A stretch of 52,624 nucleotides of DNA from Candidatus Dojkabacteria bacterium (lineage in GTDB: Bacteria > Patescibacteriota > Dojkabacteria > JAHIVN01): assembly GCA_016932045.1 (NCBI GenBank), contig JAFGDO010000011.1, positions 71,997 through 124,620 on the forward strand, given 5' to 3'. Below the pieces are notes generated by a model. That model did no database searches. It saw only the letters and a program-made list of their open reading frames with translations, and was not told where the DNA came from. Position 1 is the stretch's first letter. Each line of letters begins with the position of its first letter. Positions 1-52,624 of this stretch are shown here, one piece after another. Position numbers and translations under genes: made by a program.

Positions 1-22
1 AAAAGTTAAATAGAGACGTTTT

Positions 23-595
23 TTACTTCTTTAGTGAGTTTATAAAGAAATCTATAATTTCCTCCTTATCCTTTCTTCTTAATTTGTCTGTTCCAAGCAA
101 TTGTTTATAGGAATATAGATAGTTAACCATTCCAAATAAATAAAATACTGCAATTTTTGGTTGAAACTTCCTTACTTTTCCAGTATCTTGAGCTTTCTTG
201 ATTACTTTAACAAAGTGGACCGAAAAGGCGCTTAGTGATGCAAAGACCATTCGCTGGATTTCAATTGGAAGTAATGGTAGATCTTTAATTAGTCTACTAT
301 AAAAGGCAGAATTCTTTTCAATTCCATCAAGAAAAATTCTACATAGATATCTGATGTTTGTTGTTTTTCTTGACCGAAGATCAAGCTTTATGGCAAGTTT
401 TCCGAGTCTTTCATAGAGGCATGCGATGATTAGGTCTGCTTTTGTTGGAAAATGAAAAAATATTGTCCCATGTGCCACTTCTGCTCTTTCTGCAATTCTT
501 ATAGTCGAAGCTTCAAGAAATCCCTGTTTTAGGAATTCTTCGCCTGCGACGTTTGTTATTTCTTTTTTTGTTCTTAATTTGTCTCTTCTTCTCAC
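23..595 (-). CDS. TetR/AcrR family transcriptional regulator
   Basis: N-terminal TetR-type HTH (EITNVAGEEFLKQGFLEASTIRIAERAEVAHGTIFFHFPTKADL), about 190 aa, all-helical C-terminus. Confidence 0.85.
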   Translation of the reverse strand: MRRRDKLRTKKEITNVAGEEFLKQGFLEASTIRIAERAEVAHGTIFFHFPTKADLIIACLYERLGKLAIKLDLRSRKTTNIRYLCRIFLDGIEKNSAFYSRLIKDLPLLPIEIQRMVFASLSAFSVHFVKVIKKAQDTGKVRKFQPKIAVFYLFGMVNYLYSYKQLLGTDKLRRKDKEEIIDFFINSLKK

Positions 596-604
596 TTATA
601 CTTC

Positions 605-632
605 TTGACAACTGAGTGCTACTCAGTATAAT
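605..632 (+). promoter_or_regulatory. Sigma70-type promoter (TTGACA-N16-TATAAT) with an embedded palindromic operator
   Basis: TTGACA 605-610 and TATAAT 627-632. The spacer is the inverted repeat ACTGAGT-GCT-ACTCAGT (611-627). It lies between the divergent tetR gene and the 716 ORF. Confidence 0.5.
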
Positions 633-715
633 AAATAAAATTGAAAAGTCAAAGGGATAGTTAATAAGAAATTGTTAAAAATTGTAGCTATATTTAACTT
701 ATTAATATATAAACA

Positions 716-1339
716 ATGTCAGTGATAAACAAACTCTCCTCTTCTCTCTCATGCAAGGATGAGGCTCCAAATAAGAAGCTAGCAAGTCAGTTAATAGCTA
801 AAAAAGATAAGAAAGGTATCAAGGGAATTGCTCAACATTTAAAAGATGAGGATAGTAAGATTCAAAAGGATTGCTTAAGTGTATTTGAGTATATTGCTGA
901 TGAAGAACCTGCTCTTATTTCCCCTTATGGAAGTGATTTATTGGATTTACTGAATTCTAAAAGCAATGCTCTTGTTTGGGGCGCTATGATAGTGCTTGCA
1001 AGAATAACTGACCGGATACCAGAGAAAATCTGGGCAAAGAGAAAAGATATTGTAAATGCAACCGAAACTGGTTCAGTAATAACACAAGATAACGGAATAA
1101 AAATTCTTGCAAAAGTTGCAGCTGCTCAAAAGAAATATGAGAAAGAATTATTTCCTTTGCTCCTTAAGTATCTAATGACATGCCGTCCGAAGTCAGTTGC
1201 ACAGTTTGCTGAAAGCATATTTGTAACGGTAAATGATAAGAATAAAAAGCAATTTCTAGATATTCTTAACAAAAGAATGCTAGTATTAAGTAAATCACAG
1301 CAAAGCAGAATAAATAAAATTTCAAAAAGATTAAAATGA
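716..1339 (+). CDS. Hypothetical alpha-helical protein (HEAT/ARM-like repeats)
   Basis: 207-aa ORF downstream of the TetR-controlled promoter. Repetitive helical pattern; no catalytic motif recognised. Confidence 0.55.
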   Translation: MSVINKLSSSLSCKDEAPNKKLASQLIAKKDKKGIKGIAQHLKDEDSKIQKDCLSVFEYIADEEPALISPYGSDLLDLLNSKSNALVWGAMIVLARITDRIPEKIWAKRKDIVNATETGSVITQDNGIKILAKVAAAQKKYEKELFPLLLKYLMTCRPKSVAQFAESIFVTVNDKNKKQFLDILNKRMLVLSKSQQSRINKISKRLK

Positions 1340-1854
1340 AAGGCATACCAAAATTTCCCAAAGAATACTTCCTGAAATATAGCACTAAGCCTGTTGATAT
1401 AAAACCCTTTGATCCAAAAATAAAGGGGGTTGCAAAACAATACGCAAGGAAACTAAATAGGCTTATTAGCGATTTTGAATTAAAAGTGATGCACAGAGGG
1501 GCAACTGCCTTTGGTATATCAGGAAAAGAAGATATTGAATTCGGAATCTATCCGGACGAAGATCAGTGGTTTATGTTGCTGATGCATCTTATAAATCACT
1601 TTCAAAAAATTGACAACCTTGAAGAAAACTATGCAAGGTTTAACGATAAGTTTAGGGGTTATGATATAGAGATTATCTTGATGAAAGGACATGATGCAAA
1701 AGTAGATAAATGTCTAATTGAGTATCTATTGTCCCACCCCAGACTACTCAAGCAATACGAAGACGTAAAAGAAAAATATGCATACTCAGGAAGAGAATAT
1801 GCGATTCACAAGGACAAATTTCTAAGAAAGATTATTAAATTAATACCGGAGTAA
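1336..1854 (+). CDS. GrpB-like nucleotidyltransferase-fold protein
   Basis: ATGA start/stop overlap with the upstream ORF. HRGATAFGISGKEDIEFGIY resembles the GrpB H-x-G-S-T...D-I-D core. The C-terminal IEYLLSHPRLLKQYEDVKEKYA resembles the GrpB F-R-D-Y-L-x-x-H-P...Y tail. Confidence 0.5.
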   Translation: MKGIPKFPKEYFLKYSTKPVDIKPFDPKIKGVAKQYARKLNRLISDFELKVMHRGATAFGISGKEDIEFGIYPDEDQWFMLLMHLINHFQKIDNLEENYARFNDKFRGYDIEIILMKGHDAKVDKCLIEYLLSHPRLLKQYEDVKEKYAYSGREYAIHKDKFLRKIIKLIPE

Positions 1855-1909
1855 AAGTGCACAATCTTGCGATTATTCAACCATGTTAGGCAAAAAAGAA
1901 GTTAGAATT

Positions 1910-2740
1910 CTACCTTCTTGCGAATATTAGCGAGATGCTGTTTGAATTTACCTTTGTTTGGGCAACAGTATAAATTTCTCCATCTATTCTAAGTTCTATG
2001 CTAGTTAAAGTCTTGTTACATCCGCTGACAATGATATCAATGGCTTCTGCCATTTCAGATCCCTCTTTTACCTTATATACATCATCTCCTACCATTAGAG
2101 CTTCAAATTCAATTAATCGACTAGGTTTATCAACCAAGTTCATAACAATAGAGGCATCATTCATCAGTGTCCACCACCCTGAATAATCAGTGCCGGAAAA
2201 ATCAATTTTTAGTATTAACTTACTGTTTTCTATCAGGATTTTGTATGCTCCCTCTACCCTTTCGTACCAAGCCGACTCACTTTGTTTTAGTATATCTCCC
2301 ATCACATAGTTTGCGATTTTCTCATCGAATGTCATCTTTGCGTACTGAGAATCGTCACTTGTGTGGAACTGAGCATCAAAATCTTTAAGCCTGAGAATGG
2401 TTGTTCCAGATATAAAATCCTCACTATCATAATCATAGTAATACTGCCAGTCGAGGTAAATTTCCTCTATGTCGGCGGGAATTTTATGAGTAATGTGTTC
2501 GTCCAATTGGGATTCGGATTCAATGAAGGTTTCTGATTGTGTAGCTTCCCCAAGAATCTCAGATCTGTCAGATTGTTCAAAAAAGTCTTCACTTTTGCCT
2601 GTGAATTCAAGACCGAGAGCGTTTGAAAGAAAAGAATTTTCAATAGGTCTGAAGAAGACAATGGGAAAAGTTACAAGCGATATAAGAACCAGAATTATCG
2701 TAGCCTTAAGCTTTGGATTTAACTCTTTGATCTTTTTCAT
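1910..2740 (-). CDS. Membrane-anchored hypothetical protein
   Basis: 276-aa ORF with one N-terminal TM/signal segment (ATIILVLISLVTFPIVFF). Confidence 0.6.
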   Translation of the reverse strand: MKKIKELNPKLKATIILVLISLVTFPIVFFRPIENSFLSNALGLEFTGKSEDFFEQSDRSEILGEATQSETFIESESQLDEHITHKIPADIEEIYLDWQYYYDYDSEDFISGTTILRLKDFDAQFHTSDDSQYAKMTFDEKIANYVMGDILKQSESAWYERVEGAYKILIENSKLILKIDFSGTDYSGWWTLMNDASIVMNLVDKPSRLIEFEALMVGDDVYKVKEGSEMAEAIDIIVSGCNKTLTSIELRIDGEIYTVAQTKVNSNSISLIFARR

Positions 2741-2752
2741 TTATTTTAATTA

Positions 2753-3826
2753 TCAAAAATTATTTAATTTCATTAAAGCATTATTTTTCTCACTTCTCTG
2801 AATTTTAGCTCTTTTTATGGCTTTTTTCAAAAGATCGATCGACTTGTCATATGTTTCCTTGTCGACTGGGTACGGATATCCATCTTTCCCCCCGTGGGCA
2901 AAGGAATACTTTACAGGGTCTTTCCAGTCGGCTTTTGTACCAAAGGCGAGTTCAGCGATAAGAGTCAAGGCCCTAATCGACTTCGGCCCCACTCCATAGA
3001 CTCCTAGCAGATCTTCAAACTTTTCAGGTTGTGTTTCATATGTTGACAGGAGAACCTTCTCTAAATTTTTAGGCAGCATATCATCTCTTTCTATCCACTC
3101 TCTTCTGGGTAAGCTCAAAGTTGTAATTTTCTTATATTCTTTTAGAATTTTATCTGGTTTTTCCTTGGAAATCTCAGAAATTACCTTTCTAGAATTTGTG
3201 CTTTGAGGTGAAGTGAGATTTAGGACATTTGTAAGTTTTCTGTCATCGCAAATAGCGCTTTGTGGTTCGTTTACAAAATCTGTAAACTTTTCGGACATCC
3301 AGTGATACCGCCGTGCATTCCGGCTCTTTATATTCATGCCCTGCTGAACAACAGCCCAAGTTCCATTCATTGTAAAGAAAAAGTTGTGATGATAAAGTTG
3401 GTATCCATCCTGTACTGCAGTTGAGTCAACTTTTGCACTCATACGACTTGCATAAATTAACTTTTCAGGGTTTACAGAAATACTGACCTTTTCACCCCAA
3501 TATTCAATCTCTTTTGGAGTCTTCCGGCTAGTTCTTCCTTTTCCTCCAGCAACAAAGAAGTTTAAATCCTTTTCTAGTCCTTTAATGCCTTCTTTTAAGG
3601 CTCCGCAGGTTACTGTTGTTAAACCTGAAGAATGCCAGTCGTAACCTAAAACACAACCAAAGGCTTGAAACCAGTAAGGGTCTGATAGACGCACAAGCAT
3701 TTCGTGTGAGCCAAATTCTTCAATAATTGCAATTGTAATTTCTCTTGCCAATTTTTCCATGCGGGAAAATAACCATCGCGGGGCTTTTCCCCAGTGCATC
3801 GGAAGATTTGCAATACCTGTTCTCAT
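2753..3826 (-). CDS. DUF763 family protein
   Basis: N-terminus TGIANLPMHWGKAPRWLFSRMEKLAREI matches my memory of the DUF763 signature (TG-x-A-D-L-P-L-H-x-G-x-x-P-x-W-L). Confidence 0.6.
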   Translation of the reverse strand: MRTGIANLPMHWGKAPRWLFSRMEKLAREITIAIIEEFGSHEMLVRLSDPYWFQAFGCVLGYDWHSSGLTTVTCGALKEGIKGLEKDLNFFVAGGKGRTSRKTPKEIEYWGEKVSISVNPEKLIYASRMSAKVDSTAVQDGYQLYHHNFFFTMNGTWAVVQQGMNIKSRNARRYHWMSEKFTDFVNEPQSAICDDRKLTNVLNLTSPQSTNSRKVISEISKEKPDKILKEYKKITTLSLPRREWIERDDMLPKNLEKVLLSTYETQPEKFEDLLGVYGVGPKSIRALTLIAELAFGTKADWKDPVKYSFAHGGKDGYPYPVDKETYDKSIDLLKKAIKRAKIQRSEKNNALMKLNNF

Positions 3827-3868
3827 GGGTGAAAATGGTCAAAGGTAAAAGGTATAAAGTATATGTTG

Positions 3869-4243
3869 CTAACCAGATTTATTTCTATCATTGATAAGGC
3901 TGAAAAGTAATCTTTCAAGATCTTGGGCTGATGAAAGTGCTGTGTATACTTTTTCTCTTTCTAATTTATATTCCTGATATAAAAAAGATATTAGGTATTT
4001 GGATTCTTCAAGATTCCTATATGCTCTGTCTAGGGAAAGTAGCGGCCTGCTTTTTGTCCTTCTTATACCATCTCTTGATAACCCCTGAATGATATTGAAA
4101 ACAATTGAAATCGATATTCTCCGCAACGCAATTCCTGTCCCGAAAAGTTTCTCTTCCTTTAGACCTCGTGCTACTTTGAATGATTTATGTGCAAATTTAT
4201 CTGCCAGAGTATATATCTCCCGAAGTGTTTGTGACTTTCTCAT
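3869..4243 (-). CDS. Four-helix-bundle protein (23S rRNA intervening-sequence protein family)
   Basis: 124 aa. LRRISISIVFNIIQGLSR resembles the family motif L-R-R-A-x-x-S-I-x-x-N-I-A-E-G. Confidence 0.5.
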   Translation of the reverse strand: MRKSQTLREIYTLADKFAHKSFKVARGLKEEKLFGTGIALRRISISIVFNIIQGLSRDGIRRTKSRPLLSLDRAYRNLEESKYLISFLYQEYKLEREKVYTALSSAQDLERLLFSLINDRNKSG

Positions 4244-4312
4244 AATTGTGTTTTTACAATTTTAGATAACACTTCTGGGGTTGTTTTAGAGTTTTAGGGT
4301 AACAGCCTTCGT

Positions 4313-4339
4313 CAATCTTCAATCTTCAATCTTCAATCT
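4313..4339. repeat. Perfect heptanucleotide tandem repeat CAATCTT x ~3.9
   Basis: caatctt caatctt caatctt caatct, read directly from the sequence; intergenic. Confidence 0.95.
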
Positions 4340-4388
4340 ACTGTGTTCTGAGCGTGCTTGTAATGAGTTTCCCGCATTGCCGAAGGAC

Positions 4389-4444
4389 AATTAAGAATTA
4401 AAAATAAAATTGGAATTGAAAAATGTAAAAGTCATAAGTCTAAA
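4389..4444. repeat. Degenerate 7-nt periodic tract
   Basis: aattaag aattaaa aataaaa ttggaat tgaaaaa tgtaaaa gtcataa gtctaaa. Confidence 0.7.
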
Positions 4445-4560
4445 AGCTTTATTGCCACTTATAGCCTTAATAGTTGCTCTAGCTCCTTATAATAGAGAAT
4501 TCTTTGTATTCGATTTTCAATGACTTTTAGTATTATACCTACTTTCATGTTAAGGTTTAG

Positions 4561-4914
4561 TTAACGAGTAAAATGTAAGGCAGGAGATTCAACAAAAGCA
4601 TGGATCTCCTCTTTTTGTAAGTTGTATTTAGGCTTATGTCTCAAGATTTCGAACTTTTGTAGTTGTTTTGCTTCTTTTTTGCTGTCACATTCAATGTAGT
4701 TGATGTAGGTGATGTCTAACCACTCATTAGTATAGAACTTATCAAGAAGCTCTTCTCTTAGTCGTCCCTTCTCTGCTCGTCCAATATAATAGATTGGGTA
4801 AAGTGAATTCTCGTCAGCAATTCCTCGAAGATAATAAACGCCATTCACGTTTGGAACGAAATTCTTTATCGCATTTCTGCTGTAAACCATAAGAGTTGTT
4901 GGTTTATGGGTCAT
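4561..4914 (-). CDS. GIY-YIG nuclease-superfamily domain protein
   Basis: GVYYL...YYIGRA...R...E...N spacing is typical of GIY-YIG. The gene is divergent from lexA. Confidence 0.5.
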   Translation of the reverse strand: MTHKPTTLMVYSRNAIKNFVPNVNGVYYLRGIADENSLYPIYYIGRAEKGRLREELLDKFYTNEWLDITYINYIECDSKKEAKQLQKFEILRHKPKYNLQKEEIHAFVESPALHFTR

Positions 4915-4979
4915 GATAATAAATTAAAAATTAAAAATTGAGGATTAAATTTAGAATTTCTTAATTCTAATAAATAATA

Positions 4980-4995
4980 GAACAAACAATAGAAC
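4980..4995. promoter_or_regulatory. GAAC-N8-GAAC box (candidate operator, copy A)
   Basis: GAACAAACAATAGAAC matches the reverse complement of copy B at 14/16 positions. It sits about 66 nt upstream of the GIY-YIG start, in that gene's sense orientation as GTTC-N8-GTTC. Confidence 0.35.
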
Positions 4996-5068
4996 GTGTC
5001 AAGTATTTTATAAAAATGTTCTTGACTTTTATTTTCAAAGTAATTTATAATGAGGGTGGAAAAGATTT

Positions 5069-5084
5069 GTTCGATTTTTTGTTC
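5069..5084. promoter_or_regulatory. GTTC-N8-GTTC box (candidate operator, copy B)
   Basis: GTTCGATTTTTTGTTC, about 58 nt upstream of the lexA ATG. Confidence 0.35.
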
Positions 5085-5096
5085 GTTAACTTGGGG

Positions 5097-5110
5097 TACA
5101 GGATCCTGTA
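5097..5110. promoter_or_regulatory. Perfect 14-bp palindrome TACAGGATCCTGTA (alternative LexA operator candidate)
   Basis: Read directly; 32-45 nt upstream of the lexA start. Confidence 0.3.
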
Positions 5111-5141
5111 TTCCCATCTTTAAAATTTTAAAGATTTCAGA

Positions 5142-5744
5142 ATGAAAAAATTGCATCCCACACAGGATAAACTTCTAAATCTGCTTCGAAAAAATATTGA
5201 CGATCCGCTTACAATACGTGAAATTCAGGATGAACTAAATATTTCTTCCACGAGTGTTGTAGCACATCACATTACTCAACTTGAGAAAAAAGGATATCTT
5301 AAGCGAAACCCAAATAACCCCAAAGACTACCAGATTCTTTCTGATTCTCCTGAGAAACTTATTACATACTTAAATCTCTATGGTCTTGCTCAATGCGGTC
5401 CAAAGGGGTCAATACTTGAGGGTGATCCTGAAGATAGAATTCCGATAGCATCACGGCTTGTTTCCTTTCCTGTCGTTGAAGCCTTTATGGTAAAAGCTAA
5501 GGGAGATTCTATGGAACCGAAGATTCATGAGGGCGACTTTGTGATAGCACGCAAAGGTAATGAGGCTGAAAGTGGGAATATTGTAGTCTGTGTAAATGGC
5601 GGAGAAGCAATGATTAAAAGAATCAAAAAAGAGAACGATAGTGTGATTTTAATTTCTGAAAATTCAAGTTATTCGCCGTTCCTTGCTGCTTCAGATTTTC
5701 GAGTTGAAGGTGTGGTGAAGGGAGTGATTGCTAGGACGTTGTAA
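5142..5744 (+). CDS. lexA: LexA repressor (S24 peptidase)
   Basis: N-terminal wHTH (LTIREIQDELNISSTSVVAHHITQLEKKGYLKR). C-terminal S24 Ser/Lys dyad context (AKGDSMEP...AMIKRI). Confidence 0.9.
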   Translation: MKKLHPTQDKLLNLLRKNIDDPLTIREIQDELNISSTSVVAHHITQLEKKGYLKRNPNNPKDYQILSDSPEKLITYLNLYGLAQCGPKGSILEGDPEDRIPIASRLVSFPVVEAFMVKAKGDSMEPKIHEGDFVIARKGNEAESGNIVVCVNGGEAMIKRIKKENDSVILISENSSYSPFLAASDFRVEGVVKGVIARTL

Positions 5745-5874
5745 AAGAAGCAAACCCTTCGATTCCACTCATGGCTAGCAGCTTACAGCTAATAAAGAAA
5801 AGCTAAATCGAACAAAAACTGATCACTAGAGGATTGATTATTTACTTAAAGTCAAATTAATTACTATTCAGTCT

Positions 5875-6465
5875 ATGCACAAAAAGAAAGATAGCTTAAC
5901 AAAATTTATGCAGTTTATGTTTGAAGTCGGAACTTTAAGAAAGGTTCTCAGGTCACACAGGCAAACTCTTTTGACTGATGATCTTTCAGATAATATTGCC
6001 TCCCATTCGTATAGAGTTGCAATGATAGGATATTTACTAGCAAAAGCTGAAAAGGCTAAGGCAAATAAAGTGGTTCTTATGTGTTTGGTTCACGATATTA
6101 GTGAGGCTAGGTCCGGGGACCAGAACTGGGTGTACAAAAAATACGTCAGGGTTTTTGAGAATGAAATCATGAAAGATCAGCTGGAAGATTTAACACAAGA
6201 CAATGAACTTTTACAGATAGCACAGGAGTATGAAAGAAGAAGAAGCAAGGAAGCAAAAATTGCCAAAGATGCCGATCTCTTGGATCAAGTTTTTTTATTG
6301 AAAGAATATGCAAATAACGGTAACCAAGAAGCTAGTGAATGGTTAGTAGGTAGAGAGCAGGAGAAACGGATGTACTCCTCTACAGCGAAAATGATTGCCC
6401 AGAAAGTAAGGGGGAATTCTGTACACTGCTGGTGGGATGATTTGTGGACGGCGGATAGGAGGTAG
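5875..6465 (+). CDS. HD-domain phosphohydrolase (YfbR-like)
   Basis: H...HD...D motif: IASHSYRVAMIGYLL...LVHDISEARSGD...DADLLDQ. Confidence 0.8.
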   Translation: MHKKKDSLTKFMQFMFEVGTLRKVLRSHRQTLLTDDLSDNIASHSYRVAMIGYLLAKAEKAKANKVVLMCLVHDISEARSGDQNWVYKKYVRVFENEIMKDQLEDLTQDNELLQIAQEYERRRSKEAKIAKDADLLDQVFLLKEYANNGNQEASEWLVGREQEKRMYSSTAKMIAQKVRGNSVHCWWDDLWTADRR

Positions 6466-6687
6466 AAGAAGCAATCTACAATTGTCAATCTTCAAGGATC
6501 AATTAAAAAGTAATAATGGCGAATGAAGTATTAAGAATTATACAAATATATAATTGTACAGATATGCAATTAAAAACTAAGAATTAATTATTAGAAAATC
6601 ATTCAGATCTTTCAATCACCTGATCGATTTGATCACTTCGTTCATTTAATCATCTTAATCATTTTAATCTTTAATCATTCACTACAG

Positions 6688-7263
6688 ATGAACAAGAATA
6701 ACAAAGAAGTAGAATTCAAGTACCGGGTAAAGAACAAATCAAAGCTTTTAAAGTGGCTTAGGAAGAATGCTAAGAAGGCATACGAGTATCGCCAGGTTGA
6801 CAGGTATTACACTCCCCCACATAAGAATTTCTTTGATAAGGAATATCCAAATGAGTATTTAAGAATCCGCCAGTCAGGTGACAAATTTTCAATTACCTAT
6901 AAATATTGGTATGCAATGAAAGGCACCAATGAGCATTCTCACTGCGATGAGTATGAAACGGATGTAGAGAATGGCGAACAAATGAAGAAGATATTTAAAG
7001 CTCTAGATTTTAAGTTGCTGGTAATAGTTGATAAACACAGGACTGCTTATAATTACCAGAACTTTGAAATTGAGATTGATAACGTAAAAAGCCTTGGGTT
7101 TGTTTGTGAAATTGAACTTAAAGACGGCTACAAGACTATTGAGGATGCACATAGGATGATTAGAAAATTAGCTCGCGAATTAGGATTTGCTGAAAAGGAT
7201 CGTGGGGCAGATCTGAAATTAGGTTACGCTTTTTTGATTGCCAAGAAGAAAGGAATAGTTTGA
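6688..7263 (+). CDS. CYTH-domain protein (CyaB/ThTPase-like)
   Basis: N-terminal ExExK signature (EVEFKYRV); YLRIR and EIE/EIEL strands typical of the CYTH tunnel fold. Confidence 0.7.
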   Translation: MNKNNKEVEFKYRVKNKSKLLKWLRKNAKKAYEYRQVDRYYTPPHKNFFDKEYPNEYLRIRQSGDKFSITYKYWYAMKGTNEHSHCDEYETDVENGEQMKKIFKALDFKLLVIVDKHRTAYNYQNFEIEIDNVKSLGFVCEIELKDGYKTIEDAHRMIRKLARELGFAEKDRGADLKLGYAFLIAKKKGIV

Positions 7264-7409
7264 AGTTATAAAAAAAAGCCCCCCGACCGGCTAACTTGTA
7301 ACTAACAAGGGGTTTAAACCCCTTGTCCAAACGAAGTATTCAATGTTCAGAGACCTGCTCCTGCAGATAACTCCTATTCACAGCCCATTTATGCTAATAT
7401 TTACCTGCT

Positions 7410-8384
7410 ATGAAAATAGACAGAAAATACTTTGTCCCAATTGGCTGTATTTTTATTGTTATCACTATTCTACTCTCATTTGGTATTTATTTTACTTTGA
7501 ACCTGATATTCTCAGGTAAAGAAGCAATTGAAGAAGAGACAGGGGCAGCCGAGACTACATCTATCTTGAAAGAAGAAGGCAGTTCAAAAAGTTCAAATGA
7601 TCCAATTCAGCTTATTTTTATCCATCACTCAACTGGCGAGAATTGGCTTGCAGATGAAAACGGCGGGCTTGGAAAGGCTCTTGCTGAGCACAATTATTTC
7701 GTTAGCGATACCAATTATGGCTGGCCTTCTACAGACTCAGCGGGCTCATCTCAAGGAAGCTCAGTCCAGGTGGTTCAAGGTATTGGTGATTATACAGATA
7801 TTGGTCACTGGTGGTTGTGGTTTAGGGGAAGAAGCAGCAACAATATTCTTAAGGCTTTGTATGAAGAATCGAGCCAGAATTCAGAGTATACAAGATTGGA
7901 TAATAATCCAGGAGGTGAAAATGAAATAATTATGTTTAAATCCTGTTTTCCGAATTCGGCTTTAAAAGGGAATATTACTGATACTGTTCCAGAGATAGGA
8001 AATAATCCTTTAGTGGGCGAAAGTAGCGATAGTGTCTACCACACTTTGGCAAATGCAAAAGGGATCTATATTGATTTGCTAAATTATTTTAAAGATAAGC
8101 AGGATAAGTTATTCATTGTTGTTACTGCTCCACCTCTAAGTGATTCTACGTATGCATCAAATGCTATGGAATTTAATAGATGGCTTGCTAATGATTGGTT
8201 GAAAGATTATGAGTACGATAATGTGAAAGTCTTCGATTTATTTACTATTCTAGCTGATGAAAAGGGAATATTAAAATATCCTTCGAGAGAAGGTGATGAT
8301 CACCCTTCCAGAGAAGGAAACCTCAAAGCAACCGAAGAATTCATAGTATTTATAGATGAAGCTGTTGAAGAGTGGCAAGGATAA
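7410..8384 (+). CDS. Secreted or membrane-anchored hypothetical protein
   Basis: 324-aa ORF with an N-terminal TM segment (FVPIGCIFIVITILLSFGIYFTL). No family recognised. Confidence 0.6.
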   Translation: MKIDRKYFVPIGCIFIVITILLSFGIYFTLNLIFSGKEAIEEETGAAETTSILKEEGSSKSSNDPIQLIFIHHSTGENWLADENGGLGKALAEHNYFVSDTNYGWPSTDSAGSSQGSSVQVVQGIGDYTDIGHWWLWFRGRSSNNILKALYEESSQNSEYTRLDNNPGGENEIIMFKSCFPNSALKGNITDTVPEIGNNPLVGESSDSVYHTLANAKGIYIDLLNYFKDKQDKLFIVVTAPPLSDSTYASNAMEFNRWLANDWLKDYEYDNVKVFDLFTILADEKGILKYPSREGDDHPSREGNLKATEEFIVFIDEAVEEWQG

Positions 8385-8485
8385 AGAGTCGATAAACGAT
8401 TGAAGATTAAGACGATTAATCAATAAAATCGTCCTAATCATCTTAATTGATTTAGCAGATTTAAAAATTATAAACTTTTAACTCA

Positions 8486-9376
8486 ATGTTTAAAATACCA
8501 GAAGTAAAAAGAAAACTTTATAAAGACGGCAGGAAGCAGATTGGGGAGATATATCAGGCTTTATCAAAACTTTCCGGCAATAGCTGGGAGTATGAAAAGG
8601 TTTGTGATTCAGTGGCCGATTCAGATGATGACAGTAAAATATCGTTACCAATTCTTTGTATTAAAACTGTAGAAGAAGGAAATGCAATATGGTTAATTTC
8701 AGGAGTGCACGGCGAAGAGCCCGCAGGTCCTAATGCTTTATCTGAGGGGATCGATTTAATTAAAAAGCTTGGAGAAAAATCTCCCGTTGTCTTGCTGCCC
8801 TTATGTAACCCGCTTGGATACTATCGCAGCTGGAGATACTTGAATATGAAAAAGTATTCTGAAAGTGTAGAAGGCTTAAGTGTTGGGGACAGTGAGCACT
8901 TGCTCTTAAATGGAAACAACCAAGCTCGCAAGAAAGAAGCGTCAAATAAAGAAGCTGAAAGTTTAGCAGATTATATCGTAAAATTAGCCAAGAGATATCC
9001 TCCGAAGCTTTCAATAGACTTGCATGAAGACGACATGATACCAAAGGGGTATGTGTATTCTCAAGGGAAACTCGGAGCAAATGATAAGATAGCACAAAAT
9101 GTTGTAAAAGTTCTTATTCAGAATGGAGTAAAAATTCTAACTCAAGGAAAGACAAGATTTGGTGAGAGAATCATCAATGGAGTAGTAAGTAATGTTCAGG
9201 ATGGTTCAATTGATGAATTACTTGCCTCTGACAAGATTTATTTTAAAGGAGATGTCATACAAGGGCCGTCTGCTAAAACAGCTATTGTAGTTGAGACTCC
9301 GGCACAGGAATTGCCTCTTAGAGCAAGAGTGAATGCTCATTTGTCAATCATAAGGTCAATAGAAGAATTTGTTTAG
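8486..9376 (+). CDS. M14 / AstE-AspA-like zinc carboxypeptidase-deacylase
   Basis: SGVHGEEPAG (HxxE zinc site) and a downstream DLHED histidine. Confidence 0.6.
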   Translation: MFKIPEVKRKLYKDGRKQIGEIYQALSKLSGNSWEYEKVCDSVADSDDDSKISLPILCIKTVEEGNAIWLISGVHGEEPAGPNALSEGIDLIKKLGEKSPVVLLPLCNPLGYYRSWRYLNMKKYSESVEGLSVGDSEHLLLNGNNQARKKEASNKEAESLADYIVKLAKRYPPKLSIDLHEDDMIPKGYVYSQGKLGANDKIAQNVVKVLIQNGVKILTQGKTRFGERIINGVVSNVQDGSIDELLASDKIYFKGDVIQGPSAKTAIVVETPAQELPLRARVNAHLSIIRSIEEFV

Positions 9377-9388
9377 GACTGCCTTCGT

Positions 9389-11374
9389 CTATTTGTTAAA
9401 TATCTTCTCTGCAGCTTCTCTTGTTTCTTTAATTAATTTTATATCACCAAGGTTCGCGATTTTTAAATCTGGAATTCCTGCCTGCTTTGTGCCATATACT
9501 TCTCCAGGGCCCCTGTTTGCAAGATCAAAGTTGGCCACTTTAAGCCCGTCATTTACCCTTGAAAAGTATTTCAATCGTTTGATGGCATCCTGAGAGGTAT
9601 TTTTACTGGTAAAAAGGAAACACCATGACTCTTGCTTAGCCCTTCGGCCTACTCTTCCTCGTAGCTGGTGTAACTGAGCTAAGCCGAAACGCTCAGCTCC
9701 TTCAATCACTATGATACTTGCATTGGGAACGTCCATACCGACCTCTATGACTGAGGTGGATACAAGAATATCAGTTTTGTCTTGTTTCATGCGAAGAATT
9801 TTTTCATTCTTTTCATCTTCAGTCAGTCTGCCATGCAGTAAATCAATTCTCAAATTTGGAAAAATCTCTGTTTCGAGTTTCTCGTACTCAGTTATGACAG
9901 CTTTTGTTTGCAACTTTTCACTTTCTTCAATTAAGGGACATAACCAGAAAACCTGCAGGGATTCATCTTTAATTTTTGACTTGATCCAATTATATGAATC
10001 TTTCCTTTTGCGCTGTGGAACAAGGTAAGTCTTCGTAGGCAATCGTCCCTCCGGCATCTCATCAATTATTGAGATATCTAAGTCGCCAAAAAGTGTCAAT
10101 GCTATGCTTCTTGGTATGGGAGTAGCAGTCATTGTGATCTTGTGCGGAGTGGTCTTGTTCTTACCCTTACCCTGTGAAACAAGTAGATTACGTTGTTCTA
10201 CACCGAAACGATGCTGTTCATCGACTATTAATAATCCAAGCTTTGAGAATAAGTCATCTTGGCGGTGAAGAAGTGCATGAGTCCCGATAATAAGCTGATA
10301 GCTATCAGCTGACAGCTGATGGCTTTGCTCCTTGGTATTTCCAGTTACTAGTCTTAACTTGTAATCTTTAAGCATACCCTTAAGTGTTTCGTAGTGTTGC
10401 TTGGCTAAGATTGCTGTTGGTGCCATAAGTGCAACCTGATAACCTGATTTCATAACCGGAATTGATACAGCTGCTGCTACTAATGTTTTTCCACAGCCTA
10501 CATCACCTTGCAAGAGTCTATTCGCCGGGTATTCTTTCTTTAGGTCACCAAGTATTTCCTTTATAGCTTTAAGCTGAGCTTTTGTCGGCTCAAAATCCAG
10601 TCTTTTCAAGAATTTGTCTACTTCCTCTTTGTATTTGTGAAAAGCAGGAGCTCTTAAAGCTTTCCTTTTTTGAATTTTATCAACGAGTTTCAGCTGAATA
10701 TTTAAAAGCTCATCAAAAGCTAGTCTTTTTTTTGATTTTTCGAGACTCTTAAAGGCGGTTGGAAAATGTATCTCAACAATAGCATCTTTTAGTGGCATCA
10801 GCTCGTAACATTCCTTTATTGTTTGTGGAAGGGGGTCTTTGATACTATCAAGAAGGTAGGTAAGTTTTTTGATTAAAAATTTAATACGCGATCTGAGCCA
10901 TTTACTTGTTATTCCGTCTGTAAGAGGATATATTGGGCTTATAGTTCCAAGATGGGTGAAATCCGCACTTTTTGCCTGTTCGTACTGGGGCGAATAAAGC
11001 TGGGGCTTGTTACGCTTAGGGTTAAGCTTACCATTGAGTAAGATAGTTGAACCAATGGGCAAGTTTCTCTTTAAAAATGGCTGATTAAACCAAATTACAT
11101 CAATTTTTCCGCTCTCGTCACTAACAACACCTTCTGTTATGAATTTACCGAATTTAGTTCTGATATTTCTTATGCTTTCTACATTTACAAGGACTGTTTT
11201 TTTCTCGATTGTATTTAGTTCGCTGATAGTTGATATGTCACTAGTATCAGCGTGACTTACAGGAAAATAAAAAAGCAGATCCTCGATTGTTGTAACACCC
11301 AATTTCCCTAATATTTCTTTATATTTAGGGCCAACGAGAGGTATTTTATCTACCGTATCAGTTAGTTTAGGCAT
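9389..11374 (-). CDS. recG: ATP-dependent DNA helicase RecG
   Basis: N-terminal wedge/OB region; helicase motifs GDVGCGKTLVA (I), DEQHRFG (II), TATPIPR, QLRGRVGR (VI). Confidence 0.92.
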   Translation of the reverse strand: MPKLTDTVDKIPLVGPKYKEILGKLGVTTIEDLLFYFPVSHADTSDISTISELNTIEKKTVLVNVESIRNIRTKFGKFITEGVVSDESGKIDVIWFNQPFLKRNLPIGSTILLNGKLNPKRNKPQLYSPQYEQAKSADFTHLGTISPIYPLTDGITSKWLRSRIKFLIKKLTYLLDSIKDPLPQTIKECYELMPLKDAIVEIHFPTAFKSLEKSKKRLAFDELLNIQLKLVDKIQKRKALRAPAFHKYKEEVDKFLKRLDFEPTKAQLKAIKEILGDLKKEYPANRLLQGDVGCGKTLVAAAVSIPVMKSGYQVALMAPTAILAKQHYETLKGMLKDYKLRLVTGNTKEQSHQLSADSYQLIIGTHALLHRQDDLFSKLGLLIVDEQHRFGVEQRNLLVSQGKGKNKTTPHKITMTATPIPRSIALTLFGDLDISIIDEMPEGRLPTKTYLVPQRKRKDSYNWIKSKIKDESLQVFWLCPLIEESEKLQTKAVITEYEKLETEIFPNLRIDLLHGRLTEDEKNEKILRMKQDKTDILVSTSVIEVGMDVPNASIIVIEGAERFGLAQLHQLRGRVGRRAKQESWCFLFTSKNTSQDAIKRLKYFSRVNDGLKVANFDLANRGPGEVYGTKQAGIPDLKIANLGDIKLIKETREAAEKIFNK

Positions 11375-11398
11375 ATTCTGTCCATTAATGCTAAATAT

Positions 11399-11503
11399 TT
11401 ATGACATTACAATAGTTAGGATGGGTACAACCACAATTCCTACAAGTATGGAAATGAGTATGATCCACCATATAATTTGTCTGTGTTTTTTGGTAATCTT
11501 CAT
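11399..11503 (-). CDS. Possible 34-aa small membrane protein
   Basis: ATG ORF that I translated as MKITKKHRQIIWWIILISILVGIVVVPILTIVMS, just upstream of recG. It is below the ORF-track cutoff. Confidence 0.25.
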   Translation of the reverse strand: MKITKKHRQIIWWIILISILVGIVVVPILTIVMS

Positions 11504-11595
11504 AGTACTATGTAATTATTTAATTATTCAAAGATATAAATATTCAATTAAAAATTAACAATGTAGTTCTTAGCTAACAGATATCAGCTGCTACC

Positions 11596-13539
11596 CTACT
11601 CCCAATGTGCTTCAAGGATCCTAGAATTGCTAAACTGCTTTACATAGGCACAGTCTGATTTGTGTATTCTTATTCCTCTTTTTATTGTATTTAATGCTAT
11701 TATTGAATCTCCAAGTTTTGGATCACAGCATTTTGCTTTGCTGTACTCAGTTTGAGTGGATCCTTCAATTGATATTAAGCCGTTTTTCGTTGATGTTTCT
11801 TTCTTCTCTTCTTCTTGCGGAAACAATGCTGCAATGATTTTTTCAATGTTTATAAGGTCAAAACCTATATTTGCAAGCAGGCCGTCAATATCCCTCGCAT
11901 TATTTTTATATATTAGAATGTCAATTTCGTTTTTTCTTTGTTTGTAAAGTTCTTTGAATGAAGTCCGATACCTTTTGAGAGAGCTGTTTAGTTTCTGGTA
12001 ACCCTTTTCAATTGCTTCTTTTCTCTCCTTTTCTCGCAGTACATGCTTTATTTTTCCTCTTGTTCCTCCTGATGCGACAAATTCAAGCCATTTGGGCATT
12101 GGGTAGCGGGCATTTTTGTCAATAATAATTTCAATTTGGTCGCCTGTTTGGAGTTGATAGTCCAGCGGGACCATTTTGCCGTTCACTTTAGCCCCTCGAC
12201 ATTTATTTCCAATCTCGGTATGGACTGAATAAGCAAAATCTATAGGAGTGCCTCCTTTTGGAAGTTTTTTTACCTCATTGTCCGGTGTTAATACAAAAAC
12301 ATTATTTTTAAAAACATTGGTCTTATAGATTTTGTCGTCAGTATCTTCCTCTCCTCTACGAAAAATATTAATCTTTTTTAACCATTCAAAAGCAAAGGAT
12401 GGAAGGGGATTTCTCCTACCCGAAAGCTTATATGCTATATGGGATGCCGGGCCGAATTCGTTATAATCATTCATTTCAAATGTGAGAATCTGGATTTCAG
12501 AGATTTTATTTTTATCACAGAAGATGGTTGTCTGAAGAGCTTGGTATCCGTTTGGTTTCGGATTTGCAATGTAATCGTCAAATTCTCCTGTCAAAGGATG
12601 CCATGTCGAATGGATTATTCCAAGAACTTTATAACAATCCTCCTTTGTTTTGACCAAGATTCGAAACCCATAGTTATCATAAATTCTCCCATATTCTGAT
12701 TCGGAATGAATTTTTCCTTCCCGCAGGTATTTTTGAATTTTTTGATAAATAGCATAAATGCTTTTTTCTCTTCCAATGACTTCGCTTTTTACCTTATTCT
12801 CTTCAAGTATTTTTGTTATTTTTTCAATGATTTTCTTAATGTAATCGCGTCTTCTTCTATGAGTCCTATCAAGATACCTCTCTATTCTTTTGTATTCTTC
12901 GGGGTTTAGTATTCTAAAAGCAGCATCATCAAACTGTCTCTTGAAAAAGCCAAGCCTTAAGTAGTCTGAAAGTGTCGAAAATACGTACTTTATCTCCTTT
13001 GCATATGACTTTTGCCTTTGTGGACTGAGTCCTTCAATGGTCTGGGCGTTATGCAATCTGTCTGCAAGTTTGATGATAACGGCCCGGACATCTTTTGCGG
13101 CAACTATAAAGAATCTTCTAAGGTTTTCGACTGAAGATTTTGTGATCTTTTTGTCTTCTGTATGTCGCAGGTTTGTAACTCCATTTACTAGTCTTCCGAC
13201 TGTTGCGTTAAATTCTTTTTTAATTTTTTTCTGCGGGACATTGCAATCTTCCATAACATCATGAAGCAGTGCTGCTGCGATTGTGTCTCTACCTAGACCT
13301 AATTCTGATATGAAATATGCTGCATAAAGAGGATGGACTATATATGCTTCACCTGTTTTACGCTTCTGGCCCCTGTGGCACTTTTTTGCGAATTCGTAAG
13401 CTTTCTTTATAAAACTAACATCATCTCTGCTTAGATTTTTTGAATTTTTTATGACATCATCAATGGTAATTTTTTTCATGCGCAACGGTAAATGATCTAG
13501 GTGATTTAATGCTCTAGATGATCGAATGAATAATATCAT
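11596..13539 (-). CDS. rel: Bifunctional (p)ppGpp synthetase/hydrolase, RelA/SpoT family
   Basis: HD hydrolase (HRGQKRKTGEAYIVHPL...LHDVMED), synthetase core and a TGS domain (VFVLTPDNEVKKLPKGGTPIDFAYSVHTEIG). The true start is probably the ATG at 13479 (MKKITIDD). Confidence 0.92.
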   Translation of the reverse strand: MILFIRSSRALNHLDHLPLRMKKITIDDVIKNSKNLSRDDVSFIKKAYEFAKKCHRGQKRKTGEAYIVHPLYAAYFISELGLGRDTIAAALLHDVMEDCNVPQKKIKKEFNATVGRLVNGVTNLRHTEDKKITKSSVENLRRFFIVAAKDVRAVIIKLADRLHNAQTIEGLSPQRQKSYAKEIKYVFSTLSDYLRLGFFKRQFDDAAFRILNPEEYKRIERYLDRTHRRRRDYIKKIIEKITKILEENKVKSEVIGREKSIYAIYQKIQKYLREGKIHSESEYGRIYDNYGFRILVKTKEDCYKVLGIIHSTWHPLTGEFDDYIANPKPNGYQALQTTIFCDKNKISEIQILTFEMNDYNEFGPASHIAYKLSGRRNPLPSFAFEWLKKINIFRRGEEDTDDKIYKTNVFKNNVFVLTPDNEVKKLPKGGTPIDFAYSVHTEIGNKCRGAKVNGKMVPLDYQLQTGDQIEIIIDKNARYPMPKWLEFVASGGTRGKIKHVLREKERKEAIEKGYQKLNSSLKRYRTSFKELYKQRKNEIDILIYKNNARDIDGLLANIGFDLINIEKIIAALFPQEEEKKETSTKNGLISIEGSTQTEYSKAKCCDPKLGDSIIALNTIKRGIRIHKSDCAYVKQFSNSRILEAHWE

Positions 13540-13592
13540 AGTGGTGGTGAACAGTAAACCGGATAAGTTGGAAGCTATAGGTGTTTAATCCT

Positions 13593-13679
13593 CAATTGAC
13601 AATTAAGAATTAAAAAAGAAAAATTAAGAATAGGTGATCTGGCGTCAAATAAATCTAACAGCTAAAAGCTATAAGCTAC
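13593..13679. repeat. Two 7-nt periodic tracts
   Basis: 13593-13634: caattga caattaa gaattaa aaaagaa aaattaa gaatagg. 13656-13679: taacagc taaaagc tataagc tac. Confidence 0.65.
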
Positions 13680-14764
13680 TTTCCTTCCATCCTCCACCCT
13701 CTGCCCTTCAAGGTCCTAATTGTGTATCTATCTCTTATCTTGTCTCTGACACGTGCTACAGCTTTATAAATAGCCCATTCCGAGTAAGTATCAGCGGTTT
13801 GATCTAAAATCAAAGAAAGCTGGTCTTTGTCAATTATTATTCCAGGGTTCCTTATAAACAAAGTAAGAATTTTTCTGTCGGTTTTAGTTAAGTCTGGAAA
13901 CAGCTTGTCCAAGCCTTCAATCTCGTTGTTTTTCAAATATTCAACGAGCAGTTCGGAAAAGATTGTGCCGTTATTGTTTAAAACTCCAATTTGGATTTGC
14001 TCCTCTATTGTCAATTTCGTTATTAATTCCGCTATCTCGGCTAGTCGGAAGTTAAGAGGCTGGTACTTTACAAGCTTTCTTGTGTGATCAAGGATTTTTT
14101 CACCCTCGTAATAAATTGCCATACAAATGGAGTAAACAAGAGCAGGATTTCCACCGCTTAAAAATAGTATTTTCTTAGTAAGATCAAGGGGGATGTTCCA
14201 CTTATACTCATCATTGTTGATCTTGATAATTCTTTTGACGCCTTCAAGTCCGAAATTGTCAATCTTGCGAAGTGGGGTAAACAAATTGTTACCGTTTTGA
14301 AGGTACTTATCGGCGTGTTTGAAAATTGTGTAGTTAGCTACTGTAAGAACTGTGAAATTTTGTTGGTTTAGTTCTCTTATTGCGCTAAGGAATCTGAAAA
14401 GTCTTTTATAATTTGGACTATAAACTTCGCTTAGGATTACCACCAGCTTGTTACTTTCAAGGTACTTTGCCATAGTGATCTCATTAATCTTTCCCTGTCC
14501 AGTAATACGGGAGAATTCTTTTTCAAGAATATCTATTTTGTTGTTTTCAAGCTCCAAGTTTAGGAATACAAGTTCTATTTCGGGGTATTTCGTATTTAAA
14601 AGAAGTGCTATGTGTTTTGCGAAATAATCCATCCCGTATCCAGGGATTCCATATATTCCTGCGCATTGACCACTAGAAAGTAAACCAAGAACTTCCTGTG
14701 TAACACTGCCAAAGTGATCTTTTGGTAATTGTTGTATAATTGAGGAATTTATAAATTGATTCAT
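13676..14764 (-). CDS. ATPase-like (degenerate P-loop) protein with a C-terminal OmpR/PhoB-type winged helix
   Basis: GIYGIPGYGMDYF occupies the Walker A position but lacks the Lys. The C-terminus (DKDQLSLILDQ...AIYKAVARVRDKI...IRTLKGRGWRMEG) looks like Trans_reg_C. Confidence 0.55.
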   Translation of the reverse strand: MNQFINSSIIQQLPKDHFGSVTQEVLGLLSSGQCAGIYGIPGYGMDYFAKHIALLLNTKYPEIELVFLNLELENNKIDILEKEFSRITGQGKINEITMAKYLESNKLVVILSEVYSPNYKRLFRFLSAIRELNQQNFTVLTVANYTIFKHADKYLQNGNNLFTPLRKIDNFGLEGVKRIIKINNDEYKWNIPLDLTKKILFLSGGNPALVYSICMAIYYEGEKILDHTRKLVKYQPLNFRLAEIAELITKLTIEEQIQIGVLNNNGTIFSELLVEYLKNNEIEGLDKLFPDLTKTDRKILTLFIRNPGIIIDKDQLSLILDQTADTYSEWAIYKAVARVRDKIRDRYTIRTLKGRGWRMEGK

Positions 14765-15009
14765 TTGTCCAAGTATTATGTATTACGAGGGCAGATCGTT
14801 ATATTAAGAATTCTAACCGCATTCGACTTGCAAGTCAAGTGTCCAAGATGTTTTTGTGAGAAGAAATTTGTCAAAATTACGATCCTGATATTGCTAACTT
14901 GCCACTTTAAGTTTTGGACAAATATTTTGTGAAAATATTGTGTATTAAGTAGCTCACTGATATAATTGGCATATCATTACTATTTAACATTCAAATCTGG
15001 AAATTCATA

Positions 15010-15477
15010 ATGGAACAAGACACTTTACAAGTAGTAGATACAGCTTGCACCCAGGTACAGAGTGTTAATAAACTCCTTACAGGGGAGATGCCTGGTTTAT
15101 GCCGGACGGATGCTGTAACTTGGAGGGAAGGGATATCTTTGACAGCTCGTGTGGGAAGAAGGACTGAGGGTGGTCCTCTACTATTAGAGATTGTAAATGT
15201 AACTCCAGGTGTTGCTCAGATAGAAAAGATTCCAGCTGGGGCAGTCTATTGGGGGAAACCTGTACTAGAAGAGTATGCTAAGGGGACTGTATTATTTTCA
15301 ATTGATGTTTCACTTGACCATGAACGTAGCCAGGATAATGTTTTAGCAAGGAGTATGAACATTGTTCTTGCTATGCAGGAGGCTTTAGAGCAACTGAGGT
15401 CGAGAGTGCCTGTAACGCACGTTATGGATGGATTGAGAGAATGTTTTGGGGTTACTACTACTTCAATAGAAGTATAA
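15010..15477 (+). CDS. Lys-poor orphan protein
   Basis: 155-aa ATG ORF. TGATATAAT promoter, with TATAAT at 14961-14966, 43 nt upstream. Confidence 0.6.
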   Translation: MEQDTLQVVDTACTQVQSVNKLLTGEMPGLCRTDAVTWREGISLTARVGRRTEGGPLLLEIVNVTPGVAQIEKIPAGAVYWGKPVLEEYAKGTVLFSIDVSLDHERSQDNVLARSMNIVLAMQEALEQLRSRVPVTHVMDGLRECFGVTTTSIEV

Positions 15478-15513
15478 AGTAATATTTAATACTTCTTTAT
15501 TTGTTTCTCTTTT

Positions 15514-16110
15514 TTGACATTAAACCTAAGATTTCATATTCTAGAGTATAGGATTTTACTTCTTATATTGGAAATTATGGCAGTTGATTCACCAGAAGCT
15601 GATACTTTAGGAGCACAAGCTGAGGCACTTTGGAGATCGTATGCTATGACCGCGATAGCAGTTGAATTTAAAGCTGGAGAAAGGCGATATGGGGTTATAG
15701 TTGAGACAACGAAAGGTAGAGGTCTTGATGAGAAACGAAGTATAAATATAGGTATTGTAGAATTAGCACAAGATGCAAAGTTACCAGATACTACAGCGAG
15801 GCCAATACTCGGTTGGATAAATATCATGAAAAATCTTGGAAAACCATTCGAATTGGGAAAGCAACTGGCTGCAATTCCAGGACCTTGGAATGAGAGAAGT
15901 ATTACTGTTGTAGCAGCTTTAAATAATGTCACCCTTTTGGGTAAAGCGGATTTGGTCTCTTTAGTTAAGGCTATTATGACTGCCTTAGGCAGGGATGATG
16001 TTGATGCAGCTATGTTAAACGTTGCGCTTGGACAAATAAGAGGAGAAATTGGAAAGGTAGGAGTTGAGCCGGCTTTAGCATTAAGAAAAGCGTTGCCAGG
16101 GCAGAGGTAG
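15514..16110 (+). CDS. Lys-poor orphan protein
   Basis: The track start is TTG. The ATG at 15577 (MAVDSPEADT) is the likelier start, preceded by TTGACA-N17-TATTCT. Confidence 0.6.
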   Translation: MTLNLRFHILEYRILLLILEIMAVDSPEADTLGAQAEALWRSYAMTAIAVEFKAGERRYGVIVETTKGRGLDEKRSINIGIVELAQDAKLPDTTARPILGWINIMKNLGKPFELGKQLAAIPGPWNERSITVVAALNNVTLLGKADLVSLVKAIMTALGRDDVDAAMLNVALGQIRGEIGKVGVEPALALRKALPGQR

Positions 16111-16204
16111 AGATTATAGAATTATTCTTGTGACTTTTATTCCTTTGTGATATAAGAAGCTGAATCCCCCATGATATTTATTCCCCAGGCAATGATCTAT
16201 TTTA

Positions 16205-16804
16205 TTGAAACACATGTTGGGGTATAAATTGGAAAAACAGTTCCGATTAAAGAACTATGATTATTCTTCAAGTGGCTATTATTTTGTTACCATCTGTACT
16301 GCTAATCGTAAACATTTTTTCGGTGAGGTCAAAGATCAAAAGATGAATTTAACCACATTAGGGAAAATGGTACAGAAATGCTGGGTAGATATTCCAAATC
16401 ATTTTTCATATACCAGATTAGATACGTATGTTGTTATGCCGAATCATTTACACGGGATTATCATAATAGATAGATGTCGTAGGGATAGAATGAATTTAGG
16501 TAGGGATGGAATATATTCCATCCCTACCGGTTTGTTACCACATGATCCGTTTGATAAATCTAGGATGGTGGAAAAGAAAATTGTTGAATTGCAACCACAA
16601 AAAAAATCATTATCAATTATCGTTCGTGTGTTTAAGGCAGCAGTGACAAAATGGTCACGAGAAAATGATTGGGAATATCGTGTTTGGCAGTCTAGGTTTC
16701 ATGACCGTATCATCCGAGATGAAGATGAACTAGATCGTATTCGTGAATACATAGAGAATAATTCCTTGAATTGGGATGAGGATAGAAATAATCTTGATGG
16801 ATAG
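16205..16804 (+). CDS. REP-associated tyrosine transposase-like protein (IS200/COG1943 HUH family)
   Basis: YYFVTICTANRKHFFGEV and HUH motif VVMPNHLHGIIII. The C-terminus WQSRFHDRIIRDEDELDRIREYIENNSLNW has Phe where I expect the catalytic Tyr. The probable start is the ATG at 16214. Confidence 0.75.
   Translation: MKHMLGYKLEKQFRLKNYDYSSSGYYFVTICTANRKHFFGEVKDQKMNLTTLGKMVQKCWVDIPNHFSYTRLDTYVVMPNHLHGIIIIDRCRRDRMNLGRDGIYSIPTGLLPHDPFDKSRMVEKKIVELQPQKKSLSIIVRVFKAAVTKWSRENDWEYRVWQSRFHDRIIRDEDELDRIREYIENNSLNWDEDRNNLDG
16500..16527. repeat. REP-like perfect palindrome inside the RAYT ORF
   Basis: GTAGGGATGGAAT-AT-ATTCCATCCCTAC (13-bp arms), in frame, encoding GRDGIYSIPT. A half-copy GTAGGGATAGAAT lies at 16479-16491. 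Confidence 0.85.
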
Positions 16805-16829
16805 GTACGGGATATATTCCTGTCCCTAC
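16805..16829. repeat. REP-like imperfect palindrome between the RAYT stop and the tyrS stop
   Basis: gtacgggatatattcctgtccctac. The reverse complement gtagggacaggaatatatcccgtac is related to the 16500 copy. Confidence 0.7.
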
Positions 16830-18094
16830 AGGATTTTTATGAATCTCCTTTTACCTATTTTTACAACCGAACCTGCTTTTAGATCCAGTTTTTGGTCTAG
16901 AGAATCTACCCTTTTCCCATCAACCTCGATGCCTCCTTGTTGAATTAATCTTTTTGCCTCAGCATTACTGACTACAAATCCCTTCTCAACCAATAATTTT
17001 GCAAATTCTAAGGCATTTGTCTCGCCTTTATATTCTAATTCCTCCATCTCTTCGGGAAGCTCTCCTTTTTGGACGGTTTTTTCAAAGTGCTCCTGGGCTT
17101 TTTGAGCTTGCTGTTCATCATTAACCATCTCAACTATTCTGAAGGCAAGTTTCTTCTTCAGCTCCATCTGCTTTCCTTCTGCAAGATCCTTCTTCACTTG
17201 TTTCAAATCGATATCTGTAAGTGATTCAAAACTCCCTTCAATCATGTCATCAGACCAGGACATGATTTTCCCGTACATGTTTTCTGGAGTATCTTTTGAA
17301 GAAATGGCATTTCCTGTTGTTTTACCCATCTTTTCACCAGAGGTATCTTCTAGAAGTTTGTTTGCAAGGACAAATTTCTCTTTTTCGATTAATTCTTTCG
17401 AAAGAATTCTTCCGGTGAGCATGTTAAATATCTGATCCGATCCACCCTGCTCAAGATCGACCTGCATGACGACACCGTCGAATCCCTGCATCAAAGGATA
17501 CATAGTCTCATGTAGTCTTATCGGCTTATTCTCTTTAAGCCGTTTTTCAAACATGTCATGAGAAAGCAGATGCTGAAGTGTAACGCTTCCCATGATCTGC
17601 AGCCAATCTTCAAGTGTAACCGTTGATAGCCAGTCATAATTGTTTAGAATTGTTACTGGATTTTTCTTCCATTCGAGGTTTATGAATTTCTCGGCAGTGC
17701 TTTTGTAACTTTCAAAATTCTTCCATACCTGTTTCTTCGTAAGTGGTTCTCGGGTGTATTGCTTATCTGGGTCCCCGATCATTGCTGTAAAGGCGCCGAT
17801 CAGAAAGATTACTTGATGACCAAGTTCTTGAAATTTTGCTAATCTTCTCATCCAGATGAAGTGTCCAACATGCAAAAAATCTGCCGTAGGGTCAATACCA
17901 GTGTAAAGTCTAAGCCTTTCTCCGGACATCATTCTTTTTTTGAGAGTTTCTTTATCAGGAAAAATTTCCCTTACGCCTCGAGTAAGAACTTCTTCGATCC
18001 TAGCTTCATCTGTTACAACGTCCATTTTAGGTTCAGCAAGTTTAACCATGTCAAAGTATTTCTGCCAACGGTTTACATTTTTGTTTTGTTTCAT
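16826..18094 (-). CDS. tyrS: Tyrosine--tRNA ligase
   Basis: Class I signatures HVGH (HIGH) and KMGKT (KMSKS); C-terminal S4-like domain. Confidence 0.95.
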   Translation of the reverse strand: MKQNKNVNRWQKYFDMVKLAEPKMDVVTDEARIEEVLTRGVREIFPDKETLKKRMMSGERLRLYTGIDPTADFLHVGHFIWMRRLAKFQELGHQVIFLIGAFTAMIGDPDKQYTREPLTKKQVWKNFESYKSTAEKFINLEWKKNPVTILNNYDWLSTVTLEDWLQIMGSVTLQHLLSHDMFEKRLKENKPIRLHETMYPLMQGFDGVVMQVDLEQGGSDQIFNMLTGRILSKELIEKEKFVLANKLLEDTSGEKMGKTTGNAISSKDTPENMYGKIMSWSDDMIEGSFESLTDIDLKQVKKDLAEGKQMELKKKLAFRIVEMVNDEQQAQKAQEHFEKTVQKGELPEEMEELEYKGETNALEFAKLLVEKGFVVSNAEAKRLIQQGGIEVDGKRVDSLDQKLDLKAGSVVKIGKRRFIKIL

Positions 18095-18254
18095 TTTTTT
18101 TATTTAAGAATTTATTACTTGAATGTGAACTATTACTATTATAACTATACAAGTATTAGTGCAATACCTCAAATTTGTCATTTTATCTATATAGGTATTG
18201 AAAATTGTAAAAGCTGTTTTGTTGTGTCAGTTTTTTTTGTGTCGTCATGTTGGT

Positions 18255-18304
18255 AATAAAAAATCCCCTAATCAATATCGATAAAAAAGATAATGATTAA
18301 GGGA
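18255..18304 (-). terminator. Rho-independent terminator (minus strand)
   Basis: As RNA: UCCCUUAAUCA-loop-UGAUUAGGGGA, 11 bp with one G-U (an A-C mismatch on the plus strand), followed by UUUUUUAUU. Confidence 0.65.
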
Positions 18305-18330
18305 CTCTTTGGTCGAACAGAGTTTTTTTT

Positions 18331-18354
18331 GAACGGAATAAATTCCGTTCCTAC
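18331..18354. repeat. REP-like palindrome (third copy)
   Basis: gaacggaat-aa-attccgttc + ctac. The reverse complement gtaggaacggaatttattccgttc is related to the 16500 and 16805 copies. Confidence 0.6.
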
Positions 18355-18705
18355 AAATGTCGTTACCACCTTTATTTATCCAAATGTTGCCACTTGGACC
18401 TTGTTATCCACTGAAAGAATTTGATAAATCAAATTCCTTCGGAAATGGATTATTTCTGTAACGGGAAATCCTGTCCCGCTTAGGGGATGCTCTAGAGGGT
18501 AATTCATTCCGTATATTACAAATTCGCAGGACCATTTGTTTGCTGGGTTGATTCTTGACCACGATAAATCGTGGTTCTACGGAATTACTAGTATCTCTTT
18601 CAAAGCATTTTTTGTATTCTATTTGTTCGATTATAACAGGATGAGAATTAGGTATGCAAATTGCTATGTTATTTCAGTTGAATTTATGCGGGGTTTGAAT
18701 AAACC

Positions 18706-19914
18706 TTATGGTTCGCCAGCTAAGGAATAATAAGTTAATTTCCCTTCTTTTCTTTGAGTTACTATCCCTTCCTCTAGGAGTTGTTTTAAGATGTCCATCC
18801 GCCTTGGTATGTCGGCAAAAAGATCTCTTGGTCGTATACCTTGTGGTCCTGCTTCTTCTATAATATGCAGAATCTGTGCTCTCCTTTCGTTTGTTGAAGC
18901 GGAATTCACTGAACCGGATTCGGCTGCATGTGTTTGTATAAGTTCTGGCACAACAGATCTCCACTCTAACTGAGCCCACTGTGCTGAAAAACCTCTGTCA
19001 TCATTAGCTGTTGCATAGAAAATTGGTTCTATGAGTTCCCTTTTTAATCTATTTCCTAGCTCTGTTATCGAAACAAATGAATGTCTGATTCCTGATTGAA
19101 ATCCTATGTCGTCGCAAATACCATGCTTGGTAAGATATCGAAGAATGTTACTGATGTGGTGTGAAGTAGATTGTTTTACATTAGGGAGACACCTACAGAT
19201 AAAATCTGCACTAACTGTTCCGTATTCGAATAAAATATCGATCACTTGCTGAGATAGTGTCGGTCTGTAATGATATAATGGTGCCATTTCGCGTATCGCT
19301 CCTTGTCTCAACTGATACTGAGTCCAACCTGAATCCTCAAAATCAACAGATTCAAAATTTACGAGTCCGAGTTCGCGTAACTTTGCAAGAGTAGGACCTA
19401 TTACTTTTCTAGATATCCCAATGCTATTTTCGAGTTCTATTTCAGTTATTTCGCTTCCTTCATTTTGAGCAAGTACTCGAAGTATTCTTGTCCGAGTTAT
19501 CGCGGCGGTTATTTCTGTTTTAGAATTTGCTGGTCCAAATATTGTCTGTAATGAGTGAGGTATTCTTAACTCGGTAGCCTGGTGGAGTATGAATCTGGCT
19601 ATAGGCAAGCCATGATTTCTTCCTTGGTCTGTTATCTCATAATACTCTCCGGGTAAGTCTGACTCTTGAACAAGTCCAGCTGGCACTAGTACATTCTGGC
19701 ATGAACCAGCTTGTGATCTTCGATTCATCTGCCAGACTCCACCTGAGACTTCCTGAAAGACATTGTAAAGTTCTGAAGGCGATAATGGACCGCTGTGCTC
19801 AAGTGTTAAAAGTACGACACATCTAGGTGCAGAATTTAACAGTCCTGAGAAGACAGCTCTTGTAAGCTCTGATTCGTGATTATATTGTGTTTCTTGACCT
19901 TGTTCCGCTTCCAA
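18706..19914 (-). CDS. Lys-poor protein built from about four tandem winged-helix (MarR/ArsR-like) modules
   Basis: TTG start. Four repeats follow a helix-turn-helix-wing pattern (e.g. RILRVLAQNEGSEITEIELENSIGISRKVIGPTLAKLRELGLVNFE; AQILHIIEEAGPQGIRPRDLFADIPRRMDILKQLLEEGIVTQRKEGKLTYYSL). Confidence 0.6.
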   Translation of the reverse strand: MEAEQGQETQYNHESELTRAVFSGLLNSAPRCVVLLTLEHSGPLSPSELYNVFQEVSGGVWQMNRRSQAGSCQNVLVPAGLVQESDLPGEYYEITDQGRNHGLPIARFILHQATELRIPHSLQTIFGPANSKTEITAAITRTRILRVLAQNEGSEITEIELENSIGISRKVIGPTLAKLRELGLVNFESVDFEDSGWTQYQLRQGAIREMAPLYHYRPTLSQQVIDILFEYGTVSADFICRCLPNVKQSTSHHISNILRYLTKHGICDDIGFQSGIRHSFVSITELGNRLKRELIEPIFYATANDDRGFSAQWAQLEWRSVVPELIQTHAAESGSVNSASTNERRAQILHIIEEAGPQGIRPRDLFADIPRRMDILKQLLEEGIVTQRKEGKLTYYSLAGEP

Positions 19915-20067
19915 TTTTCTGTATCAGTTGAACTTAAAATATATAATAATTATATCAATCTCATGGTATTTTGTCGAAGTATGTATAATTTATTTCTTTT
20001 ATAAAAGTTTCAAAAGCAGATTTATCCATTTGCAAATTTTTTGTTTCTTGTGCACAATGATTAGGTA

Positions 20068-21165
20068 ATGAATAAACAAGTTAATGCAGTTCTTACAATT
20101 ATAGCAGGCACTATAGGCGTCGGATTTTTGGCACTACCCTACTCTATCCATAAATTCGGAACATGGGGAGGTGTGATTGTACTTGTGATTGTCGGATTTC
20201 TAACGCTAGTTACAAATTTTACGTATAGCGATATTATCACCTCTGATAAAGGCAACAGGCAAATACCTGGTTATACAAAAAAGTATTTAGGTTCTCTACC
20301 GGCTCATATTATTACAGTCATAATCATATTCGGATCACTTGGTATTCTTCTTGCTTATGGTCTTATCTCAGGAAGTGCGCTTAAGGTTATTCTTTCGAGT
20401 GTGGGTATCCGACTTAGTGCTCAATTTCTAGGATTAGTATTTGTCGTGATCTGTATACTTGTTATGAGATACGGCATGCAGATGATTGCAAAGGTTTCGA
20501 GCTGGGCTGTTGTTGCGTTAATCTATGCGATGGTAATTCTTATTATTGTTTCACTTCCAAATGCTTCGTTCTCAAATACTTCAAATCTCGATTTTAGTCA
20601 GTTCTCACTTGTTTTCGGTGTTTCCGTTTTTGCGATGTACTCTGCAGGAACTGTTCCTGTTATAGATGAAATTATCGGGTACAATAGGCAAAAGTATCGC
20701 AAGGTTGTATTGGCAGCGACCCTGTCAATTCTTGTAATTTACATTGTTTTTAGTCTTACGCTTTCTTTAAGCTTTGGTTCTGATTTAACAAGTGAGCTCG
20801 TAGATTCGTTTAAAAGCGAGTTGAAATTCGCTTCGTGGGTTCTTTCTATTCTGACTTTGCTTGCCACATTTACCTCATTCATTCTTGTCGCAAATAATAT
20901 AAAAGAAGTACTTAATTATGACTACAAAGTGAAAAATCGTGTTTGTATCTTCTTGATCTTAGCTGTTCTTATCTGGGCTTTGATTCTGAATATATCTGAT
21001 TTTGAGACTTTGGTTTCTACTGTTGGGAATCTTTCTTTAGCCCTGCAAAGTCTTGCTATATTTGCTATTTGGTTTAAGTCTAGACAAAGCAAGAACCTTT
21101 TGTATAAAATCCTTGTTGCAGGATCAGGAGCGATTCTTGTTTTGAGCATCATACTCCAGATATAG
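20068..21165 (+). CDS. Amino-acid transporter (Aa_trans/aromatic amino acid permease-like), about 11 TM
   Basis: NAVLTIIAGTIGVGFLALPYSIHKFG N-terminal signature; polytopic hydrophobic profile. Confidence 0.65.
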   Translation: MNKQVNAVLTIIAGTIGVGFLALPYSIHKFGTWGGVIVLVIVGFLTLVTNFTYSDIITSDKGNRQIPGYTKKYLGSLPAHIITVIIIFGSLGILLAYGLISGSALKVILSSVGIRLSAQFLGLVFVVICILVMRYGMQMIAKVSSWAVVALIYAMVILIIVSLPNASFSNTSNLDFSQFSLVFGVSVFAMYSAGTVPVIDEIIGYNRQKYRKVVLAATLSILVIYIVFSLTLSLSFGSDLTSELVDSFKSELKFASWVLSILTLLATFTSFILVANNIKEVLNYDYKVKNRVCIFLILAVLIWALILNISDFETLVSTVGNLSLALQSLAIFAIWFKSRQSKNLLYKILVAGSGAILVLSIILQI

Positions 21166-21188
21166 GTTTAGAATTTTACCCTTACATC

Positions 21189-21764
21189 ATGAGCTATTTA
21201 AAAGCTTTACAAATTTTAAAAAATGGCGGCCTCATCGTTTTTCCTTGTGATACTGTAATGGGAGTAGGATGTGCTATGGATAAACCGGAAGCCATTGAAA
21301 GACTTTACAAAGTCAAGAGGCGACAAAAGGATCAGGCTACTGCTGTTCTCGTGTCAGATAGCAAAATGGCTGAGAGTTTAATGACAGATGAAACGGATGA
21401 ATTCCTAAAGAATATATTTAAGAATCACTGGCCTGGTGCTTTGACGGTTGTTGTGAAAGCCTCAGATATCGTTCCTCGTTCGATTTGTGGGGGAACAAAT
21501 TTTGTAGGTGTGCGAGTACCGGATCATCCAAGCTTGCAGGAACTCATTAAAGAATTAGGAACCCCGCTTGTTGCAACTTCAGCTAACTTCAAAGGTGAAG
21601 AAGCGCCGGTAAAATTCGCTGAAGTAAGCAAGGAATTTCTTTCTCTTGTTGACTTTGCTATCCCTGAAGACAGTACAGGCACAGTTGCCTCAACTGTGAT
21701 TAAGCATCTTGGGGAGGGAAGGGTTGAGTATCTGAGAAGAGGAAGCGTTTCGATTAAAAATTAA
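21189..21764 (+). CDS. tsaC: L-threonylcarbamoyladenylate synthase (YrdC/TsaC type)
   Basis: GGLIVFPCDTVMGVGC...WPGALTVV...VGVRVPDHP...PLVATSANFKGE. Confidence 0.85.
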   Translation: MSYLKALQILKNGGLIVFPCDTVMGVGCAMDKPEAIERLYKVKRRQKDQATAVLVSDSKMAESLMTDETDEFLKNIFKNHWPGALTVVVKASDIVPRSICGGTNFVGVRVPDHPSLQELIKELGTPLVATSANFKGEEAPVKFAEVSKEFLSLVDFAIPEDSTGTVASTVIKHLGEGRVEYLRRGSVSIKN

Positions 21765-21942
21765 GAATTGAAAATTATTCGAAGCTATGATTGTTCAAAT
21801 ATTCAATGAGAATTGCCGGATGGCTGAACTGCCACCTTATCCCATCTACTTTTTTACCTTGTGCCGTCCCCTTTCCATATTGGGATGTAATGTTATATAA
21901 TAGTAATATTATTTACTGCCTTCCTTTTTTAATGTTCCAACA

Positions 21943-22881
21943 ATGGAAGGATCACCCGAAGGGGCCACAATAAGTGTTTTAGATGTTTCTTCTCCAGAGG
22001 CTCCTGCACAAGGAGCTATTCTAAAAGAGCAGTCGGCAGGACAATCAGGTATGTTGACTCTGTCTCATTTTGAGCGCAGGAGCGAATTAGGAATGGCAGA
22101 TATGAGGCAGGTTTTTGGAAATGTATTATTAGGGACAGCCGGCGTTTTGTTAGTAGCAGCAGCGGTTGGGGTTTTGTCTTCAGTTGATCAGCAAACAAGG
22201 TCAGTAGAGGCGACAAGTGTTGCATTTGCGGCGGCTTCACAAGCAGGTCAAGGGCACTACATCGAAGTTACGGCAGTACCTGGGCATGGTCCTGCTTGGA
22301 GTTGCCTGCAGGTTGGTTGGCCAGAGGATTGGAATGCTCGAGAAGACTGTGCACAGCAAGTTATTGATGCTGATGGTGCATTGGTAGGGAGGCGTCCTTT
22401 GAGATTTAACGAGCAATTGAAGGTACCGAGACCGCCTGTACCTACAGTTGAGGGGGCTCCATCTCCTGCTTCAACAGCAGAAGCTTCAACGAGTACACCT
22501 GAACCAACAAGAACCCCTGAAGCAACAGATACGCCAACTCCTTCACCTACGCCAACAGAAATGGCAACAAGGACACCTGTTCCGGAAGGTACTGCGACTC
22601 CGACAACAGGAGGAGAGACAATGTATGCTGATGGTGAAGTTCCACTTAAAGGTCAGATTCTAGACATTGGCGGTTTTTGTTTTGGCGGTTTTTCATTTTT
22701 TACTGCTGCTGGAGCAGTAGCGAAAATTTTTGGAAGCTTTCTTCCTGGTGTGTTGGGAGAAGGCGCAGGCATTATTGGAGAAGCCCTTCTGATGCCTCTC
22801 AAAGTAGTAATGGGGGCTGTTGCGTGGCCTTTTAAAAAGCTAGGTCAGGCGCTGGGGATTGTGAAGGAGAAGAAGGAGTAA
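21943..22881 (+). CDS. Lys-poor membrane protein with a Pro/Thr-rich linker
   Basis: N-terminal about 57 aa, then TM (VLLGTAGVLLVAAAVGVL). A possible degenerate LysM-like segment (HYIEVTAVPGHGPAWSCL...RFNEQLKVP), a PT-rich linker and a Gly-rich hydrophobic C-terminus. Confidence 0.55.
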   Translation: MEGSPEGATISVLDVSSPEAPAQGAILKEQSAGQSGMLTLSHFERRSELGMADMRQVFGNVLLGTAGVLLVAAAVGVLSSVDQQTRSVEATSVAFAAASQAGQGHYIEVTAVPGHGPAWSCLQVGWPEDWNAREDCAQQVIDADGALVGRRPLRFNEQLKVPRPPVPTVEGAPSPASTAEASTSTPEPTRTPEATDTPTPSPTPTEMATRTPVPEGTATPTTGGETMYADGEVPLKGQILDIGGFCFGGFSFFTAAGAVAKIFGSFLPGVLGEGAGIIGEALLMPLKVVMGAVAWPFKKLGQALGIVKEKKE

Positions 22882-22907
22882 TATAAATCAAATATATCCA
22901 AGTTGTC

Positions 22908-23351
22908 TTACTCCAGTTCGCGGATTCTTTCGGTAAATTCTCTCGGATATTTCACTTTCAGTAGATCAGCAGCTTCTTTTGGGGAAAACCAGTTGTAGGC
23001 TATGTGTTCATCGCTAAGTTTGATCTCAAAATCTCCTTCAACTTCACAAATATATACAGAAAGTATGAGACCAACACTCTCATTTTCACTTATGGGTATG
23101 CGTACATTTGATAAAACCATAGAAAGAGGTTTTAGTCTTTTTATGTTTGTTATCCCTGTTTCCTCTGCTACTTCACGTTTCAATGTTTTTTCAACAGTTG
23201 ACTCTCTATGAATTCGGCCTCCGGGAATATCCCAATATGGCTCACCATCGTATCCCTTAAGTTCTTTTGGATTTGTTTGAAGAAGCAGGATTTCTCCTTT
23301 TTTGTTTCTGATAAGGGCTTTTATGCCAAGATGAAATGAATCTTCGTTCAT
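22908..23351 (-). CDS. NUDIX hydrolase
   Basis: Nudix box GGRIHRESTVEKTLKREVAEETGI. Confidence 0.85.
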   Translation of the reverse strand: MNEDSFHLGIKALIRNKKGEILLLQTNPKELKGYDGEPYWDIPGGRIHRESTVEKTLKREVAEETGITNIKRLKPLSMVLSNVRIPISENESVGLILSVYICEVEGDFEIKLSDEHIAYNWFSPKEAADLLKVKYPREFTERIRELE

Positions 23352-23487
23352 GATGATTAATTATAGTATAGCTGGAAGGTGTAGCCAAGAAACGTATGAA
23401 CTTGAATTATACTGGAGTGATTTACACCTAATATAAGTTTCTAGAAAAGGAACTGTCAGGTTTAAATCATTCTATGGTTCAATCCAC

Positions 23488-23796
23488 TCAATCTTTACCT
23501 CTAAATATCAATGAAGCGATTGAGGGAACAGCACGTTTTACTTCTTCAAACAGATTTATAATAGTTCCTGTGTCCCCTGTTTGAGGATATTCAAGTTTTA
23601 TTGCGGAAATAGAAAAAGGTTTTCTTAGTTCGATATTTGATATCATTGCAAGATCAGCATTACTGAGCTCTGAAGTAATAATAACAACTTGGCTCTTATG
23701 GAATAATTCTTCAAATTTATGCCTCGAAAACATATATCCATTCGTATCAAAATCTGGAAGAAGTTTATGTAGGGGAACTATTGTAAATTTTGTCAT
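23488..23796 (-). CDS. Hypothetical protein
   Basis: 102-aa ATG ORF; no motif recognised. Confidence 0.4.
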   Translation of the reverse strand: MTKFTIVPLHKLLPDFDTNGYMFSRHKFEELFHKSQVVIITSELSNADLAMISNIELRKPFSISAIKLEYPQTGDTGTIINLFEEVKRAVPSIASLIFRGKD

Positions 23797-24042
23797 GGAT
23801 AATATTTGGCCAACAATGTAAGTTAAAGTGGCATAATTTGGTATCTTGTATACTTTTATTATACCACGGTCAATATTTCTTTCCAGTTCTATTATTAAAT
23901 TACCACTTTTGTGTCCTAGCTTATAGTATATAAACTCTTTATTTTTAGGAGGACTAATAATGCCATTAGTTACTATATTGTTAGTATATATAACTCACCT
24001 AAGATTCTATATTTATGTTATAATTAGCACATAGTAACTGCT

Positions 24043-24987
24043 GTGAAGAGAAGGGAGGCTTATAGTAAGATGGAAACTTATATAATTCTTACAATTATTC
24101 TCTGCCTGACACTGCTCTTCCTAGCCTTTATGGCTAAACTCATTGACCTCGACTTCGAATGGCCCGAAGGTAAAAAGATTCCCAAGATAAAACTTACGTT
24201 TAAAAAAGATCCGGAACTCTTTGGATTTATGAAAAGATCGAAAGATACTAGAAAGAAAAAGCAAGGATCTTCGAGGAAAGATAAAGAAGTACAGGAAGTG
24301 AAAGAAAAGATGGATTATTCTGAGAAGTGTTTTCTAGGAACCGCTATTATTAAGTATGGAGAAGATGCAACTACTTTGTGTAAATGCGATACTGTAATCG
24401 AAGCACTGAAGGATGATATTGACAAGTTTTATTATCATAATAATGACAGTGAAGCAAAAATTAAATGTATAAGCGGTTTTCTAGATACAAATTCTGGTTT
24501 TAAGAAGTTCCGCGACTTTGATTCATGGGATACAACAAGTTCAAAGGGATCTTTCCTTGGTGCTCACAGGATCATTCTACCGATCAATAGATTGAAGAAA
24601 GGTGAGAAAAAGAAACTCCAATATGATCTCCAACTATTTGGACGCTACCTAGAATGTCTTTCAAGTTCCGATAGAGTATCTCACGCTTTCTTCTTCCGTA
24701 TGAATTCGGATACGAATGGTGCAGTTTTACTATTCAAGATACCTGTTGGAAAATACTCAGAGGTTTATCAATTTGATTTACAAATTATTGATAATGGGAA
24801 GATACTTTTCAAAGAGAGTTATAAGGATTTAAATAATAATGTTTTTACTGTTGGAGAAAAGTTTGGTAATGCGTGGGTTAAGATGGATAAAAAATATATT
24901 CATGTTTTCTGGAGTATACCTTCTACTTTAGAAAGAGGATATATTTGTCGACTTGATTGGTTTAATCAAAGAAAAAGGGGCGATTAA
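24043..24987 (+). CDS. Membrane-anchored hypothetical protein
   Basis: The track start is GTG. The ATG at 24070 (METYIILTIILCLTLLFLAFMAK) follows GGGAGG by 11 nt and is the likelier start. Confidence 0.6.
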   Translation: MKRREAYSKMETYIILTIILCLTLLFLAFMAKLIDLDFEWPEGKKIPKIKLTFKKDPELFGFMKRSKDTRKKKQGSSRKDKEVQEVKEKMDYSEKCFLGTAIIKYGEDATTLCKCDTVIEALKDDIDKFYYHNNDSEAKIKCISGFLDTNSGFKKFRDFDSWDTTSSKGSFLGAHRIILPINRLKKGEKKKLQYDLQLFGRYLECLSSSDRVSHAFFFRMNSDTNGAVLLFKIPVGKYSEVYQFDLQIIDNGKILFKESYKDLNNNVFTVGEKFGNAWVKMDKKYIHVFWSIPSTLERGYICRLDWFNQRKRGD

Positions 24988-25002
24988 AATGTCCGCCCCT
25001 TT
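24974..25002 (+). terminator. GC-rich hairpin spanning the stop codon (terminator-like, no U tract)
   Basis: AAAGGGGCG-11 nt-CGCCCCTTT, a 9-bp perfect stem. Confidence 0.35.
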
Positions 25003-25297
25003 AAAGATGGAGGATAGTTATCCAGCACCAGCAATTCCGTCTTTTACGACGTTTCCCATTTTTTAAAAGATAATAAATAAAATACACTAAGTAGTGTATT
25101 TTCAAGGTATGGTAAAAAGGTTAACTTTTTTAATATGCTTTTAAGCATGAGGCAGGTTGTAAATTATACTTAAATTCTCTGGTAATAACCAGCCTAACAC
25201 CGCACTTTTAGCTTGTCAAGTTTCATATATAGAGCCATTCCATATTTACAAACAAATAATTCTTATTCAGGTGTAAAGTTTTTTTCAGGCGAAATAC

Positions 25298-26173
25298 TTA
25301 ATAGGCTTTTGTAAGTTCATCGATGAACTTTTGAGTGATCTTTGGGAGAAAAGTGGACTTAAGATAAATAAGTGAAAGCTGTCTTTTAAAACGTATGTTA
25401 TTCAATCTTACTTTCTTGATTGTTTCAGTTCGCAAGTCGTCAATCACAAAACTTTCTGGAAGAACAGCAAGTCCTGAACCTTGTTTGACCATCTGAAGGA
25501 TAAAGTCGGGACTTGAGGAATAAGCTATATAATTTACGTTTATATTTTTTTTCTTAAGTAAAGTATCTATAAGTTTATGAGTAGTCGAATTTTGGTTGTA
25601 ACTAATAAAGTTTTTTCCACGCAAATCGGACAGGTTTTTTATATTTTGGACATTTATGGGTAGACCGACTAGCGACATTTCCTCTGAAATAAATTTCTTT
25701 TGGATAATTCTCAATGGGAATTTTCTTGTACCTTTTGTTATAATTGCAAAATCTATAGTTCCCTTTTCTACTTCCTCAATAAGCATTTCTGAGTTATTAA
25801 CTTGGATCTGAAGATGAATGTTTTTGTGGTGGTCTAGGAATCTCTTGTATATTTTACTTACGAATAGTAATCCAAGGTTATCTATCATTCCCATTCTGAT
25901 GTTTAGGACCATTGCTCTGTTCTCTTCGGCTATCTTCGCTCGCAGGTTATTGAAATCAGTTTTCATCCTTTTCGCATAATCATATACAAGATTGCCGAAT
26001 TTTGTTGGAACTACGCCGCTTCTGCTTCTTATAAGAAGTTTACAGCCGAGTCTTTTTTCGAGTTTTTTGATTGAAATAGTCAAAGCCGGTTGCGAAAGGT
26101 GCAATTCTTGAGAAGCTTTTGTGAGATTTCCTATTTCTACAACCTTTTGAAAGTTCTGTAAGGCATAAAACAT
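25298..26173 (-). CDS. LysR family transcriptional regulator
   Basis: N-terminal LysR HTH (FQKVVEIGNLTKASQELHLSQPALTISIKKLEKRLGCKLLIRS) plus a substrate-binding domain. Confidence 0.9.
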   Translation of the reverse strand: MFYALQNFQKVVEIGNLTKASQELHLSQPALTISIKKLEKRLGCKLLIRSRSGVVPTKFGNLVYDYAKRMKTDFNNLRAKIAEENRAMVLNIRMGMIDNLGLLFVSKIYKRFLDHHKNIHLQIQVNNSEMLIEEVEKGTIDFAIITKGTRKFPLRIIQKKFISEEMSLVGLPINVQNIKNLSDLRGKNFISYNQNSTTHKLIDTLLKKKNINVNYIAYSSSPDFILQMVKQGSGLAVLPESFVIDDLRTETIKKVRLNNIRFKRQLSLIYLKSTFLPKITQKFIDELTKAY

Positions 26174-26398
26174 AAAAAATACTTATTGATGAATAAAATT
26201 AATATATTTTACTTATGGAATTTTACCGATTATTATAAACAATGGCAAATTAATTTGGGGCGTTAGGGCAGATGTTTAAATTTAGCATTTGCTATTATAA
26301 CAGTATTTATTCAATTTGTCATTTTTTAAATATAAGAATTTTTCAGATATATTTCTGTTTTTAGCAGTATTTTAATTTAATTATTATTTATTTATATT

Positions 26399-27490
26399 AT
26401 GAGTGAGAAAATAAAGGTTGCCATAGTGGGGCTTGGAAACTGCGCATCATCTTTAGTGCAGGGAATTGAGTACTATAAGAATGCGAAAGAAAATGAATTT
26501 GTGCCGGGTCTTATGCATGTAAATCTTGGGGGGTATCATGTCAGAGATGTTGAGTTTGTAGCAGCATTTGAAGTGAATGCAAAAAAGGTAGGGAAAGATA
26601 TAGGTGAAGCTATTTTTGCTGAACCAAATAATTCTGATGTCTTCGCAAAAGTAGGAAAAATCGGTGCTAAGGTATATAAAGCACCGGTGATGGATGGGAT
26701 AAACAAATATTTAGCCGAGGTCATCCCGATTTCAAAGAGGAAAGACGTTGATGCTGTTAAGGTTCTTAAGCAAACAGGTGCTGAAATTGTACTGAATTAT
26801 CTTCCTGTAGGTAGCGAAAAAGCAACTAGATTCTGGGCCGATGCTTGTATAAAAGCAGGTATTGGATTTATTAACTGCATTCCTGTTTTTATAGCCTCAG
26901 ACAAAAAGTGGGCGAAAAAGTTTGAAGATGCTGGCTTGCCTGTTATAGGCGATGATATAAAAGCTCAAGTGGGTGCTACTATTACACACAGAACTTTAGT
27001 GAATCTTTTTCTAGATAGAGGTATGCCGATTGATAGAACTTATCAGCTCAATACCGGTGGAAACTGTGATTTTCTCAATATGCTTGAGAGGGAACGATTA
27101 AAGAACAAAAAAATCTCAAAGACAAATGCTGTAAAATCACAGATTGAAGCCAGAGGATTAAAAATCAGGGATGAAGATATTCATATAGGTCCGTCTGATT
27201 ATGTACCTTGGCAAAAGGATAATAAGGTTTGCTTTATAAGAATTGAAAGCAGAAACTTTGGGAATTTGCCGCATGACATTGAAGTTAGATTATCTGTTGC
27301 TGATTCTCCAAATTCTGCGGGAGTTGTAATAGACGCTATAAGATGTATGAAGTTAGCTCTAAATAATGGCTTAAAAGGAGCTTTAATTGAGCCATCAGCA
27401 TATTTCAAGAAATCGCCTCCGAAGCAGTTTGAGGATAGGCAGGCAAGAAGGATGGTGGAAGAGTATATTGAGAGATATGGAAAGAAATAA
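26399..27490 (+). CDS. ino1: myo-Inositol-1-phosphate synthase
   Basis: [22 protein letters not shown]...[33 protein letters not shown] closely resembles actinobacterial/archaeal-type Ino1. Confidence 0.85.
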
Positions 27491-27571
27491 TTGTTGCATG
27501 ACTGCATTGTTTCATTATTATAATTGTATATTGACGATTAAAGATATAAGTATAGTTGAGATTCACTGCTC

Positions 27572-28228
27572 TTGTTAGATATAATCGGTGATAATATAGG
27601 CTTTTATTTATCAACGATGTCAGAGCAAGAGCAGGGATCTGATTCCTTTAGTTTAAGACAAGGGTTATCTACTCTTAGAGATGTTGTCGTCGGACAATTT
27701 CCTTTACCTCTTAGAGAACTTGTTTCATCACAATCATATCGTGAGAGAAGGGCAAAATGGGTTTTTGAAGTCATAGTTTGGCATAGTGTGAATGGAAATT
27801 TAAGGGATAGAATCATTGGGGAATTCCTAAGAGAAGTCGACACTAGAACATCTATTTCCAATCGTTGTTTACTGGCAGGAGCAATGGTGGATTTAAGGGC
27901 TGATGATGGGTTTCTTCATGTTTTTTTCATCGATGAGCGAGATAAACCTTTGACGATTTCTACTATTCGAGAGCTAGATGGTGAAGGTGTAGTCTTACCA
28001 AGTGATAAGCTTGAAAGACCTATTGTGGGAGTTTTGCTTAATGCAGGTTATAGCAAGTTGACTGCTGTTAGATGGGTAAATGGCATTCAGATTACACGAG
28101 ATGAGTGGCTAGGTGTTATTCAAGCTGTTGTTAATGCGCAAGCGATAATAGTAGCTGGTAGGCCAGGTTCTTTATCTTTTCATCCTATGAGTAGGAGTGA
28201 GTTAGCTGAGGTAGCAAATGATAGATAA
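27572..28228 (+). CDS. Lys-poor orphan protein
   Basis: The likely start is the ATG at 27617 (MSEQEQGSD), 31 nt after TATAAT at 27580-27585. Confidence 0.55.
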   Translation: MLDIIGDNIGFYLSTMSEQEQGSDSFSLRQGLSTLRDVVVGQFPLPLRELVSSQSYRERRAKWVFEVIVWHSVNGNLRDRIIGEFLREVDTRTSISNRCLLAGAMVDLRADDGFLHVFFIDERDKPLTISTIRELDGEGVVLPSDKLERPIVGVLLNAGYSKLTAVRWVNGIQITRDEWLGVIQAVVNAQAIIVAGRPGSLSFHPMSRSELAEVANDR

Positions 28229-28325
28229 CGGTGCATATAGAAACTGGAAGTTGAGAGTAAATAGAAAATAGCGAACTGCAGACTGATGACAGAAAAATTT
28301 AAATAACTTTTGTCGAATATTAATA

Positions 28326-29654
28326 TTATTCAAGCGGAGTTATTGATACTCCTGGGGTAAAAACTCTGATAATTCTTTCCTGAACGTAAACGTTTCCCTG
28401 CATGGGCGGGGTTTGAAGATAAAAGTTAAAAGCATTTCCAAGTGTTTCATCAAGTTGAACCTGTCCCCTTGCTCCATATTTGGAGATAAGTCTGCCATTT
28501 TCTGTAACCATGAGAATATGAAATTCATTGCCTCCTCCAGAATTAATGAGAATTACTGATCCTACTGGAAGATTTGTTCTTATGTGCTCCAGAACAGGAA
28601 GCAACATCATATAAGGTTGAAAGATGAATGCTGGTTTTACCTCTTGAGGGATATTAGGATTATTTACAACATGTTGAGTCACAAAGTCTAAGGCAAGCTG
28701 TTGGTAAAAGGCATCTCTTTCAGTTCCGGTTCCGTCAGGTAGGATAGCATTAACTTGTGCCCAGAAATCTCCAGTGGCTTCAGTATAGCCTTGCAGGTTG
28801 AGAGTATTGATAAACATTTCCTCTCCGATTTGTGTGTCTTCTGTATTATAGCCAAGAAATGCTAGGGAAAATGCTGCGCAATTGTAGACCGTATCTTTGA
28901 ATGTTGGTGCCTCAAGAACAATATTTGAGAATGGCGTTGCACCTATCATTGCTTGGGCATATCCGTTTTGGCATTCCTCAAGTGTTGTATATGTTGCATC
29001 AGAAAGACTATACATGAATCTACAGTTTGGTTCATTTACGTTTTGGAGTATTACCTGTCTATTTGTAGTAGCACTTAAGTGGCTCCTAGGTTCCATATAA
29101 CTCCTAAACGAGCGAATAAATGTTGTCTGAATTCTGTTAAATCCATCAATAGTTTCAGGTGTGGGAGTTGGAGGAACTGGCGTTTCAGTTGGTTGAGGTG
29201 TCGAAGTCGGTAAACTGTTAATTGTCCGTGTTACATCAACTGCATCAAAATTACCTGAGCCTGTTGTGCATCCAGTTAAACCAGTCGCAGTTACTCCGGC
29301 AGTAGCACCTACTGCATTCACCAAAAGATATTCTCTCCTTGACATGCCTCTTCCATCCCCTGTCAACAGGATAAGTACATTTGCAGCTGCCATCCCAAGT
29401 CCAGCTGAGGTTAGTAAATTTCCTGCAGCACGAATAAGTGGGCTTTTAAGTACTTGTTGAATTCTGTATTCGACTTGAATGAGAGGAAAGTGTTCAAAAA
29501 CGATATCATTAAAAGTGCCTCTGATATTACTTATTCTTGGCTGACTTACTCTATCTCCATAGCAACCTTCGTTCCATGCTTGAGCAACATAATGTACAAA
29601 AGCTGGTACAACATCTCTTCTAGATACAATTTGTTCTGTAAATTGGTCGGACAT
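28326..29654 (-). CDS. Lys-poor membrane/lipoprotein with an internal Tat-like signal plus lipobox
   Basis: Residues 104-129, MSRREYLLVNAVGATAGVTATGLTGC, resemble a twin-arginine lipoprotein signal. They follow a 103-aa in-frame N-terminal region containing another hydrophobic segment, then a PT-rich linker and a ~270-aa domain. Confidence 0.6.
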   Translation of the reverse strand: MSDQFTEQIVSRRDVVPAFVHYVAQAWNEGCYGDRVSQPRISNIRGTFNDIVFEHFPLIQVEYRIQQVLKSPLIRAAGNLLTSAGLGMAAANVLILLTGDGRGMSRREYLLVNAVGATAGVTATGLTGCTTGSGNFDAVDVTRTINSLPTSTPQPTETPVPPTPTPETIDGFNRIQTTFIRSFRSYMEPRSHLSATTNRQVILQNVNEPNCRFMYSLSDATYTTLEECQNGYAQAMIGATPFSNIVLEAPTFKDTVYNCAAFSLAFLGYNTEDTQIGEEMFINTLNLQGYTEATGDFWAQVNAILPDGTGTERDAFYQQLALDFVTQHVVNNPNIPQEVKPAFIFQPYMMLLPVLEHIRTNLPVGSVILINSGGGNEFHILMVTENGRLISKYGARGQVQLDETLGNAFNFYLQTPPMQGNVYVQERIIRVFTPGVSITPLE

Positions 29655-29745
29655 TTAGATTTAGTAGAATCTATAATTATTAAGCTCGTATTATATCATG
29701 TTTATATAGGAATCGTGTGGTTTTATAGTATGTAGCTTGCGGGAA

Positions 29746-29773
29746 GCTGAAGGCTGGGAGCTAGAAGCTTCAT
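29746..29773. repeat. 7-nt periodic tract GCTRRRA x4
   Basis: gctgaag gctggga gctagaa gcttcat. Confidence 0.6.
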
Positions 29774-29828
29774 TGTTGTATGCTTTCATTGATATATCGA
29801 AGATCGTAGACTGTAGATTGCCGTATGA

Positions 29829-30275
29829 CTATTTCTCTTTTTCTTTCACAACTATCCGTTTCTGCTCTTTGACGGAGGGGATTCGGAAGAGTCCGATGCA
29901 GATTGAGATTATGAGCGCTTTCCACCAGATGGCTTCAAATGTGAACCAGGTAGGCAGTATTAATTGTGTGCCATATAACTTAATGAGACCGGATAACAGG
30001 CCAAAGATCGGATAAAGCAAGCACCCTACTCCACAGGTTACTATGACGAGTGCTCCGTAGCCAATTCCTGCAAGTTCTCCAATGATAAACATGATAAATC
30101 CTATTATACCTGCAATTACAATGTCATTAAGCGTGGGATCCGATATTATCTGTGGAGGCTCGGTAAAAGTTATCCAGCCAATGCGACGAAAGATGAGGAT
30201 AACTACTGCAGTTGCTATGAAGTTTATAAGTAGACGAATAAGTGTTTTCATGCTTCTTGTCTTTAAAATAATCAA
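29829..30275 (-). CDS. Phage-holin-IV/DUF360-like small membrane protein
   Basis: 3-4 TM. LIRLLINFIATAVVILIF...GALVIVTCGVGCLLYPIFGLLSGLIKLY resembles the YvlD/DUF360 pattern. The likely start is the ATG at 30251. Confidence 0.5.
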   Translation of the reverse strand: MIILKTRSMKTLIRLLINFIATAVVILIFRRIGWITFTEPPQIISDPTLNDIVIAGIIGFIMFIIGELAGIGYGALVIVTCGVGCLLYPIFGLLSGLIKLYGTQLILPTWFTFEAIWWKALIISICIGLFRIPSVKEQKRIVVKEKEK

Positions 30276-30391
30276 GTATAGACATTATACCAAGTAAATG
30301 AAATAATGACCTCCTGCCCCATAGTATGACTTAGCTCGTATAAATATGATATAATGCAAGGGTTGTCGATATATCTATTATATACTTTAGC

Positions 30392-31327
30392 GTGATTAGT
30401 GCGGATATGCTTCCCACGCCAGGGGGAGCGTTGATACAAACGGGTAATTGTGTAAGAGAAGCTGTTCAACGTCCAAGTAACGGCCGAGTACCTGTACGTC
30501 ATGAAGATAGAGACCGGATCGAAGTATTGGAAGTTCTTGGTCAAAAAATAACAAGTGCAGTAGGAAGAGGTATAGCAGTTCTACGTGGGGATAAAGCAGA
30601 AGCAAGGAGCATGACGGAGCGGGGAGTTATAAGTCCGTTTAGACGAGCATTAATTTTAGTCACAGCAGGAGTACTTTTAGCTGGGTGTGTGGCGGGTCCT
30701 GTTGAAGGAACATCACCTGCAGTAGTTCCAACAAGTACACATTTACTCACTCCAGTTGCAGCTATCACCCCTTCTCCTTTTCCAGAGATAGAAGCGATTG
30801 AATCTAGTCAAAGTATGCAGATTTTACCAATTGTAAATCCTCCTCCTCGGTTCTCTACAGATCCGGCAGGAGATTTTACAGTTCAAACTGAGCACCTTGT
30901 ATATAGAAGAGGAGACGTTGTATCTTTCTATTCACAGGATTATGTTGCTGGTGAAGGTGAGTCAATAAGAATTAGGTATGATATTGAGCTTGATTTTGCA
31001 GACACGGTTCTTGATTCCTGTCCACCCCCAGCAGATGGACAGCCTACTTTACCACTATTAAACGAAGAGTCTATGATTATGGTTACTATAGCTATGACAA
31101 TGACTCAGATTGCTGATGGGGTAGAGATGGAGGTACCAATTAGCGGTTCTTCTTCTTTTGTTACTTTTGGTTGTAACGGTGGTGTTCCAAGTTTTACCGG
31201 TCTGCCAGGAATACCAGTTGAGAGTTTGCCACAATTTATTATGGGGGTATGGGTGTATGGAGGTGAGGTAAGAGTTACTGTTACTGAAAGAATAGGTACT
31301 GAGCCTTTATCTAATATGGATGCATAA
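30392..31327 (+). CDS. Lys-poor putative lipoprotein
   Basis: GTG track start. The lipobox LLAGC has its Cys at residue 99. The internal ATG at 30611 (MTERGVISPFRRALILVTAGVLLAGC) would give a normal signal peptide. TGATATAAT lies at 30347-30355. Confidence 0.6.
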   Translation: MISADMLPTPGGALIQTGNCVREAVQRPSNGRVPVRHEDRDRIEVLEVLGQKITSAVGRGIAVLRGDKAEARSMTERGVISPFRRALILVTAGVLLAGCVAGPVEGTSPAVVPTSTHLLTPVAAITPSPFPEIEAIESSQSMQILPIVNPPPRFSTDPAGDFTVQTEHLVYRRGDVVSFYSQDYVAGEGESIRIRYDIELDFADTVLDSCPPPADGQPTLPLLNEESMIMVTIAMTMTQIADGVEMEVPISGSSSFVTFGCNGGVPSFTGLPGIPVESLPQFIMGVWVYGGEVRVTVTERIGTEPLSNMDA

Positions 31328-31447
31328 TTATACTTCTTTATATCTTATCCAAATTTCTATTAGTATCTATAAATTGACTTCATTACCTAAATATTTACTC
31401 AGAAGAAATTTGCGATATAATATATGGTCTTTATATAGAATCGGTTT

Positions 31448-32110
31448 TTGAGTAATTTATTATATATTGTCGTTATGGGCGAAGATAGATCAGTTGCTAT
31501 AGTTGAAGGACAAAATGAGGCTTATGGAGCAGTGCATCAGGCATCACCTGATGTGCGCGTGCGGGCTTCTAGAGTTGCAGCATTGACTACGACATTGTTA
31601 CTTTTAGCAAGTCTTGCCTGCACATTGTCCACATCTCCGATTGAGTCAACAAGTAGTTCTCAAGCCACAATACCTCCTGCTGCGGCTTCAACTCCAACAG
31701 TTCCCTCTTTTCCGACGAATGATTTTGCTCTTCTCCCGAATCCATTTGTTCCGGGAGAAGAACGTCAGTGTGATTTAGGAGTTATGGAAACAGTATCTAG
31801 TGTCCGTTTCCGATCAGGAGATACAATTGCGTTTCAAGCACCAGATGACTGGACATTGGGTGGTACGAGTCTCATACTGGTAACTATAGTTTCATCTGGA
31901 GGAGTAGTTGAAGTTACAGCAAGGTGGGAGATTGATACATATACGCAAGACCTAGAAGTAGACGGGACGAGACCATTAGATCACGCTGGCTGTCCTTTAG
32001 CGTTCAATCTAAATCTTCCGGGTGCTATGGGAACAGATTTCGCTTTACTTGTCTGGGAACCTGGAAGTGGAGATGGTGATTTAGCGGCTGCTTTATTTGA
32101 TGTTCCATAA
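31448..32110 (+). CDS. Lys-poor putative lipoprotein (paralogue of 30392-31327)
   Basis: The likely start is the ATG at 31475. Lipobox LASLAC, then a Ser/Thr/Pro linker. Shares the motif (Y/F)R(R/S)GD(V/T)(V/I)(S/A)F with its neighbour. Confidence 0.6.
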   Translation: MSNLLYIVVMGEDRSVAIVEGQNEAYGAVHQASPDVRVRASRVAALTTTLLLLASLACTLSTSPIESTSSSQATIPPAAASTPTVPSFPTNDFALLPNPFVPGEERQCDLGVMETVSSVRFRSGDTIAFQAPDDWTLGGTSLILVTIVSSGGVVEVTARWEIDTYTQDLEVDGTRPLDHAGCPLAFNLNLPGAMGTDFALLVWEPGSGDGDLAAALFDVP

Positions 32111-32239
32111 AAAGAGATTAATCTTTTAGTTTATTGGGTTTAGAAAGATATAATTTAGTTTACCTCTTTATCTTTTCCCAAAATTTTATTAATATCTATA
32201 AATTAGTATTTCAATTCATTTGAGCTTAGCGATTATAGT

Positions 32240-33070
32240 ATGAAGAAAGTAATTCTTCCTCAAGCCAAAATTGCATATAAGCGCCATGGGAGAAAGGGAA
32301 AACCTAAGTTACTGATGCTGCATGGGTTGTTTACGAATAGTTGTTACTTTGAAGAAACTATTGAATTTTTAAAAGATGAATTCGATATACTTACTCCGGA
32401 TCTTCCAGGCTTCGGCTATTCGGATAAACTGAAAACGCTTCCTCATAATCTTGAGAACTTTGCAGATATAGTTAGACAATTATGTGAACATGTCGATTTT
32501 AAGCCATTTAGCTTAGTCGGAGCCTCTTTAGGTGCTATTACAAGCATTGTTTTTTCATCCAAATATCCTGACTTTGTTGATAATGTTGTGCTTCAGGCTC
32601 CCCCTTGGAAAGACGAGTGTGTGAATATGAAGTTTACAAATAAGGCTTTTGGATTCGCTTCGAATTATAAAGGTCTTGTCAAAATTGCAGGGAAACTCAA
32701 GAATGGTGTGAGGAAGGAAATGTTTAGGTCTGCCATTAAAATTTTTAATAAACATTATCTACGAATTGAAGAAAGAAATGAAAAAGTTTCTTTTAGTTTT
32801 AGAACTATGAATCTTGAAGCTTCAAGTGACGTCTGGCATAACATTCGAGATCTAGATCTTACGAATTATGCCAAAAAGATTCATAAGCCCACTCTAATAA
32901 TATCTGGTGATCATGACGAACAAGTAAAACCAAATAATGTGAAGAAGTTGACTGAAGTAATTCCAGATTCAGAGTTCAAACTTCTCAAAGGCTGGGATTG
33001 TACACATGCGCTATTCTTTGACTATCCGGAGAAGATGGCGAGACTTATAAGAAGTTTTTTGATGGGATGA
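32240..33070 (+). CDS. Alpha/beta-fold hydrolase
   Basis: HGLFTN oxyanion region, nucleophile elbow GASLG, C-terminal D...H. Confidence 0.85.
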   Translation: MKKVILPQAKIAYKRHGRKGKPKLLMLHGLFTNSCYFEETIEFLKDEFDILTPDLPGFGYSDKLKTLPHNLENFADIVRQLCEHVDFKPFSLVGASLGAITSIVFSSKYPDFVDNVVLQAPPWKDECVNMKFTNKAFGFASNYKGLVKIAGKLKNGVRKEMFRSAIKIFNKHYLRIEERNEKVSFSFRTMNLEASSDVWHNIRDLDLTNYAKKIHKPTLIISGDHDEQVKPNNVKKLTEVIPDSEFKLLKGWDCTHALFFDYPEKMARLIRSFLMG

Positions 33071-33146
33071 CTTTTGATGAGTCTCGTATGGTCAATAGTT
33101 AACCCTTCGCCCATGGAGTTTGTAATTCATAGTTGCAACCATTTAG

Positions 33147-34094
33147 CTATTTGTCTCTATATATCTTCTCAATCCACTCGCTATTTCCATGTTTCTTACA
33201 CGCTAAGTGCCATTCAGTCCCCCAAACCAGTATTTTCTTGAATCCAATTTGTCCAAGTCTATGTATATAGTCATTTACTAAATTAGGGTTACAAGTTTCA
33301 TTCGCGTATGCATCTGTCATTGAAACTTGTTTAGTCTGCCAGGGCTCTGCTTGGAGCTCAGTACAGAAGCATTCTTTACCTCGTGTCCTCGCCTTGCTGT
33401 GTAAATTCTCTAAATACTTCCATGCACGACTAGATGCTTCGAAAGTTTTTGGTTTACCAAGAAGTGATTCGTGCTCAAATTTTGGATAAACATGAAGTCC
33501 GACAATGTCGGCAAGTTCTATTAGTTTTCTTTTGTAAGAATTCCTTCCTTTGAAATATTCTGCAAGAATTCCTGTTGTTGGTAAACCTTGTGCTGTAAGA
33601 ATTATTGGTAGCTCAGTTAGTGACTGTACAAATTGGACTTCTTCTTTAAGTAGGTTATTAGGTATACGCTTGATTCGTCCCTCGTTGTTCGTACTTCGCA
33701 TCTTTAGAAACGGTTCGTTTTCTATTTGAAACCATTTTATATTTTTGATCTTTTTATACCTGCTAACTACAATTGAGATAAATTTGAATAATTCATCTTT
33801 GAACTGGGAATCATTTATATCACTTTGCAGCCATTGGGGTATGAAGAATTCTGGCCATCGTGGGGATTTGACTCCCACTACAAGGATAGTTGGAGTATTT
33901 GAATGCTCTAAAATATTGAGAATCTCATCGTAATCTTTCCAGTTATACTTTCTTTTTTTCTCCTCTACCCTGCTCCATTTAATGCCAATTCGTACTGGTA
34001 AAATGCCAAAGTTGATGATTTGCCTTAAAGAATTCTTCCAATCTAGTCCTAAGTGCTTTGCATAGTCTATGTCGAAGGTAGTGCCGAGTTGCAT
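33147..34094 (-). CDS. TIM-barrel glycoside hydrolase (clan GH-A-like)
   Basis: WFQIENEP (acid/base Glu in the NEP motif) and TELQAEPW (candidate nucleophile). Confidence 0.5.
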   Translation of the reverse strand: MQLGTTFDIDYAKHLGLDWKNSLRQIINFGILPVRIGIKWSRVEEKKRKYNWKDYDEILNILEHSNTPTILVVGVKSPRWPEFFIPQWLQSDINDSQFKDELFKFISIVVSRYKKIKNIKWFQIENEPFLKMRSTNNEGRIKRIPNNLLKEEVQFVQSLTELPIILTAQGLPTTGILAEYFKGRNSYKRKLIELADIVGLHVYPKFEHESLLGKPKTFEASSRAWKYLENLHSKARTRGKECFCTELQAEPWQTKQVSMTDAYANETCNPNLVNDYIHRLGQIGFKKILVWGTEWHLACKKHGNSEWIEKIYRDK

Positions 34095-34199
34095 AGTAGT
34101 ATTTTAAACCAATATTTGAGTTATTATTACACTCTGATCAAGACAAGGCAATGATGGAAAACTGCAGACAGCAAAGTGAGAACCGATGATTAAGGAAAT

Positions 34200-35096
34200 T
34201 TACCAACGAAGAGGTTTACTGTAATACTCAATTACTTCCCTTGCTCTTTCAGTTATAAACGGATTGGGTTTATCCTTCTTTCCAAAAGAACCTATTGTAT
34301 TTGAAATAAGACGCTCAAGATTCCATGTGCCGTCAGTATTTTGTTTGGATTTTAAAAGTTTTACCGCTCTCTGACCCCGTTTGTCTTTTATGTCCTCTCT
34401 TGCAAGAAGCCAAAGAATCTCAAGAAAATCAGAGGAATACATATTTGGAAAAGTTAAACAGATAATCATCTTGTGAAGTGGCTTATTCTTCTTTCTGGAA
34501 CTAAAACAGACCTCATGTTTCAAGATAAAATCAATACACTTTCTCATTAACTCTTGTGATTCAGTTGTACGTTGACTAAGAGGTATGAATGAAAGACCTT
34601 TAAATAATTTTGTTACCCCCCAGTAACATGTGTGGCTTGAGTAACATCGCTCTCTTTTGCCAAAATAAGGGAATTCCATAGGAGTCTTGAAGTTTCCATC
34701 GTCAAATCTCTGATATTTATGAAAGAATTTAATGACATTAAGAATCTTTTTTGTCGTCTTCCCTCCGAAGTAGAAATAAAGATAAAGCAAATTCCCATTC
34801 AGGCAGGGAGAAGGTTCATGGGTTCCGTATGTGTTGTCACTCCAGCCAAAAATTCCGGTTTTAGGTTTATAGAAATCTCGGAGGAGAATCTTCAGTGCTT
34901 TCTTGGCTCTTGAATCGTTGGGACTGCATTTTAGATCAGCCAGTGTAATTAGCGTCCACAAAGTGGCTTTGTATGCAGGGATGTAGTGCTCATATCCGGG
35001 ACGGGTTCTTTTTATCTTCTTATCGTATGCCCATCTGCCTAGTTTATCCTGTTTTGAAAAGATTTTTTCGATTAATTTTTTATTATCATCTTTCAT
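34200..35096 (-). CDS. Alpha/alpha-toroid protein with prenyltransferase/squalene-cyclase-like repeats
   Basis: QW-like repeats (KQDKLGRWAY, KQNTDGTWNLE) and aromatic-rich helical repeats. Confidence 0.4.
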   Translation of the reverse strand: MKDDNKKLIEKIFSKQDKLGRWAYDKKIKRTRPGYEHYIPAYKATLWTLITLADLKCSPNDSRAKKALKILLRDFYKPKTGIFGWSDNTYGTHEPSPCLNGNLLYLYFYFGGKTTKKILNVIKFFHKYQRFDDGNFKTPMEFPYFGKRERCYSSHTCYWGVTKLFKGLSFIPLSQRTTESQELMRKCIDFILKHEVCFSSRKKNKPLHKMIICLTFPNMYSSDFLEILWLLAREDIKDKRGQRAVKLLKSKQNTDGTWNLERLISNTIGSFGKKDKPNPFITERAREVIEYYSKPLRW

Positions 35097-35185
35097 GTCG
35101 GAGACTGTGTCTTATTTCGTACTAACTAGAGTATATGCTTTAGCTAGTGAGATTAATATAAGTATTTTACCAGAATATAGAGAAT

Positions 35186-36310
35186 TTATCTTAGATGCTT
35201 TTGTAATTTGTATCTTTGAAGCTTGCAGTAAATGACCTCGTGTGTCCCGTAAGTGACATTACCAAAGATAGGTCTGGCTCTTTGCTCCTCTGGATTCTCA
35301 CCTTCATAAATCATAAGCCTTACTGGATTTAGCTTACACGCTTGAAGTAAGGAATGAATCTCTGCCATTCTTTGCTGACGTGCAATAAATTCATGTACAT
35401 CGTCCCCACCTCCAACAGTTATGATCAGATCGGCAGAATTATCTATTACACTTGCTAGGGCAAGGAGAAATGCTTTTGGATCAGGTATCATAGAAGGTTC
35501 TATCCTCAAAGCTGTTACCATATTTCTTCTTTCAAGTTCTTTGGCTTTGTTTTGTCCTGATAATGCTGAAATAGTTTCAATCGAATCTCCGATTATTCCT
35601 TTAAATTGTCCAGGATGTTTTTCTGATAGTTCAGCATATGTATCTGCATTAACAGGATCATTATCAACTGCAATCATATGTCTCGGAGTTGCGTAATGAA
35701 ATCTAAAGGCAACTGAATTTTCACCACCTAGATGAATTATTTCAGGTTGTGCATGCAGGTAGAAAAAGTCTTCAACTGCCGATGCTGCTCCAAGGGCCAG
35801 TTGAAGTGTTCTTGAAACATCATAATCTATGATTCCCAGCAACTTAAGAATTTGCATTGTACGGAAAACATTCGCGTAATGTAGTTTTACATAAGCCAAA
35901 TGATAAGCTCCTTCTTCTAAAGGATCTTTAGGTAATACTGCCTCTAGGGCTTCTGTTATGAATTCCTCCTGTGTATATTTTCCCATCGGTACGATAAGGC
36001 CATTGAAAAGCATGCAGCAGGATACAAATTGAGTTATTGCAAAAATGTCTGTAGGAGCATTTTCCAGATTTGCAGTATTTAGTAGATATGTACCATCAGC
36101 AATTTGTGCTTGTCTAATACTTTGTATGTCGAATGTCCTTTGTCTTAAATAACTATCCCAATTTGCAACTCTAGCAAGAAAACCGGGTGAATTTAACATT
36201 GGGAGTATATAAAATACCTCTTGTGCTTCGCCAACGTATGCAGCTCTTAACTCAGCCCAATGTTGCGCAGTTGGTTCAACGATCTCTCCCATTTGTCGTA
36301 CTACATCCAT
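35186..36310 (-). CDS. Lys-poor protein, possible class I methyltransferase-like C-terminal domain
   Basis: IIHLGGENS...MIAVDNDP...IIGDS spacing loosely resembles SAM-MTase motifs I-III. Weak. Confidence 0.35.
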   Translation of the reverse strand: MDVVRQMGEIVEPTAQHWAELRAAYVGEAQEVFYILPMLNSPGFLARVANWDSYLRQRTFDIQSIRQAQIADGTYLLNTANLENAPTDIFAITQFVSCCMLFNGLIVPMGKYTQEEFITEALEAVLPKDPLEEGAYHLAYVKLHYANVFRTMQILKLLGIIDYDVSRTLQLALGAASAVEDFFYLHAQPEIIHLGGENSVAFRFHYATPRHMIAVDNDPVNADTYAELSEKHPGQFKGIIGDSIETISALSGQNKAKELERRNMVTALRIEPSMIPDPKAFLLALASVIDNSADLIITVGGGDDVHEFIARQQRMAEIHSLLQACKLNPVRLMIYEGENPEEQRARPIFGNVTYGTHEVIYCKLQRYKLQKHLR

Positions 36311-36509
36311 TTGGCACTAAAGTTGAAATGTAACTTGGGGCAGGAGCTGGATAAAACGGAGTAATTATCCCACAAAATGGGGAAAAATAGCAATAGGAAG
36401 TACCGAGTTATATAGTTGAAACAGAGCTAATTGATCTAATTGGTTTATATGATTTAGTTGACTTGATCATATCGATCGTCTAGTTCGTCTAGATCATTTA
36501 GATCGGAAT

Positions 36510-36540
36510 TTGAAGATTGACAATTGGTGATTGAAAATTG
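36510..36540. repeat. 7-nt periodic tract TTGRNRA x4.4
   Basis: ttgaaga ttgacaa ttggtga ttgaaaa ttg, abutting the deaminase stop. Confidence 0.7.
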
Positions 36541-37011
36541 TTAGTACATCACCTTATCGTTCTTATCCTGCCAAATCTTAAAAATATCAAGACATTCATG
36601 TCGCATTTGATTCCCTATTGTCTTTATGTTTCTCTTATCATAAGTCTTCTGCACTTCATGGTAAAAGAATTCATCGTCAAACCCTATATTTGCAGCATCA
36701 CTTCGTGAGCAGCCGAAATAAAGCTTATCTATCCTTGCCCAGTAAATCGCTGCAAGACACATAGGGCACGGTTCACATGTTGAGTATATTTCACATCCGG
36801 ATAGATTGAATGTATCTAACTTTTTACAAGCATCACGAATTACATTTATCTCTGCGTGAGCTGTTGAGTCATTGTCTCTGACTACTGTGTTGTTCCCTAC
36901 TGAGATTACTCTTCCGTCTTTTACCAAACACGCACCAAAAGGTCCCTCCCCTACTGTTTGAAGTCCGCGCTTTGCTGCTTCGATAGCAATATTCATGAAC
37001 TGTTTGTCCAT
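36541..37011 (-). CDS. CMP/dCMP-type zinc deaminase (guanine/tRNA-adenosine deaminase-like)
   Basis: HAEINVIRDAC...CEPCPMCLAAIYWARI zinc-binding signature. Confidence 0.88.
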   Translation of the reverse strand: MDKQFMNIAIEAAKRGLQTVGEGPFGACLVKDGRVISVGNNTVVRDNDSTAHAEINVIRDACKKLDTFNLSGCEIYSTCEPCPMCLAAIYWARIDKLYFGCSRSDAANIGFDDEFFYHEVQKTYDKRNIKTIGNQMRHECLDIFKIWQDKNDKVMY

Positions 37012-37051
37012 AGGTTTGATTCCTACTTAATTGTTTTATTTTAAGTCTTTT

Positions 37052-37121
37052 GAAGGTGAAAGGCAAAAAACAGAAGGCTCAAGGTGGAAGGCAGAAGATA
37101 AAGAGTATAAGGTAAAAGGTG
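37052..37121. repeat. 7-nt periodic tract, 10 units, consensus RAAGGYR
   Basis: gaaggtg aaaggca aaaaaca gaaggct caaggtg gaaggca gaagata aagagta taaggta aaaggtg. Confidence 0.8.
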
Positions 37122-37181
37122 GTGTTGTAGCTTATAGGATATACTGTTATAATATTTCAATAGCATTAAGATAAAATTGAT

Positions 37182-37847
37182 ATGGAAACATTTGTAGACG
37201 CTCGATCACTTCAACATGGAGGTGACATACATGCTGGTATTGCAGCAATGGACCGAACCGAATTTTCAAATGCAATTGCTGGAGCTGATGCTACTGTTAA
37301 TCCCCGAGTTATAAGAGCTACCGAAAGAGCTCATCCATACTTAAGACCAGAATGGAGACCTGGAGAATATCAACAGGAAAGTGCTCAGGAGGCATTTAGA
37401 TATGCGCAGATGTATTCTTGGATTCTAGTTTCAACAGGAAAAGCGCTCTGGGAAGAAATGGAAACATTGGGGATGAGGGTACTAGTTGAAGATCAGTTGC
37501 GAATTGACGTGATGCAGGTTGTTCAAGCCAGTAAGTTAGATTGGCAAACATTAGCAAGTATACACCGGCTTGCCTTAATGTACTTTTATAGTCCTTCTTT
37601 GCATCTTGATTTTACTCACGCTCTTGAACAGACCAGTTATTTCGCTCAAGTCTTGAGACAGGAAATCTTATCGGGCAGAAACAGAAGATATCTTTTAGAT
37701 GATGCTGCTCAACCTGATGGCCATGGGGCTCAGGATATTCAATATTTGATGGCGATGAGGTTTATTACAAAGGCATTTATAGTTGCAGGTAATGAAATGG
37801 TCGATAGAGAATTCGGAAGAGGAAGGAGACATCCTTTTATGATTTAG
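37182..37847 (+). CDS. Lys-poor orphan protein
   Basis: 221-aa ATG ORF with TGTTATAAT upstream. Confidence 0.55.
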   Translation: METFVDARSLQHGGDIHAGIAAMDRTEFSNAIAGADATVNPRVIRATERAHPYLRPEWRPGEYQQESAQEAFRYAQMYSWILVSTGKALWEEMETLGMRVLVEDQLRIDVMQVVQASKLDWQTLASIHRLALMYFYSPSLHLDFTHALEQTSYFAQVLRQEILSGRNRRYLLDDAAQPDGHGAQDIQYLMAMRFITKAFIVAGNEMVDREFGRGRRHPFMI

Positions 37848-37856
37848 GAGAGCGGC

Positions 37857-37885
37857 TTGACATTAGTTTCCCTATGTGATATTTT
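37857..37885 (+). promoter_or_regulatory. Sigma70-type promoter TTGACA-N17-TATTTT with extended TG
   Basis: TTGACA 37857-37862, TG 37877-37878, TATTTT 37880-37885. Confidence 0.45.
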
Positions 37886-37891
37886 GATCTT

Positions 37892-38004
37892 GGTAGATAC
37901 GTGTTGAAAGACTAAAGTATGAGGACGTAATCTTTAGTTCGGGTTCTGATCAGTGATGATCTCTTCCCGGCTCCTCGGATGTAAACATGTGTCTACCATT
38001 TTTT
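37892..38004 (+). ncRNA. Candidate ~113-nt structured small RNA of unknown class
   Basis: A 14-bp terminal stem, GGUAGAUACGUGUU (37892-37905) / AACAUGUGUCUACC (37984-37997), has two G-U pairs, so it is plus-strand specific. Internal hairpins: GACUAAAG...CUUUAGUU and CGGG-UUCU-GAUCA-GUGA-UGAUC-UCUU-CCCG. Followed by the AUUUUUUAUU tract. Confidence 0.35.
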
Positions 38005-38066
38005 ATTGTGAAATGCTGAACTAATTTCGTTACTATTAAGGAAATTAGTACTTCGAATTATTCTAC

Positions 38067-39191
38067 TTATTCCACGCAGTCTTTATTTGTCCCTGCACTT
38101 ACTGCAAAGCAAGCCCCATACTTATCTTTTACAACTACTTTCTCAACATCGTCAAATTTTAAACTTTTTGCTATCGCTTCATATGCCCTTCCTTCGGCTG
38201 ACAAAGTAATTCCAGCCCATGCTCCTTCTCCACCGGGATTAAAAGTCGCAACTATATCTTTACAGAATTCTACAGTTATAGTATTTCCATCTTTCTCAAG
38301 TGTGTAATCTTCCCCATCACAAGTTGAAGAACCGCTAAGTTCAAATGTTGCTATGTAGCCACTAGCTTCTTCTACATCTGTTGGACCAGCAATCAATTGA
38401 TCTAGGGCAAATGAGTAAAGATCTGTCTGTGTAGTAAATCTTTCTACTTCAGCAAATGTGGTGAAATCCTCATAACTTGCGGGATTGGCAAAATATATAC
38501 TAACCGTAGATTGTGATATCTCAATACTATCAAGTACAGGCTTTAATTCGCTTTTTTCAGCTTCTGTTAGTGTACGATCTTGTAAATCTGGGGATACAAA
38601 ATTTATTCCAGCTGTTCCAATAACTTCCCCATCCACATAAAAATATCCATAAGGTATCACATATTTACTTCCATCTGGATTAACATTAAAAATTCTGTAA
38701 AGTTTAACTTCATCACTCTCATATAAAGTTTCTTTATCGCATTGTCCTGATTCGTCCTGACATCCAGCTTGAAAGAGAAAACCTATATAGAACTCTATGT
38801 TTTCAGATCTTAAAGTTGTTGACACCAACCCGGTTTCCCCCTCGCTATGGATACATTCCCAATCTTGAGGTATCTTAAATGATATTTCTACAATTCCGTC
38901 GTCATATACGCACGTTTCCCATCCCTCATACGGATCACTTTCTTTTTCCTCCGTTTCCTGTTCCTCATCCTCTTCTTCTTCCTGATCTTCCGTTTCCTCT
39001 CCCTTGTCCTGAGCTTGTCGAAGGAATAGATAAATTCCCCCTGTTACTCCACCACATATCAGTAGCAGTATTACAATTACTATAACTACATACACAGGCT
39101 TTATTTTCCGAGGTTTTTCCAAGGATTCTGGGGCTTGCTCAGGTGCTTGTGTATTTAGTCCCTCTTTTAAGGGAGTATTTGGTTGATCCAT
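38067..39191 (-). CDS. Single-pass membrane protein with an acidic linker and a possible GerMN-like C-terminal domain
   Basis: TM VYVVIVIVILLLICGGVTGGIYLFL, then a poly-Asp/Glu linker. C-terminal ALDQLIAGPTDVEEASGY resembles the GerMN signature. Confidence 0.55.
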   Translation of the reverse strand: MDQPNTPLKEGLNTQAPEQAPESLEKPRKIKPVYVVIVIVILLLICGGVTGGIYLFLRQAQDKGEETEDQEEEEDEEQETEEKESDPYEGWETCVYDDGIVEISFKIPQDWECIHSEGETGLVSTTLRSENIEFYIGFLFQAGCQDESGQCDKETLYESDEVKLYRIFNVNPDGSKYVIPYGYFYVDGEVIGTAGINFVSPDLQDRTLTEAEKSELKPVLDSIEISQSTVSIYFANPASYEDFTTFAEVERFTTQTDLYSFALDQLIAGPTDVEEASGYIATFELSGSSTCDGEDYTLEKDGNTITVEFCKDIVATFNPGGEGAWAGITLSAEGRAYEAIAKSLKFDDVEKVVVKDKYGACFAVSAGTNKDCVE

Positions 39192-39269
39192 TGTTTGTTA
39201 TCTTATAAATAAAATTCGCATCATTTTGTTACTTACTTCTCCTCAATAACAATCGTATCTATGCCATTT

Positions 39270-40046
39270 TTAATTCATACTTATACTATCTATGAACTTA
39301 TCAATTTCTTCATGATAATCATCAACTTCTGTACCACACCAAGATATCACATAGTAAACTCCATTTACTTCGTAATATATATTATAAAAAGTATAATTGT
39401 ACTCGTCTGTATACTCCACAAAGTATCTATCTTCTCCATCTACTTCCCTTGTGCTGGTAATTACATTTACTGATGGATATTGTTTAAGATATTCGTAATA
39501 CTCTTCGGGTGTATTATATTCGGAAACAAAAACACCAATTGTTATAAGTAAAGGAAGATTCCCCGACTCTGTGGCAGGTATATTTTTTAAAGTAGATATT
39601 CTAGTACAAAAATCTCCATTCTTATCATCATCTGCATACCATTCCGAAGGGTAATAAAATGAAATTTGGCACTCATCATTGTCTATTTTTGTCCACCCTT
39701 CATATAAATTTTCAATATTCTCTTCTTCATTCATTTCCACCTCACTTTCCTCTTCTGTTTCATCTTCTTCTGCATCCTCTTGCTCTCCTGTTTTTTCTTC
39801 CCCAGCTTTCTGATCTTGTTGCTCCTGCTCTTCTTTGTCTTGAGCTTGTCGAATAAACAAATAAATGCCTCCTGCCGCTCCCCCACATATTAGTAGAAGA
39901 ATTACTAATGCAAGAATTATATAAATTGGTTTAATCTTTCGTGTTTTTACTGAAAGTTCTGCAGTCTGAGCAGTAGCTTCAACAGATCCCTGTATTCCTG
40001 TATTTGCTTCATCTGTTAAAGGAGTAGCTGTGTTTTGATCGTCCAT
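39270..40046 (-). CDS. Single-pass membrane protein with an acidic linker (paralogue of 38067-39191)
   Basis: Nearly identical TM plus juxtamembrane segment (RKIKPIYIILALVILLLICGGAAGGIYLFIRQAQDK). Confidence 0.55.
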   Translation of the reverse strand: MDDQNTATPLTDEANTGIQGSVEATAQTAELSVKTRKIKPIYIILALVILLLICGGAAGGIYLFIRQAQDKEEQEQQDQKAGEEKTGEQEDAEEDETEEESEVEMNEEENIENLYEGWTKIDNDECQISFYYPSEWYADDDKNGDFCTRISTLKNIPATESGNLPLLITIGVFVSEYNTPEEYYEYLKQYPSVNVITSTREVDGEDRYFVEYTDEYNYTFYNIYYEVNGVYYVISWCGTEVDDYHEEIDKFIDSISMN

Positions 40047-40147
40047 AGTAGAAAGTAAAAATTAGGTTAACTTCATATACAATTTAACACAAATAGATGG
40101 AGAAAGTAACCTTCAAAGAATCGAGGTAAATAAAATTGATAGTTCCT

Positions 40148-40897
40148 TCACGGTTGATTGATCTTTGATAAATCCCAGGCAGTTATAATTCCAGTGATCT
40201 TTTCAGATGCATCCCCTGTTTTCGTTACAAATAGTACGCCGAGTCGTGGTCTATTCTTATTCTTTAAATCAAAAGAGATGATATGAAACATTTGCTGAAC
40301 CTTGTATACATCCAGATCCTCAGGTACAAATGTCCAGGCGTCTGTAATTGGTTCTTTCACAAGATCAAGTACATCTTTTATCTTTGCTTCCTTCTTAATG
40401 CAGTAATCTTCTCGGACAAGACTACGCTGAGTACCAATAAGATTTGTAATGCAGCTTTCTGAAAAAACGCCAATAAATCCCTCATGAGTCTCTTTATTCT
40501 CAAAAACTGGAACCTGACTGTATACCTTCTCGGCCATTACTTTAATGATACCCAGGATATTGTCATTTAAATCACATCCGAAAACATTTGCTGATGCTAT
40601 ATCTTTTGCTGTTTGTGGATTTTGGATAAGATCAATGATTTGTTCCACTCTTTCAAGAAAAGCATTTGTCGGTACAGCAATAGTGTTCATGTATTTTTCT
40701 TCATGAATGAGTAAGTTGCGTAGATCATGTACTTGAAGAATTTCACTTTTAAGCGAGTCGAAAGATGGGTATTTTTTAAAGAATTTCTGCAGCTTCTGAC
40801 GGAAAGCACCTTTTTCTGGAAACCCTGTTTTCTCTGAAACTATTTCATCAAGCCTGTTATATAGAATTCTAAATTGCTTTAAATTGGAAGTATCCAT
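40148..40897 (-). CDS. HEPN-like N-terminal domain fused to a CBS pair
   Basis: VHDLRNLLIHE fits the HEPN R-x4-H motif at the end of a ~70-aa helical region. Two CBS-like repeats follow (VFGCDLNDNILGIIKVM...VPVFE...FIGVFSES; ...LGVLFVTKTGDASEKITGIITAWDL). Confidence 0.5.
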   Translation of the reverse strand: MDTSNLKQFRILYNRLDEIVSEKTGFPEKGAFRQKLQKFFKKYPSFDSLKSEILQVHDLRNLLIHEEKYMNTIAVPTNAFLERVEQIIDLIQNPQTAKDIASANVFGCDLNDNILGIIKVMAEKVYSQVPVFENKETHEGFIGVFSESCITNLIGTQRSLVREDYCIKKEAKIKDVLDLVKEPITDAWTFVPEDLDVYKVQQMFHIISFDLKNKNRPRLGVLFVTKTGDASEKITGIITAWDLSKINQP

Positions 40898-41188
40898 GTT
40901 GTAGTATTTATAAATAGAACAAGAATTTAAGATTTTATAAATTCAAAATTCTAATATCGAAATCCTAAACAAATTCGAGATTATATTTTTTAAATAAGCT
41001 CGAAATAATAAAAACGAAATTCCAAATAGATTAAATTACCAAAAATAGCTGGTAAAGCTCTTTCGTTTTTATTGATTTACGATTTAGTATTTACTCTTAG
41101 GATAATAATACAATTAATAATGTGGAAGTTGCAAATGGACATAGATGAAAGAAAGGGGGGTATAGGGTAGATATTTGAGAAGCACTTT

Positions 41189-41425
41189 TTAATTATACTG
41201 TTGAATCAAGCTATCAACCTTATTGCGGTTTGCTTCTACGATGATATACTTTGTGTTCTCTTCTTCTACCTTTTTTTCGATAAATCCGAGTTGCGACAGG
41301 CTATCAAGGTGGTGTACTACTTGATTACTTGGAAGGTGGAGCTCATGTTCGAGTTCTCTTAAGCTGCTTCCATGGTCTTTAAGAATCCTGAGAATTTTTA
41401 TACGGGCATTTAAAAGGTCATTCAT
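41189..41425 (-). CDS. Small ArsR-like winged-helix regulator (start revised to 41425)
   Basis: MNDLLNARIKILRILKDHGSSLRELEHELHLPSNQVVHHLDSLSQLGFIEKK. The track ORF extends to 41494 only by reading through a terminator hairpin. Confidence 0.6.
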   Translation of the reverse strand: MNDLLNARIKILRILKDHGSSLRELEHELHLPSNQVVHHLDSLSQLGFIEKKVEEENTKYIIVEANRNKVDSLIQQYN

Positions 41426-41452
41426 TTTATAATATATTAGATAAAATAAGAA

Positions 41453-41482
41453 TAAAAAAAGAGACCTCGTGGGTCTCTTTTC
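41453..41482 (-). terminator. Rho-independent terminator (bidirectional geometry)
   Basis: Minus strand: AAAAGAGACC-CACGA-GGTCTCT followed by TTTTTTTATT. Confidence 0.6.
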
Positions 41483-41857
41483 AGTAACTTGCAAAATCTT
41501 TAATAATGAATAGTCGATAAATATCAGTATGAATTTTTTTTAAATTAACTTTAAATTTTTGTTGAAAAACCTTAAAACTTTTCATTAAGATTTTTTATAG
41601 GTTTTATAAAATTGCGATATTATATAATATCTATATACTCCCTGTCAAGGTGTTGTCAAAACATTTACTACTATAGGAATTTCCGGATACAAAAAATTAT
41701 CACAGGGTTGTTTATAATAAGTTCGTAAAAGTATTATAGGCTCCTTATGCTAAGAGCAAGGCAATACAGAATAACAGCTTTGTTAAGTTTTGTAAAGGGA
41801 AATTTAACTTTTTTATGAGGGAAAGTTTGAAATTCTATAATTATATAAGATTGCCTC

Positions 41858-42202
41858 TCAATGATCCAAATTAAGCTGTGGTCGATACTCTACTAGGGCA
41901 TTTTCTGATACCAGTCCCTTTCCTAATAAAACATTAAGGACGCTATGGGCAAAATCTGGGGATGACCAGCCAGTTAATTCTATTGGAGAACGGGAAGTTG
42001 TTCCAGAATGTATGTAACGTGTTTCATCTGTGATATGAAATCCTTGTCCTGGTGTTCTTAGTTTTCGAAGTTGTGAAGAAAGCAATGCTTCTACGAGAAA
42101 ACTACCTAAGCATGACAGGGCAACTCCGACTTCTGTGCAAAGAGCTTGCAATTCTGCATGTCTTATGTCTTGGGCGGTGGCTGTGGGGGCTATTGCTTCC
42201 AT
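41858..42202 (-). CDS. Lys-poor orphan protein
   Basis: 114-aa ATG ORF. GATATAAT on the minus strand, with TATAAT at 42235-42230. Confidence 0.5.
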   Translation of the reverse strand: MEAIAPTATAQDIRHAELQALCTEVGVALSCLGSFLVEALLSSQLRKLRTPGQGFHITDETRYIHSGTTSRSPIELTGWSSPDFAHSVLNVLLGKGLVSENALVEYRPQLNLDH

Positions 42203-42268
42203 GTTTTAAGCAATTAAGATTATAGTCTTATTATATCTAAAAAAAAACACTAAATTTCAATCGAAAAG

Positions 42269-42841
42269 CTATATGCTTTTCTTAACTTGCTTGCTTACAA
42301 AGGACAAGATACCACTCTGCAGTATGCTTGATTTGTCTGAAGAGTATTTATTCAGCGAGGAGATATTCTCAAGATCTTTGCGTGGAGGTACTTTTGGTTC
42401 TTCATCTGGATAACCCAGTGCTATAAGACCCAATACTTTTATTTCTTTTGGAATATTTAAAACACTCTTTACTCTACTCTCATCAAATGCCCCAACAAAG
42501 CATGTACCAAGACCAAGTGAATATGCTTCAAGCATGATATTTTGACTTGCAAGCGAACCATTTATAACAGCCCATCTGTCTTTTGATTCATCTACACATA
42601 CAACAGTTACTGCTGGAGCATTCTGAACTGGTCCTGAGAATGGCTTATTTGCCAAATCTTTCTTGATACAAGGATCGTTTACAACTATAAAGTGCCATGA
42701 TTGCCTATTTACTGCAGATGGCGCCCAGCGTGCAGCTTCCAGAACTCTGTTGATTAAATCTTGGGAAACTTGTTTATTTTTGTATTTTCGGATACTCCTT
42801 CGCGCTTTGATAATGTTTAGAATGTCTTTTTGATCTTTCAT
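42269..42841 (-). CDS. Nitroreductase family protein
   Basis: IIKARRSIRKYKNKQV...APSAVNRQSWHFIVV...G...ALGYP pattern. Confidence 0.85.
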   Translation of the reverse strand: MKDQKDILNIIKARRSIRKYKNKQVSQDLINRVLEAARWAPSAVNRQSWHFIVVNDPCIKKDLANKPFSGPVQNAPAVTVVCVDESKDRWAVINGSLASQNIMLEAYSLGLGTCFVGAFDESRVKSVLNIPKEIKVLGLIALGYPDEEPKVPPRKDLENISSLNKYSSDKSSILQSGILSFVSKQVKKSI

Positions 42842-42878
42842 GTATACAATTGTACAGAATTATTGGGAGCTTGGGAAG

Positions 42879-45800
42879 CTAATCAGGTTTTGGCAATTGG
42901 CGCTTGTATCTTGGATGCCTTATCCTTCTTAGTACTGTACCTTCAATCTGTCGTATTCTTTCTCTTGTCAAGCCATGTAAAGTAGCTATCTCTTCAAGTG
43001 TGTAAACTTGACCGTCAAGTAGGCCAAATCTTCTAAGAATGATATCTTGATCACGCTCTGAAAGGTGAAGATCGGCGATAATTTCCATTAACTTATCTGC
43101 AAGCAGTGAATGCTCAACTGGAACCAGCGGATTTGAGGTGTCGTCTTCTATTCTATCTGCTATTTCGTCGGCATCGGGTTCATCGCTCAAAGGAGTGCTT
43201 AGTGATATTTCGTCTCGGACCGTCATCGCTTCTATCACCTTTTGGAGAAGTCTCTTGTATCTCTTTAGTACTTCGGGGGGGCAAGGTTCGACTTCGAGCA
43301 TCATACGGTCTTCGTGAGGTAATAGTTCGTGGGTAATCTCTTCAGGAGTAGGCATACGTCCGGGTTGAGCTAATCGTCTCATGGTACTATATACTCTTCT
43401 GTTAAAAGTTTGCCTGTGGACAGGTATCCTGATATTTCGAGAATGATTTGCCATAAATCGGTTGACGTGTTGTACTATCCACCAAGTAGCATATGTAGAC
43501 ACTCTTCCCATAGGGGTAGCACTTCCTTCAATAGTAGGATCAAATCTATCAAGAGCTTTTAATAATCCGAGATAACCTTCTTGTAAGATATCAAGAAATT
43601 CAACTTCTCTATCCGACTTCCAGTATGCTTGCAGGGCAGGAGACCAGGCAAGTCGCATATTCGACCGGAAAAGCCTTGTCTTTGCACTAGTATCCCCGGC
43701 AGCCATTCTGATAAGCAAAATTGTTTCTGCTTCTTGACTCAGCATTGGGTATTCAATAGCTGCTTGCCTTGCTAGTCTATCTAAATCAAGTGCCGGCAAA
43801 TTTGCAGTGTCTGCCATTAGTGCTTCTGTTTCCTTCGATGCTTCTTGAAGTGCCGGCGCAAATGAATCAGGGTCCATAGCATCAACAGAAAGCAGAGGGA
43901 GGTATTTTGAAGGTATCTCGACTGCTCTAACAAAGCCTTCTCCATTAAATATACTAACAACGGAAGTATTTCCTGCTGAAACTACCGTCAAATGCTTTGT
44001 CCATGGCTTTTCTTCTCCTTCTAAATAATCTGCATAACTAAGGAGTTCCATGTGTCTTTCCCAAAAAAAACCGCGAGCCTCGGTAGGCAGAACTCCGCTA
44101 TGTTCTAATTCAAGTCTTAAGGAATGCTTGATTCCAGGTTTAGAAGAAGTTGTGCCGTATAACAGGGTGATAAGAGTCTGAGATTGACCTCTTGTTAGTC
44201 TAGTAACTAGTTCACCCGAAATAGAGAAAACAGCTAGTATGTTTTCTCGAAGATGGTATACTCCTGTCGCAGTTCTAAATTGATGTATGTTTTCGGTTTC
44301 ATCAAGATAAGTTACAACTCTAAAACGACCTAAATTATCTGACATTATATGACCCGGCAGTGGGTAGGGAATGCCTAGTTTTCTTTGAAGACCATCAAGG
44401 GCGTTCCTCACGAGGTATAGTCCCTCTCTTTGGTCGTCAGGCGTAAGAATCTCGGATATCATTTCATTGTAGTGAACCCAACCATGATCGTTCTGTGTAT
44501 TCTGAAGCAAACAATGTAGAGCCTGTGCCTCTGCAGTTGTAAGTTGGACATATCTGTCATGGCCATCAAAAAATTCAACATAAAGTATATTTTTGTCCGC
44601 AATTATAAAACTTCTCACGGATCCGAATGGAGAGTGTGCGTAGAAGACACGGGCCTCTCTCCCTGTGCATTCCCATCTTGCTGGATTCAAGCGGAAAGTT
44701 CTAGTTACATGATCAGGTGAAAAGAGTGGTTGTTCTCTAGCGTCTCTACCAAGTCTGTCTTCAAGTCGATTTAACATATATATAATTTTTTCCCAGGCTG
44801 ATTTGCGATGTTCTTTTGATACTTCGTCAGGATATAACACTTCATATACTCTATCTAGGCGAATAGGATTTCCTTTAGCTCTCAAAAGTATCTCAAGCAG
44901 GCAAAGTTCTCTCTGAGTTAATTGGACTACATTTCTTCCAATGGTTGCAGTTACACGATCTCTATTTAAATGTACGGCATAGGCATCTCCCTGAGGTTCG
45001 CTCAAATATTCCACATCAACTGATTGTTTGCCATGGAGATATTTTAGACTTGCAATAACTGCCAGAAAGGTAAATGCAGAAACTTGTGCTTCAGACATTT
45101 CGTACGCTTTCATTATGTCTGAGGCTTTTAGTCCTGCTGCACGCTTTTCGGCGATTTCCCATGCGTATTGTTCTGCGATGGTCCACCCAGGTCCAGGTCT
45201 TCCACTGAAGTGAAGATGGCGATTCTGCAGGTAGCTTGTCATGTTTAGGCCTGAAAGATTAAGTTCATTCCTGACTTCGGCATAACTTGGAAAGTAATAT
45301 GCGACAACTGAGTGTTCAGTTTGGAGGAAGAATTTAAACATAGAATTTTTTCCGATGCCAATTTCAGAACCTATGGTTCTTATAGCTGCACCCTGTATCC
45401 TTTGTCTTATCGCGAATGATCTTTGACCATAGGGTACTCTTGCAAATACTGGAGCTTGGTGTGGTTTTGCTGCAAGATATCTTGTAAGACAAACACTAAA
45501 TGGTATAGGGTCATGATCTGAGTAAGCAAGTGTTCTGGACCAAAGCCGGTATCTGCAATTACTTTCTTTAAATGCTTCGTTTCCTTGATTTTCTTGACAT
45601 GCGTAATAAAGTACTAGATCTCTGAATTCTCTTCTGAAAGGACATTCTCCATAAAATTCTTGACCTAGTGCGACTCTTCTTAATGCTACAAATTGTGCTA
45701 AGAATTTAGCTTGGGTCATGCCGAGTTCATGAAAATCAGCTATTAGGGCATCAAAATCGTAAGAAGTGTATGCTTCAAGAACGGCAAGCTGTAAAGGATT

Positions 45801-46709
45801 GAGATAGGGTGGCCTTTCTGTATCTCTGTATCTTGCCTTAACATCTGCAACAACTTCAGCTAATAGTTCTCTTTCTTGGGCTAGTTCGATCATGTTTTCT
45901 GCAAGAAATAAGTGGGTTCTGGTTTTAGGATAAACTGGAAATACTAAGTCTGTAGGTGAAGCTTCTTCTCTTGCGGATAGAATATCTTTGAGTACGTATA
46001 AAGATACGAAAGCAACTCTTCTTACAACTCCAGTACTTGCTACTATATCTAGTTGCTCAGCAGCATGACTAAAGTTGTGTCCCTCAAGAAATATCAGCCT
46101 GACAAGTTCTATAGCAGCTTCAGGATCTACATCCAGGATCTTTCCCTGGTTGGCAAGTGGGCTTCTGAATTCGCATAAAACTGCTGCCCAACATTGGTAG
46201 ATCTCTGAGGAAGGATCAAATGCCTCAACATTTTCTGAAAGAACTTCTTGATACATTCTTTGAAATCTTGTCCTAGCTTCAGCCCCATAGATCCGAAGAG
46301 CCCTTCGCGTGCAGTTTCCTTGCGAGTAACCAAAGTACTCTGCCGTTTGAGGATCAGCAAGAATAAGTAGGTCGCGCACTAAGGTAGCAAGACCATTTAC
46401 ATTTGTTTCTTCAAAAGTAGGAAGCATCACCACAATGTCTTGCAAACGATATCCTTCAAAAAGATAAAGTCTTGCCATATGCATGATTTCTTGTGCACTA
46501 AAACGTGATTCTCTTCCGAGTCGTGCACTTGTTAGCGCTATATCTATTTGAATAAGAGGTGTTAGGTGGGCAGCCACTCTGTCCCAGGCTAGTTCATTTG
46601 GACAACAGGCATGGACAAATTGACGCATTCGTGTCATACGTGTAAATCTTTCTGGGGCAAATTCTTGAGGGGCGGTGCCTTCTTGTTGCGGATTTATTTC
46701 TTCTTCCAT
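42879..46709 (-). CDS. 1,276-aa Lys-poor protein: poly-HTH/OmpR-like wHTH N-terminal region fused to a complete sigma-70 domain
   Basis: The C-terminal ~288 aa contain [47 protein letters not shown] and [31 protein letters not shown]. Upstream are Trans_reg_C-like modules ([35 protein letters not shown]...). Confidence 0.75.
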   Translation of the reverse strand: [1276 protein letters not shown]

Positions 46710-46830
46710 GAATTAGGTACACTATGGGATTATAGCATTATATGGGGGGAATATAAATAAGCAACAACGGTTTAAACTCCTGAAAAACAAAGTTTTTTTT
46801 TGTAATTCGGGCATAATTAACTACTTTGTA

Positions 46831-48897
46831 TTACCTTGCTCTTGGCCGTGCCGACAAAACTTTTGCTGTTTCAGTTAAGGCCGTAGTAATTTTTGATCGT
46901 AGTGCAAGTGTTGATTCTCTATCAGTAATCATATGAGCTACCTGCCTTCCCGAGTACCCCTGTAATATCGTGAATAATATAAACTGTGCTACCGGGAAAA
47001 AACTTCCTTGAGCCAAGTTACTGCAAGCTATTTCCAGTGCCAAGTCATTTCCTCTTGCTAATCCCTTTTGTGAATGACTAGAGGTGCTATTCTTTGACCT
47101 TTTCGTACGATAAGTAATGTGTATAAAAGCTTGTTGTATCTTTTTATAGTATTTAGGATCTTGAGGGGATACTACTAGTTCTTCAAGTTTTTCTGGACTT
47201 GTTTTTAAGGCAACAGCTAATCTCCTTCTGTCAATAGGATTTGCTATCCCAGAACAGACTGCTTCAACTATTAAATATGTAGTTAAATGACTTAGGGTTT
47301 GAGGATGCAAATTTAAAGCTTTTGCGACAGATTGCTTCTCTCTTGTTTTTCCCTGTGCATCCTCTGCAGTGAGTAACTCTATAACGGGAGATATTCTGCC
47401 TTCGATTAGTCCTATGTCAAGTAACATTTCAGTAGAAACTATTCTATCTCTATAGGCTAGGCCGAGTCTAACATCTTTCAAAGTCACTGCCTCTGTCTTT
47501 TCTAGTATAACGGCAGCTAGTTTTGAGCAAACTGAAGAACTTAGTCCAGTTTGGAGAAATGGAAATTTTTCCGTAAGTGTTATTGGGAAATACTGGCAGC
47601 AAAGTTGTGATTGAGCTACTAAGTGAGCGAATTCTGCTCTTTCAAGTGCTTTATATCTTTCACTTACACTATAGTCTCCTGTTTGGAGTTCTTCAACTAT
47701 ATTTACTCGTAATTGTGTTAAAAATCTTAAGTAGAATTCGAGTTCTGATCTAAATGCAAAAACTGCTCTCCACTGTTCTTCTTGCTCAAGTTGATGAAAT
47801 TCAGCAAGTCTTTCTTCTACCTGCTGTAAATCCCAGTATGCCTCAATTTCAGCAAATGTGCAAGCTGTGACTGGAATTTCTCCTTCAAGGCCGGCTATTG
47901 TAAAGGGGGTTAATGGGTAATCAGGGTCTTCAAGTGAGCTTTCTAAAGCTTCAAGTCTATCATAAAAAAATGGGGATTCGTGAGCTTGCATTATATATCT
48001 TACAATATGGTCCATGCGGTTGCGGAATGCGTTCCAGTGTATGCCAGATTTATTCTCTAAGGCGAAAAAGGAATCCCGTGTTTCTTGATCATTTATACCA
48101 TAATATAGTCTTACAGCTGCGTCGTAAGTCATATCAGTCCCTGGAATAGTTATTGCTTGAAGAAAATGTCTATCTCTTTCGGGTAGATATAAGTATGCCA
48201 GAACGATAGTGCGCTGATTTTGGATATCAGCTACTCTGTAAGGATAATTTGTAACGCCCTCTCCCCTATAAACCTCATTGTATTCTTCAGGGTCTACATC
48301 CCATTCCCCAAGTGCTGCAAGAGCAAGAGCATAATCAGATACTTTTTCATTTGGATTTATTCTATCCATCTTTGACTTTAGCGTTATTATTAAAGAAAGA
48401 CGGTATGTTTCTAGTCCTTCGTAAGCTCCAAGCTCTATAAGTGCGGTATAAACCATTATGGACTGTATAGCGAGGCATGCTATTCTGTGGTGGGCAGAAT
48501 ATTCTCTTTTTTCGGTCCTTCTTTGTGAGCAAATGTATATATAGGATAACTCATTTTCTGCCCAGGTTGCTAAGCCTGAAGCAACTTCTTCCGGAGTTTC
48601 CCTTCTTTCTGATACTTGATTTGAATATTTTTCACCAACACTGATTAGTACATCAGTCATAGCCTCAATAAATCTATGAGGCGTTCCCTCTCTTTCTCTT
48701 CTTGCGTGACTTAAATTTACCTCTGAATCTGGAACCTCTCTTCCAATTGCCTTGCCGATAAGTATCTGAGTATGAGGCATGCACCAGGCGGCCTGAAGTG
48801 AAGTTACCTCTCTTGCTAGTAGTTCCTGTGCTGCAGAGGATACTTCTGCAGTTTGTGTAATTGAAGGCTCAAATTCTGGGGTGGATATATACGTCAT
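46831..48897 (-). CDS. 688-aa Lys-poor multi-HTH protein (sigma region-4/LuxR-like segments)
   Basis: LYLPERDRHFLQAI...GIHWNAFRNRMDHIVRYI; KQSVAKALNLHPQTLSHLTTYL; ILQGYSGRQVAHMITDRESTLALRSKITTAL. Confidence 0.55.
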   Translation of the reverse strand: MTYISTPEFEPSITQTAEVSSAAQELLAREVTSLQAAWCMPHTQILIGKAIGREVPDSEVNLSHARREREGTPHRFIEAMTDVLISVGEKYSNQVSERRETPEEVASGLATWAENELSYIYICSQRRTEKREYSAHHRIACLAIQSIMVYTALIELGAYEGLETYRLSLIITLKSKMDRINPNEKVSDYALALAALGEWDVDPEEYNEVYRGEGVTNYPYRVADIQNQRTIVLAYLYLPERDRHFLQAITIPGTDMTYDAAVRLYYGINDQETRDSFFALENKSGIHWNAFRNRMDHIVRYIMQAHESPFFYDRLEALESSLEDPDYPLTPFTIAGLEGEIPVTACTFAEIEAYWDLQQVEERLAEFHQLEQEEQWRAVFAFRSELEFYLRFLTQLRVNIVEELQTGDYSVSERYKALERAEFAHLVAQSQLCCQYFPITLTEKFPFLQTGLSSSVCSKLAAVILEKTEAVTLKDVRLGLAYRDRIVSTEMLLDIGLIEGRISPVIELLTAEDAQGKTREKQSVAKALNLHPQTLSHLTTYLIVEAVCSGIANPIDRRRLAVALKTSPEKLEELVVSPQDPKYYKKIQQAFIHITYRTKRSKNSTSSHSQKGLARGNDLALEIACSNLAQGSFFPVAQFILFTILQGYSGRQVAHMITDRESTLALRSKITTALTETAKVLSARPRAR

Positions 48898-48915
48898 CTA
48901 TTTTATAATGAAATA

Positions 48916-50637
48916 TTACGTTAACCAAGGTTCTGCTTCCTCCCATTCGGGGTCGAAATCTTCTGGAAATGCTATTAACTCTGAAAGGACTCCGGTTGGA
49001 TCAACCTCTTGTAGTATTGAAGCCATTGCATGTTCAGGAACATCATGTCTATCTATAATGCTGTAAACTACTTCAAGAAGGACACTAACTTGACGTCTCA
49101 GTTTTCTCTCACCATTTATACTGCCATTTAATACTTTCCTTTCAGTTTTTCTTAGAGATTCGATTATTTGAGCAAGTTGCTCTCTCATAAGTTCTATTTC
49201 TTCTAGTGAAAGTTGTCTTGCATCACTTGTTCTAAATCTAGCTACTGCTCTTGAGACTCTCCCATTGTTCATTCTGGCTGCTATTATTTGTCTTTTTTGA
49301 GCTTCTACTTCAGCAAGTTCTGTAGTAATTCTCTCTCTTGCTGATTGAGAGTCTGCTCTCCATTGAGATAGCAAATCCGAACAAATGGCTGTTACCATAT
49401 CAGATGCTTCTCCTGCTGTAAGAGGTCTATCATCTCTCATGAGAATAAGTGATATAAGCTGAGGTACTTGCCTTAAGGCTTCAGTAAATTCTTGCCGGTC
49501 TTGGTCTGTTTCAAATTCTTGCTCGAGTATGAAGCGTGCAATATTTGCTTCTGCTGCAAGTACTAAAGTTGTTTTCCGAAGTGCAGCATTTTGAGCTACT
49601 ACCTCGAATAGTCTTTTTGTTGCTTGGCTAGCTTCTCTTGATACAGGTCTACGTTTCAGTTCGTCTGATTTTATAGGAGTTGGTTGGTCAGGTCTTGCCC
49701 TGAGAGCTTTTGAGGGTGATTGAGTTCTTGTTATAGTGCTTTGTTGTCTTGACTGTTCTTGAACAAGATCTCTCTGCGGCTCAGCATCATTCTCTGTTTG
49801 TCTTTGAGAAAGAGCATCTATAAGTGCAGTTGCTTCAGTAAGAGACAAACTTTGCTCCCACATTTGTTTTACAACTTGGTGTTGAAGGGCATAGTCACCC
49901 ATTGTCTCCGATCTTCCAGCTAATTCTTTTGCAAGATTGAGTGGGATTTCTCCTCTGTCGAGGTTTGCATGTCTACGGACGTGATCTATAAGATCTGGAG
50001 CAAGGCCATTCCCCATTTGGGTAAATATAAGAGCTTCTTCAGGTTTAAGCTGTAGAATATCTAATGCAAATCTTGCCATAGTAACTGCATCAAATAAGTA
50101 TTCTTTTGGATATTCAGGATGTACCCAAGATGATTGATCAATTTCTATGTAATCAATTGCTATAGTAAAAGGTACAGGGTATGGCCATGATTCATTTGTA
50201 AATATAGCCATACGAGCTGGAGCTACTGCTCTATGGTCCCCTGCTCCCTTCAGTCTTTCCATGAATAAATCGATTCTGCTTCCTAAAACTACACGAGTAA
50301 ATATTTCCGGCGTAAATTGATCTGGAAATTCTGTGGAAAGTTCTAATAGTGCTACGTATCTATGGAAACCATTCGCAATATGCAGAGAACCATCTTCAAG
50401 CATAACAATCCATACGGCATCTTCTAATCCATTTACAGCTGATGGATCTTCGCTGGCTGCTCGGATTTGAGCCTTTAATCTTTCAACTGTTTCTCTATCA
50501 ACGGGCAAACATGTAGGCTGCTCGATAGCTTCAAGGGGTATTAAAAAATAGGCCTTTTGTTGAGGTGATTGCTCTATAGCTTCCTGTGTTGCTGGGGCAG
50601 AGGTATAAGTTTGTATAACTTCGGGTACCTCTAACAT
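48916..50637 (-). CDS. 573-aa Lys-poor protein with an N-terminal ParB/Srx-like domain
   Basis: IPLEAIEQ...VERLKAQIRA...AVWIVMLEDGSLHIANGFHRYVAL resembles the ParB N-terminal (GxxR/HR) fold. The long coiled-coil-like C-terminus ends 18 nt before the next gene. Confidence 0.5.
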   Translation of the reverse strand: MLEVPEVIQTYTSAPATQEAIEQSPQQKAYFLIPLEAIEQPTCLPVDRETVERLKAQIRAASEDPSAVNGLEDAVWIVMLEDGSLHIANGFHRYVALLELSTEFPDQFTPEIFTRVVLGSRIDLFMERLKGAGDHRAVAPARMAIFTNESWPYPVPFTIAIDYIEIDQSSWVHPEYPKEYLFDAVTMARFALDILQLKPEEALIFTQMGNGLAPDLIDHVRRHANLDRGEIPLNLAKELAGRSETMGDYALQHQVVKQMWEQSLSLTEATALIDALSQRQTENDAEPQRDLVQEQSRQQSTITRTQSPSKALRARPDQPTPIKSDELKRRPVSREASQATKRLFEVVAQNAALRKTTLVLAAEANIARFILEQEFETDQDRQEFTEALRQVPQLISLILMRDDRPLTAGEASDMVTAICSDLLSQWRADSQSARERITTELAEVEAQKRQIIAARMNNGRVSRAVARFRTSDARQLSLEEIELMREQLAQIIESLRKTERKVLNGSINGERKLRRQVSVLLEVVYSIIDRHDVPEHAMASILQEVDPTGVLSELIAFPEDFDPEWEEAEPWLT

Positions 50638-50734
50638 TAATTATGGATATATGAATATTATATAAGCAACCAATTATACTATGGGTTTGTACTGTAATCA
50701 AATTTATACTAGGAGGTAAACATGTCCTATAGTA

Positions 50735-51583
50735 TTGATTGTAGATACCAAAAATGGTATAATTATCCGTGTTTATAAAACTTCTAAATCCGCTAAAATT
50801 CCTTTATTTCCAGCCTATATTTATACAAGAGACTATTTAAATTGTGTAAATAAAGGAATGAAAATAAAGGCAAATCTTACAATCCACTTAAAACGTGGAA
50901 GAATAAATGTTATCAAGAGAACCTTTAAATTGAACAAGGTTATACGTCCTACATATATTACACTTGGATTCTTTAAGTTGCTTATTATCCTACTTTTTGA
51001 TGCAATTCTTATATTAAATAATCTTCCAACTCCTAAAGTGCAGTCCTTTGAAGAGGCTTATTTTGCCCGAGCTAATGTAGAAGATATTTATCTTGAATCA
51101 ATAAAATATGCAGAGAGCAAGATGACTGAAGAAGCAGATGAAGAAAGCCCCGATATGGACATAGTAAGAAACGGAAAAATTGGGAGAATTCTACTCGGAG
51201 ATAAGTATAAAAAACTGGCTGGAAGCTACTATTATCCAAATGTTGAAAAATATCTGCCTATCGTTGATAAAGTATTAAGCGAAAAGGGACTCGATCAAAA
51301 TTCTTTGTTTATTCAGGCTATGTTTTTCATTGGGCAACGAGAAAGTCATTGGCAAACAGGTTCCGTAAGTGGTGCTACATATGGTGGTGAGAATGCAGTT
51401 GGTATATTTCAATTTCTTCCAAGTACTTTTAGAAGCGTTTCAAGAGGAAATATTTATAGTGCAGAAGATCAGGTAAGAGCTTTTGTAACGATGGTCGAGC
51501 GAGGAAGAGTCAGAGAATTTGGGACTCTTTATCTACCAGGCATCAATTCTCGGGCTAAACAGTATGTGTTGAACTATAGGTAA
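50735..51583 (+). CDS. Membrane-anchored lysozyme-like / lytic transglycosylase-like protein
   Basis: QRESHWQ...AVGIFQFLPSTF resembles the SLT E-S...G-L-M-Q...S-x-F core. The track start is TTG; the ATG at 50858 (MKIKANL) is a plausible true start. Confidence 0.5.
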   Translation: MIVDTKNGIIIRVYKTSKSAKIPLFPAYIYTRDYLNCVNKGMKIKANLTIHLKRGRINVIKRTFKLNKVIRPTYITLGFFKLLIILLFDAILILNNLPTPKVQSFEEAYFARANVEDIYLESIKYAESKMTEEADEESPDMDIVRNGKIGRILLGDKYKKLAGSYYYPNVEKYLPIVDKVLSEKGLDQNSLFIQAMFFIGQRESHWQTGSVSGATYGGENAVGIFQFLPSTFRSVSRGNIYSAEDQVRAFVTMVERGRVREFGTLYLPGINSRAKQYVLNYR

Positions 51584-51614
51584 ATTATTCAATTATACGA
51601 TTGCACTATTATAC

Positions 51615-51670
51615 AATTAAGAATTAAAAATTGAGAATGAAGAATTAATAATTAAGAGTTGAGAATTAGG
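51615..51670. repeat. 7-nt periodic tract, 8 units, consensus AATTRAG
   Basis: aattaag aattaaa aattgag aatgaag aattaat aattaag agttgag aattagg. Confidence 0.85.
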
Positions 51671-51719
51671 AGTGATATAATTACCAGCCATTTAAATTCA
51701 TTATTAAAATCTAGGTTAA

Positions 51720-52283
51720 ATGTCGGAAACAAGAACCGAACAGCATGGATTAACCCCAAGAGGTAGACAAGTACTTGCAGGAGCTTTAATAGCTGCTGCA
51801 ATAGTGCTGACAGCATGTACCTCACCTATTCCTAAAATTGTTGAAGCTACTCCTACTACAGTTGGCACTTGTATACCTATTGAGCTAGTTGCACAGTTTC
51901 CTGATGGACCGGGACCTATGGAGATATTTCTACCCCCGGCAGTAGAGGGGAACGATGTGAGTTACTATGTCTTTGTGGTATGGAATGTGATGGAATGGAG
52001 TGAAGCTACAGGAGAAAAAGGGACAATCTTTGTAGAAGAAGTCGGATCTGGAGGTAGGACTCTTTCAGTCATTGGTGGTCTTACTATTTTAAGTGATTTT
52101 CAGGCTTGTACTGATCTTTCAAGTGCTCAAAGAGCAGCGGGACGGATGTTTAAAGAATTGGAAGAAGATGAAAATACAGATCCTTCAGGTGGTATTGAAG
52201 TTAATGGGTACGAGCAATTTCTTGAAGAATTCCAAATAATTCCTCCAAAGTTGCCTGAACCTGTTCCGCTTGATCAGGCTTAA
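51720..52283 (+). CDS. Lys-poor putative lipoprotein
   Basis: Signal plus lipobox RQVLAGALIAAAIVLTAC. TGATATAAT, with TATAAT at 51676-51681, 38 nt upstream. Confidence 0.6.
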   Translation: MSETRTEQHGLTPRGRQVLAGALIAAAIVLTACTSPIPKIVEATPTTVGTCIPIELVAQFPDGPGPMEIFLPPAVEGNDVSYYVFVVWNVMEWSEATGEKGTIFVEEVGSGGRTLSVIGGLTILSDFQACTDLSSAQRAAGRMFKELEEDENTDPSGGIEVNGYEQFLEEFQIIPPKLPEPVPLDQA

Positions 52284-52374
52284 ACTACTGTCTTTACTTT
52301 AACATTTATAATTTGTAACAAAGAATTCAGCTCTGTATAATCGCAGACGTTTTATGGTATTATTGTAAAACAAA

Positions 52375-52516
52375 GGAGAGATGGCAGAGTGGTCTGCGCC
52401 CAAGGCGCATCCGCCTAGGGCGGAGAATGGGACGGTCTTGTTCAATGACACCGCTTTGTGGGGGAATTAATCCGCCGAATTCTGAATTTATCGAAGAAGA
52501 AGGCGGAAAAACCGTT
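52375..52516 (+). pseudogene. Partial 5' duplicate of tRNA-Ser (positions ~1-43) interrupted by two hairpin-bearing insertions
   Basis: Blocks 52375-52394 (19/20), 52425-52440 (16/16) and 52508-52516 (9/9) match the intact tRNA at 52535. They are separated by insertions at 52395-52424 and 52441-52507. No T-arm or 3' acceptor follows. Confidence 0.5.
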
Positions 52517-52534
52517 ATTTAAAAATTCTTGGTA

Positions 52535-52624
52535 GGAGAGATGCCAGAGTGGTCGAATGGGACGGTCTTGAAAACCGTTGTACCTTTCGGGGTACCGGGG
52601 GTTCGAATCCCTCTCTCTCCGCCA
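52535..52624 (+). tRNA. tRNA-Ser (anticodon UGA), class II long variable arm, CCA encoded
   Basis: GGAGAGA/UCUCUCC acceptor, ACGGU-CUUGAAA-ACCGU anticodon arm, variable arm GUACC-UUUCGG-GGUAC, T-arm GGGGG-UUCGAAU-CCCUC, then G-CCA. Confidence 0.9.

Follow-up and report, generated by a model that had tools for sequence, protein, structure and literature searches.

A complete ORF from an uncultured Patescibacteria (CPR) bacterium raises the question of whether a sigma factor can carry its own promoter-targeting domains. The ORF lies in the 52,624-nt stretch of DNA analyzed here (the window) and encodes a sigma-70-family protein in which five HTH-like units, followed by three winged-helix modules of OmpR type, precede the sigma part. 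To our knowledge, sigma factors and upstream activators are separate proteins in all well-studied systems. No published description of this architecture was found, and entries for these proteins in public databases say no more than 'sigma-70 family RNA polymerase sigma factor'.

Identification and Conservation of the Giant Sigma Factor Gene

The gene and the parts of its product that lie outside the large folded blocks were assigned as follows.

42879..46709, minus strand: complete ORF of the giant sigma factor, 1,276 aa, ATG to stop (ORF listing)
42879-42881, minus strand: stop codon of this ORF
46635..46709, minus strand: residues 1-25, acidic disordered N-terminal tail (pLDDT 30-35; net charge -4)
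43887..43991, minus strand: residues 907-941, small domain of a three-stranded beta-sheet and a helix (AF2 pLDDT ~60-70)
43755..43886, minus strand: residues 942-985, acidic disordered linker (pLDDT <50; net charge -6 over 35 aa)

Every peptide string quoted in a first-pass annotation of this DNA was present in the 42879-46709(-) translation. The window derives from a metagenome-type contig and the junction at residues 942-985 is of low complexity, as might be expected if the giant ORF had arisen by misassembly or by a frameshift joining two genes, or were a pseudogene. However, the identical ORF with the same neighbours was recovered in an independent Logan assembly, and three more full-length or near-full-length homologues from different samples were collinear through the junction. 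The small beta domain and its junction with the sigma part are also present in short forms; alignment with P0009 and P0031 showed that the ~410-aa lineage members share this domain. A chimeric join or other artefact is effectively refuted by the independent identical assembly and the collinear homologues, and we give this explanation almost no credence.

Orthologous fusions, which the first-pass annotation had proposed to look for, were found as collinear full-length homologues on other Patescibacteria contigs, with 28-44% identity in the N-terminal extension. Over its full length, homologue P0002 shared 33% identity with the window protein, and conservation was spread along the extension. The GC content of the gene tracked that of each host contig. 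The giant sigma gene is real, intact and conserved. Its architecture is also very rare: when 1.84 billion representative proteins were searched exhaustively with a profile, the N-terminal extension was found in only seven, all of them in the giant-sigma family.

The Sigma Module and Its Lineage

42882..43754, minus strand: residues 986-1276, sigma-70 module with regions 2.1-2.4 and 4.1-4.2 and probable regions 1.2 and 3 (Pfam, NCBIfam, SigA structure and lineage alignments)

The sigma-70 domain claimed earlier for the C-terminus was confirmed by several lines of evidence. Pfam Sigma70_r2 (PF04542; residues 1014-1091) and Sigma70_r4 (PF04545; residues 1215-1265) scored 30.1 and 47.2 bits, above their gathering cut-offs of 24 and 24.1, respectively. 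NCBIfam RpoD_Cterm matched residues 1009-1272 over model positions 1-233 of 238 (E = 3e-47), and the best PDB matches were primary SigA/RpoD proteins (E = 4e-44). The SigA structure alignment spanned regions 1.2 to 4.2 with a gap in region 3; Pfam r1_2 and r3 were not reported in the giant protein at E ≤ 0.1. Identity to primary sigma factors was 37-41%. On the evidence of these profiles and alignments, the C-terminal 290 residues of the window protein are a group-1-like sigma module that appears to cover regions 1.2-4.2.

Compared with Group 1/2 sigma-70 factors (RpoD/SigA and RpoS), the module appears to have the same canonical order of regions 1.2, 2, 3 and 4. The motifs for reading the -10 and -35 elements are canonical in the window protein, with YATWW in region 2.3, IRIPVH, and TRERIRQIE in region 4.2, as in primary sigma factors. 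In contrast, the giant protein lacks region 1.1 and has ~985 aa of unrelated folded domains in that place, and a lineage-specific insertion of ~5-8 residues separates regions 2.2 and 2.3. It also scored far below the RpoD equivalog cut-offs (TIGR02393, 161 versus 354 bits; NF006666, 176 versus 572 bits). Specificity residues vary among lineage members: YATWW is replaced by YATRW, YATMW, YATSR or YAHFW, regions 2.4 and 4.2 are variable, and key residues of regions 2.3, 2.4 and 4.2 differ between members. The melting and recognition residues that are invariant in RpoD were accordingly not conserved across orthologues in the lineage alignment.

The same sigma lineage occurred as sigma only (317 aa), beta domain plus sigma (~410 aa), N-terminal block plus sigma (844 aa) and the full form (~1,250 aa). 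Because the lineage exists at ~317, 410 and 844 aa, the N-terminal blocks can be regarded as modular add-ons. One lineage copy was split by an IS1595 insertion, so that disruption of the gene is tolerated in at least one population, and P0004 kept the extension with a degenerate sigma part that had lost region 4. These two cases point to an alternative rather than an essential sigma factor.

Actinobacterial HrdB is a primary sigma factor with a long N-terminus, and the giant protein could likewise be the housekeeping sigma factor of these CPR bacteria, its N-terminus having expanded in this lineage. Its best matches across regions 1.2-4.2 are primary SigA/RpoD proteins, the window protein keeps the three canonical motifs, and no other sigma gene was found in the 52-kb window. 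We nevertheless consider this very unlikely, given the TIGR02393 score, the variation of the W433/W434-equivalent, region 2.4 and region 4.2 residues within the lineage, the interrupted and truncated copies, the extreme rarity of the lineage, and the presence, in one genome, of a paralogue from this lineage at a distance of ~7 kb. The giant protein is probably an alternative sigma-70-family factor of Patescibacteria.

OmpR-Type Winged-Helix Modules

Residues 575-886 formed three successive winged-helix units in the AF2 model.

44685..44987, minus strand: residues 575-675, winged-helix module 1 of OmpR/PhoB (Trans_reg_C) type (family profile, AF2 topology)
44316..44675, minus strand: residues 679-798, winged-helix module 2 of OmpR/PhoB type with an extended N-terminal beta-sheet (profile; AF2 pLDDT ~85-90)
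44052..44288, minus strand: residues 808-886, module 3, degenerate winged-helix-like, with a beta-sheet and two to three helices (AF2 secondary structure only)

As a single sequence, module 1 scored 17 bits against Trans_reg_C (PF00486), below the gathering threshold of 26.2; the P0004 score was 22.3 bits, and modules 2 and 3 were undetected by this Pfam model. With a family profile of residues 556-980, all 24 PDB matches were OmpR/PhoB DNA-binding domains, including those of CovR (the best, E = 1.2e-4), ArlR, DrrD and KdpE. The module 2 profile alone matched solely OmpR-family DNA-binding domains (2k4j, E = 1.6e-3; RpaA, 0.015).

In the AF2 model of this block (core pLDDT ~90, pTM 0.66), the three units each consisted of a beta-sheet, three helices and a hairpin. 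The OmpR/PhoB arrangement of an N-terminal beta-sheet, three helices of which alpha2 and alpha3 make up the HTH, and a C-terminal hairpin wing was recovered by both AF2 and Foldseek. OmpR-family domains made up 49 of the 50 Foldseek matches listed, including the best 20; VanR, CadC, ToxR, PhoP and KdpE were also among the matches. The block as a whole matched the CovR DNA-binding domain with probability 1.00 and a TM-score of 0.80, the aligned module being unspecified in the output. The earlier claim of at least two OmpR/PhoB-shaped modules at ~44.3-44.95 kb is therefore well supported by profile, AF2 and Foldseek, and the structural check that had been suggested returned an OmpR-family DNA-binding fold for this part of the protein. 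AF2 added a third, degenerate winged-helix module to these two; sequence-level support for module 3 was looked for and none was significant.

Modules 1 and 2 share fold and sequence profile with OmpR/PhoB effector domains and retain family signatures ('LT.RE' in alpha1; a wing-like 'SD..G.YR' in module 2). Unlike these effector domains, including the receiver-less CadC and ToxR, the modules fall below the Pfam cut-off, occur in three copies per chain and are fused to the sigma factor itself. Response_reg had no match anywhere in the giant protein, and a receiver with a phospho-acceptor Asp was not found. The recognition helices (alpha3) are neither notably basic nor well conserved among orthologues. 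Modules 1 and 2 have a neutral to acidic net charge (module 2, -1 to -7 in all orthologues), and module 3 is net basic in four of five orthologues.

A Predicted All-Alpha Block without Structural Match at the N-Terminus

45039..46634, minus strand: residues 26-557, compact all-alpha N-block with five HTH-like three-helix units (AF2 pLDDT 84.6, pTM 0.76)
Minus strand, HTH-like units 1-5 of the N-block: residues 72-118, 196-248, 305-347, 427-472 and 511-557

Short HTH-like repeats had been noted in the N-terminal half of the protein, and the AF2 model contained five such units, three of which coincided with the strings quoted for them. Each unit is modelled as a helix, a short helix and a long helix. 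Units 4 and 5 of orthologues matched Pfam HTH_28, HTH_23 and HTH_7, with HTH_28 above its cut-off in P0002, and unit 4 was consistently basic; units 1-3 had no significant sequence support. Similarity between units was weak and in register (E ~5e-4). A Foldseek search of PDB and BFVD returned nothing below E = 0.2, so that no solved or viral fold was matched. The N-block of ~530 residues is a confidently predicted fold with no structural match, as modelled on alignments which, here and for the other models, held only 5-7 sequences.

Genomic Context

In the window, the giant sigma gene comes after two orphan proteins, within a stretch of slightly higher GC content that lies ~6 kb from a tRNA-Ser gene. 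This setting would suit a defence-system or mobile-element component, such as MzaA of the MZA anti-phage system or a phage-encoded sigma factor, and partial matches to MzaA (NCBIfam, 133 bits; PADLOC, 1.3e-22) and to phage phrog_351 were obtained. MzaA (NCBIfam NF041931, PADLOC PDLC02203) resembles the giant protein in being a long sigma-70-family member that is greatly extended at its N-terminus, but only the sigma part matched (model positions 448-709; 133 bits against a cut-off of 800), and the phrog match likewise covered the generic sigma part only. No Mza partner genes (MzaB-E) were found near the giant sigma gene. Its neighbours had no PADLOC or PHROG matches and were not conserved beside homologues, no conserved partner genes were found beside the homologues, no relative was found in IMG/VR, and the GC content of the gene follows each host. 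That the gene belongs to a defence system or mobile element is thus highly improbable.

Promoter Region

46721..46757, minus strand: promoter-like site with TTTATA, a 17-nt spacer and a TG-extended TATAAT (consensus match)

The first-pass annotation had proposed that the gene has its own TATAAT-type promoter. TGCTATAAT is a perfect extended -10 element that starts off 19 nt before the ATG, and the -35 element that goes with it (TTTATA) is weak. A consensus match alone is no evidence. In all, 23 promoter-like matches were found in the region against 20.6 expected in shuffles, which is not an enrichment. What gives the proposal substance is the conserved 14-mer TATAATCCCATAGT (46721-46734), which includes TATAAT and overlaps the promoter-like site ~12-19 nt ahead of the ATG. 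The identical 14-mer occurs at the same offset upstream of P0009, a distant relative in L010, and P0003 in L003 is preceded by CCCATAGTATAAT, so that a conserved cis element is seen at the promoter of three distant members. From these sequence comparisons, a promoter of its own upstream of the giant sigma gene is plausible. Under the single-chain sigma-activator reading discussed below, the conserved CCCATAGT/TATAAT element there might mark an autoregulated regulon of the giant sigma factor.

Possible Function of the N-Terminal Extension

It had been suggested that the DNA-binding modules set promoter choice or localisation. The underlying architecture, a sigma-70 domain plus ~985 aa of HTH-like and OmpR-like modules, was upheld by profiles, structure prediction and fold comparison, and it suggests, without proving, a sigma factor with its own promoter-targeting domains. 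The targeting itself is something we infer, as is DNA binding by the extension. No DNA target came to light, the winged-helix modules have a neutral to acidic net charge and poorly conserved recognition helices, the N-block models as one compact globule rather than as independent DNA-reading heads, and one member keeps the extension after losing sigma region 4.

OmpR/PhoB-type activators in free-living systems bind tandem direct repeats that adjoin or overlap the -35 element, and they make contact with sigma region 4. By analogy, the tandem head-to-tail order of the modules recalls the occupancy of direct repeats beside -35. Judged from its sequence, the sigma module would bind core RNA polymerase and read -10/-35-type elements, while the covalently attached winged-helix array might act like a built-in OmpR/PhoB-type activator. 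A head-to-tail array in one chain would give upstream recognition in cis. In an organism that has few transcription factors, the holoenzyme would thereby be limited to a small promoter set. The N-terminal blocks may tune targeting rather than core sigma function, which would fit the modularity of the lineage. That the sigma module and the winged-helix array together work as such a built-in activator, narrowing the promoter set, is the reading that we favour, though tentatively. It is appreciably more doubtful that the winged helices, possibly with the five-HTH block, read upstream direct repeats and dock onto the protein's own region 4 in cis.

Instead of reading DNA, the extension may serve as a scaffold for regulation or protein interaction, its folds re-used for autoinhibition or partner docking. 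In primary sigma factors, region 1.1 forms a small acidic domain with an autoinhibitory role, and the extension sits exactly in its place. The extension could function as region 1.1 does, on a much larger scale, or be a fused domain akin to an anti-sigma factor, with sigma activity freed by a signal, a partner or proteolysis. The neutral to acidic modules 1 and 2, N-terminal tail and linker ahead of region 1.2 are consistent with such a scaffold, as are the variable recognition helices and the retention of the extension beside a decayed sigma part in P0004. The N-block (pTM 0.76) and the winged-helix block (pTM 0.66) each modelled as an integrated body rather than as free heads, and inter-module junction motifs are conserved. 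On the other hand, two modules keep clear OmpR-family signatures, module 3 and HTH unit 4 are basic, and no partner gene is conserved beside the giant sigma gene. A scaffold role is possible, though on balance we think it unlikely.

ECF41 and ECF42 sigma factors consist of a minimal sigma2-sigma4 core with C-terminal extensions that are not DNA-binding folds. They share with the giant protein the concept of a sigma factor with a covalently attached, activity-modulating domain, whereas the giant protein appears to possess regions 1.2 and 3 and is extended at its N-terminus by HTH and winged-helix folds. If the single-chain sigma-activator reading with docking in cis is true, promoter melting and upstream operator recognition would come from one polypeptide. 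This would be the first sigma factor to recognize upstream DNA in a sequence-specific way through modules of its own, reached by stepwise accretion (317, ~410, 844 and ~1,250 aa) in genome-reduced CPR bacteria.

A natural sigma factor in which three OmpR-type winged helices and a new domain of five HTH units have replaced region 1.1 would show a new wiring of promoter specificity, or of sigma autoinhibition. Because graded sizes exist, the lineage provides a natural series for domain accretion on a sigma factor. The giant sigma factor would offer a compact design for orthogonal synthetic transcription switches, and it would inform our understanding of gene control in CPR bacteria with very small regulatory repertoires.

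Sigma-70 Module of the Giant Protein

The giant sigma factor of the window is encoded in one reading frame, in which an N-terminal extension of about 985 residues precedes the sigma-70 module.

42879–46709 (−), giant sigma ORF; single unbroken frame, ATG start, 1,276 codons
C-terminal ~290 residues of this ORF, sigma-70 module; Pfam, NCBIfam and PDB alignments

All peptide strings quoted in the first-pass annotation were found in the translation of this ORF, and its claim of a sigma-70 domain was borne out by several lines of evidence. Pfam Sigma70_r2 (residues 1014–1091; 30.1 bits, cut-off 24) and Sigma70_r4 (residues 1215–1265; 47.2 bits, cut-off 24.1) both scored above their cut-offs, and positions 1–233 of the 238 in the NCBIfam model RpoD_Cterm were aligned with residues 1009–1272 (E = 3e-47). 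The top PDB matches of the module were the primary sigma factors of C. difficile, S. aureus and B. subtilis (SigA), with E values of approximately 1e-42 to 4e-44, and the SigA alignments spanned region 1.2 to region 4.2, with YATWWI, IRIPVH and TRERIRQIE visible. The score against the RpoD equivalog model was 161 bits, far below the cut-off of 354. Because its scores lie so far under the RpoD equivalog cut-offs, the protein is, as judged from its sequence, a divergent sigma factor with a group-1-like domain composition and not an orthodox RpoD. Its sigma module is expected to bind core RNA polymerase and to read −10/−35-type elements.

Architecture of the N-Terminal Extension

The extension occupies the place of region 1.1 and consists of folded domains of DNA-binding types, an arrangement found in this sigma family only. 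Two AlphaFold2 models were obtained from family alignments of 5–7 sequences, and both were confident: the N-block (residues 1–575) reached a pLDDT of 84.6 and a pTM of 0.76, and the middle block (residues 556–980) a pLDDT of 76.6, with cores of about 90, and a pTM of 0.66. The following elements were delimited in these AlphaFold2 models.

Residues 1–25, acidic disordered tail
Residues 72–118, 196–248, 305–347, 427–472 and 511–557, five units of helix, short helix and long helix
Residues 575–675, 679–798 and 808–886, winged-helix modules 1, 2 and 3 (beta-sheet, three helices, hairpin)
Residues 907–941, small beta-sheet and helix domain
Residues 942–985, acidic disordered linker

At least two OmpR-like modules had been proposed from the sequence, correctly according to PDB profiles and Foldseek, and a third, degenerate module can now be added. 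In the Foldseek search with the middle block, OmpR/PhoB-family DNA-binding domains accounted for 49 of the 50 matches listed, including the 20 best (VanR, CovR, CadC, RitR, RpaA, YycF/VicR, PhoP, ToxR, KdpE and CpxR), and the CovR domain was matched over all 96 residues with a probability of 1.00 and a TM-score of 0.80. The family profile of the middle block, searched against the PDB, likewise matched only OmpR/PhoB DNA-binding domains (24 of 24; best E = 1.2e-4, on module 1), as did the profile of module 2 alone (6 of 6 of OmpR/PhoB type; best E = 1.6e-3). Sequence-level support for module 3 was not found. With the single window sequence, Pfam Trans_reg_C scored 17 bits, under the cut-off of 26.2, and Pfam searches of single segments detected module 1 only, weakly, and none of the other modules. 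The giant sigma factor has no receiver domain.

Following the acidic tail, the N-block was modeled as a compact all-alpha body whose whole fold had no significant match in the PDB or the viral library BFVD (best E values of 1.2 and 0.2). Sigma factors appeared repeatedly among its non-significant, low-probability Foldseek matches in the PDB and the viral library, namely sigma-28/FlgM, WhiG, AlgU, SigH and several phage sigma factors. Three of the modeled units correspond to HTH-like strings pointed out in the first-pass annotation, and units 4 and 5 of orthologues matched Pfam HTH_28 (25.9 bits, above the cut-off), HTH_23 and HTH_7. The in-register similarity of the units to one another was weak (E ~5e-4). 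There are hints that the N-block was derived from sigma-like helical domains or duplicated sigma domains, but this idea stays a lead and not a finding, because profile–profile comparisons of the units with the protein's own sigma2, sigma3 and sigma4 reached only E ~0.02–0.06, at the HTH turn.

Authenticity and Distribution of the Family

The giant ORF might have been an assembly artefact, and a chimeric join had been named as a concern in the first-pass annotation. This explanation is very unlikely, since an identical protein with the same neighbours was present in the independent Logan assembly SRR13394437 and a homologue is continuous across the sigma junction. This homologue, P0002 (1,242 aa), is collinear with the giant sigma factor at 33% identity and 98% coverage, with conservation that extends along the entire ~985-residue N-terminal part and across the junction.

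An exhaustive HMMER search of 1.84 billion representative proteins with a profile of the N-terminal extension returned seven proteins only, all with E ≤ 1e-41 and none weaker. One of them, P0003, is MEA3357608.1, labeled by NCBI as ‘sigma-70 family RNA polymerase sigma factor [Patescibacteria group bacterium]’, and the family was placed in the CPR (Patescibacteria) because of this label. Two scans of the GTDB species representatives and a search of IMG/VR yielded no relative. The word-indexed homology searches were non-exhaustive, with known giant members missing from their lists, and their counts are lower bounds. The window is ordinary bacterial chromosome and carries the genes for RecG, RelA/SpoT, TyrRS and inositol-3-phosphate synthase. 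The GC content of the giant gene matches each host contig, against backgrounds of 27% to 40% GC, and the gene therefore looks native to diverse lineages and not recently imported.

Modular Composition of the Sigma Lineage

Members of the lineage combine these parts in different ways, with sizes of approximately 317, 410, 844 and 1,250 aa. In P0007 (844 aa, a complete ORF), the N-block is joined straight to the sigma module without the winged-helix block. P0009 (419 aa; contig L010, 4313–5572) and P0031 (409 aa; from a Patescibacteria MAG) consist of only the small beta domain and the sigma module; both have the lineage-specific EYPMLS motif, a C-terminal RHPRY motif and an insertion of about 5–8 residues between regions 2.2 and 2.3 with the consensus TxxGxxTPMGR. 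A 317-aa sigma-only paralogue, in which regions 2.2 and 2.3 are likewise separated by the lineage-specific insertion, lies at 1330–2283 (+) on contig L005, where the giant gene is found ~7 kb downstream; L001 and L006, which are near-identical contigs, lack it at that position. In a search with a profile of the core that the forms share, P0009 and P0031 scored 521–590 bits and ordinary RpoDs at most 228 bits; on these scores, the sigma lineage is distinct and rare, in a listing that was not exhaustive, as the known giant members did not appear in it.

Probable Dispensability of the Giant Sigma Gene

The possibility that the protein is the housekeeping sigma factor was weighed against the state of its homologues. 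P0006 (435 aa, N-terminal; L004, 2988–4407) terminates where an IS1595-type transposase gene begins, and P0005 (830 aa, C-terminal; L009, 54–3295) begins right behind an IS1595-type transposase; both come from one metagenome, Ga0180433. The two are one giant sigma gene of ~1,265 aa split by the insertion sequence, or the two edges of the insertion in the assembly. P0004 (1,136 aa; L007, 10001–13411; MAG GCA_041890195.1), whose complete ORF lies on a contig of 94 kb, has kept the whole extension, with region 2 degenerate and region 4 absent, and nothing that rescues the missing sigma part was found downstream of it. Additionally, the equivalents of the promoter-melting tryptophans and regions 2.4 and 4.2 are variable within the lineage. 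The split copy, the decay of P0004 and the varying key residues make a housekeeping role unlikely and argue for an alternative, non-essential factor of diverging specificity.

Gene Neighbourhood

Three genes flank the giant sigma gene on its own strand.

46831–48897 (−), 688-aa orphan protein, upstream of the giant gene
48916–50637 (−), 573-aa orphan protein, upstream of the giant gene
42269–42841 (−), nitroreductase family gene, next after the giant gene

The two orphan genes, separated by an 18-nt gap, had no significant match in Pfam, NCBIfam, PADLOC, PHROG or the PDB, and neither counterparts beside the homologues nor kinship to the N-block were found. The GC content of this stretch (0.39–0.42) is slightly above that of the rest of the window (0.37). 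A ParB-like assignment of the 573-aa protein, from a GFHRY motif, was unsupported by Pfam or PDB searches.

The genes beside the homologues differ from those of the window, and the giant sigma gene appears to stand alone. A defence system is unlikely, given that the neighbourhood is not conserved and that PADLOC and PHROGs returned only generic sigma matches. A match to the defence protein MzaA was rejected because it was confined to the sigma part (133 bits, cut-off 800). On contig L001, a Flavin_Reduct family gene at 13887–14393 (+) follows the giant sigma homologue. That small flavoprotein genes come next at both of these loci is probably a coincidence, as the families differ and the other loci have unrelated genes there.

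Two further elements were observed in the window. A partial copy of the 5′ part of tRNA-Ser (52375–52460, +) lies 160 nt upstream of tRNA-Ser(TGA) (52535–52624, +); the two have the segments AGGAGAGATGGCAGAGTGGTC and GAATGGGACGGTCTTG in common, interrupted in the copy by a 30-nt insertion. The copy may represent a tRNA pseudogene, or else an attachment site duplicated long ago. Two tandem AT-rich 21-nt repeats, AATTAAGAATTAAAAATTGAG and AATGAAGAATTAATAATTAAG, are located at 51615–51656 (+), between ORFs 50735–51583 and 51720–52283.

Putative Promoter and Upstream Motif

The giant gene had been proposed to have its own promoter. A perfect extended −10 element, TGCTATAAT, is indeed present with a weak −35 element, 19 nt upstream of the ATG. 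Consensus promoter matches in the region were not commoner than in shuffled sequence. However, an identical copy of the 14-mer TATAATCCCATAGT, with an unchanged offset, precedes the gene of P0009, a distant short relative, and CCCATAGTATAAT is found upstream of the P0003 gene and the 573-aa gene of the window. The motif CCCATAGT, in most cases with ATAAT after it or TATAAT before it, is located a short distance upstream of the giant sigma gene and of the genes of P0009, P0003 and the 573-aa protein. Its sites are as follows.

Window 46721–46734 (−), 50673–50685 (−) and 30318–30330 (+)
L010 4288–4303 (+)
L003 764–776 (+), 7219 (+) and 5193 (−)

The exact 8-mer occurred 4 times in the window, with 1.05 expected; relaxed CCCATAGTATAAT matches were not enriched. 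What stands out is only the exact 8-mer, together with the places where it occurs. The motif is a candidate promoter element, cognate or autoregulatory, which is a lead and not a result. No direct-repeat arrays that could be targets of the winged helices were found near the cluster.

Possible Function of the Extension

PhoB contacts sigma region 4 in trans. We infer, at slightly less than an even chance, that the tandem winged helices of the giant sigma factor constitute a built-in activator of the OmpR/PhoB type that reads upstream repeats. The winged helices would perhaps touch region 4 in cis, with additional contacts to DNA or to partners supplied by the N-block. Against this reading count the neutral to acidic charge of modules 1 and 2, whose recognition helices are poorly conserved, the predicted integration of the N-block and the middle block into one body each, and the retention of the extension in P0004 without a working sigma part. 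These observations feed the main rival, in which the extension would serve as a scaffold for autoinhibition or partner binding and re-use HTH folds; we consider it somewhat less likely than the built-in activator.

The literature searched contained neither a description of a sigma factor in fusion with OmpR-type domains or with several HTH domains, in the CPR or elsewhere, nor any mention of the sample identifiers; the proteins sit in public databases under the generic sigma-70 name. The sigma-70 module and the OmpR-type winged helices are of known kinds; what is new is their combination, its size and the fold of the N-block, which had no match. The giant sigma family is a rare one that occurs in uncultured bacteria only, yet recombinant protein would allow it to be tested directly.
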